A DNA stretch of 64,000 nt from an uncultured bacterium (GTDB lineage Bacteria > Desulfobacterota_D > UBA1144 > Nemesobacterales > UBA2774). Of the stretch, positions 1 through 64,000 are shown piece after piece. A program made the translations under genes and the position numbers. Every line of letters begins with the position of its first letter. The first letter of the stretch is position 1. The stretch covers positions 293,004 through 357,003 of the forward strand of contig CAVPJU010000003.1 in the NCBI GenBank assembly GCA_963705505.1, read 5' to 3'. The notes under the pieces are model-generated. The model saw nothing but the letters and a program-made list of their open reading frames with translations, searched no databases and had not been told where the DNA came from.

Positions 1-1316
1 AGGAACCTCTTCTTATCGTGTCCCACCCCGTGCTCTCCCGTAATGCTCCCGCCCGAGTCAACGCACACTTTAAGAATCTCGCCCGCAAGCTCGAGCGCCT
101 TCTCAGGCTGGCCTTCGCGAGTGGAATCATATAGCACGAGCGGGTGGAGGTTTCCGTCACCGGCATGAAAAACGTTTGCGACCCGGAGACCGTATTCCCT
201 GCTCAGCTCCCCTATCCTTCCCAGCACTTCCGCGAGCTTGCTCCTCGGGATGACGCCGTCCTGGACATAGTAATCCGAACTCACCCTGCCCATCGCGGGA
301 AACGCGTTTTTCCTCCCCTTCCAGAAGAGATCCCTTTCCCTGGCGTCCTTTGCAATTCTTATCTCAGTCGCATTGTTTTCCCCGAGCACTTCCTCCACTA
401 TAGGCATCTGCGCCTCGACCTCGGCGGCAGGCCCGTCAAGCTCTACGAGGAGTATGGAGCCTGCATCGACCGGATACCCCGCGTGAACGGCCTCTTCGAC
501 AGAGCGGATACAGAGGTTATCCATTATCTCCATCCCCGCCGGTATTACGCCCCTTGCGGTTATCCCGGAAACCGACGCTCCCGCATCCTCTATCCTGTCG
601 AAGGACGCAAAAAGCGTTTTTACCGTTTCGGGCTTTTTTATTATCCTGAGGGTGATTTTTGTGACTATCCCCAGGAGCCCTTCGGAGCCGACAATCAGCC
701 CTGTAATATCGTAGCCGGGATGGTCAAGCGCTTTGCCCCCCGTTTGTATTATGTCCCCCTCGGGGAGAACGACCTCGAGTCCTAGAACATGGTTCGTGGT
801 CACGCCGTACTTAAGACAATGCACGCCGCCCGAGTTCTCCGCCACGTTCCCGCCAATCGTGCATACAATCTGGCTCGACGGGTCGGGAGCATAGTAATAC
901 CCGTATGAGCTCACGGCGTTCGTAACGGAGAGGTTGGTCACCCCCGGCTCGACGACCACACGCTCGTTGGGGATATCTATTTCCAGTATCTTATTCATAC
1001 GGGAGAGTGATATCACAATGCCTTCTTCAGCGGGGAGCGCGCCGCCCGAGAGCCCCGTCCCCGCCCCTCTCGGCACATAGGGGACGTCTTGCTCGTAACA
1101 GAGCCTGATTACCTGCGACACCTCCCCCGAGGTCTTCGGCAGGACCACAAAAAGCGGTTTTATCCTGTAGCCCGTAAGGGCGTCGCAGTCATAGGCTATG
1201 AGCTCGTCCTCAGCGTATATAACCCCGTCGCGTCCGAAGATACCGGTAAGCTTATCTCCGAATTCCCTCTTCCAGTCAGGCGATCTAAGCTTGGTTTTAC
1301 GGGTTAGGGCATCCAT
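1..1316 (-). CDS. glcD: Glycolate oxidase subunit GlcD-like FAD-linked oxidase (runs off window start)
   Basis: Manual minus-strand translation from ATG 1316: MDALTRK...PYVPRGAGTGLSGGA...YAPDPSSQIVCTIGGNVAENSGGVHCLKYGVTTNHV. Not in ORF track because it has no stop in the window. Confidence 0.88.
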   Translation of the reverse strand, partial: MDALTRKTKLRSPDWKREFGDKLTGIFGRDGVIYAEDELIAYDCDALTGYRIKPLFVVLPKTSGEVSQVIRLCYEQDVPYVPRGAGTGLSGGALPAEEGIVISLSRMNKILEIDIPNERVVVEPGVTNLSVTNAVSSYGYYYAPDPSSQIVCTIGGNVAENSGGVHCLKYGVTTNHVLGLEVVLPEGDIIQTGGKALDHPGYDITGLIVGSEGLLGIVTKITLRIIKKPETVKTLFASFDRIEDAGASVSGITARGVIPAGMEIMDNLCIRSVEEAVHAGYPVDAGSILLVELDGPAAEVEAQMPIVEEVLGENNATEIRIAKDARERDLFWKGRKNAFPAMGRVSSDYYVQDGVIPRSKLAEVLGRIGELSREYGLRVANVFHAGDGNLHPLVLYDSTREGQPEKALELAGEILKVCVDSGGSITGEHGVGHDKKRF

Positions 1317-1398
1317 AATTATTTACACAGGCATCATTATATCATTGTTAGGTGCGTAGACCAATCGAAGTCCCTTTACCGGAAACGCCGGGGGATGC

Positions 1399-1426
1399 TT
1401 GACATTCTGTCCTGAGACGGTAAATT
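1399..1426 (+). promoter_or_regulatory. Putative sigma70 promoter of rplM-rpsI
   Basis: TTGACA-N16-TAAATT 35 bp upstream of rplM. Confidence 0.5.
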
Positions 1427-1461
1427 CATTTGCTTAACCCTAATAGTTAAAGGCAGATAAA

Positions 1462-1890
1462 ATGAAGACTTACATGGCAAGAAGCGAAGACTTCGACAAA
1501 AAGTGGTACGTGATCGACGGGGACGGCAAAACGGTGGGAAGGCTTTCTTCGAAAATAGCCAGAATCCTTAGAGGTAAAGAGAAGCCTCAGTTCACCCCTC
1601 ACGCAGACATCGGGGATTTCGTAATAGTCGTGAATGCGGACAAACTGAAGTTCACCGGCAAAAAATGGGATAACAAGAGATATTACTGGCACACGGGGCA
1701 CCCCGGCGGAATCAGGTCCATCGCTGCCGAAGATCTCTCCGACAAAAAACCGCAAGAAATATTAAAAAAAGCTGTCTGGGGCATGCTCCCTAAAAACAGG
1801 TGGCAGAAAAAACTCATAACGAGATTAAAGATCTACACAGGCAGCGAGCATCCTCATGCGCCCCAGCAGCCCGAAACTCTGGAGGTATAG
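1462..1890 (+). CDS. rplM: 50S ribosomal protein L13
   Basis: KWYVIDGDGKTVGRL, FTPHADIGDFVIVVNA, HTGHPGG. Confidence 0.98.
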   Translation: MKTYMARSEDFDKKWYVIDGDGKTVGRLSSKIARILRGKEKPQFTPHADIGDFVIVVNADKLKFTGKKWDNKRYYWHTGHPGGIRSIAAEDLSDKKPQEILKKAVWGMLPKNRWQKKLITRLKIYTGSEHPHAPQQPETLEV

Positions 1891-1899
1891 TAGAAAACA

Positions 1900-2292
1900 A
1901 TGGCGGAAGTCAACTATTACGGAACCGGCAGAAGAAAAACATCAATCGCACGTGTCTGGCTGCGGGCGGGCGACGGGAAAATCACAATAAACGACCGTGA
2001 GGCCGACGAGTATTTCCCGCGCGAATACTGGAAGGTGCATGCTCTCGAACCCCTCACAACGACTCAGACGAAAGGGAAGTATAACGTCATCGTCGACGTC
2101 AAGGGCGGCGGTCTGACAGGTCAGGCAGGCGCCGTGAGACACGGCATCGCCAGGGCGCTGCTTCAGGCAGACGAATCCAACAAGAAACCGCTTAAATCAG
2201 CGGGTCAGCTAAGCAGGGACTCGAGAATGGTGGAAAGAAAGAAGTACGGACTCAAGAAAGCGAGACGCGGACAGCAGTTCTCAAAGAGGTAA
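1900..2292 (+). CDS. rpsI: 30S ribosomal protein S9
   Basis: [28 protein letters not shown]-terminal QFSKR; follows rplM. Confidence 0.98.
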
Positions 2293-2300
2293 AACTTACT

Positions 2301-3653
2301 TTGCCTGATACAGGAAAAAAGAAATCCGTTTCCAGAAAAGAAAAGAAAATCACGCCGCCTGAAGGAAAGCTGGGTGTTCTCATTCCCGGTATAGGCGGCG
2401 CTGTGAGCACCACTTTTATTGCCGGTGTTGAGGCCATAAAGAGGGGACTCGGCAAGCCTATAGGCTCCCTCACACAGCTTGGAAGGATAAGGCTCGGAAA
2501 GAGGACGGAGAAAAAATCCCCGCTCATCAAGGAATTTCTCCCGCTTGCGGAACTCAATGACCTCGTATTTATGGGATGGGACATATTCCCCGATAATTGT
2601 TACGAGGCCGCAATCAAGGCGGGAGTGCTCGAGAAGTCCCTCGTCAACGATCTGAAAGATACCCTGCAGAAATTAAAACCCCTCCCTGCCGTCTTCAGCA
2701 GAAAGTATGTCAAGAACCTGAACGGGAAGCACCTGAAAGAGGGCAAGACCAAGATGGACCTTGCCGAACAGCTCATCCAAGACATCAAGAAGTTCAAGAA
2801 GGAGAGCGGAGTATCCAGGCTCGTGATGGTGTGGTGCGGAAGCACGGAGATCTATATACAGCCTTCAGCCGTTCACGCGTCGATAAACTCCTTCGAGAAA
2901 GGATTGAAAGAGAACCACCCGGATATTGCTCCGAGCATGATCTATGCCTATGCGGCGCTCCAGTGCGGAGTCCCCTACGCCAACGGCGCTCCCAATCTGT
3001 CGGTCGACGTTCCCGCTCTCACAGACCTAGCCAAGAAGAAGAAAGTCCCGATCGCGGGGAAGGATTTCAAGACCGGACAGACTCTGATGAAGACGATTCT
3101 CGCCCCGGGGTTCAAGAGCAGGATGCTGGGGCTGAGCGGCTGGTTTTCGACTAATATACTCGGGAACAGGGACGGCGAAGTGCTCGATGACCCCTACTCA
3201 TTTAAGACCAAAGAGGAAAGCAAGCTCGGCGTGCTCGAATATATGTTCCAGCCCGACCTGCATCCGGACCTCTATTCCAACTATTATCATAAGGTGAGGA
3301 TAAATTATTATCCCCCGAGGGGCGATGCCAAGGAAGCCTGGGACAACATAGATATCTTCGGCTGGCTGGGCTATCCGATGCAGATAAAGGTCAACTTCCT
3401 CTGCAGGGACAGCATACTCGCTGCCCCTATCGTCCTGGACCTGGTGCTGTTCCTGGACCTCGCAAGCAGGGCCGGATTCGACGGGATTCAGGAATGGCTT
3501 TCTTTCTACTTCAAGAGCCCGATGTACGGCAAAGGTCTTTATCCCGAGCACGACCTCTTTATCCAGCTCATGAAGCTCAAGAACACGCTGCGCTACATGA
3601 AGGGCGAAGAGCTCATAACACACCTGGGGCTCGATTATTACAATCTTATGTAA
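2301..3653 (+). CDS. ino1: myo-inositol-1(3)-phosphate synthase
   Basis: WCGSTE, GKDFKTGQTLMKT, NILGNRDG, CRDSILAAPIVLDL motifs; start codon uncertain. Confidence 0.93.
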   Translation: MPDTGKKKSVSRKEKKITPPEGKLGVLIPGIGGAVSTTFIAGVEAIKRGLGKPIGSLTQLGRIRLGKRTEKKSPLIKEFLPLAELNDLVFMGWDIFPDNCYEAAIKAGVLEKSLVNDLKDTLQKLKPLPAVFSRKYVKNLNGKHLKEGKTKMDLAEQLIQDIKKFKKESGVSRLVMVWCGSTEIYIQPSAVHASINSFEKGLKENHPDIAPSMIYAYAALQCGVPYANGAPNLSVDVPALTDLAKKKKVPIAGKDFKTGQTLMKTILAPGFKSRMLGLSGWFSTNILGNRDGEVLDDPYSFKTKEESKLGVLEYMFQPDLHPDLYSNYYHKVRINYYPPRGDAKEAWDNIDIFGWLGYPMQIKVNFLCRDSILAAPIVLDLVLFLDLASRAGFDGIQEWLSFYFKSPMYGKGLYPEHDLFIQLMKLKNTLRYMKGEELITHLGLDYYNLM

Positions 3654-3719
3654 TAATCGAACTCATTTCTTATACTTTCCGGATTATTTTCGAATCAGAT
3701 TATATAAGTGGAGGGGATA

Positions 3720-4601
3720 TCAAGCCTGTGTGCTTATCGCAAGCCATTTGCGAGTAATGTAAAGGTTGCCGTTAGGGTCCCTGTTTCCGTGCTGCTCGAG
3801 GGCCGGCTGGACAGCTTCTTTCATTGCCTCAACGGCCGCATCCACCGGGTAACCTCTCAAAGCTCCTGCGGCGTACTGCTGGAAGGAGCTTATGTACTCC
3901 CAAGCCTCTCTCCGCATGTCGACCGCGTACTCCTTAGCCTCTACGAGCTTGAAGCCCGCTTCCTTCACCAATTGCTCGTAATAAGACCTGGGGAGGAATT
4001 TCGAAGCCTCGGTCCTGGAATCGTCCTTCTGTCTGCTTATACCGCGGTCCCTGAGATACTGAACCGCATTTTTAACCTGCGTGCGGTAAAAAGCCAGCGT
4101 CTCGGCGGGCCTTGCCTCCTCATAGAAGGCGGTATTGAAGAAAAAGAGGCCGCCGGGCTTAAGGGCTTTTTTAATCCTCTTGATGCTGTCGAGCTGTTCC
4201 TGCTCGGATAAATAGTGTATGCCGTTCCCCCAGACCGCGACATCGATACTCTCGTCGGGTATCTTCATGTCCTCGACTGAGGAATGTACCAATTTTAATC
4301 TTTCAACCGTTTTCTCGAGTTTCGACTGCGCTAATCTGAGAGCCTCCCCGGACTGGTCGAGACACATTACAGCAGCTTTTTTCCAGCTTGCGGGCAGCTG
4401 ATCAAACACAAGCTGTACCATCGTCCCCGCACCTGTAGCTACGTCCAGAATCGCCTCGATCCCGCTGATTCCTTTCCGGCGCATGATTTCAACCCAGCCG
4501 TGTATGCAAGCCTCGTTTACCTCTCTGTATTCTTCGGTATCGGCAAACGGCTCATAATCATATTTCTCCTTAATCTCATCCATTATTAACCTCTGTATCA
4601 A
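3720..4601 (-). CDS. Class I SAM-dependent methyltransferase
   Basis: ILDVATGAGT motif I, LDQS motif II, IKKALKPGGLF; likely start at 4583. Confidence 0.85.
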   Translation of the reverse strand: MIQRLIMDEIKEKYDYEPFADTEEYREVNEACIHGWVEIMRRKGISGIEAILDVATGAGTMVQLVFDQLPASWKKAAVMCLDQSGEALRLAQSKLEKTVERLKLVHSSVEDMKIPDESIDVAVWGNGIHYLSEQEQLDSIKRIKKALKPGGLFFFNTAFYEEARPAETLAFYRTQVKNAVQYLRDRGISRQKDDSRTEASKFLPRSYYEQLVKEAGFKLVEAKEYAVDMRREAWEYISSFQQYAAGALRGYPVDAAVEAMKEAVQPALEQHGNRDPNGNLYITRKWLAISTQA

Positions 4602-4716
4602 CTAACACCCCATTTTGCTATAAATAGAATAACGACCATAGAGTATAACATGACAATACGGAAAAAAACAGTACGCCCGGCGCCGGGAAACGCCTATGAT
4701 TCACCCACACCTGCTA

Positions 4717-5358
4717 TTATACACCCCTCCTGTTTCCCCATATAATCTTGTGAAGCTGGGGAAGTACCCTAACCTCCCCGAGATTTTCATCCATGACTCT
4801 CCCGGTTAACCAGCCTATGAGCGCACCGTCAGCAGGCTGGAAAATAATATTTGCGTTTATATGATATTCCTTCAGAATTCCCTTTGCGTATTCGAAATCC
4901 GCCTCATCAGCAATCACGAACTTGAGCTGGTCCTGAGGACGGAGCTTCTGAAAGAGGCCGAAGTCCATCCTTTCCTGCATTCCTGAGCCGGGGCACTTGC
5001 AGTCCATGCTTATGACGCAGTTTCCGGTCCAGAATACGGGGGGAGGCATTTTATGCCCGCTCGTCTCGAGCACTATCTTATAACCTTCGTTTATTAGTGT
5101 TTTTGCCAATTCCTCAGCTTCTTCCCTCTGAATGAGCGGCTCGCCGCCGGTAATGCATACCCTTTTGCAGCCGAACTTCTCTATGTCGGCAAGGACTTCC
5201 CCGACTGTCATTTTTCTAAAATCCCTCCCCTCGACCGCGTACATCGTATCACACCACGAACACCTGAGGTCGCAGGCATAGAGCCTGACAAATACGGTGG
5301 GAAGACCGATCTCGACACCCTCGCCCTGAATCGAAAAAAAGATCTCGCTGATATTCAT
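4717..5358 (-). CDS. queE: 7-carboxy-7-deazaguanine synthase (radical SAM)
   Basis: EIFFSIQGEG, CDLRCSWCDT (CxxxCxxC), ITGGEPL, PQLHKIIWG; ATG at 5358 overlaps the queC stop (ATGA). Confidence 0.93.
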   Translation of the reverse strand: MNISEIFFSIQGEGVEIGLPTVFVRLYACDLRCSWCDTMYAVEGRDFRKMTVGEVLADIEKFGCKRVCITGGEPLIQREEAEELAKTLINEGYKIVLETSGHKMPPPVFWTGNCVISMDCKCPGSGMQERMDFGLFQKLRPQDQLKFVIADEADFEYAKGILKEYHINANIIFQPADGALIGWLTGRVMDENLGEVRVLPQLHKIIWGNRRGV

Positions 5359-6029
5359 CTCTCGTACCCGGTCGGGTCGGGCACTCCCGATTCCAGAAAA
5401 GCCCTCTTTCTCTCGCGGCATGAGCTGCACACGCCGCAGTGTACCCGGCCCCCCTTATAGCAGCTCCATGTCTCCTTAAAAGGCACTCCGAGCCCTGCTC
5501 CGAGCTTAACGATCTGCGATTTATCCATATCCACGAACGGCGCTCGGATGTTAAGGTCCGGGTTTGCGGTAGCGAGCCTTTCGGAGGTCTGAAACGACTC
5601 GACGAACTCCTGCCTGCAGTCGGGGTAAACGCCCCTGTCCGAATGATGAGCGCCGAAAAAGACATTGTCAGCGCTTTTGCTCACCGCGTATCCGACGGCG
5701 ATTGCGAGGAAGATAGCGTTCCTGTTGGGGACTATCGTGGATTTAAGCGTATCGTAATGCTCGGCTGTCTCAGGTACTTCGGGTATATCGACATTTGCGT
5801 CTGTCAGCGCCGAGCCCGACAGGAGCTCCCTGAGCTCGGAGAGGTCGATTACTCTATGCGGGACACCGAGTGCGTTCGATACCTTCAGGGCGGAGTCGAT
5901 TTCCTTACTATGCTTCTGTCCGTAATTAAAGGTAATGCAGTCGACGTCGAACCCTTTTTTGACAGAGCTATAGAGAAGCGTCGTGCTGTCGATACCGCCC
6001 GAGAATATGATTACAGCCTTCTTATTCAT
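5355..6029 (-). CDS. queC: 7-cyano-7-deazaguanine synthase
   Basis: SGGIDST, VPNRN, YPDCR, TWSCY...HCGVCSSC. Confidence 0.96.
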   Translation of the reverse strand: MNKKAVIIFSGGIDSTTLLYSSVKKGFDVDCITFNYGQKHSKEIDSALKVSNALGVPHRVIDLSELRELLSGSALTDANVDIPEVPETAEHYDTLKSTIVPNRNAIFLAIAVGYAVSKSADNVFFGAHHSDRGVYPDCRQEFVESFQTSERLATANPDLNIRAPFVDMDKSQIVKLGAGLGVPFKETWSCYKGGRVHCGVCSSCRERKRAFLESGVPDPTGYER

Positions 6030-6071
6030 ACACTTAATACTATATGCTTATGTTTACGGGAACAAGAAAAT

Positions 6072-6170
6072 CGAGGAAACCGGAGGACTACAAAATCACC
6101 TCGTTTTTGCAGGGACAATGCTCTTGGAAACCACGCTTAGAAATCACCAAGCCTGTTGTCGAGCTCCTCG
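6072..6170 (-). ncRNA. Candidate structured 5' leader RNA of queC-queE
   Basis: Three-way junction foldable by eye: GAGGA/UCCUC, GACAA..CUUGG/CCAAG..UUGUC, CUGCAAAA/UUUUGUAG. Confidence 0.35.
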
Positions 6171-6291
6171 GGGTTAACATGAACCTGAATGCCGTCAATA
6201 GGCCGATTTGCATGGTATCGACTTTTATTTATTATTATTAGGTTGTTTTGTGAGAAGTTAAAGGATACGGTTTCTTACAAACATTATATAT

Positions 6292-8343
6292 ATGAAAGAC
6301 AGATTCAAACACGTTGAAAACCTATTTGAAGAGTTCCCTCCCGTAACTCCCGCGGATTGGAAAGCCGAGATAGTCAAGGACTTAAACGGCGGGGATATCG
6401 AGAAGCTTGACTGGAAGCCTTACGAGGGCTTTACGGTAAACCCCTTTTATACGGAGGAAGACCTGAGAGGACTCGGCTATTTAACCGACCCCTTTCCGGA
6501 CGAATTCCCCTTTGCGCGGGGCAATAAAACCCTGAGCAACGACTGGAGCGTCAACGAATATATAACTTCAGGGAGCATAAAAGCGGCGAACAGCCTCTCT
6601 CTTAAAAGCCTGGAAAAAGGGGCGGATTCTCTCACATTCGTTTGTGAATCTTCAAAGGAATGCATATCGGGAATCCCTATTCAGAGCGTCCGAGATATGG
6701 CTGCGCTATTAAAAGATATCCCGATTGAAGAGATACCCGTCCACTTCAGATGCGGGTACGGGGCTCCGGGGATTCTTTCGCTCTTCGTCATCGAAGCGGA
6801 GAAGAGGGGTATCGAAAAAGCGCGGCTGTCCGGCTCCGTTGACGCCGACCCATTGAGAATACTCGCGCTTGAGGGGTCATTCCCGGGAAGCGAGCAGGGC
6901 TCGTTCGATGAAATCGGATCGATGATCTCTTATTTAAGCGTCCGTATGCCCTCATTCAGCGCCCTCAAGGTCGCGGGGCATCACTTCCACGACTCGGGCG
7001 CATCGGTCACTCAGGAGCTTGCGTTTACATTAGCCGCCGGAGTGGAATACCTCGACCGTCTGACCTCCATGGACCTGACTGCAGACCAGGTCGCAGCTCA
7101 CATGAGCTTTTCGTTTTCGATAGGCTCAAACTATTTCATGGAGATAGCCAAGCTCCGTGCCGCAAGGTTATTGTGGGCGCACATAATCGATCAATACAGG
7201 CCCGGGGATGAATCCTCGAAAAAAATGAAGATAGAGACAAGGACGTCCTCATGGAACAAGACCGTCTTCGACCCGTACGTCAACATGCTGAGGGGCACTG
7301 TGGAAGCGATGGCGGCGGCAATCGGCGGGAGCGATTCGATAAATGTGCTGCCCCTTGACTCGATGTATAAAAAACCCGATGAATTTTCACGGAGGATGGC
7401 GAGGAATACGCAGCTCATACTGAAAAACGAAGCGTATCTCGACCGTGTTATCGACCCTTCGGGGGGCTCATATTATATAGAGAGGCTCACGGACTCGATA
7501 GCCTCCTCGTCATGGGAGCTTTTCAGGACAGTCGAGGGTATGGGTGGGATAGTCGAGGCGCTCAAGTCTGGATTCGTACAGGACGAAATACTTAAGACCC
7601 GAAACGAAAGGGACATGGACATTGCGACGAGAAAGGTGATTTTCCTCGGCGTTAACCAGTATCCGAACCCGGATGAAAAGGGTCCCGGAAAGGTCGATAA
7701 CAGAATCTCTCAAAAACCGCTCAGAAAATCGGGCGATGACTCGGAACACGGGAGCAGGCGTTCAATAGAGGAGATTATAAGCCATTTGTCCGGGAAGGGG
7801 TCCCGCATCGGGGACGTCCTACCCGACCCGTCGGCAAAGCCAGGCTTTGTGATAAAGCCCCTTAGGCCTTACAGGGGAGCGCAGGCATTCGAGGAATTAC
7901 GGCTCGCCGCCTCAAGACACAAAAAAGAAACGGGCGTGACTCCCGAGGTCTTTTTATTGCCTGTCGGAAACCCGTCGATCCGGAATGCGAGGGCGGCGTT
8001 CTCGGGGAATTTTTTCGGGTGCGCCGGTTTTAAGGTAATAGAAAACCCCGGTTTCGACTCGGCCGAGGAAGGCGTAAAGGCCGTTCTCGGAACCAGGGCA
8101 AAGATAGTGGTCATTTGCGGCTCCGACGGGGAATATGCCGAATTTGCGCCGGAAATCTGTGAAGAGCTTAGGCGGAAGAACCCCGACATGCGCATTATAA
8201 TAGCCGGGAATCCGAAGGAGCATGCGGACGCCCTTAAAGCTTCGGGCGTTGACGACTTCATACACGTCCGCTCGAACGCGCTCCAAATCCTGAGGAAGTA
8301 TCAGGAGATTTCAGGCATAAAAAGACAAAAAGAGGAAGATTAA
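6292..8343 (+). CDS. mutA: Methylmalonyl-CoA mutase small (beta) subunit
   Basis: FPFARG, QELAFTLA, YFMEIAKLRAAR, DPYVNMLRGT, DPSGGSYYIERLT; precedes the large subunit. Confidence 0.92.
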   Translation: MKDRFKHVENLFEEFPPVTPADWKAEIVKDLNGGDIEKLDWKPYEGFTVNPFYTEEDLRGLGYLTDPFPDEFPFARGNKTLSNDWSVNEYITSGSIKAANSLSLKSLEKGADSLTFVCESSKECISGIPIQSVRDMAALLKDIPIEEIPVHFRCGYGAPGILSLFVIEAEKRGIEKARLSGSVDADPLRILALEGSFPGSEQGSFDEIGSMISYLSVRMPSFSALKVAGHHFHDSGASVTQELAFTLAAGVEYLDRLTSMDLTADQVAAHMSFSFSIGSNYFMEIAKLRAARLLWAHIIDQYRPGDESSKKMKIETRTSSWNKTVFDPYVNMLRGTVEAMAAAIGGSDSINVLPLDSMYKKPDEFSRRMARNTQLILKNEAYLDRVIDPSGGSYYIERLTDSIASSSWELFRTVEGMGGIVEALKSGFVQDEILKTRNERDMDIATRKVIFLGVNQYPNPDEKGPGKVDNRISQKPLRKSGDDSEHGSRRSIEEIISHLSGKGSRIGDVLPDPSAKPGFVIKPLRPYRGAQAFEELRLAASRHKKETGVTPEVFLLPVGNPSIRNARAAFSGNFFGCAGFKVIENPGFDSAEEGVKAVLGTRAKIVVICGSDGEYAEFAPEICEELRRKNPDMRIIIAGNPKEHADALKASGVDDFIHVRSNALQILRKYQEISGIKRQKEED

Positions 8344-10494
8344 TTGAGACCAGATTTCTCGAATATCGATTACAGGGGCAGGAGGCGCGGGAAATCCGAA
8401 TCACGCGTGAGCTCTTCGGATTCGGAATGGTTAACCCCGGAGGACATACGTGTTAACCCCGTTTACACGAAAGAAGACCTCCTCGGAATGGAGCACCTGC
8501 AGTATGCGGCAGGCCTGCCGCCTTACCTGAGGGGCCCATACCCCACGATGTATTTGACACGCCCGTGGACCATACGCCAGTACGCGGGTTTCTCTACGGC
8601 CGAGGAATCGAACGCATTTTACAGAAGGAACCTGGCAGCGGGGCAGAAGGGACTCTCGGTGGCGTTTGACCTCCCCACGCACAGGGGCTACGACTCCGAC
8701 CACGAAAGGGTAATCGGCGACGTCGGGAAAGCGGGGGTGGCGATCGATTCCGTGCTCGACATGAAGATACTCTTCAATGAAATACCGCTCGATGAGATAT
8801 CAGTTTCCATGACGATGAACGGCGCCGTACTTCCGGTAATGGCGTTCTACATCGTGACGGCTGAGGAGCAGGGTGTAAGCCCGGAGAATCTGAGCGGGAC
8901 TATCCAGAACGATATCCTTAAAGAATTCATGGTCAGGAACACGTACATTTACCCGCCCGGCCCCTCGATGAAGATCATAGCCGACATCTTCAAATACACG
9001 GCTGAACACATGCCGAAATTCAATTCGATAAGCGTGAGCGGCTACCACATGGAAGAGGCGGGAGCCTCCTCCGATATAGAGCTCGCCTACACCCTCGCGG
9101 ACGGGCTCGAATACGTAAGGACGGGCATAAACGCCGGCATGGGCATAGACGATTTCGCACCGAGGATCTCCTTTTTCTGGGGGATCGGAATGAACCATTT
9201 TATGGAAATAGCCAAGATGAGGGCGGCGAGGATGATATGGGCAAAATTAATTAAACGGTTCGGTCCGAAAAACCCGAAGTCCATGGCCTTAAGGACTCAC
9301 TGCCAGACCTCGGGCTGGAGCTTAACGGAACAGGACCCGTTCAATAATGCAATAAGGACGTGCGTTGAGGCCCTGGCGGCCGTACTCGGCGGCACACAGT
9401 CGCTCCATACCAATGCGCTTGACGAAGCTATAGCGCTCCCGACGGATTTTTCGGCTAGGATAGCAAGGAACACTCAGATTTATCTCGAAGAAGAGACGAA
9501 TATATGCAGGTCTATTGACCCCTGGGCGGGTTCTTATTATGTTGAATACCTGACGGACAGGATCGCCCGCCGCGCCTGGGCACTTATAGAGGAAGTGGAA
9601 GGGTTAGGCGGTATGGCGAAGGCGATAGAGACGGGCCTACCCAAGATGAGGATCGAAGAGGCCGCGGCGAAGAAGCAGGCGCGTATAGATTCGGGCCATG
9701 ATGTCATTGTCGGCGTCAATAAATACGGGGCGGACGAAGACGCGGAGATCGAGATTCTGGAAGTCGATAACACCGCTGTGAGAACGGCGCAGCTGGAGCG
9801 CCTGAAGAAACTCAGGAAGGCAAGGAACAACGACGCGGTCAGAGCCGCTCTCGACGCAATAACCAAATGCGCCGAAACCGGCGAGGGGAACCTGCTCGAG
9901 GCCGCAGTGGACGCGGCCCGCAAACGCGCGACGCTCGGTGAAATATCTTATGCGTGCGAAAAGGTTTTCGGAAGGTATAAGGCGGTTATACGGACTATAG
10001 CGGGGGTTTATTCGGGAGAGATGTCTGAAGACGGCGAGTTCAGGAAGGCGAGGGAGCTCGCGGATGAGTTCGCAGAGCTTGAAGGCAGAAGACCGAGGAT
10101 AATGGTCGCGAAAATGGGACAGGACGGCCACGACCGGGGCGCCAAGGTCATTGCCACGAGCTTTGCCGATATGGGATTCGACGTCGACATAGGGTCCCTC
10201 TTCCAGACACCCATAGAAGCCGCGCGCCAGGCGGTCGAGAACGATGTCCACATAATCGGCATATCGAGCCTTGCCGCCGGGCATAAGACACTCGTCCCGG
10301 AGCTGATAAAAGAGTTGAGAGAAATGGAACGGGGTGACATCATGGTGGTCGTGGGCGGAGTCATACCCAAACGGGACTATGAATTCCTCTATAACGCGGG
10401 CGTTACCGCCGTGTTCGGGCCCGGTACCGTCATTTCAAAGGCGGCTCAGGATATCTTGAATATTCTACTCCGAAGCAGCAGGGAAGGCGCCTGA
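8344..10494 (+). CDS. mutB: Methylmalonyl-CoA mutase large (catalytic) subunit
   Basis: [12 protein letters not shown]12-binding [13 protein letters not shown] start. Confidence 0.96.
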
Positions 10495-10576
10495 GGCGGC
10501 GGACAGTCTCTGCTTCAGGAACTGAACCCGGATAAAAACGGTGGACATCTTATAATAAACCTGAAAAAATAATAAT

Positions 10577-11038
10577 ATGGAAAACGCCCCGAAACTCGAG
10601 ATCGGCAGGATAACCCCTCAAGACCTTGACGGCATTGTAGCAATAGAGAACGTGAGCTTCCCCACTCCCTGGCCCAGGCGTGTTTTCGAGCGGGAGATAA
10701 AATCACAGAAATCCTACAACAGGGTAATCAGATTCAGCGGAATGGTAGTCGGATACATCGTCACATGGACTATATACGACGAAGTACATATTCTGAATAT
10801 AGCGGTACACCCGAATTTCAGGAATATGGGTCTCGGGGAGAGGCTACTCCGGGACTGCATAGGTCACTCGGCCGATAACGGTCTCAGATACGCAATTCTC
10901 GAAGTGAGGATATCCAATACGAAGGCCAGGAGCCTGTACGAGAAGCTGGGTTTTAAAACGATCCATACGAGAAGGAAATACTATTCCGATACCGGGGAAG
11001 ACGCCTACGTGATGATGTTCGAGATCAAGCCCTCATAG
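10577..11038 (+). CDS. rimI: Ribosomal protein S18 alanine N-acetyltransferase
   Basis: HILNIAVHP, LEVRISN, RRKYY...EDAYVM. Confidence 0.92.
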   Translation: MENAPKLEIGRITPQDLDGIVAIENVSFPTPWPRRVFEREIKSQKSYNRVIRFSGMVVGYIVTWTIYDEVHILNIAVHPNFRNMGLGERLLRDCIGHSADNGLRYAILEVRISNTKARSLYEKLGFKTIHTRRKYYSDTGEDAYVMMFEIKPS

Positions 11039-11056
11039 ACGGCTTTCAGCAGTTTC

Positions 11057-12040
11057 TCAGTTCTTCCTTTCCACAACATAATCGGCGAGCATGGCGAGTG
11101 AATTCTTGAAGGTATTGTCGGGCAGGGATGAAATAGCGCTTCTGGCTTTATGGATGAAGTTCTTCGCTACGGCTTTTGTTTTCTCGACACCGCTGTATTT
11201 TTCTACCAGCTCCCTTATTACCCCGAGCTCGTCATCCTTAAAACCGTCCCTCTTGAGGAGAATATCGTTTGCCCTGGACCTCTCGATATCCGAGACTACC
11301 TTGAGCGAATAAAAGAGCGGGAGTGTCATCTTCCCCTCGAGCAAATCCTGGCCCACCCCTTTCCCGAACTCCCTCTCGGACGAGGAATAATCGAGCGCAT
11401 CGTCAACCAGCTGAAATGCGACCCCGACGTTGAACCCGTACTGCCCCAAAGACCGCTTTACCTCGTCATCCGCTCCGGCGAGTATCGCGCCTACCCTGCC
11501 GCAGCTTTCTATGAGCGATGCTGTTTTATTCTCGATGATGCCGAAGCATATTTCTTCCGAAACCTCGAGCATGTTCTTTGCGCTCATGACTTCGAGCACC
11601 TGTCCCTCGGCGAGCTTGGCGGCGGCGTCCGTCACGGCCTTGATAAGCTCGAGGCTGCCGCAGGACTGTATCAGCCCGAGCGCCCGCGCGAGCATAAAAT
11701 CTCCCACGAGCACGGTAGCCTTGTTGCCCCAGACTACGTTCGAAGCGGTTTTCCCCCTCCTGAGCTCCGCCTCGTCGACCACATCGTCGTGAAGGAGGGT
11801 AGCCGTATGGATAAGCTCGAGCGCCGCAGCCGAATATATCCTTTCCTTGCCCGCCGTAAGACCGCAGGCCCCGCTCGAAAGGAGAAGAACCGAGGGCCTT
11901 AGCCTCTTTCCGCCGCTTCCGAGAAGGTATCTCGAAATCTCGTAAACAAGCGGAACGGGGGATTTTATATTGGCTTCGAGCTCGTCCTCCACTTCTTCAA
12001 GGTCCGGATTTATAGGGGAAAGAATATCGGAAAATTCCAT
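11057..12040 (-). CDS. ispB: Polyprenyl (octaprenyl-type) diphosphate synthase
   Basis: GGKRLRP, HDDVVD, FQLVDDALD. Confidence 0.88.
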   Translation of the reverse strand: MEFSDILSPINPDLEEVEDELEANIKSPVPLVYEISRYLLGSGGKRLRPSVLLLSSGACGLTAGKERIYSAAALELIHTATLLHDDVVDEAELRRGKTASNVVWGNKATVLVGDFMLARALGLIQSCGSLELIKAVTDAAAKLAEGQVLEVMSAKNMLEVSEEICFGIIENKTASLIESCGRVGAILAGADDEVKRSLGQYGFNVGVAFQLVDDALDYSSSEREFGKGVGQDLLEGKMTLPLFYSLKVVSDIERSRANDILLKRDGFKDDELGVIRELVEKYSGVEKTKAVAKNFIHKARSAISSLPDNTFKNSLAMLADYVVERKN

Positions 12041-12151
12041 CGCAATTTAAGTTATCTGAACAGTTTATAGAAGTCAAAAAGCCTAGAATATGTGATATTT
12101 AGAGTAAATGTTATATTATCTATGACGGTTTTAAAGACTCGATATAAGCCT

Positions 12152-15100
12152 ATGCTCCCGCTGACACTGAGTGTTAGAAATTTTTTAAGTTACGGTGAAA
12201 ATATCCCCTCCCTCGACTTCAGGGATTTCACCATTGCCTGCCTTTCAGGAAAGAACGGCCACGGAAAATCAGCCCTCATAGATGCGATGACCTGGGCCTT
12301 ATGGGGTAAATGCAGGGTCAAGAACAAGGAAGAGGTAATAAAAAGGGGAGCTACCGACGCCTACGTCGAGCTCGAATTCGAATCCGAGGGAAACAGGTAC
12401 AGGATTTTGCGGTCGATATCGAGAAAAAAAGGGGGGTCACAGGGCTCCATAGACCTCCAGATATTCGACGGGGGCTCGTATAAACCCCTCGACCAGGGAG
12501 CCAAAGCCCAGAACGCCATAGAAAAGATATTGAAGATGGATTACAACTCCTTTATCTGCTCTTCTTTCATACTCCAGGGTATGGCCGACGAGTTTACGAA
12601 GAGGACGCCTGCGGAGAGGAAAGAAGTATTGTCAAAAATCCTCGAGCTCGACGAGTACGAGTCGCTGACCAAGAGGGCCAGGGAGCATGCCCAAGTCTCG
12701 GGGCTGTCCGTGAGCTCGCTCGAGAACGAGGATTCGCAGCTCGATTGCGAAATTGCGCAAAGGGACACATTCGATAGTAAGCTCCGTGAGCTCAAGGCCG
12801 AGGAAGGGAAAGTTTCGGAAAGCATCGCCGAATTCGAAACGATCTACGGAAAACTCATAGGGGAGTACGAGTCGGTAAAGGCAAAGCTCGAGACCCTGAC
12901 CAGGCTGAGCGCGGAGAAAGCGGAGACCGGCTCCTTATGCCGTAAACTCGAAGAAGAGCACACAAGTATCACGGAGGCCATAAATAAAGACCGGGGTATC
13001 GTCTCGAGAGAAGACGAAATCTTAAAAGCGTTCGGAGAGTACGAGAACGTCCGTGAAAAGGAGAGGATTCTTAATGAAAAACAGCTCTCTAAGTCGAATC
13101 TGGAAAAGGAGATCGAGAGCGTCGGCAGTCTCATACAGAAAGAAAGGGCAAACTTGGAGCAGGAAATAAGCACTCTCAGGACCAGGATGGAAGAGTACCG
13201 GAAGATAATCAGGGGAACGGAAGAAACCCTAGGCAGGCAGGCGGAAATAGAATCCGGGTATTCGAAGCTCGGGGAAATAAAGTCGCTCGAAAAAGCCCTC
13301 GGCGAAAAAAGGAACGAAGCGGAAAGTCTCGATTCCCGGCTTTCCGAGCTCCATCAAGAGATCGGGCGGAAGAAAATTGAGCTCGAGACCAGGGCAAACG
13401 AACTATCCGGGAAAATCAACGAGCTCGCTATCAAATCCGCAATGCCGGGCAAGCTCTCAAAAGAGATCGGGGATCTGAAAACACGGATCGGAGAATGCGC
13501 GGAGGCCGGGCGAATGGCTGAGGAAATAAGGAAAGAACTCGGGAGAACCGGCGAAGAGCGTAAAGCTTTAACCGCACGGAAGGCGGAGCTGGAAAAAAGA
13601 AAGACCGAAGAAGAGCAAAAACTCACGGTGCTCGGCAGTCAGGTCAGAGATGCCCATTGTCCGCTCTGCGAATCGCCCCTCGAGGAGGACGCAAAAAACG
13701 CTCTCACAGAAAAGCTCGAGAACGCGGTCAAGGATCTCGATCACGAGATCGAGGGAATAGTGAGAGAATATAATAAACTCGAAAGCAAGGGGAAACGACT
13801 TAAGGACGATCTCTTAAAAGCGGAGGCCGGGATCAGGCTTCTTCCCGGACTCAACAAGGAGCTGGGAGTAAAAGAACAGGCCCTCAATGAGTCGATTGCT
13901 TCATCCGATGAACTACGTGAAGCCCGGAGCCGTCTCGATATACTCAATAAGGCCCTATCGAATGAAGAATTCAGGAAGGAATACGATAAAGAGCTGAATG
14001 AACTCGAACGGAGAAGAGCCGCCGTCGGATATGATTCGGAAAAACATGACGAAGCGAGACGAGGGCTCGAATCTCTGAGAAAATACGAAACCGAAAACGA
14101 GCTCCTTAGAAAAGAGATCAAACGTAAAAATGAAGCCGAGAGCGAGATCGGGAATGCGGAGAACGAACTCGCCCCGCTATTGAAAATCCTCGAAGAAGGA
14201 CGCTACGCGGATAAATGGAAAGAGAAGCTGACCGCGCTCCGGACAGAATTGGAAGGACTCGGCTACGACGGAGCGGAGCACGGTGAGCTCAAGGACTCGC
14301 TTAAGAAGCTCGAACGGTCCGCAGGGGAAAAAGAAACCCTCGAAAGAGCGAAGCTGAGCCTCGATCTGAGGGAGAATGAAGAGAAAAAATTGAGAGAGCG
14401 GATCGGGGACGAGAAACAGAGACTCGGGAAAATTGAAAAGGAAATTGCGGAGCTCGAAGACATAGAAATTAAGGCGAAAGAAATAAAGGAAAAGATGTCG
14501 GCTGCCGAAAGCAGGGTATCGGCGCTAAAAAAGCAGAAAGACGAGCTGCTGATCGGCATAAGCAGGAGCGAAAGCGCACTTCAAAGAATCGAAACGCTCA
14601 CCGCGAGGAAGAAAGAGCTCAAAGAGAAAATCGACAAGACCAGACATGAGCTACTGATATTCCAGGAGCTCACGAAAGCTTTCGGCAAAAACGGGCTCCA
14701 GGCCCTGATAATAGAACATGCAGTTCCCGAGATAGAGATCGAGGCCAATAAAATCCTGAACAAGCTCACGGAAGGCAGTATGGCCCTCAGCCTCGAGATG
14801 GTAAAACCCACCCAAAAGGGGGGAGAGAAAGAAACGCTTGAAATCTACATCGGAGATTCCTCGGGCACGAGGAGCTACGAGACGTTCTCGGGAGGAGAAG
14901 CGTTCCGCATCGATTTCGCCCTCCGCGTAGGGATCTCGAAATTCATAGCGAACCGCTCGGGTGCACAGCTGAGGACACTCGTAATCGACGAAGGATTCGG
15001 AACGCAGGACAAGGACGGTTTGAGTCACTTCGTGCAGGTAATAAACTCCATCAAGGACGACTTTGACAAGATAATCGCAATTACGCACGTCGACGAATTA

Positions 15101-15178
15101 AAGGAGAGATTCCCGGTGAGGATCGAAGTCACCAAGGAGCCGGGCTCGGGCTCGAGCTTCGAAGTGGTGTACTCTTAA
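12152..15178 (+). CDS. sbcC: SbcC/Rad50-family SMC ATPase
   Basis: Walker A GKNGHGKS, long coiled coil with CPLC zinc hook, FSGGE signature, Walker B LVIDEGFG; likely start MLPLTL at 12152. Confidence 0.88.
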   Translation: MLPLTLSVRNFLSYGENIPSLDFRDFTIACLSGKNGHGKSALIDAMTWALWGKCRVKNKEEVIKRGATDAYVELEFESEGNRYRILRSISRKKGGSQGSIDLQIFDGGSYKPLDQGAKAQNAIEKILKMDYNSFICSSFILQGMADEFTKRTPAERKEVLSKILELDEYESLTKRAREHAQVSGLSVSSLENEDSQLDCEIAQRDTFDSKLRELKAEEGKVSESIAEFETIYGKLIGEYESVKAKLETLTRLSAEKAETGSLCRKLEEEHTSITEAINKDRGIVSREDEILKAFGEYENVREKERILNEKQLSKSNLEKEIESVGSLIQKERANLEQEISTLRTRMEEYRKIIRGTEETLGRQAEIESGYSKLGEIKSLEKALGEKRNEAESLDSRLSELHQEIGRKKIELETRANELSGKINELAIKSAMPGKLSKEIGDLKTRIGECAEAGRMAEEIRKELGRTGEERKALTARKAELEKRKTEEEQKLTVLGSQVRDAHCPLCESPLEEDAKNALTEKLENAVKDLDHEIEGIVREYNKLESKGKRLKDDLLKAEAGIRLLPGLNKELGVKEQALNESIASSDELREARSRLDILNKALSNEEFRKEYDKELNELERRRAAVGYDSEKHDEARRGLESLRKYETENELLRKEIKRKNEAESEIGNAENELAPLLKILEEGRYADKWKEKLTALRTELEGLGYDGAEHGELKDSLKKLERSAGEKETLERAKLSLDLRENEEKKLRERIGDEKQRLGKIEKEIAELEDIEIKAKEIKEKMSAAESRVSALKKQKDELLIGISRSESALQRIETLTARKKELKEKIDKTRHELLIFQELTKAFGKNGLQALIIEHAVPEIEIEANKILNKLTEGSMALSLEMVKPTQKGGEKETLEIYIGDSSGTRSYETFSGGEAFRIDFALRVGISKFIANRSGAQLRTLVIDEGFGTQDKDGLSHFVQVINSIKDDFDKIIAITHVDELKERFPVRIEVTKEPGSGSSFEVVYS

Positions 15179-15242
15179 GGCGCTTCATGATTCACGTTCA
15201 GAGAAAACAGGCAGTAACTATCCAGGCTGCTTCCATAATAAT

Positions 15243-15848
15243 ATGAACTGGCTCGATATAACGATAGTCGCGATAACCGCTCTTTTTACGCTCATCGGAT
15301 TCTCGAGGGGGCTTGTAAGTCAGATATTCTCGATCGCCGCTCTCGCCGGCGGACTAATCGTAGCCTTTATTTTTTACGACGTATTAGGCGCAGTGTTTAT
15401 TAAGGAAAGACTCGTGGAAAACGAGTCTATAGCCAACGTCGGGGGCTTCATAATCCTCGCATTCGTTTCGTACGTAATCATTCAGCTCCTGGGCTGGGCG
15501 ACAACGAGACTGATAGGCACACTTCAGCTGAGCTGGCTCAACAGGATATGCGGAGGCATCGTGGGCGCGGTAATGGGCGCGGTCACAGCCTTTTTACTGT
15601 CCTGCTGTCTCGGCCTGTTCTACCCGCAAAATGATCCCGCTTTAAAGAACTCGGCGCTCCTCCCGTATCTGAACCAGACGGCGCTCATCGTAAAAGACGC
15701 CCTCCCCGAGGACTTCGAGAAGAGCTTCAATAAAGCGAGGGATCTCGTGCGTGAAGAGGGCTTAAAAGCCGCGATGAAAATCAAAGATTCCGAAGCGGTG
15801 AAGGAAATCCTTGATGACAATAAGGGCTCTCAAAAGAAAAAGGAATGA
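15243..15848 (+). CDS. CvpA family membrane protein
   Basis: MNWLDI...GFSRGL, LNRICGGIVG; four hydrophobic segments. Confidence 0.85.
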   Translation: MNWLDITIVAITALFTLIGFSRGLVSQIFSIAALAGGLIVAFIFYDVLGAVFIKERLVENESIANVGGFIILAFVSYVIIQLLGWATTRLIGTLQLSWLNRICGGIVGAVMGAVTAFLLSCCLGLFYPQNDPALKNSALLPYLNQTALIVKDALPEDFEKSFNKARDLVREEGLKAAMKIKDSEAVKEILDDNKGSQKKKE

Positions 15849-15951
15849 GGACCGAATTCCTATGCGGGAAACCCCGCGCGGTTTCCTCATATATACCGCA
15901 CAAAGGCGGGCAGCTTCCCTAATGCTGGAATTTCGGTAATATAATCGGGTT

Positions 15952-16965
15952 ATGATCGGCGTTGAGACTTTAGATGAATTCATCATCAGGAAACAAACCG
16001 AATTCCCCTATGCACGCGGGGACCTTTCGAGACTGCTCCGGGATTTGGGTCTCGCCGCGAAGATAGTCAACAGAGAGGTCAACAAGGCGGGACTCGTCGA
16101 TATACTCGGGAGCACGGGGGCGAAAAACGTTCAGGGTGAGGAAGTAAAGAAGCTCGACGTATTCGCAAACAGGAGATTCATTGCGGCGCTCGAGCTCGGC
16201 GGGCAGTGCTGCGGGGTCGCCTCCGAGGAAAACAAAGACTTCATAACTTTTCACGATGAAATATCCAAAGACGCAAATTACGTTGTGGCCATCGACCCTC
16301 TGGACGGCTCGTCCAATATAGACGTCAATGTCTCGGTCGGGACCATATTCTCAATTTACAGAAGAGTCTCACCATCCGACGGGCCGGTAACAGCCGGGGA
16401 CTTTCTACAAATCGGAAGGGACCAGGCAGCCGCGGGGTATATAATTTACGGCTCATCCACGATGCTCGTTTATACCACGGGATACGGCGTAAACGGCTTC
16501 ACTCTCGACCCTTCGATCGGTGAATTCTGTCTTTCGCATCCGAACATGAGCATCCCCAAAGCCGGCAAGACCTTTTCCGTCAACCAGGGCAATTACTACA
16601 GTTTTCCCGAAGGAGTAAAGCAGTACATCAAATACTGCAAAGAGCCGGACAAAGCGACAAACCGCCCCTACTCGTTACGGTACATAGGCTCGATGGTCGC
16701 GGATATCCACAGGAATCTGATAACCGGAGGCATATTCCTCTATCCCGCCACCTCGGATGCCCCAAACGGCAAACTGAGGCTCCTGTATGAGTGCAATCCC
16801 ATGTCGTTCATTGTTGAGCAGGCGGGTGGAAGGTCGACCGACGGATCGAGACATATACTGGACATAGCGCCCAGAGAGGTTCATCAGAGAACACCGATAT
16901 TCATAGGCTCGGAGCAAATGGTTTTAAAGCTGGAGGAATTCCTGAAGAAGCATTCTCGGGGCTAA
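15952..16965 (+). CDS. fbp: Fructose-1,6-bisphosphatase class 1
   Basis: [38 protein letters not shown]. Confidence 0.97.
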
Positions 16966-17169
16966 AATCACGCCGCGCTCAAGCACCGCGCACTCTCCTG
17001 TTCGTAAATTCGAGAGTTCATAATTCGTACTTTGTAACCGCTCACAATCTCTTAACATTCTGCGATTATTTCACTCCGGACCGGCTTCATTAAGAGCTGT
17101 CTTTTTCACTTGACATTTCAAAGTCAGGGTGTATCGTTTCAGATAAATCACCGTTACAGGAGAATTATC

Positions 17170-17352
17170 ATGGAAATCGAACTTGAACTGCTTGAAAAGG
17201 ACGATGACTGGGAAGACGATGAGGACGAATGGGACGAGGACGAAGAAGAACTTTGGGATGAAGAAGACGAAGACATCCTCGATGACGACGAGGAGTGGGA
17301 CGAAGAAGACGAAGAGGAATGGGAGCAGGAAGAAGAAAAGCCAATCAACTGA
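17170..17352 (+). CDS. Small extremely acidic Trp-periodic protein (60 aa)
   Basis: AGGAGA Shine-Dalgarno at ~17158; TTGACA-N16-TATCGT at 17110-17137; 41 of 60 residues are D/E. Confidence 0.7.
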   Translation: MEIELELLEKDDDWEDDEDEWDEDEEELWDEEDEDILDDDEEWDEEDEEEWEQEEEKPIN

Positions 17353-17512
17353 GGAATACCTCACACAATTACAAATATCCCAATCAATTTCCGGGAAAAT
17401 CAAACAAGATCGTGATTTGAAATATCCGCCGCAAATTTCATCGTTTAATTCCTGAGACAGCAGGAATAGATGGACCTGAGGGATTTTAAGAATACAAGAA
17501 TATTAATGATGT

Positions 17513-17546
17513 TGGTGCCCGGGGCCGGACTCGAACCGGCACGGGC
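17513..17546 (-). repeat. Displaced 3' end of tRNA-Leu(TAA) (att-type direct repeat)
   Basis: 17516-17546 is identical to 18571-18601 (31 bp) and is followed by CCA on the minus strand. Confidence 0.9.
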
Positions 17547-17860
17547 AGAACCAGGCCCTCTCACCGACCGCCTCCATCACCAATATAGAGACTGAGCTGA
17601 TCTAGGATAATTGCAGGTTATCAATTTAGCTGGGGGTGGAAGGGGGCTTAATTAATTGAGAAGATTAATTGTGATTATGAGGCGCCCACTGTGCTGAGAG
17701 TTTGTTTACCCCGGCCCTTTGGGGTTTGTAACCTTAATAGACCGGGGGCCGTATCGAGTTAGAACTGTCAACGGTAATAAGAGAATAACATTTATATAGA
17801 GTGAAGAGCAGTGAAATACTAATTAAATCGGAGGTAAGCAGGAAGTTGTTGATTTGGATT

Positions 17861-18298
17861 TCAGGCTTCCATTCTCGCTTTCAGGTTAGCGTAGAACGAC
17901 TCCGCCTCTTGTTCGTTCAGCTTGACTATGAATCCTTCGGCCAGTTTCCCTAAGAGTGGAATGGGCACAGTGAAATCAATGTCGAGGGTCATCTTTGTAC
18001 CACCGGCCTCGGATTGAAATGTATGCAGGTGTGTACTCTCGATGCCGCCGCCCTTGGTTTTCATTCCCCAACGCCGGTTAGGAATGTACTCAGTAATTTC
18101 GCTGATTCCTTCAAAGCGCATTCCAGCCATCTTGTATACCCACCGCCAGCTAATTACAACGCCATCGGGTGATTTCTTAACGTCCTTGACCTCCATTAAG
18201 CTGGGCCAGACCTCCAGCAGGTTCATCGGTTCTATGAAGAATTCGAAAACCTTCTCTACCGGAGCTTTGATGTTGATGCTTTTTTCTATCTTAGGCAT
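17861..18298 (-). CDS. SRPBCC (START/polyketide cyclase) family protein
   Basis: IEKSINIKAPVEKVFEFF..P.NL.EVWP N-terminus; C-terminal helix ANLKARME. Confidence 0.85.
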   Translation of the reverse strand: MPKIEKSINIKAPVEKVFEFFIEPMNLLEVWPSLMEVKDVKKSPDGVVISWRWVYKMAGMRFEGISEITEYIPNRRWGMKTKGGGIESTHLHTFQSEAGGTKMTLDIDFTVPIPLLGKLAEGFIVKLNEQEAESFYANLKARMEA

Positions 18299-18570
18299 GG
18301 CCTATCGTCCCCCTTCTTTTTAGGCTTAACAGTATGACCCCACTATCTATACTCCCACGAAGTAGCGGTCCTTGTCAATCTAAACCTTCCTCACCTTAAT
18401 GATCCAACTAGGAAGGGGCGTTATTCGCTTTTTCCGCATTCATGGACAAAGAAACAGAGCTGAATAAAAGGAAGCCCCGAAGAGAATTAATGTGTTTCCC
18501 GAATTCCTGTTCGGACATATCAGCGAGGATATAGAGAATGTGGAAGGGCAGGTAATTGATATTGTTGATG

Positions 18571-18654
18571 TGCCCGGGGCCGGACTCGAACCGGCACGGG
18601 CGCGAACCCGAGGGATTTTAAGTCCCTTGCGTCTACCTGTTCCGCCACCCGGGC
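18571..18654 (-). tRNA. tRNA-Leu(TAA), CCA not encoded
   Basis: GCCCGGG acceptor, GGGAC-TTAAAA-TCCC anticodon arm, long variable arm, GGTTCGAGTCC T-arm. Confidence 0.95.
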
Positions 18655-18692
18655 CTGAACAATTTTAAAAGATATAAAAAAGAACCTGTACC

Positions 18693-18767
18693 TGGAGGCG
18701 GCGCCCGGATTTGAACCGGGGCATTGCGGTTTTGCAGACCGCTGCCTTACCACTTGGCTACGCCGCC
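18693..18767 (-). tRNA. tRNA-Cys(GCA)
   Basis: GGCGGCG acceptor, CTGCAAA anticodon loop, GGTTCAAATCC, ends TCCA. Confidence 0.96.
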
Positions 18768-18917
18768 TTTTCACATATTACCGAACTAATGAGGTACGAA
18801 CACACCGTCATTAGTAATAAGAAGCCCTAAATTATGAACGACATTTTAAGATTTTCAAGCGAACGTAGCACCCGGAACATATAGACAATACACCCCGGCA
18901 GGTTATATAAAGACGCA

Positions 18918-19709
18918 CTAAACACACATGATCCCCTTAAAAACCGTAACCGCCTTGCCGACCAGCACCACCCTCTCCCCTTTTACGCGCACACCGATCA
19001 CGCCACCGCGCTCGGAAGCCTGATAGGCGAGGAATTCGGCTTTCCCGAGCTTCTTTTCCCAATAGGGACCTAAGCAGCAGTGGGCGGAGCCGGTTACCGG
19101 GTCTTCATTTATCCCCGAAGCGGGGCCGAAAAACCGTGAGACGAAATCGTATTCCGGGGAATCAGAAACGCTCGTGACCATCACGCCGCGGACAGGTATT
19201 GTCGCAAGGAGTCCGAAGTCGGGTTTGAGGTTCCTCACTATCTCCGCGGATTCCGCTTCCACGAGATAATCGAACCTGTTCCTGCCGATATACACCGGCT
19301 TGACGCCGAGAGATTCGGTTAACTCCGGAGGAGCATCCGTCATACGCTCGGGCTCGGAGGGGAAGTCGAGCTCGATCGAGCCTCCGCTCATTGCAGCGGT
19401 AAGGACGCCGCTCAGGGTGTAGAACTCAATTACTTCGTCACGGCCAACGCGTCCTTCCCCCCACAGGATGTGCGCGCTTGCAAGCGTGGCGTGACCGCAA
19501 AGATCGACTTCGACCGCAGGCGTGAACCAGCGGAGGTTAAATCCTTTATTTTCCCTGTACAAAAACGCGGTTTCGGAGAGGTTCATCTCGCGCGCAACCT
19601 TCTGCATCCACACGGGGTCGGCGGGACCGGGCAACAGACACACTGCCGCCGGATTGCCGCCGAACGGTTTCTCGGTAAACGCATCGACCTGATAGATCTC
19701 TATCTCCAT
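18918..19709 (-). CDS. PhzF family isomerase/epimerase
   Basis: VDAFT..FGGNPAAV, EVDLCGHATLA, EDPVTGSAHC. Confidence 0.93.
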   Translation of the reverse strand: MEIEIYQVDAFTEKPFGGNPAAVCLLPGPADPVWMQKVAREMNLSETAFLYRENKGFNLRWFTPAVEVDLCGHATLASAHILWGEGRVGRDEVIEFYTLSGVLTAAMSGGSIELDFPSEPERMTDAPPELTESLGVKPVYIGRNRFDYLVEAESAEIVRNLKPDFGLLATIPVRGVMVTSVSDSPEYDFVSRFFGPASGINEDPVTGSAHCCLGPYWEKKLGKAEFLAYQASERGGVIGVRVKGERVVLVGKAVTVFKGIMCV

Positions 19710-19996
19710 TACACCCCCTTTTCTATTGTAAGCAGCACAAGCTCCCGTTAACCGGGCAATAAAATCACCTGACAGACTCTCCCGATATCATGATATTATC
19801 TCATGAAAACGGCCTCTATGAAGGCAGGGCGCAAAAGAATATTACTTGAGTTAATTCAAGCGATAACTTAAACTTAAACCAAGGGGGATATAACTATTCT
19901 CAAACGCGGAACCGGGATGACTATTTGACATTTTTCCGCTTTTCTTTATTGTTATATCGCATTTTTGTAAAAGTAATGGCTTTTTGATCGGTTTTA

Positions 19997-20028
19997 CCGC
20001 TTGGATCTCCTTAGGGGGACCGAGACGG
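19997..20028 (+). ncRNA. pan RNA motif-like hairpin in the panBCD leader
   Basis: CCGCTTGGATCTCCTTAGGGGGACCGAGACGG bulged hairpin in the 5' UTR of a pantothenate operon, the typical context of the pan motif. Confidence 0.65.
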
Positions 20029-20095
20029 AGGAAGAGTTAAAATGACAAAAGAGGGACGGAACTTAAGCCGTACCCGGCATGAATGTGAAGAAAAC

Positions 20096-20137
20096 AAGCC
20101 AGTAGAGGATTATTCCGTCCTCGATCTGGCTTTTTTT
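20096..20137 (+). terminator. Intrinsic terminator/attenuator upstream of panB
   Basis: AAGCCAG..GAGGA..TCCTC..CTGGC followed by T7; antiterminator GAGGGACGGAA (20051-61) can pair with TTCCGTCCTC (20113-22). Confidence 0.75.
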
Positions 20138-20153
20138 GTATGAGGCGGCTCGA

Positions 20154-20954
20154 ATGAAAAAAAGGACAGTGCCTATATTACGTTCAATGAAGGCGGACTC
20201 TCAAAAGATCGCGATGGTCACGGCTTATGACGCCGCGACGGCGAGAATGGTCGACGAAGCGGGTGTGGATATAGTTCTCGTCGGAGACTCTCTCGGGAAC
20301 GTCGTCCAGGGGCTTCCGAACACCCTCCCCGTAACTATGGACGACATGGTCTACCATACCAGGATAGTTTCAAGGGGGCTTGAATACGCCCACCTTTCGG
20401 CCGATATGCCGTTCATGTCGTATCAGGCCTCGAAAGAAGATGCCTTAAGGAACGCGGGCAGGTTAATTAAAGAAGCTGGGGCCGAGTCGGTCAAACTGGA
20501 AACGAACGAGGACTATCTCGAAACCCTGTATGCGATAAATAGATCCGGTATCCCCGTTATGGGGCATATCGGCTTATGCCCGCAGTCAATCCTGGAGATG
20601 GGCGGGTATAAGGTCCAGGGGAGAGGCGAAAAGGAGGGCGGAAGACTGCTCGAACTGGCAAAATCCATAGAGCAGGCAGGGGCTTTCTCGCTCGTTCTCG
20701 AAAGCATACCGCAGTCGCTGGCCAAAGAAATCACGGACGCGATAAAGATTCCGACTATAGGCATAGGAGCCGGACCCGGATGCGACGGCCAGGTGCTCGT
20801 TATAAACGACCTCCTGGGGCTGTCGCCCGAGCCTACGCCGAGATTCGTCAAAAAGTATGCGAACCTGAGGGAGCTCGTCGGAAAATCGACGAGGGCGTTC
20901 ATCGAAGAGGTCAAATCGGGGGCATTCCCCTCCGAGGAACATTCGTATGACTGA
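20154..20954 (+). CDS. panB: 3-methyl-2-oxobutanoate hydroxymethyltransferase
   Basis: MVTAYD, LVGDSLG, ADMPFMSY, GIGAGPGCDGQVLV. Confidence 0.97.
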   Translation: MKKRTVPILRSMKADSQKIAMVTAYDAATARMVDEAGVDIVLVGDSLGNVVQGLPNTLPVTMDDMVYHTRIVSRGLEYAHLSADMPFMSYQASKEDALRNAGRLIKEAGAESVKLETNEDYLETLYAINRSGIPVMGHIGLCPQSILEMGGYKVQGRGEKEGGRLLELAKSIEQAGAFSLVLESIPQSLAKEITDAIKIPTIGIGAGPGCDGQVLVINDLLGLSPEPTPRFVKKYANLRELVGKSTRAFIEEVKSGAFPSEEHSYD

Positions 20955-21804
20955 AAAGAGAGCCACAAAGGTTATAAGCAGCGTCAAAGAGATGCAGGAC
21001 TTCTCGAGCGCGCTCAGAAAGGATGGGAAAACCATAAGTTTCGTCCCGACTATGGGAGCGCTCCACGAAGGGCATATAAGCCTGATGAGGGAAGGGAAGA
21101 AACTCGGCGACATACTCGTCGCAAGTGTCTTCGTAAACCCCGCCCAGTTCGGCCGCGGTGAGGATTATATGTCCTACAAGAGGGACACGGACGGCGATTT
21201 GAAGAAACTGACGGGGGCGGGGGTCGATATCGCCTTCTTCCCCGAGACAGGAGAAATTTATCCGCCCGGCTTCGAGACGTATGTCGAGGTAACGGAGCTT
21301 GAGAAGCCGCTCTGCGGGAGGTTCCGCCCCGGACATTTCAGGGGCGTCGCAACCGTAGTGCTGAAGCTCTTTAATATCGTAAGACCCCATATCGCGATAT
21401 TCGGGGAGAAGGACTATCAGCAGCTACAGATCATAAGGAAAATGGTCAGGGACCTCAGCCTGGAAATCGAGATAATCGGAATGCCGATAGTGAGGGAAAA
21501 AAGCGGTCTCGCCATGAGCTCGAGGAATTCATACCTGTCGCCGGAGGAAAAGGACAAAGCGGCTTACCTGTCCCAAGCCTTACGGGAGATTAAAACGAGG
21601 TTCGACGGGGGAGAGAGAGATACGCTCAACCTCATCAAAAGAGGATACGAGGTGCTGACGCGCGCCTCGGTCGGCGAAATAGACTATTTAGAAATCAGGG
21701 ACGGGGAGACACTCGGGGACAAGGTATCCGCAGCTCCGGGAGATGTGGCAGCCCTGGCGGTGCGGATAGGTAATGCAAGGCTTATTGATAACACCGTGCT
21801 TTAA
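20947..21804 (+). CDS. panC: Pantoate-beta-alanine ligase
   Basis: [40 protein letters not shown]. Confidence 0.97.
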
Positions 21805-21830
21805 ATTATATAATCCGGAGGGGAATAAAG

Positions 21831-22220
21831 ATGCATAGAACGCTTCTTAAATCCAAAATACACAGGGTAACGGTGACCGATGCGGACCTCGAATACGAAG
21901 GAAGCATTACCGTCGACAGGAACCTCATGGATGCAGCCGATTTCTATCACTACGAGCAGGTCCACATATTCAATGTGACCAACGGTCACAGATTCGTGAC
22001 CTACGTAATCGAGGGAAAGCGCGGTTCAAACGAGATATGCGTTAACGGCGCGGCCGCCCACCTGGCGAAAAAAGGGGACTGTCTGATAATTGCGAGCTTT
22101 GCGTCCTACAACGAAAACGAGTGTAAGGCCCACATGCCGAAACTCGTATACGTGGACGGCAATAATCAGATGACTGAAATAAAGCGCGGGCCGAACAAAT
22201 TAAAGGTCGCCGAGAGTTGA
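21831..22220 (+). CDS. panD: Aspartate 1-decarboxylase
   Basis: KSKIHR, YEGSIT cleavage site, NGAAA. Confidence 0.97.
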
Positions 22221-22367
22221 ACCCGGGAAATAGGCTTTGTACGCCTGATTTTATCCTTATACTTAATATTGCCCGGTTATTCCTGTACGGGTGATCGCTG
22301 TTTTCTGCCGGTTTTTATGATTTTTGTTAAATTCGGGAGCTTAATGGCATAAATTACATCATAAATA

Positions 22368-22396
22368 TTGACAGAAGCCATTCTGGAGGTTATAAA
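22368..22396 (+). promoter_or_regulatory. Putative sigma70 promoter
   Basis: TTGACA-N17-TATAAA upstream of the 22513 operon. Confidence 0.6.
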
Positions 22397-22512
22397 TGTT
22401 AGCTAGTATTAAAGGAGGAGAAAGGATACAGGATTCGTATTCCGCGAATCCTTCTATTATACGTCTAACAAGTATAAAGTCATACATAACCTTCTGAAGC
22501 GGAGAAAATATT

Positions 22513-23286
22513 ATGAAAGCTGTCATACTTGCAGCTGGTAGAGGTAAAAGGCTTTACCCTTACACTAAGTACATTCCCAAATGTTTACTCGACATCGGCG
22601 GCGAGACTATACTCGAGCACCAGATCAATCATTTGCGCGACTGCGGAATAGACGAGGTTGTAATAGTAGTGGGATTCGGATTTGAAAAAGTTGAAAATTT
22701 CCTTAGGAACTACGACGGATTGGGAATGAGGATCAAGACGCTCTATAATCCCTTTTATCAGACCACGAACAGCCTGATTTCTCTCTGGATCGCCAGAGGG
22801 GAAATGGATGACGATATAGTGGTCATGAACGGGGACGATGTGTTCGAGATAGAAGTCCTCGAGCAGGCACTCAGAATGAGGGATGAAAAAATCTGCCTCC
22901 CGATCAAACGGAAGGCGAGCTATGAAGACGAAGACATGAAGGTCGTAATAAAAGAGACCAAAATCGTCGACATCAGCAAGACCCTGACCAACAGGGCCTC
23001 AGCCGAGTCGGTCGGGGTAAGGGTTTTCAGAGACACGGGCGTGGAACTCATGAAAAGGGCGATAGAGGAAGAAATGAGGACCGTCGGGGCAGAGAATAAA
23101 TGGTATATCTCCGCTATTCACAGGCTTATCAAGAAGGGATATAAGGTCAAGTCCCTGGATATAAATGACCTCTTCTGGATGGACGTGGACTATCCGAGCG
23201 ATTTGTTTAAAGCGAGATTCAATTCAAATAAATTTATCAAGAAATCTTATCAGGAGCGGGTCCTAAGGGTTGTAGAAACTAGTTGA
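22513..23286 (+). CDS. Nucleotidyltransferase (LicC/IPCT-like cytidylyltransferase)
   Basis: AVILAAGRGKRL...PKCLL, NSLISLW, NGDD, WMDVDYPSD. Confidence 0.85.
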   Translation: MKAVILAAGRGKRLYPYTKYIPKCLLDIGGETILEHQINHLRDCGIDEVVIVVGFGFEKVENFLRNYDGLGMRIKTLYNPFYQTTNSLISLWIARGEMDDDIVVMNGDDVFEIEVLEQALRMRDEKICLPIKRKASYEDEDMKVVIKETKIVDISKTLTNRASAESVGVRVFRDTGVELMKRAIEEEMRTVGAENKWYISAIHRLIKKGYKVKSLDINDLFWMDVDYPSDLFKARFNSNKFIKKSYQERVLRVVETS

Positions 23287-23290
23287 TAAA

Positions 23291-24613
23291 ATGGACCATG
23301 CAATAGTCGTTGCCGCTGGTACGGGTATAGAAGAAGAAAAGCTAAGCGTTCACGGAAAGACCGTATTCGGTTCACTTCCTCAAATCAAACGTCTTATTAT
23401 CACCGCTCAAAGAGCCGGCATTAAACACTTCACGATAATAACGGAAAGGGACGATTCTTCTCTAAAAGAGCTCTTATCAGGCGATAAACGTATAGAAAGC
23501 GATATAAACTGGCATTCGCTGGGCTCGGAGATTACACTCGATTCCAGACCTTCTCTTATTATTCAATCGAACCTGATTACCACACCCCGCGCACTTTCAA
23601 ACTTTATGGAGACCGAATGCGGTCAGGATGAGATTGCAGTCCTGACGGACGCGTCGGACGACGCATGGATTAAATCGAGCGGCGGTAATGTCTCCGAAGT
23701 CTTCTCAAGCGGAGGGAGAGCAGTCGGTGCCTTTATAGCGGCAGGGAAGCTCCTCGAAAAGTCCATCATGGACTCGATGTCCATAAGATTGTTTATCCAG
23801 GAGCTCATCGGAAGAGACAAGGTCAAACTCTCCGGGTTCTCGGACAGTTACTGGATGAGACTCACTTCCGAAAGAGACTCGGCAGAAAAAGCCGAAAACC
23901 TGATATTCGCTCATGTGGGGAAAACCGCGACAGGCTGGATCTCGAGGAACATCAACAGCAAAATCTCCTTGCCGACCAGCAGACTTCTGGTTAAAACCCC
24001 TCTCACGCCTAACATGATAAGCATTCTTATAAATATCATCGGGATGTTCTGCGGCGTGTTCTATGCAATCGGGCACCCGGTAATAGGGGCGCTCTTCATG
24101 CAGGCGGCGACTATACTCGACCGGTGTGACGGGGAGGTGGCGCGCGTAAAGCTGATGGAGACGCACAGAGGCCAATGGGTCGATACGATCTCCGACCAGG
24201 TGACCGCCCTTTCTTTTATATTGGGTGTCCCTATCGGGTATTATTATATTTCAAAGAATCCGATCGCAATTATAATGGGAGCCATCAATATATCCATATT
24301 TATTTTCTTTGTTATATGGTCATTCTACTTCCTCAAAAAATATACGAACTCCGGGAGCCTGGTAACTTATTTTGATGTCGATAAACTGGTTGACGGGCAG
24401 AAGCCCTCTATAATACGTAAATTCATCAAACTGGTCCGTCCGATGAGCAGAAGAAATTTTTATTCACTCGGGTTTCTGGTCGTGGCGATCATCGGAGGCT
24501 ACCCCTGGGTGCTCGGATTCACCACTGCGGCACTGATATTCTTTCTAATTCACCAATTAGAAGATATAATAAAATTACGCAGAATAAACCCTGACAACAG
24601 TATTTTAAAATAA
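23291..24613 (+). CDS. CDP-alcohol phosphatidyltransferase with degenerate N-terminal NTP-transferase domain
   Basis: AIVVAAG N-terminus; TPNMIS; DRCDGEVAR...GQWVDTISD signature; transmembrane helices. Confidence 0.85.
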   Translation: MDHAIVVAAGTGIEEEKLSVHGKTVFGSLPQIKRLIITAQRAGIKHFTIITERDDSSLKELLSGDKRIESDINWHSLGSEITLDSRPSLIIQSNLITTPRALSNFMETECGQDEIAVLTDASDDAWIKSSGGNVSEVFSSGGRAVGAFIAAGKLLEKSIMDSMSIRLFIQELIGRDKVKLSGFSDSYWMRLTSERDSAEKAENLIFAHVGKTATGWISRNINSKISLPTSRLLVKTPLTPNMISILINIIGMFCGVFYAIGHPVIGALFMQAATILDRCDGEVARVKLMETHRGQWVDTISDQVTALSFILGVPIGYYYISKNPIAIIMGAINISIFIFFVIWSFYFLKKYTNSGSLVTYFDVDKLVDGQKPSIIRKFIKLVRPMSRRNFYSLGFLVVAIIGGYPWVLGFTTAALIFFLIHQLEDIIKLRRINPDNSILK

Positions 24614-24636
24614 CGCCCCTCGGGAAGGATTTTGAC

Positions 24637-25434
24637 ATGGGAGAGACAAACCAAAAAAATACGGACAATACTGCAAAAAACGGAAACGGCAACGCCCCTC
24701 AGGCGGATTACGAAGTGAAGGAGTATATGCCGGGACTGATGACTTTGGTCATCAAGCTCGTAGAAAAAACGAACGTCATGTTCGCCAAATACGGGAACCT
24801 TCCGATTTACGAAAAGAAGACCTTCCCTTGGGTTGCCGAGGTTGAAAAGGAATGGAAAAAAATAAGAGCGGAGCTCGATACCGTAATGGAAAGAAGGGAG
24901 GATCTCCCGAGTTTTCACGAAATTATGCCGGAAGTAAAAACCATTACGACCGATAACCTGTGGAAAACATTTTTCCTCGCCGGATACGGGCTCGAGAGCG
25001 ATGAAAACGCGAAGAGATGCCCGGAAACGACCCGGATTCTGAAGAAGATCCCCGGAATGAAAACCGCATTTTATTCGATACTCGCCCCGAAGAAGCACAT
25101 CCCGGCGCACAGGGGGCCTTATAACGGGGTGCTTCGCTACCATCTCGGCCTCATAGTGCCTGAGCCCAAGGAACAATGCCGTATCCGGATCGAAGATAAG
25201 ATAACCCACTGGGACGAGGGCGACAGCATTATATTCGACGACACGTTCGAACACGAGGTCTGGAATGACACGAACGGTTTCAGAGCTGTTTTGTTTGTGG
25301 ACTTCGTCCGTCCCGTCAGGTTCCCTTTTAACCTCTTTAATGAATTCCTCATCAATGCGGCGTCCTTTGCCCCGCTGATAAAAGAAGCGGAAGTAAGGCA
25401 CAAAGATTGGGAAAAGAAATTTTATAAGCAATAA
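24637..25434 (+). CDS. Aspartyl/asparaginyl beta-hydroxylase (LpxO-like) 2OG-Fe(II) dioxygenase
   Basis: HIPAHRGPYNGVLRYHLGL, FDDTFEHEVWN, RAVLFVDF. Confidence 0.88.
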   Translation: MGETNQKNTDNTAKNGNGNAPQADYEVKEYMPGLMTLVIKLVEKTNVMFAKYGNLPIYEKKTFPWVAEVEKEWKKIRAELDTVMERREDLPSFHEIMPEVKTITTDNLWKTFFLAGYGLESDENAKRCPETTRILKKIPGMKTAFYSILAPKKHIPAHRGPYNGVLRYHLGLIVPEPKEQCRIRIEDKITHWDEGDSIIFDDTFEHEVWNDTNGFRAVLFVDFVRPVRFPFNLFNEFLINAASFAPLIKEAEVRHKDWEKKFYKQ

Positions 25435-25950
25435 GCCCGCCACCGAGTACCCGAACCATTCTCTGAGCGTCGTATATTCACTTAATCATACGTGATCCGT
25501 GGGTTTATGCCTTCCTGGCGTATATACGAAACTTAATCATTCCGTCCCCCGCTCAAACCCCGCCCTATCCCCTCGCACACGGAAATGCAATTAATCAGAA
25601 AGCCCGAAGTCTTGCAATCGGAAAGGCTTCGAGGCGTGGATATCACGCCGAAGTATCGGTTGCAAGAGATATTTTTCATTATAAGAGCTGGTCCGGACCC
25701 TGAATGCCTTTGACCGCGGGATTTATAGCCCCAGCTCGAGCGAGCATGGTAAAAAATTCACTCTTGACAAACCGATTAATGTACTTATCTTAATACACCT
25801 TCGCTTCTTATTTTTTATCGGCGAACAGGTTTTTTTTATTGAACCGGATTTCTGAGAAATTTTAAGCAGTGACTGTAAATCGAACTCATTATAGAAAGGA
25901 TTACAGGCGCTTAACTAATCTACTAATGAATAAGGAGACCCCTTATCACC

Positions 25951-26349
25951 ATGGCTAAAAAAGCAAAAAAGGCACCCCCTAAAAAGAAAGTAACGAAAAA
26001 ACCGAAGAAGGATTGGCGGGACGATATTAAAAAGATGCTCCTTCTGATGCGCAAAGAGCTTCTCCACGAAGTAACACAGACGATGAGAGCCGAATCGGAT
26101 CACCTGAAATTCGACATAGGCGATTTCTACGACCACGCCTCCACCGACAGGGACAGGGAGCTGGCTCTGATGCTCGCAGACAGAGAAAGGGAAAAGCTCA
26201 CTCACGTCGACGACGCGTTAAAGAGGATAGAAGCCGGTACATACGGGATATGCGAGTCATGCGAAGAGGAAATCGACAAGGAGAGGCTGGCCGCCATGCC
26301 CTTCACGAAACTATGTCTTTCATGCCAGGAAGACCTGGAAAGGCAGTAG
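25951..26349 (+). CDS. DksA/TraR family C4 zinc finger protein
   Basis: DFYDHA coiled-coil tip, YGICESC...RL..CLSCQ. Confidence 0.9.
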   Translation: MAKKAKKAPPKKKVTKKPKKDWRDDIKKMLLLMRKELLHEVTQTMRAESDHLKFDIGDFYDHASTDRDRELALMLADREREKLTHVDDALKRIEAGTYGICESCEEEIDKERLAAMPFTKLCLSCQEDLERQ

Positions 26350-26357
26350 TGTTTTCT

Positions 26358-27392
26358 CTATGATGACAACTTAGACAGATTAACTGTAAACGGTTTCCCG
26401 ATTACACCCTTTTCAGTAATAATCGAGCTTATGTTCTCGTTCGGGGTAATATCGAACGCGGGATTAAACACATTCACGTCAGGCGCTATTTTTATGCCGG
26501 ATATATGTGTGACTTCGAGAGAGCTTCTCTCTTCTATAGGTATCGATTCGCCGCCGGGGCAATCGAAATCAACGGTCGATACGGGAGCAGCTACATAAAA
26601 GGGGATGTTATGTAATTTGGCCAGAACGGATATGGTATACGTTCCTATCTTGTTGGCGACATCGCCGTTCCTAGCAATCCTGTCAGCTCCCAGGACCACA
26701 GCATCCACCATCCCTTTACTCATTATGTAACCGACCATGCTGTCCGTAATTAAAGAAACCGGGATGCCGTCTCTGTCGAGCTCCCACGCCGTGAGCCTGG
26801 CACCCTGAAGGAAAGGCCTTGTTTCCGTGGCTATCACCTTTACTTTCTTCCCCTCCTCCACGGCGGCCCTTATGACCCCGAGAGCCGTCCCGTAGCCTCC
26901 GGTTGCAAGTGCGCCGGCGTTGCAGTGGGTAAGTATGACGGAGTTGTCCTTTATCAGCCCGGCCCCGGCTTTCCCGATTCTTTTGCATGTATTTATGTCT
27001 TCTTCAAGCATATAGCGGGCCTCTTCGACGAGTCTTTGCCTGATCTCCCCGACATCCCCCTCCCCTCCGTCAAGAACCCTGAGCATCCTTTTTACGGCCC
27101 ACGAAAGATTCACGGCCGTGGGTCTCGTCCCGAGAATTACGCCCGAGATCCTCTTGACCTCCGATATGAAGTCATCTTTGTCTTTTGCCCCGGCTTTAAG
27201 CGCGCCGAGCGCGATACCCATGCCCGCTGCGACCCCGATAGCGGGAGCGCCCCTGATAACCATGCGCTTTATCGCATCGGCCACATCCTCGTACGTCATA
27301 CACACGACGTACGTCTCCTCGCCCGGCAGCTTAGTCTGATCTATCATCACCACTCTGTCTTCTTTCCATTCGATCGTATTAAACGAAGACAT
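26358..27392 (-). CDS. mtnA: S-methyl-5-thioribose-1-phosphate isomerase
   Basis: IRGAPAIG, RPTAVNL, LTHCNAGALAT, ETRPFLQGARLT, NPAFDITP. Confidence 0.96.
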   Translation of the reverse strand: MSSFNTIEWKEDRVVMIDQTKLPGEETYVVCMTYEDVADAIKRMVIRGAPAIGVAAGMGIALGALKAGAKDKDDFISEVKRISGVILGTRPTAVNLSWAVKRMLRVLDGGEGDVGEIRQRLVEEARYMLEEDINTCKRIGKAGAGLIKDNSVILTHCNAGALATGGYGTALGVIRAAVEEGKKVKVIATETRPFLQGARLTAWELDRDGIPVSLITDSMVGYIMSKGMVDAVVLGADRIARNGDVANKIGTYTISVLAKLHNIPFYVAAPVSTVDFDCPGGESIPIEERSSLEVTHISGIKIAPDVNVFNPAFDITPNENISSIITEKGVIGKPFTVNLSKLSS

Positions 27393-27456
27393 AAAAATCT
27401 CCCCGCAAAATGAGCTATTAATTTACGGTAACAGTTTACTGGAGCGACCTGCGTTA

Positions 27457-28330
27457 TCAATCAAGGGAGAATCCGAGCGCAACCCAATCGCCTTCCCTCA
27501 ATTCTTTATCGAGATTGAATCCCGCCTTCACGAGATAATTTACCCCATCGTCCCTCCTCGTATGACGGGATCCCGGATAGAACGAGCGTACCCCCCTCTG
27601 CGAGCCTGGCCTTAAATTCTTCTCTCATATGGTATATCGGCTCGAGATATACGTTTGCTACGATAAGGTCATACACGCCCCGGGCGCTCTGAATAGGACC
27701 GCAGAAAAACTTAATTTTATCGAGCACCGAATTCCTTTCCGCATTTCTCCTCGACTCTTTGATAGCGATCGGGTCCGTATCGAACCCCGTTACGTTTTCA
27801 ATGCCGAGCTTAAAAGCGGATATGGCAAGGATCCCGCTTCCGCATCCGACGTCGAGCACGCTCCTCGCACTCTTTTTCTCCGCAATTTCCTCGATATATG
27901 CGATACATAACCTCGTAGTCTCGTGATGCCCGGTCCCGAACGCCATGGAAGGGTTTATCTCTATTACAACCTCCCGGCCGGCCGCTTCATGTTCCTCCCA
28001 CGGGGGTATGATTACAACCCTTTGACCTGCCCTTACCTTCTTCAGTTTCGTTTTCCATACCTCCCAGCTGGAGCGGTCGATGTGCTCGACCTCTACCGGT
28101 CCCGTTCTTGCCGCGCTTACGTTGTCTTCGACGAATCCCGAATAGTCCCTGAGGCTGCTCATTACCGACGACAAGTCGGTCTCCATAGGGAAGTACGCGG
28201 AGATCTCGTACATGCCGTCTTCCTTGATGTCCTCAGCCACTCCGAGAGAGCCCAGACCCAGGAGAAAGTCGGAAAAGAGTGAAACCGTATTCTGCGATGC
28301 GCGGAACCTGATCTGTGATAACTTAAACAA
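27457..28330 (-). CDS. prmA: Ribosomal protein L11 methyltransferase, +1 frameshift near the 3' end
   Basis: PSMAFGTGHHETT, VLDVGCGSGIL; expected C-terminus (...KAGFNLDKELREGDWVALGFSLD*) is in another frame after ~27560. Confidence 0.88.
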
Positions 28331-28511
28331 TAACCCCCCCTTCTATCTCAATATTACTGCCCTTAATAATAACCGATAAATGTTAACTAAATATTCGGCG
28401 ACTGCTAATACGTGCCGCGTGAAATCAACATGTAAAAGAACTCGGTCTACACGCGAATGTCCGCTCCACGTTATGTTTTACACTATCGGCCATAAGTGCT
28501 ATAATTTTTCG

Positions 28512-28874
28512 ATGGATAACCATAAGCTCAAGCACTTCAGGGAAGTACTTATTAACAAGATGGCAGGCCTCATGGGTAATGCTGAAGATACGGTTACGCG
28601 GATGAGCGAAGGCGACGGCACCTTTCCGGATCCGCTCGACAGGGCGCTCTCAGAATCCAACAGCACGATAGAACTCCGAAAACGGGACAGGGAAAGGAAA
28701 CTCATACAAAAAATACAAAAAGCGATTCAAAAAACGGAAGACGGAACTTATGGGATATGCGAGATTTGCGGCGAAGAAATAACGGAAGACAGGCTTGAAG
28801 TAAGGCCTGAAACAACTCTCTGTATCAGCTGTAAACAAGAACAGGAGCAGGTGGAGAGACAATTCGGAATGTAA
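28512..28874 (+). CDS. dksA: RNA polymerase-binding protein DksA
   Basis: FPDPLDRA, RDRERKLIQKI, YGICEIC...RPETTLCISCK; start at MDNHKL. Confidence 0.9.
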   Translation: MDNHKLKHFREVLINKMAGLMGNAEDTVTRMSEGDGTFPDPLDRALSESNSTIELRKRDRERKLIQKIQKAIQKTEDGTYGICEICGEEITEDRLEVRPETTLCISCKQEQEQVERQFGM

Positions 28875-28891
28875 GTAAAAGATATACCCGG

Positions 28892-29347
28892 TTAATTGTT
28901 TCCGCCGAAAACAAAACCTTCAAGGAAGTCGGCGTCTGATTCCTTCACGATCAGCCATTTACCATTCTTCTTTTCGAGAACCATCCGTTCGTTCAGCTTA
29001 AACCTGCTTTTGCTCTGATTAACTTCCGCATTCACAAGGGTCCTCTGTACCACTTCCGCCCTATCGCCGTCCCTGTAAATAGTTCTATCGGAATTCGTAA
29101 GGGCTATCGTATCGAATAGGGATACATTCGTCAAAAAGTTTTTCTTTATTTCCTCGACTCCGATTACTTTCCCCTTTTTTTCCTGCCTGTAGTCAGGCGC
29201 TATCAGCGTCATATACAGATCCGCATCCTTCGTTTCAAAGGCCTTGGTCCTTGCGGACAGGACTTCCTCGACAGCTTTATCTTCACTGTTTCCGCAAGAG
29301 ACAATAAGACAGATTAAAATAACGGAGAAATATAAGGTGGTCCTCAT
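28892..29347 (-). CDS. NTF2/DUF4440-like lipoprotein
   Basis: Lipobox IVSC; C-terminal LEKKNGKWLI typical of NTF2-like folds. Confidence 0.65.
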   Translation of the reverse strand: MRTTLYFSVILICLIVSCGNSEDKAVEEVLSARTKAFETKDADLYMTLIAPDYRQEKKGKVIGVEEIKKNFLTNVSLFDTIALTNSDRTIYRDGDRAEVVQRTLVNAEVNQSKSRFKLNERMVLEKKNGKWLIVKESDADFLEGFVFGGNN

Positions 29348-30183
29348 CCTTGCTGCGGCTGCCCCTGTCCTTCTTTATTCTCCTTGGGAGGAGGGGCCGT
29401 CTTTCCCTGAATTTCATTTAAGAGGGACGACGCCTTGTCAGAATACTTCTGATTGGGGAATTCCTGAACAAGCCGGTTGAGGGTCTGCCGCGCAAGATCA
29501 TACTGATCCGATTTCGCGTACGCCCTGCCGAGGAGATAAAGGGCTTCTTCGTACTTCTTCGTATCGTTATAGTCGCTGACTACGATCTTATACCTGTCGG
29601 CTGCGGCTTTGTAATTATCCCGCCTCGAATAAAAGTTGCCTATATAGATCTCTCTACGGGCAAGTCTGTCCCTGCAGCTTAGAATTTTCTCCCGGGCATC
29701 GGGCATGAGCGGGGAATCGGGATATTTTTCGACAAAGGTATTAAACCATTGAAGGGAAAGCCTCGTATTCGTGGGGTCCCTGTCCGGAGTCCTAATCTTT
29801 TTATAGTAGGACAGAGCGAGCCTGTACGTAGCGTAGGGAGCATCCTCGTTGCCGGGATGACGTTTTAAGAATTCCTCGTACTCGATGGCAGCCTGATCAT
29901 ACTCTTCCTTTTCGTAGTACGCATCGCCCGTCCTCAGCTCGGCGAGCGCAGCATAAGGGCTGTAGGTGTATCTCAACTGAATTTCTTTGAGATACTCGAA
30001 TATCATATCGTAATCCCTGCCCCTGAATATCCATGGGAAACCGCCCTTGTCGGCAGTCAGCTCCTGCATGGCCGCATCATAGAGCTGTTGATCGGAGAGA
30101 TCTTTAGGAACTTTCTTTGACCCGCAATTTATTACAAACAGCAGAGAAACAGTAAGAATCAGGACCGCGAGAACTCTTATCAT
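29344..30183 (-). CDS. bamD: Outer membrane protein assembly factor BamD
   Basis: Lipobox, TPR repeats, YSPYAALAELR, DRDPT, YPDS, EIYIGNFY. Confidence 0.92.
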   Translation of the reverse strand: MIRVLAVLILTVSLLFVINCGSKKVPKDLSDQQLYDAAMQELTADKGGFPWIFRGRDYDMIFEYLKEIQLRYTYSPYAALAELRTGDAYYEKEEYDQAAIEYEEFLKRHPGNEDAPYATYRLALSYYKKIRTPDRDPTNTRLSLQWFNTFVEKYPDSPLMPDAREKILSCRDRLARREIYIGNFYSRRDNYKAAADRYKIVVSDYNDTKKYEEALYLLGRAYAKSDQYDLARQTLNRLVQEFPNQKYSDKASSLLNEIQGKTAPPPKENKEGQGQPQQG

Positions 30184-30502
30184 GGAGTCTTATATTATTT
30201 AGATAAAAATATCCGTGTCAAGTTCGACGGCAAATTGGCGGGCGGCGCTAACAAAAACCCCCGGCTCGTAATTACCGGGATATCGTGCATAAAAGGTATC
30301 ATGGAATAGTAAAGACATGAATGGCCCGGAGGGCTTATCCGGCATCTCAATAGGCGCGGCCCGGCCCCAGTGTCCCGAAATAATGCATTTTCCAATATTT
30401 GAGGTACATCAGGCACTCCTCTTACTCGGTCCGGATAACAACGTCCCCGCAGAAGAATCGCGGCTGCGTATTCGACAACCCCAATTTCCCACGACCGGAG
30501 GT

Positions 30503-32203
30503 CTAAAAATGGGGTAAAGGAGATGTGCCGCCGCCCCCTCCGCCGCCTGACGTGGATTTCTTAATCGTCTGAGTCACACGATTTGTAATCCCGCAGGTAG
30601 AGGATGTCTCGACCCTTGACTGAAGGTACAAGGTCTTCCCTCCGAGAGTACTCGACAAATTGACATTGAGAGTAGCTGTTCCTAATGAATTAGCTACAGC
30701 AGACCCGATTAAAATCGGGCTCCTCAGGTCAAGCGCTTTCCCCTTGCAGACGCCGCTTGTGATGGATGTCTTCCCGGTAGCGGTGGAATAGTAGAACCTG
30801 ACGGTTGAGCTTTTTTTGGCGCCCGTTACCGATAGGGTATTTCTGGCCCCCGCCGTACCGGGGCTGAAAGCCGTCTGCACACCGCTCCCTGAAGAAGGGG
30901 GAGGCGTCGGTGTGGGCGTCGGTGCCGGGGCAGGAGGAGGAGTCGGCGTCGGCGGAGCAGGATTGCCCGATAACGCAAGATCGACTGCGAAATCCACATT
31001 TACCCTTCCGTCCCCGAAGTATAAAGAGGACCCTATATTTTCCGCCGTATCCCTCAATATCTGATCTACTTCGGCGTTCGTAAGTGTCGCATCGACAGAC
31101 CAGATAAGCCCCGCGGTACCGCTTACTATGGGCGCTGAAAATGAGGTGCCCGACCAGGAAGCGTAGAAGCTTCCCGCGACATTCGATGTTCCGATTGCGT
31201 TTACGATACCTACGCCCGGGGCCGCCAAATCCACGAAGGTCCCGTAGCTCGAAAAACTCGCCAGGGTATCGCTGTTCGTGGTAGCGGATATAGCCATAAC
31301 ATGGCCCGCTGCGGCGGGGCATTCTAGATTGCTGTTTCCCGAATTCCCGGCGGATGCAACGACCAGTATTCCTGCGCTCCATGCCGCGTTAATAGCGTCC
31401 TGCTCAGCCTGAGTTACCCCTGAGGACTGGCAATCCCTCCCGAGACTCATATTGATCACAACCCTCTTAGCCGGATTATTCAGTGCATAATTACGGGCAA
31501 ACATAATCCCCTCAACCGTATCGGCGAGTGATCCCGAGCCTGAGTCATTGAGCACCTTGACCGGCAGGATGGAACAATTCCAGCAGATGCCGGCAACCCC
31601 TAACCCGTTGTTCGTTTTTGCCGCGGCCGTGCCCGCAACGCCGGTCCCGTGGCCGAAATTATCGTCTGTATTCGAGCCGCAGCTGGCATCGGTAAAACTG
31701 TCGAGCACATTACAGCCCGTAAGCAGTTTGCCGGAAATATCCTCGTGAGTACTCTCGACTCCGGTATCTAAAACAGCTATCACGACGTTGGAAATGCCCG
31801 TTTCCGTGTTCCAGGCCTGAGAAGCATCTATGACATTCAAATAAGTCTGCTGACTGTATCTCGGATCGTTCGGCGTTAAGTCGGCATACACTATGTAATT
31901 CTTTTCGACGTATTCGACATCGGGGTTATTTTCAAGTGATCTCTGGACATCCTCTATCGTGTCTCCCGGCCGTAACTGAATCAACACCATGCGCAGGTCG
32001 GAAAATGATTTCTTGATAACGGCGCCTCTGGAGTTGATTTCCCTCTCCGCCGACAATCCGTCGGTGTCCCCTCTCATCTTCACTATGAGCTCGTCGGTGA
32101 CATAATCCTCTCTTGCAGAGGATACATATACGAAGGAGGGCAGAAAAAAGAAGAGAAAAAATGCGATCAGCCCATACGCAAGCGGTTTCCTTAAATTTGC
32201 CAT
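30503..32203 (-). CDS. Secreted S8 subtilisin-like serine protease with Pro-rich linker and C-terminal domain
   Basis: Catalytic triad AVLDTG / HGTGVAG / GTSFSAP; signal peptide; PTPTPPP linker. Confidence 0.93.
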   Translation of the reverse strand: MANLRKPLAYGLIAFFLFFFLPSFVYVSSAREDYVTDELIVKMRGDTDGLSAEREINSRGAVIKKSFSDLRMVLIQLRPGDTIEDVQRSLENNPDVEYVEKNYIVYADLTPNDPRYSQQTYLNVIDASQAWNTETGISNVVIAVLDTGVESTHEDISGKLLTGCNVLDSFTDASCGSNTDDNFGHGTGVAGTAAAKTNNGLGVAGICWNCSILPVKVLNDSGSGSLADTVEGIMFARNYALNNPAKRVVINMSLGRDCQSSGVTQAEQDAINAAWSAGILVVASAGNSGNSNLECPAAAGHVMAISATTNSDTLASFSSYGTFVDLAAPGVGIVNAIGTSNVAGSFYASWSGTSFSAPIVSGTAGLIWSVDATLTNAEVDQILRDTAENIGSSLYFGDGRVNVDFAVDLALSGNPAPPTPTPPPAPAPTPTPTPPPSSGSGVQTAFSPGTAGARNTLSVTGAKKSSTVRFYYSTATGKTSITSGVCKGKALDLRSPILIGSAVANSLGTATLNVNLSSTLGGKTLYLQSRVETSSTCGITNRVTQTIKKSTSGGGGGGGTSPLPHF

Positions 32204-32477
32204 TGCACTATTCCTCCAATGAATGGGTGTCCGGTGATATTCAAAGAAGTAACCCCAGGTGAAAAAGTTGCAATGTTTGTGCCACCTATAGAGGTATTAA
32301 ATAATCTGTAATTACAGATAGTTACATCTTGAAAATGTGGGACTTTAAAACTATTGTCGCGAATATTTGTCATGGCATGACACAAATTGTCAACTATTTT
32401 GTAAGCCGTTCTGAACTCACGCTATTTCTGTTTTGTACTCAAGTATAGCACGCTGATGTCATTTTGCCGCGAAATTG

Positions 32478-33534
32478 TCATTCCAAATTAAGCTTAAGCT
32501 CACCGTTATCGACATTTATACCCTTTAATAGAGCTTCGCTTTGCTCGATTTTGCCGTCCGCAACCACAAGCACGTAAGGGAGTATGGTATTGGAAAGGGA
32601 ATATGTCGAAGTCCTGGAGACAAGAGAAGGCATGTTCGTCACGCAGTAGTGCGTTACTCCGAGAGTTTTATATACGGGGGAGTCGTGCGTAGTCGGCACG
32701 CTCGTCTCGGAACACCCTCCCTGGTCTATAGCGACATCCACAAATACGCTGCCGGGTTCCATTCCGGCTATCATCTCCTTCGTTACAACCCTGGGGGCTT
32801 TGGCTCCGGTCACGAGGACGGCGCCCACGACGAGATCGGATTTTCTAAGCTCCTCGGCTATTACCTCAGGATATGAGGGGAGCGTCCTGACCCTGCCTTC
32901 GAAATGCTCATAGAAGTATTCGAGCTTCGGATGCTTGTTGTCTATGACCGTCACCTCTGCACCGAGCCCGAGGGCCGAGAGCACGGCGTTAAGCCCTACG
33001 GTTCCGCCGCCTATCACGGTAACCCTTCCGTTCCTTACCCCCGCAGCGCCGCTCAGAAGGACCCCCTTCCCTCCCTTCGATTTCTGGAGGAAATGGACTC
33101 CTACCTGGACCGACAGCCTGCCCGCTATCTTGCTCATTGGGGAAAGCAGCGGCAGCGAGCCGTCAGGAAGCTCGACCGTTTCATATGCTATTGCCCTGCA
33201 CTTGCTCTTTTTAAGTGCCTGTACGAGTTTATTGTCGGCTGCCAGGTGCAGGTAGCAAAAAATAGTGTGGTGTTTTTTTATTAACGGGTATTCGACGGGG
33301 AGGGGCTCTTTTACTTTTACTATGAGGGTCGATTTTTTAAAGAGCTCTTCTTCATGTAGCAGCGATACGTGCGCCCGCTTTTTTATATTCGCTGTCGGGT
33401 ATTCCGCTTCCCGCGCCGGCGTCCTTCTCGACGAGAACCCTGTGCCCGCGCTCGACCAGAACGCGGACGGCCTGCGGCGTAAGAGCAACCCTGTATTCCT
33501 GAATCTTCCTTTCTTTCGGGACGCCTATGACCAT
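32478..33534 (-). CDS. ald: Alanine dehydrogenase split by a +1 frameshift at ~33355
   Basis: MVIGVPKE...EYRVALTP in one frame; KVKEP, YLHLA, GGGTVG, DVAIDQGGC, HYCVTNMP in the next. Confidence 0.9.
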
Positions 33535-33669
33535 GTGAGACTAGAGAATAGCATTTGAATCGGGAGATGGAAAGATAACCGAACAGTTGAAATTAAAAAT
33601 AAAGAGATTCTATGTGCTCCATCGTAAAAAAAAGAGAAACATTCCGGAAAAAATTTCTAAAATCATTTA

Positions 33670-33936
33670 TCACAAATGATGTTTGAGCCAGGATTTGCAG
33701 TCGAGTGGCATGTTGAGGCTTTCCCACTCATGGGAGGGTCTTAATATCAGGAGGGAGTCGTCGTCATCGATGCTCTCTTTGAGTATTTCGCGGACCTCCG
33801 TTATAGAGAGCCCGGTATGGACGAGCCATATCGACCTCAGGCAGCGGATACACCCCCCGAGGGACTCGATCGCTTCGTTAATCTTCTGATAGTCCTTATC
33901 GAAATGGAGCTCATAAGTGATGAGATATACGGACAT
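33670..33936 (-). CDS. Small Cas2/VapD-like ferredoxin-fold protein (88 aa), no CRISPR context
   Basis: YLITYEL..KDY..I.EAI..LG...SIWLV...IDDDDSLLI pattern; GAGGGGGT Shine-Dalgarno. Confidence 0.55.
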   Translation of the reverse strand: MSVYLITYELHFDKDYQKINEAIESLGGCIRCLRSIWLVHTGLSITEVREILKESIDDDDSLLILRPSHEWESLNMPLDCKSWLKHHL

Positions 33937-34101
33937 TCGGACACCCCCTCTCGAAAATAAAATAATCCATGTAATCAGATTACAGGAATTATTTATATTA
34001 GGGAATATCCGGACAGATAGAAGATACAAACAAAGAAGATCTTCGACAATTACATATTGTGCTGAGTTCTAGCGTGAATTAGCGGTAACTTTCAAAACCC
34101 C

Positions 34102-37122
<3,021 letters not shown>

Positions 37123-37228
37123 AAGGTATGAAAATCACCGCATAATTAAGCACGCTTCGATTTACTCAGCACAATATGAAATTGTCAAAGATCTATGCAA
37201 ATATACATTTGCTTTGTTTGCAATTTTA

Positions 37229-37302
37229 TGGAGGTGAGCGGGATCGAACCGCCGACCTCCTGCTTGCAAGGCAGGCGCTCTCCCGAGCTGAGCTACACCC
37301 CC
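37229..37302 (-). tRNA. tRNA-Ala(TGC), CCA not encoded
   Basis: GGGGGTGTAGCTCAG...TTGCAAG...GGTTCGATCC in the ITS. Confidence 0.96.
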
Positions 37303-37364
37303 GATCTAACTATCAATCCGAAAAACTCAACTTAGTAGGAATCAAGTATTAGATCAACTATCGG

Positions 37365-37441
<77 letters not shown>

Positions 37442-37546
37442 GTCAGTTGATCTAACAGGCGACTCCACTTTTACTCCGAGAAAGCACCAAAATTTAATAG
37501 CAGATAAAGCGAACAAAAGAAAGAGAAAGCAATTTTTCTCCGTGAA

Positions 37547-39108
<1,562 letters not shown>

Positions 39109-39212
39109 AATCTAATGAAAGGATTGCTTAGCTCTTCTTCGCCCGCTCATCTGCTATTTAATTTTCAAAGATCTGAAATATCTTTTTCAGATATTTTGCC
39201 AAAGGGACATAT

Positions 39213-39240
39213 AATATAAATGAACGAAAAAGGATGTCAA
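39213..39240 (-). promoter_or_regulatory. Putative rRNA operon promoter
   Basis: TTGACA-N16-TATATT on the minus strand ~105 bp upstream of 16S. Confidence 0.55.
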
Positions 39241-39515
39241 GACATTTTGACACACTTTTTTAAAAATCCTGTAAAAACGGGAAAGCCCGGGGCGATTCAG
39301 CATCCGGGGACGCTGAATCCAGAAGCAGACAAAATGTATCTAACTTGTTAAAACCGGACTCAGACCTTAACATATATTATACATGATTATAGTAATTACA
39401 AGGAAACTCCGGGAGATGGGGAACAAGGCCGGGTTTTGACAGTTGAAAGAATCGGTTTTCTGTATTAATTTTATTCCTCACTCAAAAACCTTAAAGTAAG
39501 GGACGGTAGAAAAAG

Positions 39516-40667
39516 ATGGGTCTCACTAATGAGCAAATAAGGCGTTACTCAAGACACCTCATAATGCCCGAGGTCGGCGTTGAAGGGCAGGAAAAGCTCG
39601 TCAATTCCAGAGTATTGTGCGTGGGCGCGGGCGGACTCGGCTCACCGCTAGCTCTATACCTGGCCGCGGCCGGCGTAGGACACATGGGCATACTCGACTT
39701 CGACGTAGTCGACTTCAGCAACCTACAGAGACAGATTATCCACAGCGAGGAAACTCTCGGGGTGCTGAAAGTGGAATCGGCGAGGGACAGACTCCTAGGG
39801 CTCAATTCCGACATCGACATTAAAACCTACAACGCAATGCTCACGTCAGAGAACGCGATGGACATAATCAAGGATTACGATATCGTGGTCGACGGCACGG
39901 ATAACTTCGCCACGAGGTACCTCGTGAACGATGCGTGCGTGCTCCTGGGAAAACCGAACGTGTACGGGAGCATATTCCGCTTCGAGGGTCAGGTGAGCGT
40001 GTTTGACGCGAAGAGGGGACCTTGCTACCGATGCCTCTACCCCGAACCTCCGCCCCCGGGCCTCGTGCCGAGCTGCGCCGAGGGGGGCGTACTGGGAGTC
40101 CTGCCGGGCATAATAGGCACGATGCAGGCGGCTGAAGCCGTAAAGCTTATAATCGGGAAAGGGACGCCGTTAATCGGAAAGCTCCTCTTTATCGACGTAA
40201 TGGAGATGAAGATAAGGGAGCTCATGCTGCGAAAGGATCCCGATTGCCCGATATGCGGCGAGCACCCGATAATAAAGGAGCTCATAGACTATCAGGAGTT
40301 CTGCGGCATAGGGCGCGGCGAAGAGGTGCCGGGCTTCGCCGAGGACGACAGCCTCGAGATATCGGTCGATGATTTCAACGAGCTAAGGACGAAGAACGGG
40401 AAAATAGTTGTTCTCGATGTCAGAGAGCCGCATGAATACGAGATCTGCAACTTGGAGGGCTCGACCCTTATACCGCTCGGGGAACTGCCTGAGAGGGTAA
40501 ACGAGCTCGATACCGCCGACGATATTGTTGTCCACTGCCACAGCGGAGGGAGAAGCCTCCAGGCCACAAGGTTTCTGAGGAATATGGGGTTTAAGAAGGT
40601 CAAGAACCTCAAGGGCGGAATAGACGCCTGGGCGGAGAAATACGACCCCGACATGCCGAGGTATTAG
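39516..40667 (+). CDS. moeB: MoeB/MoeZ adenylyltransferase with rhodanese domain
   Basis: RYSRH, GAGGLG, SNLQRQ, CYRC...SCAEGGVLG, rhodanese VHCHSGGRS. Confidence 0.94.
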   Translation: MGLTNEQIRRYSRHLIMPEVGVEGQEKLVNSRVLCVGAGGLGSPLALYLAAAGVGHMGILDFDVVDFSNLQRQIIHSEETLGVLKVESARDRLLGLNSDIDIKTYNAMLTSENAMDIIKDYDIVVDGTDNFATRYLVNDACVLLGKPNVYGSIFRFEGQVSVFDAKRGPCYRCLYPEPPPPGLVPSCAEGGVLGVLPGIIGTMQAAEAVKLIIGKGTPLIGKLLFIDVMEMKIRELMLRKDPDCPICGEHPIIKELIDYQEFCGIGRGEEVPGFAEDDSLEISVDDFNELRTKNGKIVVLDVREPHEYEICNLEGSTLIPLGELPERVNELDTADDIVVHCHSGGRSLQATRFLRNMGFKKVKNLKGGIDAWAEKYDPDMPRY

Positions 40668-40846
40668 GCTAACTAATATTCAGGCAGTGAAGTTCTTGGG
40701 TTCCCGTGTATTTACTTTCGGCATAAATCAGAATCGCCCATCCTAAACTCAGCGGGGGCAGCACCGGACTGATCCAACCGGATCATTACGTTCATCCCGG
40801 TAGTTTGATCTTTATTATTATAAATATTCCATATATCATCTCTGTT

Positions 40847-41297
40847 ATGAATAGCACCTCAAGAAAAGAGAATTATGCTTCTGCTATTCGTGCAGCCTTA
40901 TTTTTCATAATCCTGGCTTGGATGTTATTCGGTCCGGCATATAGACAAGTATTCGGCGGAGAGAATAAAATTTTTCGTTCGTGGACAATGTTTGATCAAT
41001 ATGGGAATCGATTCCGATCCCAACAACGGTCTCATGGACGCCACCTTCTATGTAGTCAATAATGGAGAGTTGACAGAAATTAATCGTTTTGAGATTCTCG
41101 GCTACGATAAGCCTAAGCGTGCCCCGGAAGAAATCTTTAGAATAACGGGGGATTCGGGAATTAAACGCGTCTCAGAGAGCTTATGCAAGAAACTGGGCAA
41201 CGATACTGATTTAAGAGTCAAAGCCAGGATGGCAACTAAACAAGGATGGAAGACACAATATAACGCTGAAAAAAACCTCTGCAATACTAATAAATGA
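40847..41297 (+). CDS. HTTM-partner membrane-anchored protein, +1 frameshift at ~40993
   Basis: ORFs 40805-41062 and 40992-41297 join at RSWTMF/INMGID; overlaps the HTTM gene start. Confidence 0.55.
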
Positions 41298-42154
41298 CAC
41301 TGTTGCTTAATAATGCCTGGACAAGATTTCTCAGCTGGGGTTTACACACTGAAGGTTCAACCAGATCTTCAGCACTAATCAGAATTTTCCTGGTTTTATT
41401 AATCTGGGCCAGATGGGCCGGTGCGTTAACTCTTTTTACGATTGGGACGCTCGAAGGTTTATTTCTAAGCATTAACTTCTTTATTTCCACAACACTTATG
41501 CTTTTCGGAATCTGGACGAGATTGAGCACCCTATGGACGGCGGCTGTCGTTCTTTCTATGTATTACTACGCCGGTTTAGTTAAAGGAATTGAACCATGGA
41601 CCCACCACCACACATATCTTCTCGCTTTCGCTACATTGTTATGCGCCTTAACACCCTGCGGAAGGTCATATTCTCTTGACCGCTACCTGGGCATCCGAAA
41701 GGCAAAAATAACCGGCGGCACTATACCACCGGAATCGGGGAACTTGTGGGCGCTAAGATTGATATCCCTCCAAGTAGCTCTCATATATTTTTGGACTGCT
41801 TACGATAAAACAAATTGGACGTTCCTGAGCGGGGACCGATTAGAGCGTATATTTATGTGGAATTATTTCGGGTCTGATTATCCCGATTTTCCGGGATTTC
41901 ATATATTAATGATAGTAATTTCCTGGGCGACCGTTGTGTTAGAGTACGCGCTTATAGGGTTGCTGATTAAAAGATTCAGAAAGTGGTTAGTATTACCGGG
42001 TTTATTATTTCATGGAATTATCTACATATTACTGCCGGTCGGAACGTTCAGTCTAACCATGTGGGCGCTTTATCTGTCATTTTTTGATCCCAATAAGGTT
42101 CATGAGTTGATCGATGAAGTAAGCGGAAATAGCAATAAGATTACGGAGAGTTAA
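41294..42154 (+). CDS. HTTM domain (vitamin-K-dependent gamma-carboxylase-like) membrane protein
   Basis: ALIRI, HHTYLL, YSLD, QVALIYFWTAYDK...FLSG, FHGII. Confidence 0.8.
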   Translation: MTLLLNNAWTRFLSWGLHTEGSTRSSALIRIFLVLLIWARWAGALTLFTIGTLEGLFLSINFFISTTLMLFGIWTRLSTLWTAAVVLSMYYYAGLVKGIEPWTHHHTYLLAFATLLCALTPCGRSYSLDRYLGIRKAKITGGTIPPESGNLWALRLISLQVALIYFWTAYDKTNWTFLSGDRLERIFMWNYFGSDYPDFPGFHILMIVISWATVVLEYALIGLLIKRFRKWLVLPGLLFHGIIYILLPVGTFSLTMWALYLSFFDPNKVHELIDEVSGNSNKITES

Positions 42155-42162
42155 GTTTTCCG

Positions 42163-43281
42163 ATGAAGCGAATCAAAAAAGGACATATAGTATTAGTCCT
42201 GATTTCCATAATCCTGACGCTGGTCGTTGCTGAAACCGGACTCCGCCTGCTTCAAGGCTTGAATTATTTCCCGCATTTCTTTAAAGCGCTTAACAGCGCC
42301 TATACGCCTTTCGACGTTAAAACAGGCGAAGGTTTATACTATTCCCACCCTTATATAAGTTACGACATGAAACCCGGATACACCATCCCGGGCGAGGTGA
42401 CGATTAACTCACACGGATACAGGGGTGAGGAATTCGCATTGGAGAAACCCCCGGGGACTTACAGGATCGTGGCTCTCGGAGGATCGACAACCTACGGTAT
42501 TTCATTGAACGACGATGAAACCTACCCTTACTATCTGCAAAGAGAACTAAGGAAGCGTCTGGGCACCGATAAGATCGAAGTAATCAACGCCGGCCTGGTT
42601 AGTGCGACCACCGCAGAAAGCCTTGCGCGATTTTTGCTAAAGATAGTCCCACTCGAACCGGACATGGTGATTTTCTACGAAGGTTATAATGACCTGCCGC
42701 CGAGGATGTTTAACGACTACTCGGACGATTATTATCACTTCAGGAAAAACCCCCGGTATGAATTTTCACTATTGTCCGATTCGATTCTTTACCGCTTAAT
42801 TGTTTCGGGATTTAAGGCGAGCCTGCATTATCCGAACACCACACTGCTTTCACACATCTGGAAATTCGAGAATCTGCCGAAAGAAGACAGTAAAAAAATA
42901 GAGAACTTCAACGCTACGTCAAGCGCGGTGTATGAAAGGAACCTCGATTATATAATCACGGTTGCCAAAGCAAAAAATATTTCCGTTGTCCTCTCGACAT
43001 TCGCATTCGACGACGACGCCCCGAATTGGAACGACTATATGCCCGATACACTGTGGGCGAAGGGAATACAGCAGAACAATGCCGCGATAAGAGAGCTGGC
43101 AGAGAAATACCGGCTGCCTCTTATAGAATTTTATGAATACGGGCTCCGTAACAAACGGATATTCGAAGACTCGATTCATATGACCGCGGAGGGAAACGAG
43201 GAGATGGCAAAGGTGTTCTCCGACACACTCGCGCCGATAATAGAGCAGGAGATGAACATCAGCTCCCGAGGCGGACATTAA
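42163..43281 (+). CDS. SGNH/GDSL hydrolase family protein
   Basis: INSHGYRG, LGGSTTYG, INAG, GYND, DSIH. Confidence 0.88.
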   Translation: MKRIKKGHIVLVLISIILTLVVAETGLRLLQGLNYFPHFFKALNSAYTPFDVKTGEGLYYSHPYISYDMKPGYTIPGEVTINSHGYRGEEFALEKPPGTYRIVALGGSTTYGISLNDDETYPYYLQRELRKRLGTDKIEVINAGLVSATTAESLARFLLKIVPLEPDMVIFYEGYNDLPPRMFNDYSDDYYHFRKNPRYEFSLLSDSILYRLIVSGFKASLHYPNTTLLSHIWKFENLPKEDSKKIENFNATSSAVYERNLDYIITVAKAKNISVVLSTFAFDDDAPNWNDYMPDTLWAKGIQQNNAAIRELAEKYRLPLIEFYEYGLRNKRIFEDSIHMTAEGNEEMAKVFSDTLAPIIEQEMNISSRGGH

Positions 43282-43533
43282 TAAGACGGATTCGAGTTCG
43301 GCTCTTTTAGCAGGACGGGAGGAAGAAGCAGTAATAACCGCATTTAAAGGCAAAATTCGAAGCTCAGAACGAGGACGGCGTCATTATTCCATGAACTTTA
43401 AATCAAGAACCCGGAGGGCGTTATAAACGCCTGCCCGGAGAAACGAGACTCCGACACGCCGGGGTATCCGAAAGAACTTTTGATAATAGATAGAATATGC
43501 ATATAATTTAGTAAGAAGGTTAAATTCATCATT

Positions 43534-44322
43534 ATGAAGGTTAATTATATCGCGGATACATCTCTGCCTGTCATACAGAGCATGTGGATTGGCAGTGAAT
43601 TATCGGTGATGGAGATGCTCAGCATCTCATCTTTTTTAAGCAACGGTCACATTTATCATCTATACACATACGATGAAGTCAAAAACCTGCCTGAAGGCGT
43701 AATACTGAAGGACGCGAGCACAATAATCACCCCGGACAAGATTTTCAAGTATAAGGACCGTGATACATACGCGGGATTTGCGAACGTCTTCAGATATAAG
43801 CTGCTTTTAGAAAAAGGCAGCTTCTGGGTGGATACGGACGTGGTTTGTCTCAGCCCGTTTAACTTCGTATCCGATTATGTTTTCGCCAGGTCAAGAAGAT
43901 TGAAGCTTTTCGGAAACCTTGATGAGACTTTCCGTGTGGAAAATTGTATTATAAAAGCTCCGAAGGGCTCAGATATTATGAGCTATTGTTATGAAGTATC
44001 CAGCAGACAGAATCCGAAGGCACTCGAATTCGGAGAATCAGGACCGTATTTTTTAAGGCCGACAGTTAAAAAATTCAATCTGGAAAAATATGTGGTAAGA
44101 GCAGAAACATTCTGTCCCGTTGACTGGCCCCAATGGCAGACTTTCGTGAGTCGTTCCAAGCTGATTACCTGGATGGAGATGGCTAAGATGATGCTCTATC
44201 GTACCAAAGGTGTGCATCTCTGGAATGAAATGTGGCGTTTGAATGGTGTTGAAAAAAACGGAACATTTCCTAACTCTTGCATCTATGAAAAGTTTAAGAA
44301 AAAGTATTTGCAAGACCTGTGA
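43534..44322 (+). CDS. GT32 (alpha-1,4-glycosyltransferase-like, DXD) glycosyltransferase
   Basis: IQSMWIG, FANVFRYKLL, WVDTDVVC, HLWNEMW. Confidence 0.82.
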   Translation: MKVNYIADTSLPVIQSMWIGSELSVMEMLSISSFLSNGHIYHLYTYDEVKNLPEGVILKDASTIITPDKIFKYKDRDTYAGFANVFRYKLLLEKGSFWVDTDVVCLSPFNFVSDYVFARSRRLKLFGNLDETFRVENCIIKAPKGSDIMSYCYEVSSRQNPKALEFGESGPYFLRPTVKKFNLEKYVVRAETFCPVDWPQWQTFVSRSKLITWMEMAKMMLYRTKGVHLWNEMWRLNGVEKNGTFPNSCIYEKFKKKYLQDL

Positions 44323-44486
44323 ACATATCTAAATCAAAGATATCAATTATCGGATTCTATAACAGCACCTCAATCTACTGACAATTGGCAGATTATCCTT
44401 AACGATATAAGAATCAACAACAATTTTAGGAATTGTTATTTCAAGGCTCGAATTAAAATACCTGGGGTATACTAAAGACGTAGAAT

Positions 44487-45455
44487 ATGAAGCCTACATT
44501 ACATTTTCTAAAATATTACCTTTTTGTAATGTTATCCATCTTTACTGATGTCGGACCCGCTGATGCGACTACGTTTTTAGCCGGAATGGGGCGAAGTGGA
44601 ACGACGTGGGCTGTGGATCTGATAAATTATAAGAAGGATTATCGAATGATATTCGAGCCCTTCATTGCAGCCAGAGTGCCCGAGGCTTTTTGCTTTAAAA
44701 CCCATCATTATATTAGACCCGACACGGTTGATCCCTTACTAGAGAAGCAAGCGAGACTTATACTCTCAGGCAATGTAAAGAACTCTTGGGTTGATAGTGG
44801 AAACACTAAGAAGTTGTTTTATCATAAGAGAATTATAAAAGATATACGTTGTAATCTAATGCTCGGCTGGTTAAAGAAGCTTTTCCCCGACATGCCTCTA
44901 ATACTGCTGGTCAGACATCCGCTAGCGATAGCGCATTCATGGGAAAGCCTCAAAATGTTGAAAGAGGACCCTATGGCGCAAGACAGAACTGATTTTGAGC
45001 TTATCACTTCGCAGAGAGAGCTGCTGGATGATTTTCCAATCATAAGGGAGGCGTTAAAAGAAATAAATAAATCATCAACCCTCGAAACAATTCTATTTAT
45101 ATGGTGCGTTCTATATTATGTACCCCTTAAACAGTTTAAACTTAGTGATATTTACATACTAGCCTACGAAGACCTCGTTTTAAATCCAGAGCCAACACTA
45201 GCAAGTTTATTTAATTATCTCGGCTTCAAATTGAATTGGGATAAGATTCGCCCTCTACTCGGCATACCATCCATAACAAACTTTCTTCATAGGGATTTTT
45301 CGGAAGAAGACAAGGTTCTATTTAGTTGGAAATCAAGTTACAAAGAAGAAGAGTTGAGACGCGCTAATTATATACTCGAACTTTTTGGTCTTGAGAGTGC
45401 ATATGCCCCCGACGGTCTCCCATCAAAAGATCTGCAGGTAATGCTCAACTCTTAA
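44487..45455 (+). CDS. Sulfotransferase family protein
   Basis: 5'-PSB GMGRSGTTW, FEPF, 3'-PB LVRHPLAIAHS, YEDLV. Confidence 0.88.
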   Translation: MKPTLHFLKYYLFVMLSIFTDVGPADATTFLAGMGRSGTTWAVDLINYKKDYRMIFEPFIAARVPEAFCFKTHHYIRPDTVDPLLEKQARLILSGNVKNSWVDSGNTKKLFYHKRIIKDIRCNLMLGWLKKLFPDMPLILLVRHPLAIAHSWESLKMLKEDPMAQDRTDFELITSQRELLDDFPIIREALKEINKSSTLETILFIWCVLYYVPLKQFKLSDIYILAYEDLVLNPEPTLASLFNYLGFKLNWDKIRPLLGIPSITNFLHRDFSEEDKVLFSWKSSYKEEELRRANYILELFGLESAYAPDGLPSKDLQVMLNS

Positions 45456-45514
45456 ACAAATATTACAATACCGATTTCTTAATAATTCCTAAAATTGCAT
45501 TCAGACAAAGCCAC

Positions 45515-45591
45515 CTTCCGGGTCGATACGGATGTAATTTATCTTAGTCCGTTTAACTTCGTATCCGATTACGTTTTCGTCAGGTCAAGAA
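45515..45591 (+). pseudogene. Relic fragment of a GT32 gene copy
   Basis: Closely matches 43821-43897 (the WVDTDVVCLSPFNFVSDYVFARSR-coding segment). Confidence 0.75.
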
Positions 45592-45688
45592 CCCGAATGG
45601 CAATAAAAACTCCTGGGCGGTGAAAAACGGCCCCTCAAGCCGATGTATTGGAAAAACCATATTATAACGATATCATTTACCAAGTTGC

Positions 45689-46489
45689 ATGACCGATAAG
45701 TTTAACAATCTTGAATCGCTACCGGTTATTCAAAGCTTATGGATAGGCGAAAAACTATCCGTTATGGAACAGCTCTGTATATCTTCTTTTTTGAGTAATC
45801 GTCATCCCTTTCACTTATATACATATGGTGATGTAAAAAACGTACCTGAAGGGACTATCCTCAAAGATGCTGCTGAGATAATCAGCCCTGACAAGATTTT
45901 CAAAAATAAAGATCGCGACATATACGCCGGATTTTCAGACTTTTTCAGATATAAATTACTGTTCGAAAAGGGTAACTACTGGTGTGATATGGATGTAGTA
46001 TGCCTCAGGCCGTTCGAAAAGAGATCCGATTATGTTTTCGCAAATTCAAAAATACTAAAATCAGCCAACAATTTAAACGAGACATCCGGCGTGGCAAGTT
46101 GTGTTATCAAAGTACCGCCGGAATCAGAAATCATGAATTACTGCTATGAAGTATCCAAGAATAAAAATCCGCAAGAATTAGAGTGGGGTGATATAGGCCC
46201 ACGGCTTTTAAGAATCGCAGTAAAAAAATTCAATTTTGAAAAATATGTAGCGAGAGTAGAAACTTTCTGTCCCGTTGACTGGTCCCACTGGCAGAGATTC
46301 CTGAGCCGCTCCCCGTTGGTTATCTGGACTGAGATGGCGAAGATGGCACTATTTCGCACGAAAGGAGTGCATCTCTGGAATGAAATGTGGCGTTTGGACG
46401 GTGTTGATAAAAACGGCCCCTTTCCCAAGTCCTGCATTTATGAAAAACTTAAAAGTCGTTACCTTGGTGCCGGAGGTATTCAATTATGA
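45689..46489 (+). CDS. GT32 glycosyltransferase (paralog of 43534)
   Basis: IQSLWIG, FSDFFRYKLL, WCDMDVVC, WGDIGP, HLWNEMW. Confidence 0.82.
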   Translation: MTDKFNNLESLPVIQSLWIGEKLSVMEQLCISSFLSNRHPFHLYTYGDVKNVPEGTILKDAAEIISPDKIFKNKDRDIYAGFSDFFRYKLLFEKGNYWCDMDVVCLRPFEKRSDYVFANSKILKSANNLNETSGVASCVIKVPPESEIMNYCYEVSKNKNPQELEWGDIGPRLLRIAVKKFNFEKYVARVETFCPVDWSHWQRFLSRSPLVIWTEMAKMALFRTKGVHLWNEMWRLDGVDKNGPFPKSCIYEKLKSRYLGAGGIQL

Positions 46490-46660
46490 TCGATGGCCCA
46501 AAATAAGCCGATATACTTGGGCATGGATTATAGTAATATGGCTAGTGATCTTGGGATCCGTTGTTAGGAAAGGCTCACGTAAGATTATCTCTAAGCAAGC
46601 TATTCTATAAGTAATGAAGGTCCAAACGGACTGTCTCCCGGTTAATCCGCTATATGTTTA

Positions 46661-47614
46661 CTATATCCTCCATGAGGCTTTAGCATACCGGGGCATCGAT
46701 AAAGCGATAAAGCCCCCCATCAAATATAATGAATAATAAGCTGTCATAATGCCAATAGCGACCGGAGTTTGCCAAAGAGAGAGATTAACTTCTTTCCTAT
46801 GTTGAATTATTCTGTTAAAACTCCTACGAATGCGCGCGAGGTAGGAATTTCTGAAAAAATCAAGGAAATCAGGTTGATCTGTCAGGAAATGGTCACGACC
46901 TTCCGCCAGCGCCCTTGTATAGAAATGAGAGAAGCCGTTCGGCGCCGGATGAGATACCCGTGCGGCGGTATTAGTCCATACAGGTATGCCCGCACGTTCC
47001 AGCTGTTTATAAAGCATGTAGCATGACCCGCGAGTTACACCTTCCGGCATTTCCGGAAACGGGTACTTTGCAATGACTTCTTTTCTAAATGCAACATTAT
47101 TTGCATAAAAACCTGTGTTTCGGATGCTGATATCCCGCTCTTGAAGACGCAAGCCGAAAAACCAAGATAAAGCAAAAGCTTTCGAATAAACATCTTCATG
47201 ATCAATATATGAATTTCCCGCTAGCACTTTTATCTCCGTATTTTCAAAGAAAGGCCGGACTATATTTACAAGCCAGCCGTCTTCAGGAATTACATCGCTA
47301 TCGAGAAAAACAATTATTTCTCCATTCGCCAGTTTTACGCCTTCGTTTTTTAATTCGTAATAGTGCTTACCGGAAACTTCCTCAACCCTTAGAACAAATG
47401 GAGTGATTCCCTCATCGATTTCGAGTATTTTATAGAGTTCAGTTTCAAGAACCGACCTTTCAATTTGTCCAGGGTTAAATAACACTATTATTTCAACCGC
47501 TTCTCCTACAATAGGAATCTGCTGCTTTAATTTCTCAAGCATCGAAAGACTTCTTCCCATATCTGCGAGCAGGCAATTTTCCCATTCGATGACAATACTG
47601 ATCTCGGGCTTCAT
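46661..47614 (-). CDS. GT2 family glycosyltransferase
   Basis: ISIVI, KNEGVKLANGEIIVFLDSD, ANNVAFRK. Confidence 0.82.
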   Translation of the reverse strand: MKPEISIVIEWENCLLADMGRSLSMLEKLKQQIPIVGEAVEIIVLFNPGQIERSVLETELYKILEIDEGITPFVLRVEEVSGKHYYELKNEGVKLANGEIIVFLDSDVIPEDGWLVNIVRPFFENTEIKVLAGNSYIDHEDVYSKAFALSWFFGLRLQERDISIRNTGFYANNVAFRKEVIAKYPFPEMPEGVTRGSCYMLYKQLERAGIPVWTNTAARVSHPAPNGFSHFYTRALAEGRDHFLTDQPDFLDFFRNSYLARIRRSFNRIIQHRKEVNLSLWQTPVAIGIMTAYYSLYLMGGFIALSMPRYAKASWRI

Positions 47615-47854
47615 AGAATTTCCGTTATAAATAGTTTAGTAAAACTAATGCAATAGAATCTAAGTTATATCTACTCCTGATATCATTAGCCTCCGACTCT
47701 TTTGTATTACATTAGATATATATTTTATCATATGCGAAATCTCGTTTACAATATTGCTTAATGCTCATTGTTCAATGTTAATCATCGCCTTCCAACTTTG
47801 AATTGTATATTATAACAATTCGGCATTGTACTTTTTTAATGATATGAATAGCAT

Positions 47855-48769
47855 GTGAGAACATCTAAAGTGAAAGAATTGCCTAAAATCTCAATAGTGA
47901 TTCCAGTCTTTAATGCTATTTCTACAATTGCCCTTTGTCTAGAATCGGTTCAAGAACTAAACTATCCGCGAGAAAAGCTGGAAATTATTGTCGTAGACAA
48001 TGGGTCCGACGATGGGAGTGATAAGATTGCGAAAAAATTTGGTGTACAACTTTTTTATGAAACATCGATAAAAAGCTCCTACCAGGCGCGTAACAGAGGA
48101 GTAACGAATGCAGACGGTGAACTTATAGCATTCACAGACTCTGATTGCATCGTATCTTCCGATTGGTTAATAAATCTCATTAAGAGCTGGGATGATAAAT
48201 CAATAGGCTGCTTCGCAGGAGAAATACTATCTTACAACCCGAAGACCCTGGTAGAAAAATTTTCAGATCGTTCCGGAATACTAAGACACAAATGGTCACT
48301 TGATTGCTCATATATGCCTTATGCGACGACGGCTAACACCGCATACAGAAAAGAGGTATTCGATAGAGTCGGTCTTTTTAATCCGCAACTTTTTTCAGGA
48401 GGAGACGGTGACTTATCATGGAGAATGCAAAGAGAAACCGATCTAAAAATTAAATTCGAACCTGATGCAATTGTTTATCATAAACATCGAACCAATATAA
48501 TAGGGTTATATAAACAATTCAAGAAATACGAGTGTGGACAATTACTTTTGCGCAAGCTCTATCCGGACTTGCCAGTGCCAACCGTCAACGAAAGAAGATA
48601 CGAGCTTCTCAGCAGTATTTATATACTTATAAGAACGTTCCCAGGCAACACAGTAAAATACATCAATAAGGACATAGATGCAGTCACGCTTTCGTCCCCT
48701 TTCTTCAGCTTTATTAAACAGCTAGGTATATACAGCGGTCGATTATCCAAAATCAATAACGATGCTTGA
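47855..48769 (+). CDS. GT2 family glycosyltransferase
   Basis: ISIVIPVFN, VVDNGSDD, ARNRG, FTDSDC, GGDGDL. Confidence 0.88.
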   Translation: MRTSKVKELPKISIVIPVFNAISTIALCLESVQELNYPREKLEIIVVDNGSDDGSDKIAKKFGVQLFYETSIKSSYQARNRGVTNADGELIAFTDSDCIVSSDWLINLIKSWDDKSIGCFAGEILSYNPKTLVEKFSDRSGILRHKWSLDCSYMPYATTANTAYRKEVFDRVGLFNPQLFSGGDGDLSWRMQRETDLKIKFEPDAIVYHKHRTNIIGLYKQFKKYECGQLLLRKLYPDLPVPTVNERRYELLSSIYILIRTFPGNTVKYINKDIDAVTLSSPFFSFIKQLGIYSGRLSKINNDA

Positions 48770-49053
48770 CCAGTCAATAGCAGAGTAATCCGCCAAATGA
48801 ACATTAGTTAACAACGTGGGATTTGTCCCGATCGACCGTAGGCCCCTGTAAATAGTCAGATCTGAAAACACCCCGTGCCGGGGTAGGGAAGCAAATCGAG
48901 AATTATCCATATTCATGGGTATAGTTGAATAATATCAATAAGGCAGTACAATTCACACAATAAGCACTCCAGATCATTAATTCTTTGGAAAAAGGCATAA
49001 CGATCCGTGCTTACACACTATTTATCCCTGTGGTTGGAAATCAGGAGTAGGGT

Positions 49054-50061
49054 ATGACGGTCGGATTTAATGAAAACATCGAAATAAATACAGGTTTTTT
49101 TGACAACGAGAAAAAACTGCCTCTTATCATAACTCCAAAGCGTAAAGGCTTGACTTTAAGAGAGTTTTTCAAATCAAACCAAAAGGAAATAGAAACGAAT
49201 TTATTAAAATACGGGGGCATATTATTCAGGGGGTTTCAGGTCGACGGGATCGAGGATTTCGAATCTACGGTCCAGAACTGTTACGGCAGCTTAATTGATT
49301 ATAATGACAGAGCCACTCACAGGACTCAGGTCAAAGGCAAGGTATACACCGCTACCAATTACCCGCCGGAGCTCGATATAATTCTCCATAATGAAAGCTC
49401 GTTCGCCGCGAAATTCCCGATGAGAATTTTCTTTTACAGCATTGAAGCCGCGGAAAAAGGAGGGGAAACGCCCATAGCGGACGTGAGGAAGGTCTACGAA
49501 CAAATCGACCCTTCAGCCAGAAAACCCTTTGAGGAGAAAGGCGTTTTATACGTTAGAAACCTTGCAGGAGGGCCTTTCGGCTTCACGTGGCAGGAAGTTT
49601 ACCAAACACAGGATAAAGCCGAGATGGAAAGGTTCTGTAAAGAATCAGAGACAGATTTTGAATGGATAGACGAGAAAAAAGTCAGAACGAAACAACTGAG
49701 GCCAGCGGTCGCGAAGCACCCCGTTACAGGAGAATTATTGTGGCTCAATCATGCTACAGTGCTTAACGTATTCGCAATTGAGCCGAAATTACAGCAAATG
49801 CTCCTTAAATTTTTCAAAGAGAAGGATTTGCCGAACAATACCTTTTACGGCGACGGTACGAGCATCAGTAAAGACGTGATTGGAGAACTGAGGAAAGCCT
49901 ACGATGCTGAGACAATTGCTTTCAGATGGGAACCGGGCGATGTCCTTATGCTGGATAATATGCTCGTCGCTCACGGCAGGAAGCCGTTCTCCGGCAAGAG
50001 AAAAGTCGTGGTCGCAATGGCGAAACCCGTAAGCTGGAAGGAGCTCGACACCTCGGTTTAA
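49054..50061 (+). CDS. TauD/TfdA family 2OG-Fe(II) dioxygenase (SyrP-like)
   Basis: GGILFRGF, LHNESS (HxE), GGETPIAD, WEPGDVLMLDNMLVAHGR. Confidence 0.88.
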   Translation: MTVGFNENIEINTGFFDNEKKLPLIITPKRKGLTLREFFKSNQKEIETNLLKYGGILFRGFQVDGIEDFESTVQNCYGSLIDYNDRATHRTQVKGKVYTATNYPPELDIILHNESSFAAKFPMRIFFYSIEAAEKGGETPIADVRKVYEQIDPSARKPFEEKGVLYVRNLAGGPFGFTWQEVYQTQDKAEMERFCKESETDFEWIDEKKVRTKQLRPAVAKHPVTGELLWLNHATVLNVFAIEPKLQQMLLKFFKEKDLPNNTFYGDGTSISKDVIGELRKAYDAETIAFRWEPGDVLMLDNMLVAHGRKPFSGKRKVVVAMAKPVSWKELDTSV

Positions 50062-50071
50062 AAACTTTCAA

Positions 50072-50332
50072 ATGTCAGACCATTTAAGAAAAAAACTCAT
50101 CGATTTTGTCGATGCTAAAATTAAAGACTCAGGAAAGTCTATTCCCGGGAACTTCAGCGATAACACGCCACTCATAACATCCGGGCTTTTAGAATCTCTG
50201 CACTTACTTGAGCTGGCGTTACTGGTGGAGGAGGAAGTCGGTGCTCCATTGGACCTGACAACGCTGGACTTTACCAAAGAATGGGACACCATAAATAATA
50301 TTTTAAATTTCGTAAAGAACTGCAAATCATAG
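50072..50332 (+). CDS. Stand-alone acyl/aminoacyl carrier protein
   Basis: 86 aa, acidic core; TPLITSGLLESLHLLEL (GxxDS-like Ppant site), WDTINNI. Confidence 0.78.
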   Translation: MSDHLRKKLIDFVDAKIKDSGKSIPGNFSDNTPLITSGLLESLHLLELALLVEEEVGAPLDLTTLDFTKEWDTINNILNFVKNCKS

Positions 50333-50370
50333 CTTCTCAATACAACCAACACTGATTCGACTATACCCAA

Positions 50371-51524
50371 ATGGACCATGTAATATTAAAATATTCCGAT
50401 GACTTTGAAAACCATATAGACGAAATCGCCAGACTCAAAACAATCAACTGGGGCCTGGATTTTGATGTATTCAGATCCTACGTAAAATGGAACTACATTG
50501 ACCGGCCTCATTCTAAACCACCCATAATATATTTTGTTCGAGACGGAGAAGAGGTCGTAGCCATGAGAGGCGCGTATGAAACAACATGGCAGCTAAAAGG
50601 CGCATCAGCACGTTTTAATGCACTATGTTCCGCGGACCTCTTAATACTGCAGGAATACAGGAACAAAGGTATATATAAAGAGCTGGCTAACTTCGTCATG
50701 GACGATTTGGAAAAGATGGGCGTTCAATACTTTTTTAGCTTCAATGCAACGCCCCTGAATACTATGATTTCCTTATCCATGGGTTGGAAAAGCATCGGAG
50801 AAATTAAAATCATTAATAAACAATTCCAAAGTAAAGGATCAAATGCAATCGCACTCGCCAAGAAATTAGCAGGTCCATACGCCAGAAAATTATTGAGAAA
50901 AACCGGGATCAACATGGTTTTAAAAAGGAGAAAAAGAGACAATTCACAAAGACTCGATATGATTTATCATAACCCAAGGACTCAGCTGCCTCCCCGTATT
51001 TTGTTAGACAATAAACCCAAACCGGCGGAAATGGCTCTCCTCGTTAACAGTACACTTCCGGAAAATAAAATCACCCTGGTACGAGATGAAACGTACTTCC
51101 ATTGGAGATACAATAACCCGCTTTCAAAATATCTTTTCCTATACTGGTACGATGAGGGCTTAAAAGGCTATCTGGTATTACAAAGCCATTTATACAGTAT
51201 GGAATCCAGTAGGCACACATAATATATTTGAATTAGAGGCGACTAGATTCCTCAATAAAAATTGAGCTGTTAAATACCCTGATATCAGTCGTGAATTCCG
51301 GATCAATATCAATCTGGGCAAACATGCTGGATCAAGATAGCTATGATTTCTTAGTGTCAAAAGGATTTAAAGAAGATAATTCGACAAATAGCGCAAATGA
51401 CTCTACTCAAGGTATTTTGATCCGACCATTAGGTCAACATAATAATACAATGGAATTTCAAGGGTTGAATTTGCTTGATGCAAAAAGTTGGGATCTACAA
51501 ATGATATATTTACACGATCACTGA
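50371..51524 (+). CDS. GNAT-family acyltransferase, +1 frameshift at ~51210
   Basis: Colinear with paralog 51556-52707; ORFs 50371-51222 and 51291-51524 together give full length. Confidence 0.78.
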
Positions 51525-51555
51525 TTAACCAAGATTATGAAATTCCCGAGACCAA

Positions 51556-52707
51556 ATGGACTACACAATATCAAAATACTCCGATGACTTTGAAAACCAT
51601 ATAGATCAAATCGCCAGACTCAAAACAATCAACTGGGGCCTGGACTTTGATGTATTCAGATCCTACGTAAAATGGAACTACATTGATAGACCACATTCTA
51701 AACAACCCATAATATATTTCGTTCGTTCAGGAGATGAGATCGTAGCAATGAGCGGTGTGTATGAAACTACATGGCAGCTAAAAGGCGCAACAGCACGTTT
51801 TAGCGCATTATGTTCTGCGGACATCTTAATACTACAGGAATACAGAAATAAAGGAATATACAAAGAGATGGCTAACTTCGTCATGGAAGATTTGGATAGG
51901 ATGGGCGTTCAACACTTTTTTAGCCTCAATGCAACGCCCCTGAATACTATGATTTCCTTATCTATGGGTTGGAAAAGCATCGGAGAAATTAAAATCATTA
52001 AAAAACAATTCCAAAGTAAAGGGTCAAGGGCAATGGCGCTCGCCAAGAAATTAGCAGGTCCATACGCCAGAAAATTATTGAGAAAAACCGGGATCAACAT
52101 GATCTTAAAAAGAAGAAAAAGAGACAATTCAGCAAGAATCGAGATGATTTATCATAACCCGGGGACTCAGCTGCCTCCCCATATTTTGCTAGACAATAAA
52201 CCCAGACCGGCGGAAATGGCCCTACTCGTTAACAGCACCCTGCCGAGTAATAAAATTACCCAGGTAAGAGATGAAATGTTCTTTCGCTGGAGATACAATA
52301 ATCCGCTTTCAAAATACCTTTTCCTATACTGGTACGGTGACGGCTTAAAAGGCTATCTGGTATTACAGAGCCATTTATACAGTGTAGAATCCGGGGGCGC
52401 GCATAGTATATTTGAGTTAGAAGCGACAGACGCCTCGATAAAAATCGAGCTGTTAAATACCCTGATATCGCTCATGAATTCCGGATCAATTTCAACCTGG
52501 GCAAACATGCTGGATCGAGATAGCTATGATTTTTTAGTATCGAAGGGATTTAAAGAAGATAATTTGCCGAAGAGCGCAAAAGAGCCGCCTCAAACTATTT
52601 TGGTCCGGCTGTTAGGACAGGAAAACAATAAGATTGAATTTCAAGGTCTAAATTTACTCGATTCAAAAAGCTGGGATTATAAAATGATATATTTACATGA
52701 TTATTGA
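51556..52707 (+). CDS. GNAT-family acyltransferase (tandem GNAT fold)
   Basis: YVKWNY, ADILILQEYRNKGIY (acyl-CoA motif A-like), RDEMFFRWRYNNP. Confidence 0.78.
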   Translation: MDYTISKYSDDFENHIDQIARLKTINWGLDFDVFRSYVKWNYIDRPHSKQPIIYFVRSGDEIVAMSGVYETTWQLKGATARFSALCSADILILQEYRNKGIYKEMANFVMEDLDRMGVQHFFSLNATPLNTMISLSMGWKSIGEIKIIKKQFQSKGSRAMALAKKLAGPYARKLLRKTGINMILKRRKRDNSARIEMIYHNPGTQLPPHILLDNKPRPAEMALLVNSTLPSNKITQVRDEMFFRWRYNNPLSKYLFLYWYGDGLKGYLVLQSHLYSVESGGAHSIFELEATDASIKIELLNTLISLMNSGSISTWANMLDRDSYDFLVSKGFKEDNLPKSAKEPPQTILVRLLGQENNKIEFQGLNLLDSKSWDYKMIYLHDY

Positions 52708-52839
52708 TTAAGTAAGCTTACGAAATTCCTGAGAAATTGGGCAAATATCTGTCACAAGGATATCTGAATACACAGGATAACATGCACAGACGGATATCCC
52801 CCTACCAGAACAATTGTTATATGGAGATCCCACAAGATT

Positions 52840-54045
52840 GTGCATAAACCCAGCGCTATAGTAATCAAACTTGACTGTGTCACAGGTTTGCAGACATCCC
52901 GGATATTGGCTAAATACGGGATATCCGTAATCGGCATTGCAGATGATCCCAATAATTTTTGCTGTAGGACCAACTCATGCAAACAAGTCCTGACCGCCAA
53001 CACATCAAATGATGAACTGATAATTACATTAATCAGACTAGGTAAAAAATTAGGCGGGAAATCCGCACTTTTTCCATGCAGTGACGATAGCGTTCTTGCC
53101 GTATCCATTCATAGAGAAGAACTCAAAGACTGGTACGAATTCGTATTTCCCGATCATCAGACTATCGATCTACTTATGGACAAGGTCAAGCTGTATCAAT
53201 ATTTAGAACGCACCGGTTTTTCGATACCGCCTACTTTTTTTGCCAGTAATAAATCGGATATAAAGGAAATAGCAAATAAAGTGACGTACCCATGCATAGT
53301 AAAACCGCCCAGGCCGGTACAAACATGGTTCAAATACTTTGAAAATAAGGTATTAAAAGTACGAGACCCGGAAGAACTGTATGCCATATGTGATAATTGC
53401 TTAAGGGCCACCGACACTTTAATTATTCAAGAATGGATCGACGGCAAAGAGTCTAATATATACCAATACTATTACTATTTTGATAAAAACTATAAGCCGA
53501 TCATCAACTATACATCACGCAAGCTGAGGCAATGGTCCATAGAAACGGGCGAAGCAAGTCTGGCGGAAGAATGTCTTGTTGATCCGGTCCCGAGAGAATC
53601 AATCGATATATATAGCGGAATTCAGTATAAAGGAATCATTTCACTTGAAATAAAAATCGATGAAAAAAGTGGTAGGCATTTTATTATTGAACCGGATGTC
53701 GGACGGCCGAATACGAGTATAGGTCTAGTTGAAGCCAGCGGCGTGCCGATTCTATATACGATGTACTGCGACGCATTAGGTTTGCCTTTGCCGGCTTATG
53801 CAGCACAAAAGTATACCGGCATCAAGTGGATTTCTCTCCGGAGAGATCTACAGGCATCCATAGAATATTATATTAGGGGTGAGCTCTCATTTAAGGATTG
53901 GCTGAAATCAATAAAAGGAGTAACAAGTTACGCCGTCTTCTCGATGCGTGACCCGCTGCCCTTTATACTTGATGCTTGGGACCTGGTTAGAACAATTCTC
54001 AATTTTGTGAGACGCAGAATAAGCGATGTTTTTAAAAAGATGTAA
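52840..54045 (+). CDS. ATP-grasp carboxylate-amine ligase (D-aspartate ligase-like)
   Basis: PCSDDSV, MDKVKLY, YPCIVKP, IIQEWIDG, RKLRQW, EIKID...IIEPDVGR. Confidence 0.82.
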   Translation: MHKPSAIVIKLDCVTGLQTSRILAKYGISVIGIADDPNNFCCRTNSCKQVLTANTSNDELIITLIRLGKKLGGKSALFPCSDDSVLAVSIHREELKDWYEFVFPDHQTIDLLMDKVKLYQYLERTGFSIPPTFFASNKSDIKEIANKVTYPCIVKPPRPVQTWFKYFENKVLKVRDPEELYAICDNCLRATDTLIIQEWIDGKESNIYQYYYYFDKNYKPIINYTSRKLRQWSIETGEASLAEECLVDPVPRESIDIYSGIQYKGIISLEIKIDEKSGRHFIIEPDVGRPNTSIGLVEASGVPILYTMYCDALGLPLPAYAAQKYTGIKWISLRRDLQASIEYYIRGELSFKDWLKSIKGVTSYAVFSMRDPLPFILDAWDLVRTILNFVRRRISDVFKKM

Positions 54046-54157
54046 GATTAAATAATGGTCAGGTAACGAGAGAAGATGATTTAACATGTAGAGTATAGAG
54101 GGATCCCCATGCGGATAGCAACCCTTCTATAAAACTACACACTGTTTATAGCGCGTA

Positions 54158-55279
54158 ATGAACTACGAGATAGTAAAATACGATCCTATTTACAATGATC
54201 AGATCTGCGAGCTCGAGAAAGAGATTTGGAGTCCGGATTTGGATGTAAATAAATCTTATCTTCAATGGAAATACTTTGAGAACCCTTATTCGGATTCACC
54301 TAAGCTATATTTAGCCCTCCTCGAAGGAAACGTAATTGCCGTTAGAGGAATGTACGATACAAAATGGCAATCGGGGGATAGTGCTGAAAGTTTTAAAGCC
54401 TTGTGTGCATCCGATTTGGTCATCCATCCGGATCATCGAAACAAGGGCTTATATCCCAAGCTAGCGAATTTTATCAATAACGATTTATATGACTTGGGCT
54501 ATCACTATCTTTTTAGTTTCAGTGCAGGCCCCGCTACTCTAATTAATTCTTTAGCCATGGGCTGGAAAAGCATCGGCAGGGTCAGAGTAATGAGTAAAGA
54601 ATTTTATCCGAGACACATCATTAAAAAATTAATGAGTCATAATACGATAAAAGAATTCATAAAAAGGACCATAGCGGCAAAATATCTGAAAATTCCGGCG
54701 AAAGCTTTTAAAAACTACCAAGAGTTTCAATATCACAAAAAAATACCTTCTCAAATAAGGATCGATAAAAATCCCATGCCCGATGAGATGACATCCCTCG
54801 TCAGGAAGCTGATACCAAACAATAAGATAGTTCTTACAAGAGATGAAAAATTCTTTAGCTGGAGATACAGGAACCCATTGTCAAACTATATCTTTTTATA
54901 CTGGTACGACGGTGGGTTAAAAGGCTACCTGGCAGCGCAAACCCGGCTGTATAAATATGGCTCCATGATCAATTTTAATATTATCGAATTAGAGGCCATG
55001 AGTTCCGGAATTAAAGTGGAACTACTGAAAACTTCGATCTCTTTACTGGGGAACAGATCGATATCAATATGGTCAACTATGCTCGATGAAACTATCCATA
55101 ACTTGCTTGTATCAAAAGGATTCAGGGAACAGAACGCGAGTAGTAGCGTCGCTGACTTTACTCCGACCGTATTGGTACGGACAACCGATGAATCAAATAA
55201 TAAAATAGAATTTCGGGGAATCGATCTCCTCGATATAAATAACTGGGACCTCAAAATGATTTATTCGGACGCCTTTTGA
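54158..55279 (+). CDS. GNAT-family acyltransferase (third paralog)
   Basis: YLQWKYFENP, SDLVIHPDHRNKGLY, RDEKFFSWRYRNP. Confidence 0.8.
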   Translation: MNYEIVKYDPIYNDQICELEKEIWSPDLDVNKSYLQWKYFENPYSDSPKLYLALLEGNVIAVRGMYDTKWQSGDSAESFKALCASDLVIHPDHRNKGLYPKLANFINNDLYDLGYHYLFSFSAGPATLINSLAMGWKSIGRVRVMSKEFYPRHIIKKLMSHNTIKEFIKRTIAAKYLKIPAKAFKNYQEFQYHKKIPSQIRIDKNPMPDEMTSLVRKLIPNNKIVLTRDEKFFSWRYRNPLSNYIFLYWYDGGLKGYLAAQTRLYKYGSMINFNIIELEAMSSGIKVELLKTSISLLGNRSISIWSTMLDETIHNLLVSKGFREQNASSSVADFTPTVLVRTTDESNNKIEFRGIDLLDINNWDLKMIYSDAF

Positions 55280-55698
55280 TTTTCCCGCACATTAGAATCG
55301 CTTTTTTACGCTGACTTAACCCAAAAATAACCACCAACGCTGCCATTGGCAGGGGGGAAGTAGAACCCCCCTCTGACGCTTCTGCCGGTTTCGCCAACTT
55401 CTTTTCCAATCCGGGACATTTTCATTTCTGACAACGAAATCGATACACTTGGCAGGGACAGGGCACGCATGAGTACAGAGGGAGCCTGTTTCAACAGGAA
55501 CTTATTGTTTGTGTGGGTCGGAAAAATGGTAAAAAGACCTAGATATCAAAAATTTCAGGGCATTTAAGGGCATAAGAATATTGAAGTATAATTAGTGAAG
55601 ATTAATCCTAAAGATCAAACATAAAATCAAGACGGCAAAGAAAAGAAGATTAACTTATGAAAAAATGTTAGAAAGCAAATTCGTGAGGAGGGTGAGTT

Positions 55699-57519
55699 AT
55701 GGAGGATTCAAAGGTTTCTGAAAAAGTCTTAACAAGAGCTGCCAAAAAGCATAAAACCGGTATAGATGAATCAATTTCTTGCCACGAAACCGGAACGCCG
55801 GCTGAAGGATACGGCAGAAGGGAATTCTTAAAGAACGTCGGCAGGATAACGGCTACAGGCATTGCCGTAGGAAGTATCGGTTTATCTCCGCTGCTTCAGG
55901 GATGCAACGAGTCCGCAGGCGGAGAGGAAGTTAACTGTGAAATCGGACCCCAGACAGGCCCGGCCCGGGCTGACTCGTCACTTCAGATCAGGCGTAATGC
56001 GGCACAGGCCGAAAGGAATATAGGGATACCCGATCATCCGTGTAACGGGGACGAATCCATATACCCTAATAAAATCGGCAATTTTACAAAGGGGCTTCCG
56101 CACAACTCTATAGGTGAGGTCGACCTCGATTCATACGAAGCCCTCATAGCCGCGATCACAACGGGGAAGTTCGGGGACTTCGAGCTACTCGCGGTAAACG
56201 GGCAGCTTGGTTGCCCCGACCCCGGACGCCAGCGCCGGTTGGTGAACCCTCAGGCGGGATACGCATTCGATCTCGAGGGCACGGACTCCCATCAGCTCTC
56301 GATGCGTGCGGCACCGGCATTCGATAGCGCCGAGGAAGCGGGGGAAATGGCTGAGCTCTACTGGATGGCGCTCCTCCGCGATGTGAATTTCCTCGGATAC
56401 GATAGCAGCCCTCTCGCCCAGGCGGCGGCTGACGACCTGTCCGGTTTTTCCGACTTCCGCGGACCCAAGGATAACGGCATAGTCACACCGGGGACACTTT
56501 TCCGGGACAAATATCCGGGATGCACCACAGGTCCCTACATATCTCAGTTCCTGTTAAAGGATTGCCCTTTCGGCTCTCAGTTCGTAGATCAGCGTATCCA
56601 GACTACGACTGCGGTTGACTTTATGACTGATTTTGCTTACTGGCTCGATATTCAGAACGGATGTCAGCCTCAAGTCTCACAGGAGCCTGGCGGGCTTGTA
56701 TTTTGCCGTAACGGACGCGATCTTTCTCAGTATGTCCATGTCGACGCGCTCTACCAGGCGTACTTTGTCGCCTGCCTGATCCTGCTTGCGAACCGGATCC
56801 CGTTAAACATCGGCAACCCTTACGGTCAGACCCCGGACCCGGGCTCCGGATTGCCGCTACCTCCGGGCGTGAGCGGAGCGCTGGCCCAGGTGGGATTCGG
56901 CACATTCGGCGGTCCCCATATACTGGCTTTATTGACCGAAGTGTCGTCGCGAGCGCTGAAGGCCGTATGGTACCAGAAGTGGCTAGTGCATCGACGTCTC
57001 AGGCCCGAGGAATTCGGCGGGCGCGTCGAGGTAGTGCGTCTCGGCCTCGCGGACTACCCGGTAAATGGGGAGCTTTTCGATTCTTCAGTGCTCGATGCCC
57101 TTCTCAATAAAACAGGAAATTACTTATTACCCACCGCATTCCCGGAGGGTTCCCCCATGCACACCTCTTACGGCTCGGGACACTCTACCGTAGCCGGGGC
57201 GTGCGTTACCGTGTTAAAAGCATGGTTCGACGAATCAGTCGTTATTCCAAACCCGCTAGTCCCGAGCGGAGACGGCACATCGCTCGAGCCCTATGATGGA
57301 CCGCCTCTCACAATCGGAGGAGAGCTCAACAAGCTCGCCTCTAACATCTCCCAGGGGCGAAACATTGCGGGAGTCCACTGGAGGACTGACGCAACTGAGG
57401 CGAATCTGCTCGGGGAGGCGATAGCCATAAGCATACTGAGAGACCAGAGAGCGACATACAGCGAACCGTTCAGCGGTTTCACATTCACCAAGTTCGACGG
57501 GACCACGATAACGGTGTGA
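55699..57519 (+). CDS. Vanadium-dependent haloperoxidase (bromoperoxidase-type), predicted Tat lipoprotein
   Basis: Vanadate motifs QKWLVHRRLRPE, HTSYGSGH, GRNIAGVHW; Tat GRREFLK plus lipobox LLQGC. Confidence 0.9.
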   Translation: MEDSKVSEKVLTRAAKKHKTGIDESISCHETGTPAEGYGRREFLKNVGRITATGIAVGSIGLSPLLQGCNESAGGEEVNCEIGPQTGPARADSSLQIRRNAAQAERNIGIPDHPCNGDESIYPNKIGNFTKGLPHNSIGEVDLDSYEALIAAITTGKFGDFELLAVNGQLGCPDPGRQRRLVNPQAGYAFDLEGTDSHQLSMRAAPAFDSAEEAGEMAELYWMALLRDVNFLGYDSSPLAQAAADDLSGFSDFRGPKDNGIVTPGTLFRDKYPGCTTGPYISQFLLKDCPFGSQFVDQRIQTTTAVDFMTDFAYWLDIQNGCQPQVSQEPGGLVFCRNGRDLSQYVHVDALYQAYFVACLILLANRIPLNIGNPYGQTPDPGSGLPLPPGVSGALAQVGFGTFGGPHILALLTEVSSRALKAVWYQKWLVHRRLRPEEFGGRVEVVRLGLADYPVNGELFDSSVLDALLNKTGNYLLPTAFPEGSPMHTSYGSGHSTVAGACVTVLKAWFDESVVIPNPLVPSGDGTSLEPYDGPPLTIGGELNKLASNISQGRNIAGVHWRTDATEANLLGEAIAISILRDQRATYSEPFSGFTFTKFDGTTITV

Positions 57520-57593
57520 CAAGAAATCGCAACGCCGAATGTAAAAGGGAAAGCAGACGTTCGGGATTCAAGCATTCAGATCATCCGCATGAA

Positions 57594-57659
57594 TGGGCAG
57601 GGAGGGAGTCGAACCCTCATGGGCGCGAGCCCAACGACTTTTGAGGCCGTCGCGTCTGC
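57594..57659 (-). repeat. 3' two-thirds of tRNA-Leu(CAA) (att site fragment)
   Basis: GCAGACGCGACGGC-CTCAAAA-GTCGT, variable arm, GAGGGTTCGACTCCCTC, CCTGCCCA; 5' acceptor strand absent. Confidence 0.85.
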
Positions 57660-57710
57660 TAAGGTAAGTATCTTGTAACTGCTTACTTTTTTGTTGGGCT
57701 GAATACTTAG

Positions 57711-57733
57711 TGCTAACAGAATTGCTAACAGAA
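57711..57733. repeat. Tandem TGCTAACAGAA direct repeat (possible integrase arm-type sites)
   Basis: 11-bp repeat at 57711 and 57723, ~50 bp from the att core. Confidence 0.5.
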
Positions 57734-58484
57734 CTTCTCAATTTTAGTATTTTCAGAGCCTCTTTCAGTCTATCGTTTATTGGAATCTGTCTAGTTTTAT
57801 CGGATTTACTCATAGCCACGTTAATATAACCAACCTCTAGGTTCACATCCTTCCAATTAAGCGTTATTATCTCCCCATACCTCATGCCCGTGTTTAAGGC
57901 CGTTATAAGTACGGGTTTCAAATGGTCGGAGCATGATTCCAGTAACACATGTTCCTCTTCCTTAGTTAACACTCTGACCGCTTTGAGTTCTTCTTTATAG
58001 AATTTAACTTTGGATATTGGATTAGACAGACACTTGTCCCATGCTATTCCCAGATTGAACATTCTCCTTAGAAGAGAGAGTTCCATGTTCACGGTACGAG
58101 CGGATACGGACTTTTTCCTTTCCAGTTTGTATTTCTCGATCAGAATTGGACTTATCTCGGTAAGGCTATAGGAACCAAAGAATGGGACAAGACATCTAAG
58201 AGAGCACGCATCCCTATCCCAGGACCTCTTATTCTCTTTGGCATATTCTAAATAGTCCTTAGCAAACTCAGAAAAGGTGGGAGCAATCATATTAACAGGA
58301 AGATTGAATTTCCCATGTAGCACTTCGGTTTTTCTAATAGCCAGGAGCTTTCTAGCATCAGCTTTACTTACTTCCCCTACCCTGCCAACACTTTCCCATT
58401 TTCTTTTGCCGTTGACTGTGTAATCGATATACCAGTATTCACTCTTCTTCTCTTTCCATATAACCGTTCTTTTAAAGACTCCCA

Positions 58485-58775
58485 TTATTTAGTCCTCCTT
58501 CTTGTTTTCTTTTTCTCAAGCTCTTCTAATGGATCAATTTCTCTCTTTTCTTTTCCAACATAAATACAGTGAGTTTTATTCTGATAGGTGAAGTAGGCAT
58601 ACCAATATAGACCATGACCTTTTCCACCTTCTTTACACTTCTTACATCCACATTTAGCAGGTTTTTGTTGGTAGACAACAGACGGGGGGAGCTTAGCTTC
58701 TATATAGTTTTTCAACTCACGTAACTCTTTCAGATTAAGTGATTTAATTTGCTTCATCAGGGTCTTATCTATCAT
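58485..58775 (-). CDS. Small basic Cys/His protein (DUF6788-like), translationally coupled to the integrase
   Basis: KCGCKKC...GHGLYWY...YVGK; its stop overlaps the integrase ATG (TAATG). Confidence 0.7.
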   Translation of the reverse strand: MIDKTLMKQIKSLNLKELRELKNYIEAKLPPSVVYQQKPAKCGCKKCKEGGKGHGLYWYAYFTYQNKTHCIYVGKEKREIDPLEELEKKKTRRRTK

Positions 58776-58783
58776 TCATAGAT

Positions 58784-58812
58784 ATGATACCGTATTGTAC
58801 GTCAAATGTCAA
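58784..58812 (-). promoter_or_regulatory. sigma70 promoter for the DUF6788-like/integrase pair (near-leaderless)
   Basis: TTGACA-N17-TATCAT ending 8 bp before ATG 58775. Confidence 0.65.
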
Positions 58813-59330
58813 TGAAAAAGTGTAGGAAATGTAGCAGAATTGATATATAGGATAACCTTTAACAATTTAGATTGACTGTTATCTAACCTGGGAAGGATTT
58901 AGAGGTTTTTGGGCGACAACTCGTGTATCTCTCATTTTCCTACACTTCCTACACCTTCTACATGCTTGGAGTGCTTGGTGTAGATAGTGTAGCAAATGTA
59001 GCAATATAGATATACCCTCTTAATAAGGAGCTAATCAGGTAGAACATTCAATAGATATATACAATATATACATGTCTAACCTAGGAAAGAAATATAGATT
59101 AGTTGATCTAGACCTATTTCTAAATATGAAGGTTCATAAAATGCAATTACAATTTTGGGTAATCAATCAATTGTCACAAGCCTATATTGAGACCGGTAAG
59201 ACTTTTGAGAAACTGTCAAAACAAAAGAACTCAATCTATGACTAACGTTGATTCAGTGTAGATGGTGTAGCAAATGTAGGTAAATATATGTTAGGATACG
59301 TGTCAAATAATTAGTGAGTTCCTAAAACAT

Positions 59331-60383
59331 ATGAATGTTGAACCATACAATAAATTACTAACAGACTTTAAATCTATCACCTCATCAGAACCTTATGAAC
59401 CTACATTTATGGATTTGTCTCGTTATCCGCACTATGAAAATGTATGTAGCAATATATTAGCCTTTTATTTTGACAGGAATGAAGCTCATAAAATGGATGA
59501 TATGCTTTTGCTCGCTCTTTGTAAGACTTATGACGATTCGTTCGAAGAATATCATTTTGACAACGTGGAGGTTAAAAGAGAGGTTCTTACATCCGGGGGT
59601 AAGTATATAGACATACTAATAGAAGATGATAAATATATAGTCGCAATTGAAAATAAAATATTCCATGAAGTGGACAATGATTTACAAGACTATTCTAGAT
59701 ACATTGATAAAATCTCAAAAGGAAGAGAGAAAATAAAGATTCTTCTTTCACTATATAAAGCTGATGAACAAGAACTAAAGAAACAAGGGTTTAAAAATAT
59801 CTTATACGCCGAGTTAATTGGAAAGATTGAAGAAACGATTGGAAGATATGTATTAGATGCTAATACAAAATATCTTAACTATATGATCGACTTTATAAAA
59901 ACATTAAAAAGACAAGAAAGGGGGAGTGCCATGAACAGGGAGTTTATCCGATTTCTTTCTGAAAATGAAAATGAAATAAACAGATTATTAGTCGATACAT
60001 CAGAGGTGAGAAAGGAGTTTAGGAGAAAACTACAGGAATTATCAGAATTAATTGAGATAGAGAAATATGGGAACGTTACACAGGGTTACTATAGAGAATT
60101 ATATGGAGAGCTATACGACACATTATATTACGATATAAAATTGCAAGAAGATTTTACCATAGCTATAGATACAATTCTCGCTGCTAGTGGCTGGTATTTT
60201 GATGTATTTCAAAGAGGACGTGATTCATCAAAGTTTGAAGAATTAATGAAAAGGAAGGATGTAAATCTGGAGCCATCTTATACAGTAGGCAGAAATAGAC
60301 TAAATGTTGAATATGATTATGATGAAAGTTTAGAAGAAATTGCACATACCCTGCAATACTTGATTGACTCGATTGCTACTTAA
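59331..60383 (+). CDS. PD-(D/E)XK nuclease superfamily protein
   Basis: HYENVCSNILAFYFD..H, VKRE, YIDILIE...IAIENKI-type motif (IVAIENKIFH). Confidence 0.8.
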   Translation: MNVEPYNKLLTDFKSITSSEPYEPTFMDLSRYPHYENVCSNILAFYFDRNEAHKMDDMLLLALCKTYDDSFEEYHFDNVEVKREVLTSGGKYIDILIEDDKYIVAIENKIFHEVDNDLQDYSRYIDKISKGREKIKILLSLYKADEQELKKQGFKNILYAELIGKIEETIGRYVLDANTKYLNYMIDFIKTLKRQERGSAMNREFIRFLSENENEINRLLVDTSEVRKEFRRKLQELSELIEIEKYGNVTQGYYRELYGELYDTLYYDIKLQEDFTIAIDTILAASGWYFDVFQRGRDSSKFEELMKRKDVNLEPSYTVGRNRLNVEYDYDESLEEIAHTLQYLIDSIAT

Positions 60384-60593
60384 ATTAGTTCGGTATCTCT
60401 CATATAACTACACCATCTACACCTGCTACATCAAAAGGTGTAGGAAGTGTAGGAGGTGTTAGACAAAAAGAAGATTTAGTAGTCCTTATGAGCATTTCAT
60501 CTTCGATAATCCTGTTGAGGTTAACGAGGTGTTGGGGTCACGAACCCATTCTGAGACCGGGTAAATCGGCAAAAATATCGTAAAATAGATCAT

Positions 60594-61805
60594 ATGGATT
60601 CCGGCGGCGGCTTTTCATTTTCAAAACAATTATCGAGGATTCAAGACCGGTATAACAACCGGCGCGAGTCATTATTTAAAATTGCAATTGGTCTGATGTG
60701 CGCCCTCGCAGTTTTAAGATTGGCGTATCAGTTCTGGCGCCTTCTCCTGGACCAGAAATGGAACGGTGCAATCGATCTCAGAATCATGCATGAATTTGTC
60801 GATTCATGGTTTAAAGGAGAACCGCTTAAGGAAATTCTCCATCTTCCCGCAACGTACGTAATGCTATGGCCCTTTACCGGGTTGATTTCTTTTGAATTCG
60901 CGAGATGGCTCTGGGCGGTTTTGTATATCGTTTCTCTTATCTGGTGCTCTTCCATAGTGATAGCTGAAACCGGGATCAAGAAAAGAGAGGAAATCTTATT
61001 TGCTGTTCTCTTTATTTTGTCGATCTACCCGACCGGAATCACTATCGGCAACGGCCAGGTCATTCTCTTTCTCCTTCCGGCTATTTTAACAGCTGTGTTG
61101 ATGGAGAGAGGGCGTGAAAGCGACATGGCTAAAGATATTATTATCTCTTTTCTTTTCCTTTTTTCCTCACTCAAGCTCACTGTTACAGCACCGTTCTTCT
61201 TAATTTCACTTATAACTCAAAGAGCGTTTCGTCCTTTACTTATTGCAGCTTGCGGTTATATCATCCTGACGTACATTGCAATATCATACCGCGACACTGG
61301 TCTTATTCAGATACTACAAGTCTGGTTGGAGGACAGTTCTGCTGTGGCAACAACGAATGGCTATGCGAACATTCACATCTGGCTCGGTAGTCTCGGCTTA
61401 AAACAATTGATATTCCCTTTCTCATTCGTCTTCATTTCAGCGTTCGGCGTTTGGTTATTCATATTCCGTAAAATCGACATCTGGATTCAACTCGGTGTTG
61501 CAGCTATTGTCGCCCGCATTTGGACCTATCACCGCCTTTATGACGATTTACTAATCCTCGTTCCGATGATCACAATTTTCAGAATAGTAAAAAGTAATCA
61601 ACTCTCCCGTAATGAGAGTCTCGTGGCAGATTTATTACTCCTAATTTCCTGGCTGGGTCTCCTCTCTCCCGGATCCTTTCTCCAGCTTCCGTTCCCTCTC
61701 GGAACCCTATCCAGGACCTGCCAGACAATTATCTGGATTTCGATGCTTGTCTTTCTCCTCTATTATGCTTACAAGATGAAAAAAGCGAACATGTCTGAAA
61801 GGTGA
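60594..61805 (+). CDS. GT87/DUF2029-like polytopic membrane glycosyltransferase (GT-C)
   Basis: AIDL, HLPATYVMLWPF, GNGQ, LK, YHRLYD; ~10 hydrophobic segments. Confidence 0.72.
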   Translation: MDSGGGFSFSKQLSRIQDRYNNRRESLFKIAIGLMCALAVLRLAYQFWRLLLDQKWNGAIDLRIMHEFVDSWFKGEPLKEILHLPATYVMLWPFTGLISFEFARWLWAVLYIVSLIWCSSIVIAETGIKKREEILFAVLFILSIYPTGITIGNGQVILFLLPAILTAVLMERGRESDMAKDIIISFLFLFSSLKLTVTAPFFLISLITQRAFRPLLIAACGYIILTYIAISYRDTGLIQILQVWLEDSSAVATTNGYANIHIWLGSLGLKQLIFPFSFVFISAFGVWLFIFRKIDIWIQLGVAAIVARIWTYHRLYDDLLILVPMITIFRIVKSNQLSRNESLVADLLLLISWLGLLSPGSFLQLPFPLGTLSRTCQTIIWISMLVFLLYYAYKMKKANMSER

Positions 61806-61974
61806 GCAGTACATCTCCGACATACTTACTATTCTGGTGTAGATGGTGTAGCAGATGTAGCAATATAAGAGATAGGTAAGGACTTTATTGGCATTTGTCT
61901 TATAGCTAAGGACATGAAAGAGTTGACCGGAATAACGATTGTAAGGGCTTTTGTAATTCAGGGCAAATCAATGC

Positions 61975-62319
61975 TCACATATCCTCTTTCTCTAACGGTT
62001 CGGTAGATGAATCCATAACAATTGAATGTAACTCTACCTCAAACCATTGCCAGAACATTTCATTAGTTCTGTCCTGTGGCAACCACGACTCTTCGGTACA
62101 CCATCCAAAAAGTAATTCATCAAAAATATCTTCATAAATCTCATCAATATATCCTTCAGCCTCTTCATCTGTGTTGTATTCAGGTATTAATATGGCAAGA
62201 CAGTCGGTCTTGAAATCATCTAGTGAGGATTCCCATTCGGCATCAGGCAATTGATTTGCCCAATCAACAAACGGCTGTTTCGGTCTTATGATTGCAATTG
62301 AACGGTTGATGGTATACAT
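61975..62319 (-). CDS. Acidic hypothetical protein
   Basis: INRSIAIIRPKQPFVDWAN...IFDELLFGW..E..LPQDR...FWQWFEVE looks like a conserved uncharacterised family. Confidence 0.7.
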   Translation of the reverse strand: MYTINRSIAIIRPKQPFVDWANQLPDAEWESSLDDFKTDCLAILIPEYNTDEEAEGYIDEIYEDIFDELLFGWCTEESWLPQDRTNEMFWQWFEVELHSIVMDSSTEPLEKEDM

Positions 62320-62552
62320 AAACAATATTATACTTTTCAGGACTCGAATAGTAAGCTTCCCCATTTAATCAGTCGCTGAATCGTGACTTCTTCATTTGAA
62401 CCTCCTGACCTACATTATTTTGCCAGAAAGTTCTACTTATCGCCTGTCTACTTTTTAGGGGAGCTTACACCTTTCCAGGAATTACGTGCCTTACGCCCCC
62501 CCTTGGATTCTCTATGTCTCCTTCTCTTCTCAGTATATCGAAATGGGTACTT

Positions 62553-63091
62553 TCACTCTGAACGCCAGAACAATAAATCTAAATATGCTCTGGGACAATT
62601 ATATTCATTCTTAGCCAATCTAGAGGCGAATTCTTGAATCTTTGCGTTATCCTCTCCTTCTAATTTCTTGATATTAACCCATCTTAATTTAATACCCTGT
62701 TTTTTGGCTTCCTTCTTAAGCCTTTCGGCATTGGGATTGTCCAATGGAACTTCGAGAAACTCAACAATTTTATCAAGGTCATAATTAGTTGAGATATATT
62801 TGTTCAGGCAGCACTCAAGAAGAAATATGTTAAGTGCTTTTCTAGCCACCTCCTTGAACTTTTATTGGGTAATTTCTCCTTCAGGTCTTTTGTAAAATTA
62901 TTAAGGAGCAAATTAAATTGTTCAGCCTCAGAAATTTCAGAAAACTTTTTCAGGGAGAGGTTGGAAAGAAATTTCCTAGCAATTTTTGCGGAACCTGCAC
63001 CTTGGTTACGTAAGGTTGTATTCCCAATAGTGATATTGGCTACCCTTCTTTGAAACTTAGATAGAACTCCTATACTAACTATATATATCAA
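62553..63091 (-). CDS. Hypothetical protein split by a frameshift near 62850
   Basis: Overlapping ORFs 62804-63091 and 62553-62849 read as one protein (TLRNQG...ARKALNIFL...LEVPLD...LDLLFW). Confidence 0.55.
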
Positions 63092-64000
63092 AATTTAGGT
63101 AAAGCAAGTGTAGAAATGTAGATAATCCTTTTCTCAACCATTCAACACCAAATCGAACCTCTGCTTCAAGTCCAGGTAATCCTTCTGCCACTGCTTCAAC
63201 CCCCTTTTCAAGACCGAAGTGTCCTGTGCCGAAGCTGAACCTCACCCAAAAGCTAGACCCGGTAAATTAGAGATTTGTGATATTACGAATTGATTCTTTC
63301 ATACCCAACAATCGTCATGTTATACAACTATGATTAGAGCAATTAGATATAGTCCTTTTTACCTACACTTGCTACACCTGCTACATATTTAATGTAGTTA
63401 GTGTAGGAAATGTAGATATATAGAGATAAGCCTGAGAATAGAAATTTTAATTTTCACTGAGCTCGTGGTGGGGTGGGAGACGTACCTCATACGATAAAAC
63501 TTACTACGTTCCAAGGGTAAGGCTCATTATGTTTATTCTAATGATATGGTCCTAATATAGTGTGGACAGGTCACTAGTTATTGGCAATTTCGATTTCTCA
63601 GAAAATATAGATGACTTAGAATGCGACTTAGTCTTTGAAAAATCCTTGATAAACTTATAGCATGAAATATCAATTACTTATGATCAATTACATTCTAATC
63701 CCATCTCAATCTAAACGGAACTCTGACACTTCAAAATATTTGTAAGATTTAACAAAGAGCAATCAAATAAGGCAACTCCATATGGTTTATTTTGTTGCGT
63801 ATTCTTTTTAGTTAGAGGTAGGGTGAGGGTTAACTCGATATAATCACGCGGCATTATACCTATGGGGAATTTGTTTTGAGGTTGTGGTATCCCTCCACAA
63901 GCCCACTTCGACCATCTCTATAGACCATCTTGGCTCCATAATTATATTCTTTAAATGTACCAATCGGTTCTTGAATTGCAATTTTCAAGTTTTTAATATA

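Follow-up and report, generated by a model that had tools for sequence, protein, structure and literature searches.

The window analysed here, a stretch of 64,000 nucleotides from an uncultured bacterium, ends in an island whose genes are separated by short oriented arrays of the hexamer RTGTAG, and the question is what these arrays are and why one island holds so many. The preliminary description offered two answers: sites that define exchangeable gene cassettes in an undescribed system, or the multiply duplicated iteron origin of a satellite-like element that acts as a cargo hotspot. The second has held up, with a helicase gene on the other half of the island, array pairs at the 3' ends of helicase genes and a geometry like that of SaPI5. 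Taken together, the analyses make it very probable that the arrays are origin iterons, and the repeats between cargo genes are most likely extra origin copies, apparently left where related elements recombined.

The window carries one half of the island; the other half lies on contig C6, past tRNA-Leu-CAA, and the island middle is unassembled. Sixteen matches to RTGTAG-N3-RTGTAG were found in the window, every one within 58820-63415, in line with the earlier remark that none was noticed in the first 57 kb, and matches were present in none of 100 shuffles of the window. Hexamer density is 4.9 per kb past position 57660 compared with 0.49 per kb before it. The matches make up nine strict arrays. 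The ten previously counted are reached only by including a degenerate doublet at 63108..63121 (+ strand), probably the tenth array meant, because its period is 8 bp and not the strict 9 bp. The three arrays quoted earlier as examples are exact in sequence, and the claim that arrays lie only between island genes also stands, as none of the nine overlaps the seven island ORFs tested.

Six of the nine strict arrays are the arms of three back-to-back pairs. The leftmost array is single, with two units (58820..58834, +). It is followed by a putative origin core at 58940..59001, a pair of 3+3 units around a 14-bp spacer (left arm 58940-58963, -; right arm from 58978, +), which is 91% identical over 76 bp to a pair in the C1 island; the genes on both sides differ. 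A conserved AT-rich accessory segment (59127..59255, +), which begins AAGGTTCA and recurs beside arrays of related elements, sits between a pair and a single array of three units (59256..59279, +), both running in the same direction; SaPI-type origins are described as two opposed iteron sets around a central AT-rich region of ~100 bp. The next pair, at 60408..60452, has 3+2 units and a 6-bp spacer (arms 60408-60431, -, and from 60438, +), and its junction with the following gene recurs in contigs from other runs. A single array of three units with a GAGATAG flank, detected by motif scan and matrix, lies at 61837..61860 (+). The last pair, at 63363..63415, has 3+3 units and a 5-bp spacer (arms 63363-63386, -, and from 63392, +); read along the island, it directly repeats the second pair on C6 (73% over 205 bp).

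The two island halves add up to five pairs plus three single arrays. The island pairs align better as direct repeats in island orientation, with one ambiguous, and so are co-oriented. Spacers of the seven pairs in the genome measure 14, 6, 5, 13, 16, 14 and 7 bp and are not conserved in sequence, and unit-to-unit similarity often breaks off near the GAGATA flank. Several array arms have decayed. Multiplicity is not limited to this island, several arrays also being present within related elements.

Throughout the genome, 30 doublets occur in four places only: the window contig end, the C6 end, a tRNA-Pro island on C1 and one C9 site. A scan matrix trained solely on arrays of other genomes and metagenomes found 16 sites, all at the same four places, and none in the reversed genome; the motif is confined, not scattered genome-wide. 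In databases, across phyla, 48 of the 67 ORFs that end at a pair are replication helicase or primase genes (D5/DUF5906 35, DUF3987 8, AAA_25 3, DUF3631 1, PrimPol 1), in a scan that was itself selected on the RTGTAG hexamer and in which a long ORF ends at the pair in only 77 of the 161 loci of at least 1 kb examined. In 47 of the 48 helicase-linked loci of other lineages the pair is single and internal. An exact back-to-back 9-bp pair of any 5-mer was absent in 14 of 14 viral relatives of the helicase and at 13 of 15 other loci near helicase homologues or D5 genes, and the exact Dadabacteria-type arm had no match among viral contigs. The same hexamer accompanies, in G004 and G014, helicases without detectable similarity to the C6 helicase family, and the binding protein is therefore not pinned to one helicase family.

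Inspection of the rest of the island for a replication protein was successful. The C6 half encodes a 387-aa MCM-like, DUF3631-related helicase with conserved Walker A/B and arginine-finger-like motifs, and an array pair lies 170 bp 3' of its stop codon. It has a profile match of 97.7% to a DUF3631 protein whose own gene carries the same pair in its 3' end, and homologous helicase genes in G097, G024 and L181 have arrays inside their 3' ends. The structure model (pLDDT 81.5) finds its best folds in MCM AAA+ (Z 17.1, rmsd 3.0, 217 aligned), followed by SCCmec Cch (Z 14.9, rmsd 8.3, with 285 aligned over residues 9-330) and by SaPIbov1 Rep (Z 12.8, rmsd 8.2, 262 aligned). The Cch and Rep alignments reach residue 330-332 of the whole-protein model, in which a small domain (2qvo) also matches residues 250-341 (Z 9.2). 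The closest known systems include the SaPI origins with their self-loading Rep helicases (SaPI5 PriRep5, SaPIbov1 Rep) and SCCmec Cch (PDB 8tch, 7ola and 5dgk).

The SaPI5 origin is described as lying downstream of rep and consisting of three consecutive 7-bp iterons spaced by AA and an inverted iteron at a distance of 15 bp (bioRxiv 10.64898/2026.10.17.759575). This element has the corresponding parts as far as model and sequence can tell: a predicted AAA+ (SF3 or MCM-like SF6) Rep helicase whose putative C-terminal domain aligns to those of SaPI and SCCmec Cch (bioRxiv 10.64898/2026.10.17.759575), a candidate origin that directly follows the helicase gene or lies within its 3' end, and putative iterons that form triplets of 9-bp period and come with an inverted iteron at a distance of ~15 bp. 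AT-rich DNA next to the iterons and an integrative element with accessory cargo are likewise shared. The iteron sequence is a different one, the helicase copy has no fused primase, and neither PHROGs matches for the scanned ORFs nor packaging-hijack genes were detected in the assembled island halves. Whereas one ~300-bp origin is described for SaPI/SCCmec, here five pairs and three single arrays stand among the cargo. The unusual feature is this multiplicity of origins within one island and not the motif, and the surprise is limited because origins with motifs of this sort are ordinary. Since the pair adjoins helicase or primase 3' ends, usually once, and has the SaPI5 geometry, the arrays are read as origin iterons and not as a new cassette site.

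The cargo between the arrays is varied and stands in both orientations. A PD-(D/E)XK nuclease of the PADLOC candidate defence family PDC-S26 (59331..60383, +; E 2.4e-104) had been described as bracketed by arrays resembling terminal inverted repeats. The bracket looks inward-facing because pairs lie on both sides of the gene; its two arms agree at 26 of 45 positions and the flanking match is just 2 bp (CA), on which grounds the reading of the bracket as a TIR transposon or MITE is not supported. The GT87-like membrane glycosyltransferase (403 aa; 60594..61805, +) has no Pfam match of its own, and its earlier label is upheld through a 78% identical homologue that matches GT87 (E 1.8e-8). This gene is a copy of one found, without arrays, in an ordinary chromosomal neighbourhood of the genus; the G006 island copy has one array upstream, and homology with it ends at a short, presumably IS3-like terminal sequence (61801..61813, +). 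Sequence comparison places a 129-aa protein of no known function with an IS-end-like segment (62373-62469) at 61975..62469 (-). Two short overlapping ORFs without a family match (62553..63091, -), possibly one broken gene, form a block that is flanked by array-like sequences in one soil contig. A 3'-end remnant of an IS3-family (rve_3) element (63236..63360, -) is fused to a pair arm; it also occurs beside pairs on C6, C9 and G004, and array-free in other genomes. RTGTAG arrays were found at none of the homologous loci elsewhere (0/5 GT87-like, 0/4 for the 129-aa gene, 0/1 PD-(D/E)XK).

Integron cassette arrays have oriented repeats between variable genes, adjoining a tyrosine recombinase. The likeness to the present island is plain in these respects; here, however, the genes occur elsewhere without the site, which is an origin motif linked to a helicase, and the cargo stands in either orientation. 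As the cassette gene does not travel with the site at any of the homologous loci, an integron array was rejected.

The breakpoints that the preliminary description expected at arrays are only partly there. Long unique homology with the C1 island stops inside arrays at 58829 and 59277, the latter end being that of a 93% identical stretch beyond which the cargo differs. Counted by hand, only 5 of the 12 homology ends come within 25 bp of an array, two partly by construction, and other ends coincide with IS3-type ends. At the first C6 pair, the right arm and its flank encode 37 aa that match the C-terminus of helicase P0004 at 68% identity (E 1e-16), and the left arm joined to this fossil P0004-like helicase tail has no counterpart at P0004. 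In G006 a half-pair is fused at the spacer to a truncated host gene. The flank comparison found one flank type with four different opposite flanks and another with six; full four-way assortment was not seen.

Our preferred reading, to which we assign a probability of roughly 0.6, is that the arrays are origin iterons of a small helicase-encoding element in tRNA-Leu(CAA), the origin having been multiplied as sibling elements recombined there. If the helicase works as SaPI Rep does, one hexamer would bind the 9-bp-period triplet through three neighbouring winged-helix domains, the inverted triplet beyond the spacer would complete helicase loading, and the adjoining AT-rich DNA would melt. Many copies would build up in the island because the origin is the main conserved sequence beside the cargo: siblings, as circles, tandem copies or a circle and an integrated copy, could cross over in the 24-bp arrays or in the accessory segment, and an unequal exchange would place a directly repeated origin between the earlier cargo and the new. 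Extra origins may persist if origin-rich molecules replicate well. IS3-type elements would be a second, independent route of gene acquisition, and a dedicated cassette recombinase would be unnecessary.

Whole elements may instead have piled up in tandem at att and then lost their integrase and helicase genes by deletion while origins and cargo stayed behind, in which case the arrays would be survivors and not crossover points. Second int(C) fragments inside the G004, G024, G009 and G014 islands, the fossil helicase tail on C6 and an eight-codon int(N) stub behind a DUF6788-like gene in the C1 island are what such a history would leave, but the sequenced island parts contain no internal att core or integrase fragment between arrays, and L181, which has a single integrase and a junction of attP type, already carries four array sites; we consider this account unlikely. 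Somewhat more doubtful is that origin-plus-cargo units are non-autonomous mini-replicons, which would loop out between direct-repeat origins, be amplified in trans by the helicase and re-enter at another origin, the extra origins being selected for gene amplification or exchange. The co-orientation of the units, the occurrence of pairs in helicase-free islands (C1 island, L232 and the C9 site) and the 91% identical C1 and window pairs between different genes would suit it; it is countered by the decayed arms, by cargo homologues without arrays and by the lack of a single-unit circle among assembled contigs of small-share runs.

The cassette system of the preliminary description, in which a recombinase would bind the triplets and exchange strands in the spacer, can claim the array breakpoints, the inverted arms enclosing a short spacer, the spacer junctions in G006 and at the first C6 pair, and the independently assorting flanks. 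Yet spacers vary over 5-16 bp, the pair is a single internal helicase-linked site at nearly all loci from other lineages, IS3-type ends account for further breakpoints, cargo does not move together with the site, and inspection of complete relatives (the G014 and L181 elements) turned up no second recombinase, so that this alternative is weakly supported and improbable. The least probable account is that the pair is a small mobile palindrome, MITE- or REP-like, which inserts alone into AT-rich intergenic DNA. The Prevotella genome G120, with 87 overlapping pair matches on many contigs in a repeat of ~200-340 bp, and the loss of similarity near the GAGATA flank recall such elements, but sites in the present genome share island polarity at their four places, the target-site duplication at the one unit tested is at most 2 bp, and an empty site was not found. 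A GTAG-tagged REP was rejected, as the GTAG runs straight into the next unit where a stem-loop of 5-13 bp is required (PMC3733652, Table 1).

The origin-recombination reading bears on how satellites exchange genes. PICMI, P4-like and other primase-helicase satellites share a minimal set of integrase, regulator and helicase and rapidly swapped cargo that includes candidate defence genes, and the PICMI-defining DUF3987 and DUF5906 helicases are among those found beside the pair (PMC10803314, PMC13586616). The exchange mechanism is left open, with no mention of reiterated origins in the parts of these papers drawn on here, and the recent survey among them leaves that of satellites and small integrative elements open (PMC13586616). 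The present element differs in that its cargo also includes captured chromosomal genes and in having no known helper phage. More speculatively, origin reiteration may itself be the gene-capture mechanism of bacterial integrative elements with suicidal integrases, origins serving as crossover points and selectable cis sites, and origin-plus-cargo units being added, amplified in trans and shuffled between islands; we think this less likely than not. If true, it would explain in concrete terms how satellite hotspots swap their cargo and, at its extreme, explain dozens of solo origins in some Prevotella genomes. Origin-centred recombination is testable because its junctions carry a recognisable origin motif, and the back-to-back triplet also offers an easy way to recognise, across phyla, the origins of uncharacterised elements of the DUF3631, DUF3987 and D5 types.

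In SV40 variants the origin is reiterated along with host DNA. Polyomavirus defective genomes retain the origin (PMC8316075), and such replicons resemble the island in keeping the origin while other genes are lost or replaced; here, however, the origins belong to an island that is stable in a bacterial chromosome.

The island boundary is marked by an attR core at 57581..57659 (-), 79 bp that exactly match the 3' part of tRNA-Leu(CAA) and a few bases beyond it; the complete tRNA lies on C6 (815532-815615). The N-terminal part of a tyrosine integrase, int(N) (57568..58485, -), was recognised by Pfam and motifs (arm-binding, SAM, TGMR), and the part with HxLRH, GH and Tyr sits after the tRNA on C6, with a +1 frameshift ahead of GH..Y. 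The integrase reading frame runs through the core on both sides. This is the layout of a suicidal (att-in-gene) integrase, int(N) plus int(C), with the catalytic Tyr in int(C). Joining at the core gave a full integrase of 383-408 aa with TG(M/L)R, HxLRH and GH..Y in five of seven pairs tried (G049, G014, G006, G041 and G097, the last three joined across contigs); the G096 pair has no shared core. Beside int(N), a 96-aa DUF6788-like protein (58485..58775, -; Pfam E 0.03, which fails the cut-off; Atlas 0.90, DUF6788 clusters) with an 87% identical paralogue in the C1 island is possibly a directionality factor or regulator.

Judged by its sequence, this bacterial element carries a self-splitting integrase of the kind described mainly from archaea. 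The archaeal suicidal integrases (SSV-type, pTN3, pT26-2) share the att core, a tRNA 3' part, inside the integrase gene, the products int(N) and int(C), the latter holding the catalytic Tyr, and a core reading frame that varies between elements (PMC8371274, PMC7253208). They differ in that the host here is a bacterium and the integrase of bacterial type; the SSV family proper was rejected, as PF00589 with HxLRH is found here against K..R for the SSV type. Att-in-gene integrases are called exclusive to archaea in a 2021 review (PMC8371274), and integrases that are split between catalytic motifs in a bacterial lineage would extend that class. The int gene of phage Mx8 extends across attP (PMC4383910), and integration alters only the C-terminal region of its integrase, according to a title cited there, whereas in this element the att site cuts between the catalytic motifs.

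Arrays are taken here as two or three RTGTAG units at a 9-bp period, and pairs as two back-to-back arrays (arms) across a spacer. All 16 RTGTAG doublets of the window fall within 58820-63415, with none in 100 shuffles, and the preliminary description was right that the arrays exist and are restricted to the island within the window. The ten arrays counted there become nine strict ones, all intergenic, as the tenth is reached only by including a doublet at 63108 that has an 8-bp period; six of the nine form three back-to-back pairs. The whole genome holds 30 doublets, confined to four places. The genome-wide matrix scan proposed in the same description was performed with a matrix trained on 25 arrays from other genomes and metagenomes, and detected 16 sites, every one within these four places; the reversed genome gave none. 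Each of the 119 further genomes searched in the class has 0 to 7 doublets, close to reversed-pattern controls. Viral contigs gave one match to the pair pattern and none to the arm consensus, and Rfam returned nothing for the array pairs except a chance miRNA match on one pair. An assembly artefact was considered as the source of the array-gene joints and rejected, as the joints 60444-60634, 60417-60567 and 61794-62047 recur in contigs from other runs; none of the runs exceeded 14% of the island words, and uncovered stretches in this comparison carry no meaning.

The window reaches the end of its contig, C3, and the island continues from the end of a second contig, C6. Positions 57581-57659 duplicate, exactly and over 79 bp, the 3' portion of tRNA-Leu(CAA), and the full tRNA lies near the C6 end. 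No overlap was found between the C6 and C3 contig ends, and their linkage is deduced from the duplicated att core and from one half of the integrase, int(N) or int(C), being present on each side. Read from the tRNA, C6 carries int(C), an unknown gene of 246 aa, a 387-aa ATPase, a pair, two cargo ORFs and another pair before the assembly gap. The reversed window tail follows with a pair, cargo, a single array, a GT87-like gene, a pair, the PD-(D/E)XK gene, a single array, an AT-rich accessory segment, a pair and a single array, and closes with a DUF6788-like gene, int(N) and the att core. About 12 kb of the island is sequenced, and its arrays add up to five pairs and three single ones. The pairs align with higher scores when taken as direct repeats in the orientation of the island, the pair at 60408 being ambiguous. 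The PD-(D/E)XK nuclease is a member of a candidate defence family. Elsewhere in the genus the GT87-like gene has an ordinary chromosomal neighbourhood, so the island copy was probably captured.

To the left of the island is a low-GC glycan cluster with three paralogous acetyltransferase-like genes (50371-52707 and 54158-55279), the first of them broken to a shorter ORF when examined by eye. Directly adjoining attR, 55699-57519 encodes a 606-aa PAP2-superfamily protein (a weak Pfam match), which by eye is vanadium haloperoxidase-like with a Tat-type leader. In genomes G007 and G009 this gene likewise comes after int(C) stubs.

Both halves of the integrase keep their reading frame through the att core. 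Joining the halves at the core gave ORFs of 383-408 aa with all catalytic motifs in the related genomes G049, G014, G006, G041 and G097, the last three being joined across contigs. The integrase of this genome has a +1 frameshift ahead of the GH and Tyr motifs, which is either real or a sequencing error, and the integrase pair of G096 has no shared core. The tRNA reading frame in G097 differs from that in this genome. In locus L181, int(N), core and int(C) form one continuous stretch, the arrangement expected of either an excised circle or a tandem junction, and these two are indistinguishable since no exact terminal overlap was found when the locus was tested as a closed circle. Split tRNA-Leu integrases of this order were observed at 57568-58485 with L001:3551-3910, at L339, at L025 with L353 and at L181; the att site of this family cuts between catalytic motifs and the core frame varies, and in several other genomes tRNA-Leu is followed by an int(C) stub alone. 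PMC8371274 calls att-split integrases exclusive to archaea and PMC4383910 describes the Mx8 integrase as extending across attP.

The helicase which the preliminary description proposed looking for in the rest of the island is the 387-aa ATPase of the C6 half, with a pair following it. Sequence searches of Pfam, PHROGs and PDB gave no family for it, and alignment with 22 homologues showed Walker A and B motifs. A single-sequence fold (pLDDT 33.5) was discarded and an alignment-based model (pLDDT 81.5) used; its best match was to MCM AAA+ domains, and it also matches SCCmec Cch and SaPIbov1 Rep over nearly the entire folded length. The helicase profile gave a 97.7% match to a DUF3631 protein. 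The pair scan recovered at least 117 stretches in GTDB genomes and at least 120 in metagenomes. Among the matches listed, an ORF of at least 250 aa ends at the pair in 77 of 161 loci of at least 1 kb. The set of ORFs scanned came to 67 after removal of a duplicate and of the 24 loci listed from a single Prevotella genome, and 48 of these ORFs ending at a pair, again among the matches listed, are replication helicases or primases (a raw count that includes several near-duplicates); 47 of these 48 listed loci have one array site only. The SaPI5 origin, located downstream of rep, has three 7-bp iterons two bases apart with an inverted iteron at 15 bp and is bound by the winged-helix domains of the hexamer, according to bioRxiv 10.64898/2026.10.17.759575. 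This layout is that of the island pairs.

As a type of origin the motif is already known, and from these comparisons we estimate a probability of about 85% that the helicase would bind the arrays and that they would function as origins. Two observations count against a simple story of one protein and its site. The same hexamer accompanies the helicases of the relatives G004 and G014, which had no similarity to the island helicase in profile comparison, and no exact pair of any 5-mer was found near 14 viral relatives of the helicase. The pair also occurs in the archaeal or archaea-like loci L044, L082, L185, L203 and L238; those in L044 and L082 are placed where a distant homologue of the island helicase ends.

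Relatives also carry multiple array sites: L181 has four, G097, G024 and L232 have two apiece, and G014 has two if a degenerate pair is included. In integron cassette arrays, oriented repeats lie between variable genes beside a tyrosine recombinase, and the island arrays had been proposed, as one alternative, to bound exchangeable cassettes of an undescribed system. Some breakpoints do fall inside them. On C6, the first pair has a right arm that runs on into 37 codons with 68% identity to the C-terminal end of a different helicase (P0004), and the left arm joined to it is missing from the P0004 coding sequence. Long homology to the island on contig C1 stops within arrays at 58829 and 59277, with differing cargo beyond. 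In G006 the spacer of a half-pair forms the joint with a truncated host gene, and the half-pair is followed by the same GT87-like gene, here without the nuclease. Flanks outside the arms assort independently, and three pairs in native position retain both flanks. The chimera, the C1 homology ends, the G006 fusion and the flank assortment therefore place crossovers at the arrays. Other findings speak against a strict cassette rule. Of 12 homology ends, five are no more than 25 bp away from an array by hand count; others coincide with short terminal sequences which we take to be IS3-type ends, one of them being the 3' end of an rve_3 gene; and arrays were absent from all 10 of the loci inspected in which cargo homologues occur elsewhere. 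On a soil contig the 62470-63228 block lies between array-like sequences and is without the 129-aa gene; joints at this 80% likeness may stem from repeats.

Starting from the observed element boundaries, helicase, array geometry, position and polarity, and chimeric junctions, we lean towards a model in which sibling elements would cross over within arrays, and unequal crossovers would leave extra origins behind. Host homologous or microhomology repair would be sufficient for this. SV40 variants, in which the origin is reiterated with host DNA, are used as an analogy; selection favouring extra origins is speculative. The element's own integrase is a candidate for the crossovers because some archaeal suicidal integrases catalyse low-specificity recombination, according to PMC8371274. 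Comparison sources were PMC13586616 and PMC10803314 for satellites with defence hotspots, PMC3733652 for REP, PMC8316075 for polyomavirus defective genomes, and PMC7253208 and PMC5861418 for suicidal, SSV-type integrases. A literature search that covered few subscription journals returned no description of origins reiterated amid cargo genes, nor of a bacterial family of integrases divided in mid-domain. The repetition of the motif between cargo genes, together with the split bacterial integrase, distinguishes this island and makes it worth testing.

The C1 island (L002:2700-13052) lies at tRNA-Pro(CGG), where the tRNA 5' half and upstream DNA are duplicated. Its own integrase is intact, and its array sites are a pair and a single array that has the accessory segment beside it. 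A DUF6788-like paralogue and a stub of int(N), eight codons long, are also present, and no helicase was found among the genes of the island. The right part of this island derives from the tRNA-Leu element family. Other genes of the C1 island encode an SGNH hydrolase, a TPR protein of 1573 aa and an ATP-grasp protein, the gene for which has two paralogues in the chromosome. On contig C9 a pair is flanked by IS-like ends, with no integrase seen in its surroundings.

In Prevotella G120 (L054 and other loci) there are 87 overlapping pair matches on many contigs, inside a repeat of about 200-340 bp, with 12 matches in G121 and four in G122; all three genomes encode DUF5906 helicases. The Prevotella copies look like an origin-derived dispersed repeat. 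No empty site was found for one such copy, the flanking genes of which are on separate contigs in relatives.

In sibling elements, three helicases unrelated to one another are followed by two short conserved genes of 88 and 60 aa (at L181:4980-5430, L022:826-1262 and L025:1217-1692), for which no family was found and which are absent from this genome. At three separate junctions (L003:8326, L188 and L378) one IS-like terminal sequence recurs at a distance of 14 to 28 bp from an array arm, and the window has it at 61801-61813, 23 bp before the 61837 array; this recurrence may reflect targeting of origin flanks. The accessory segment (59127-59255, and in L245, L257, L181, L232 and L244) is about 150 bp long and begins AAGGTTCA. 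Its reading as an ORF was rejected, since the frame is not kept across elements, as was that of a segment upstream of the GT87-like gene as an IS481 end, which alignment puts within the conserved accessory segment. The accessory segment adjoins one arm type, at no fewer than 10 arms.
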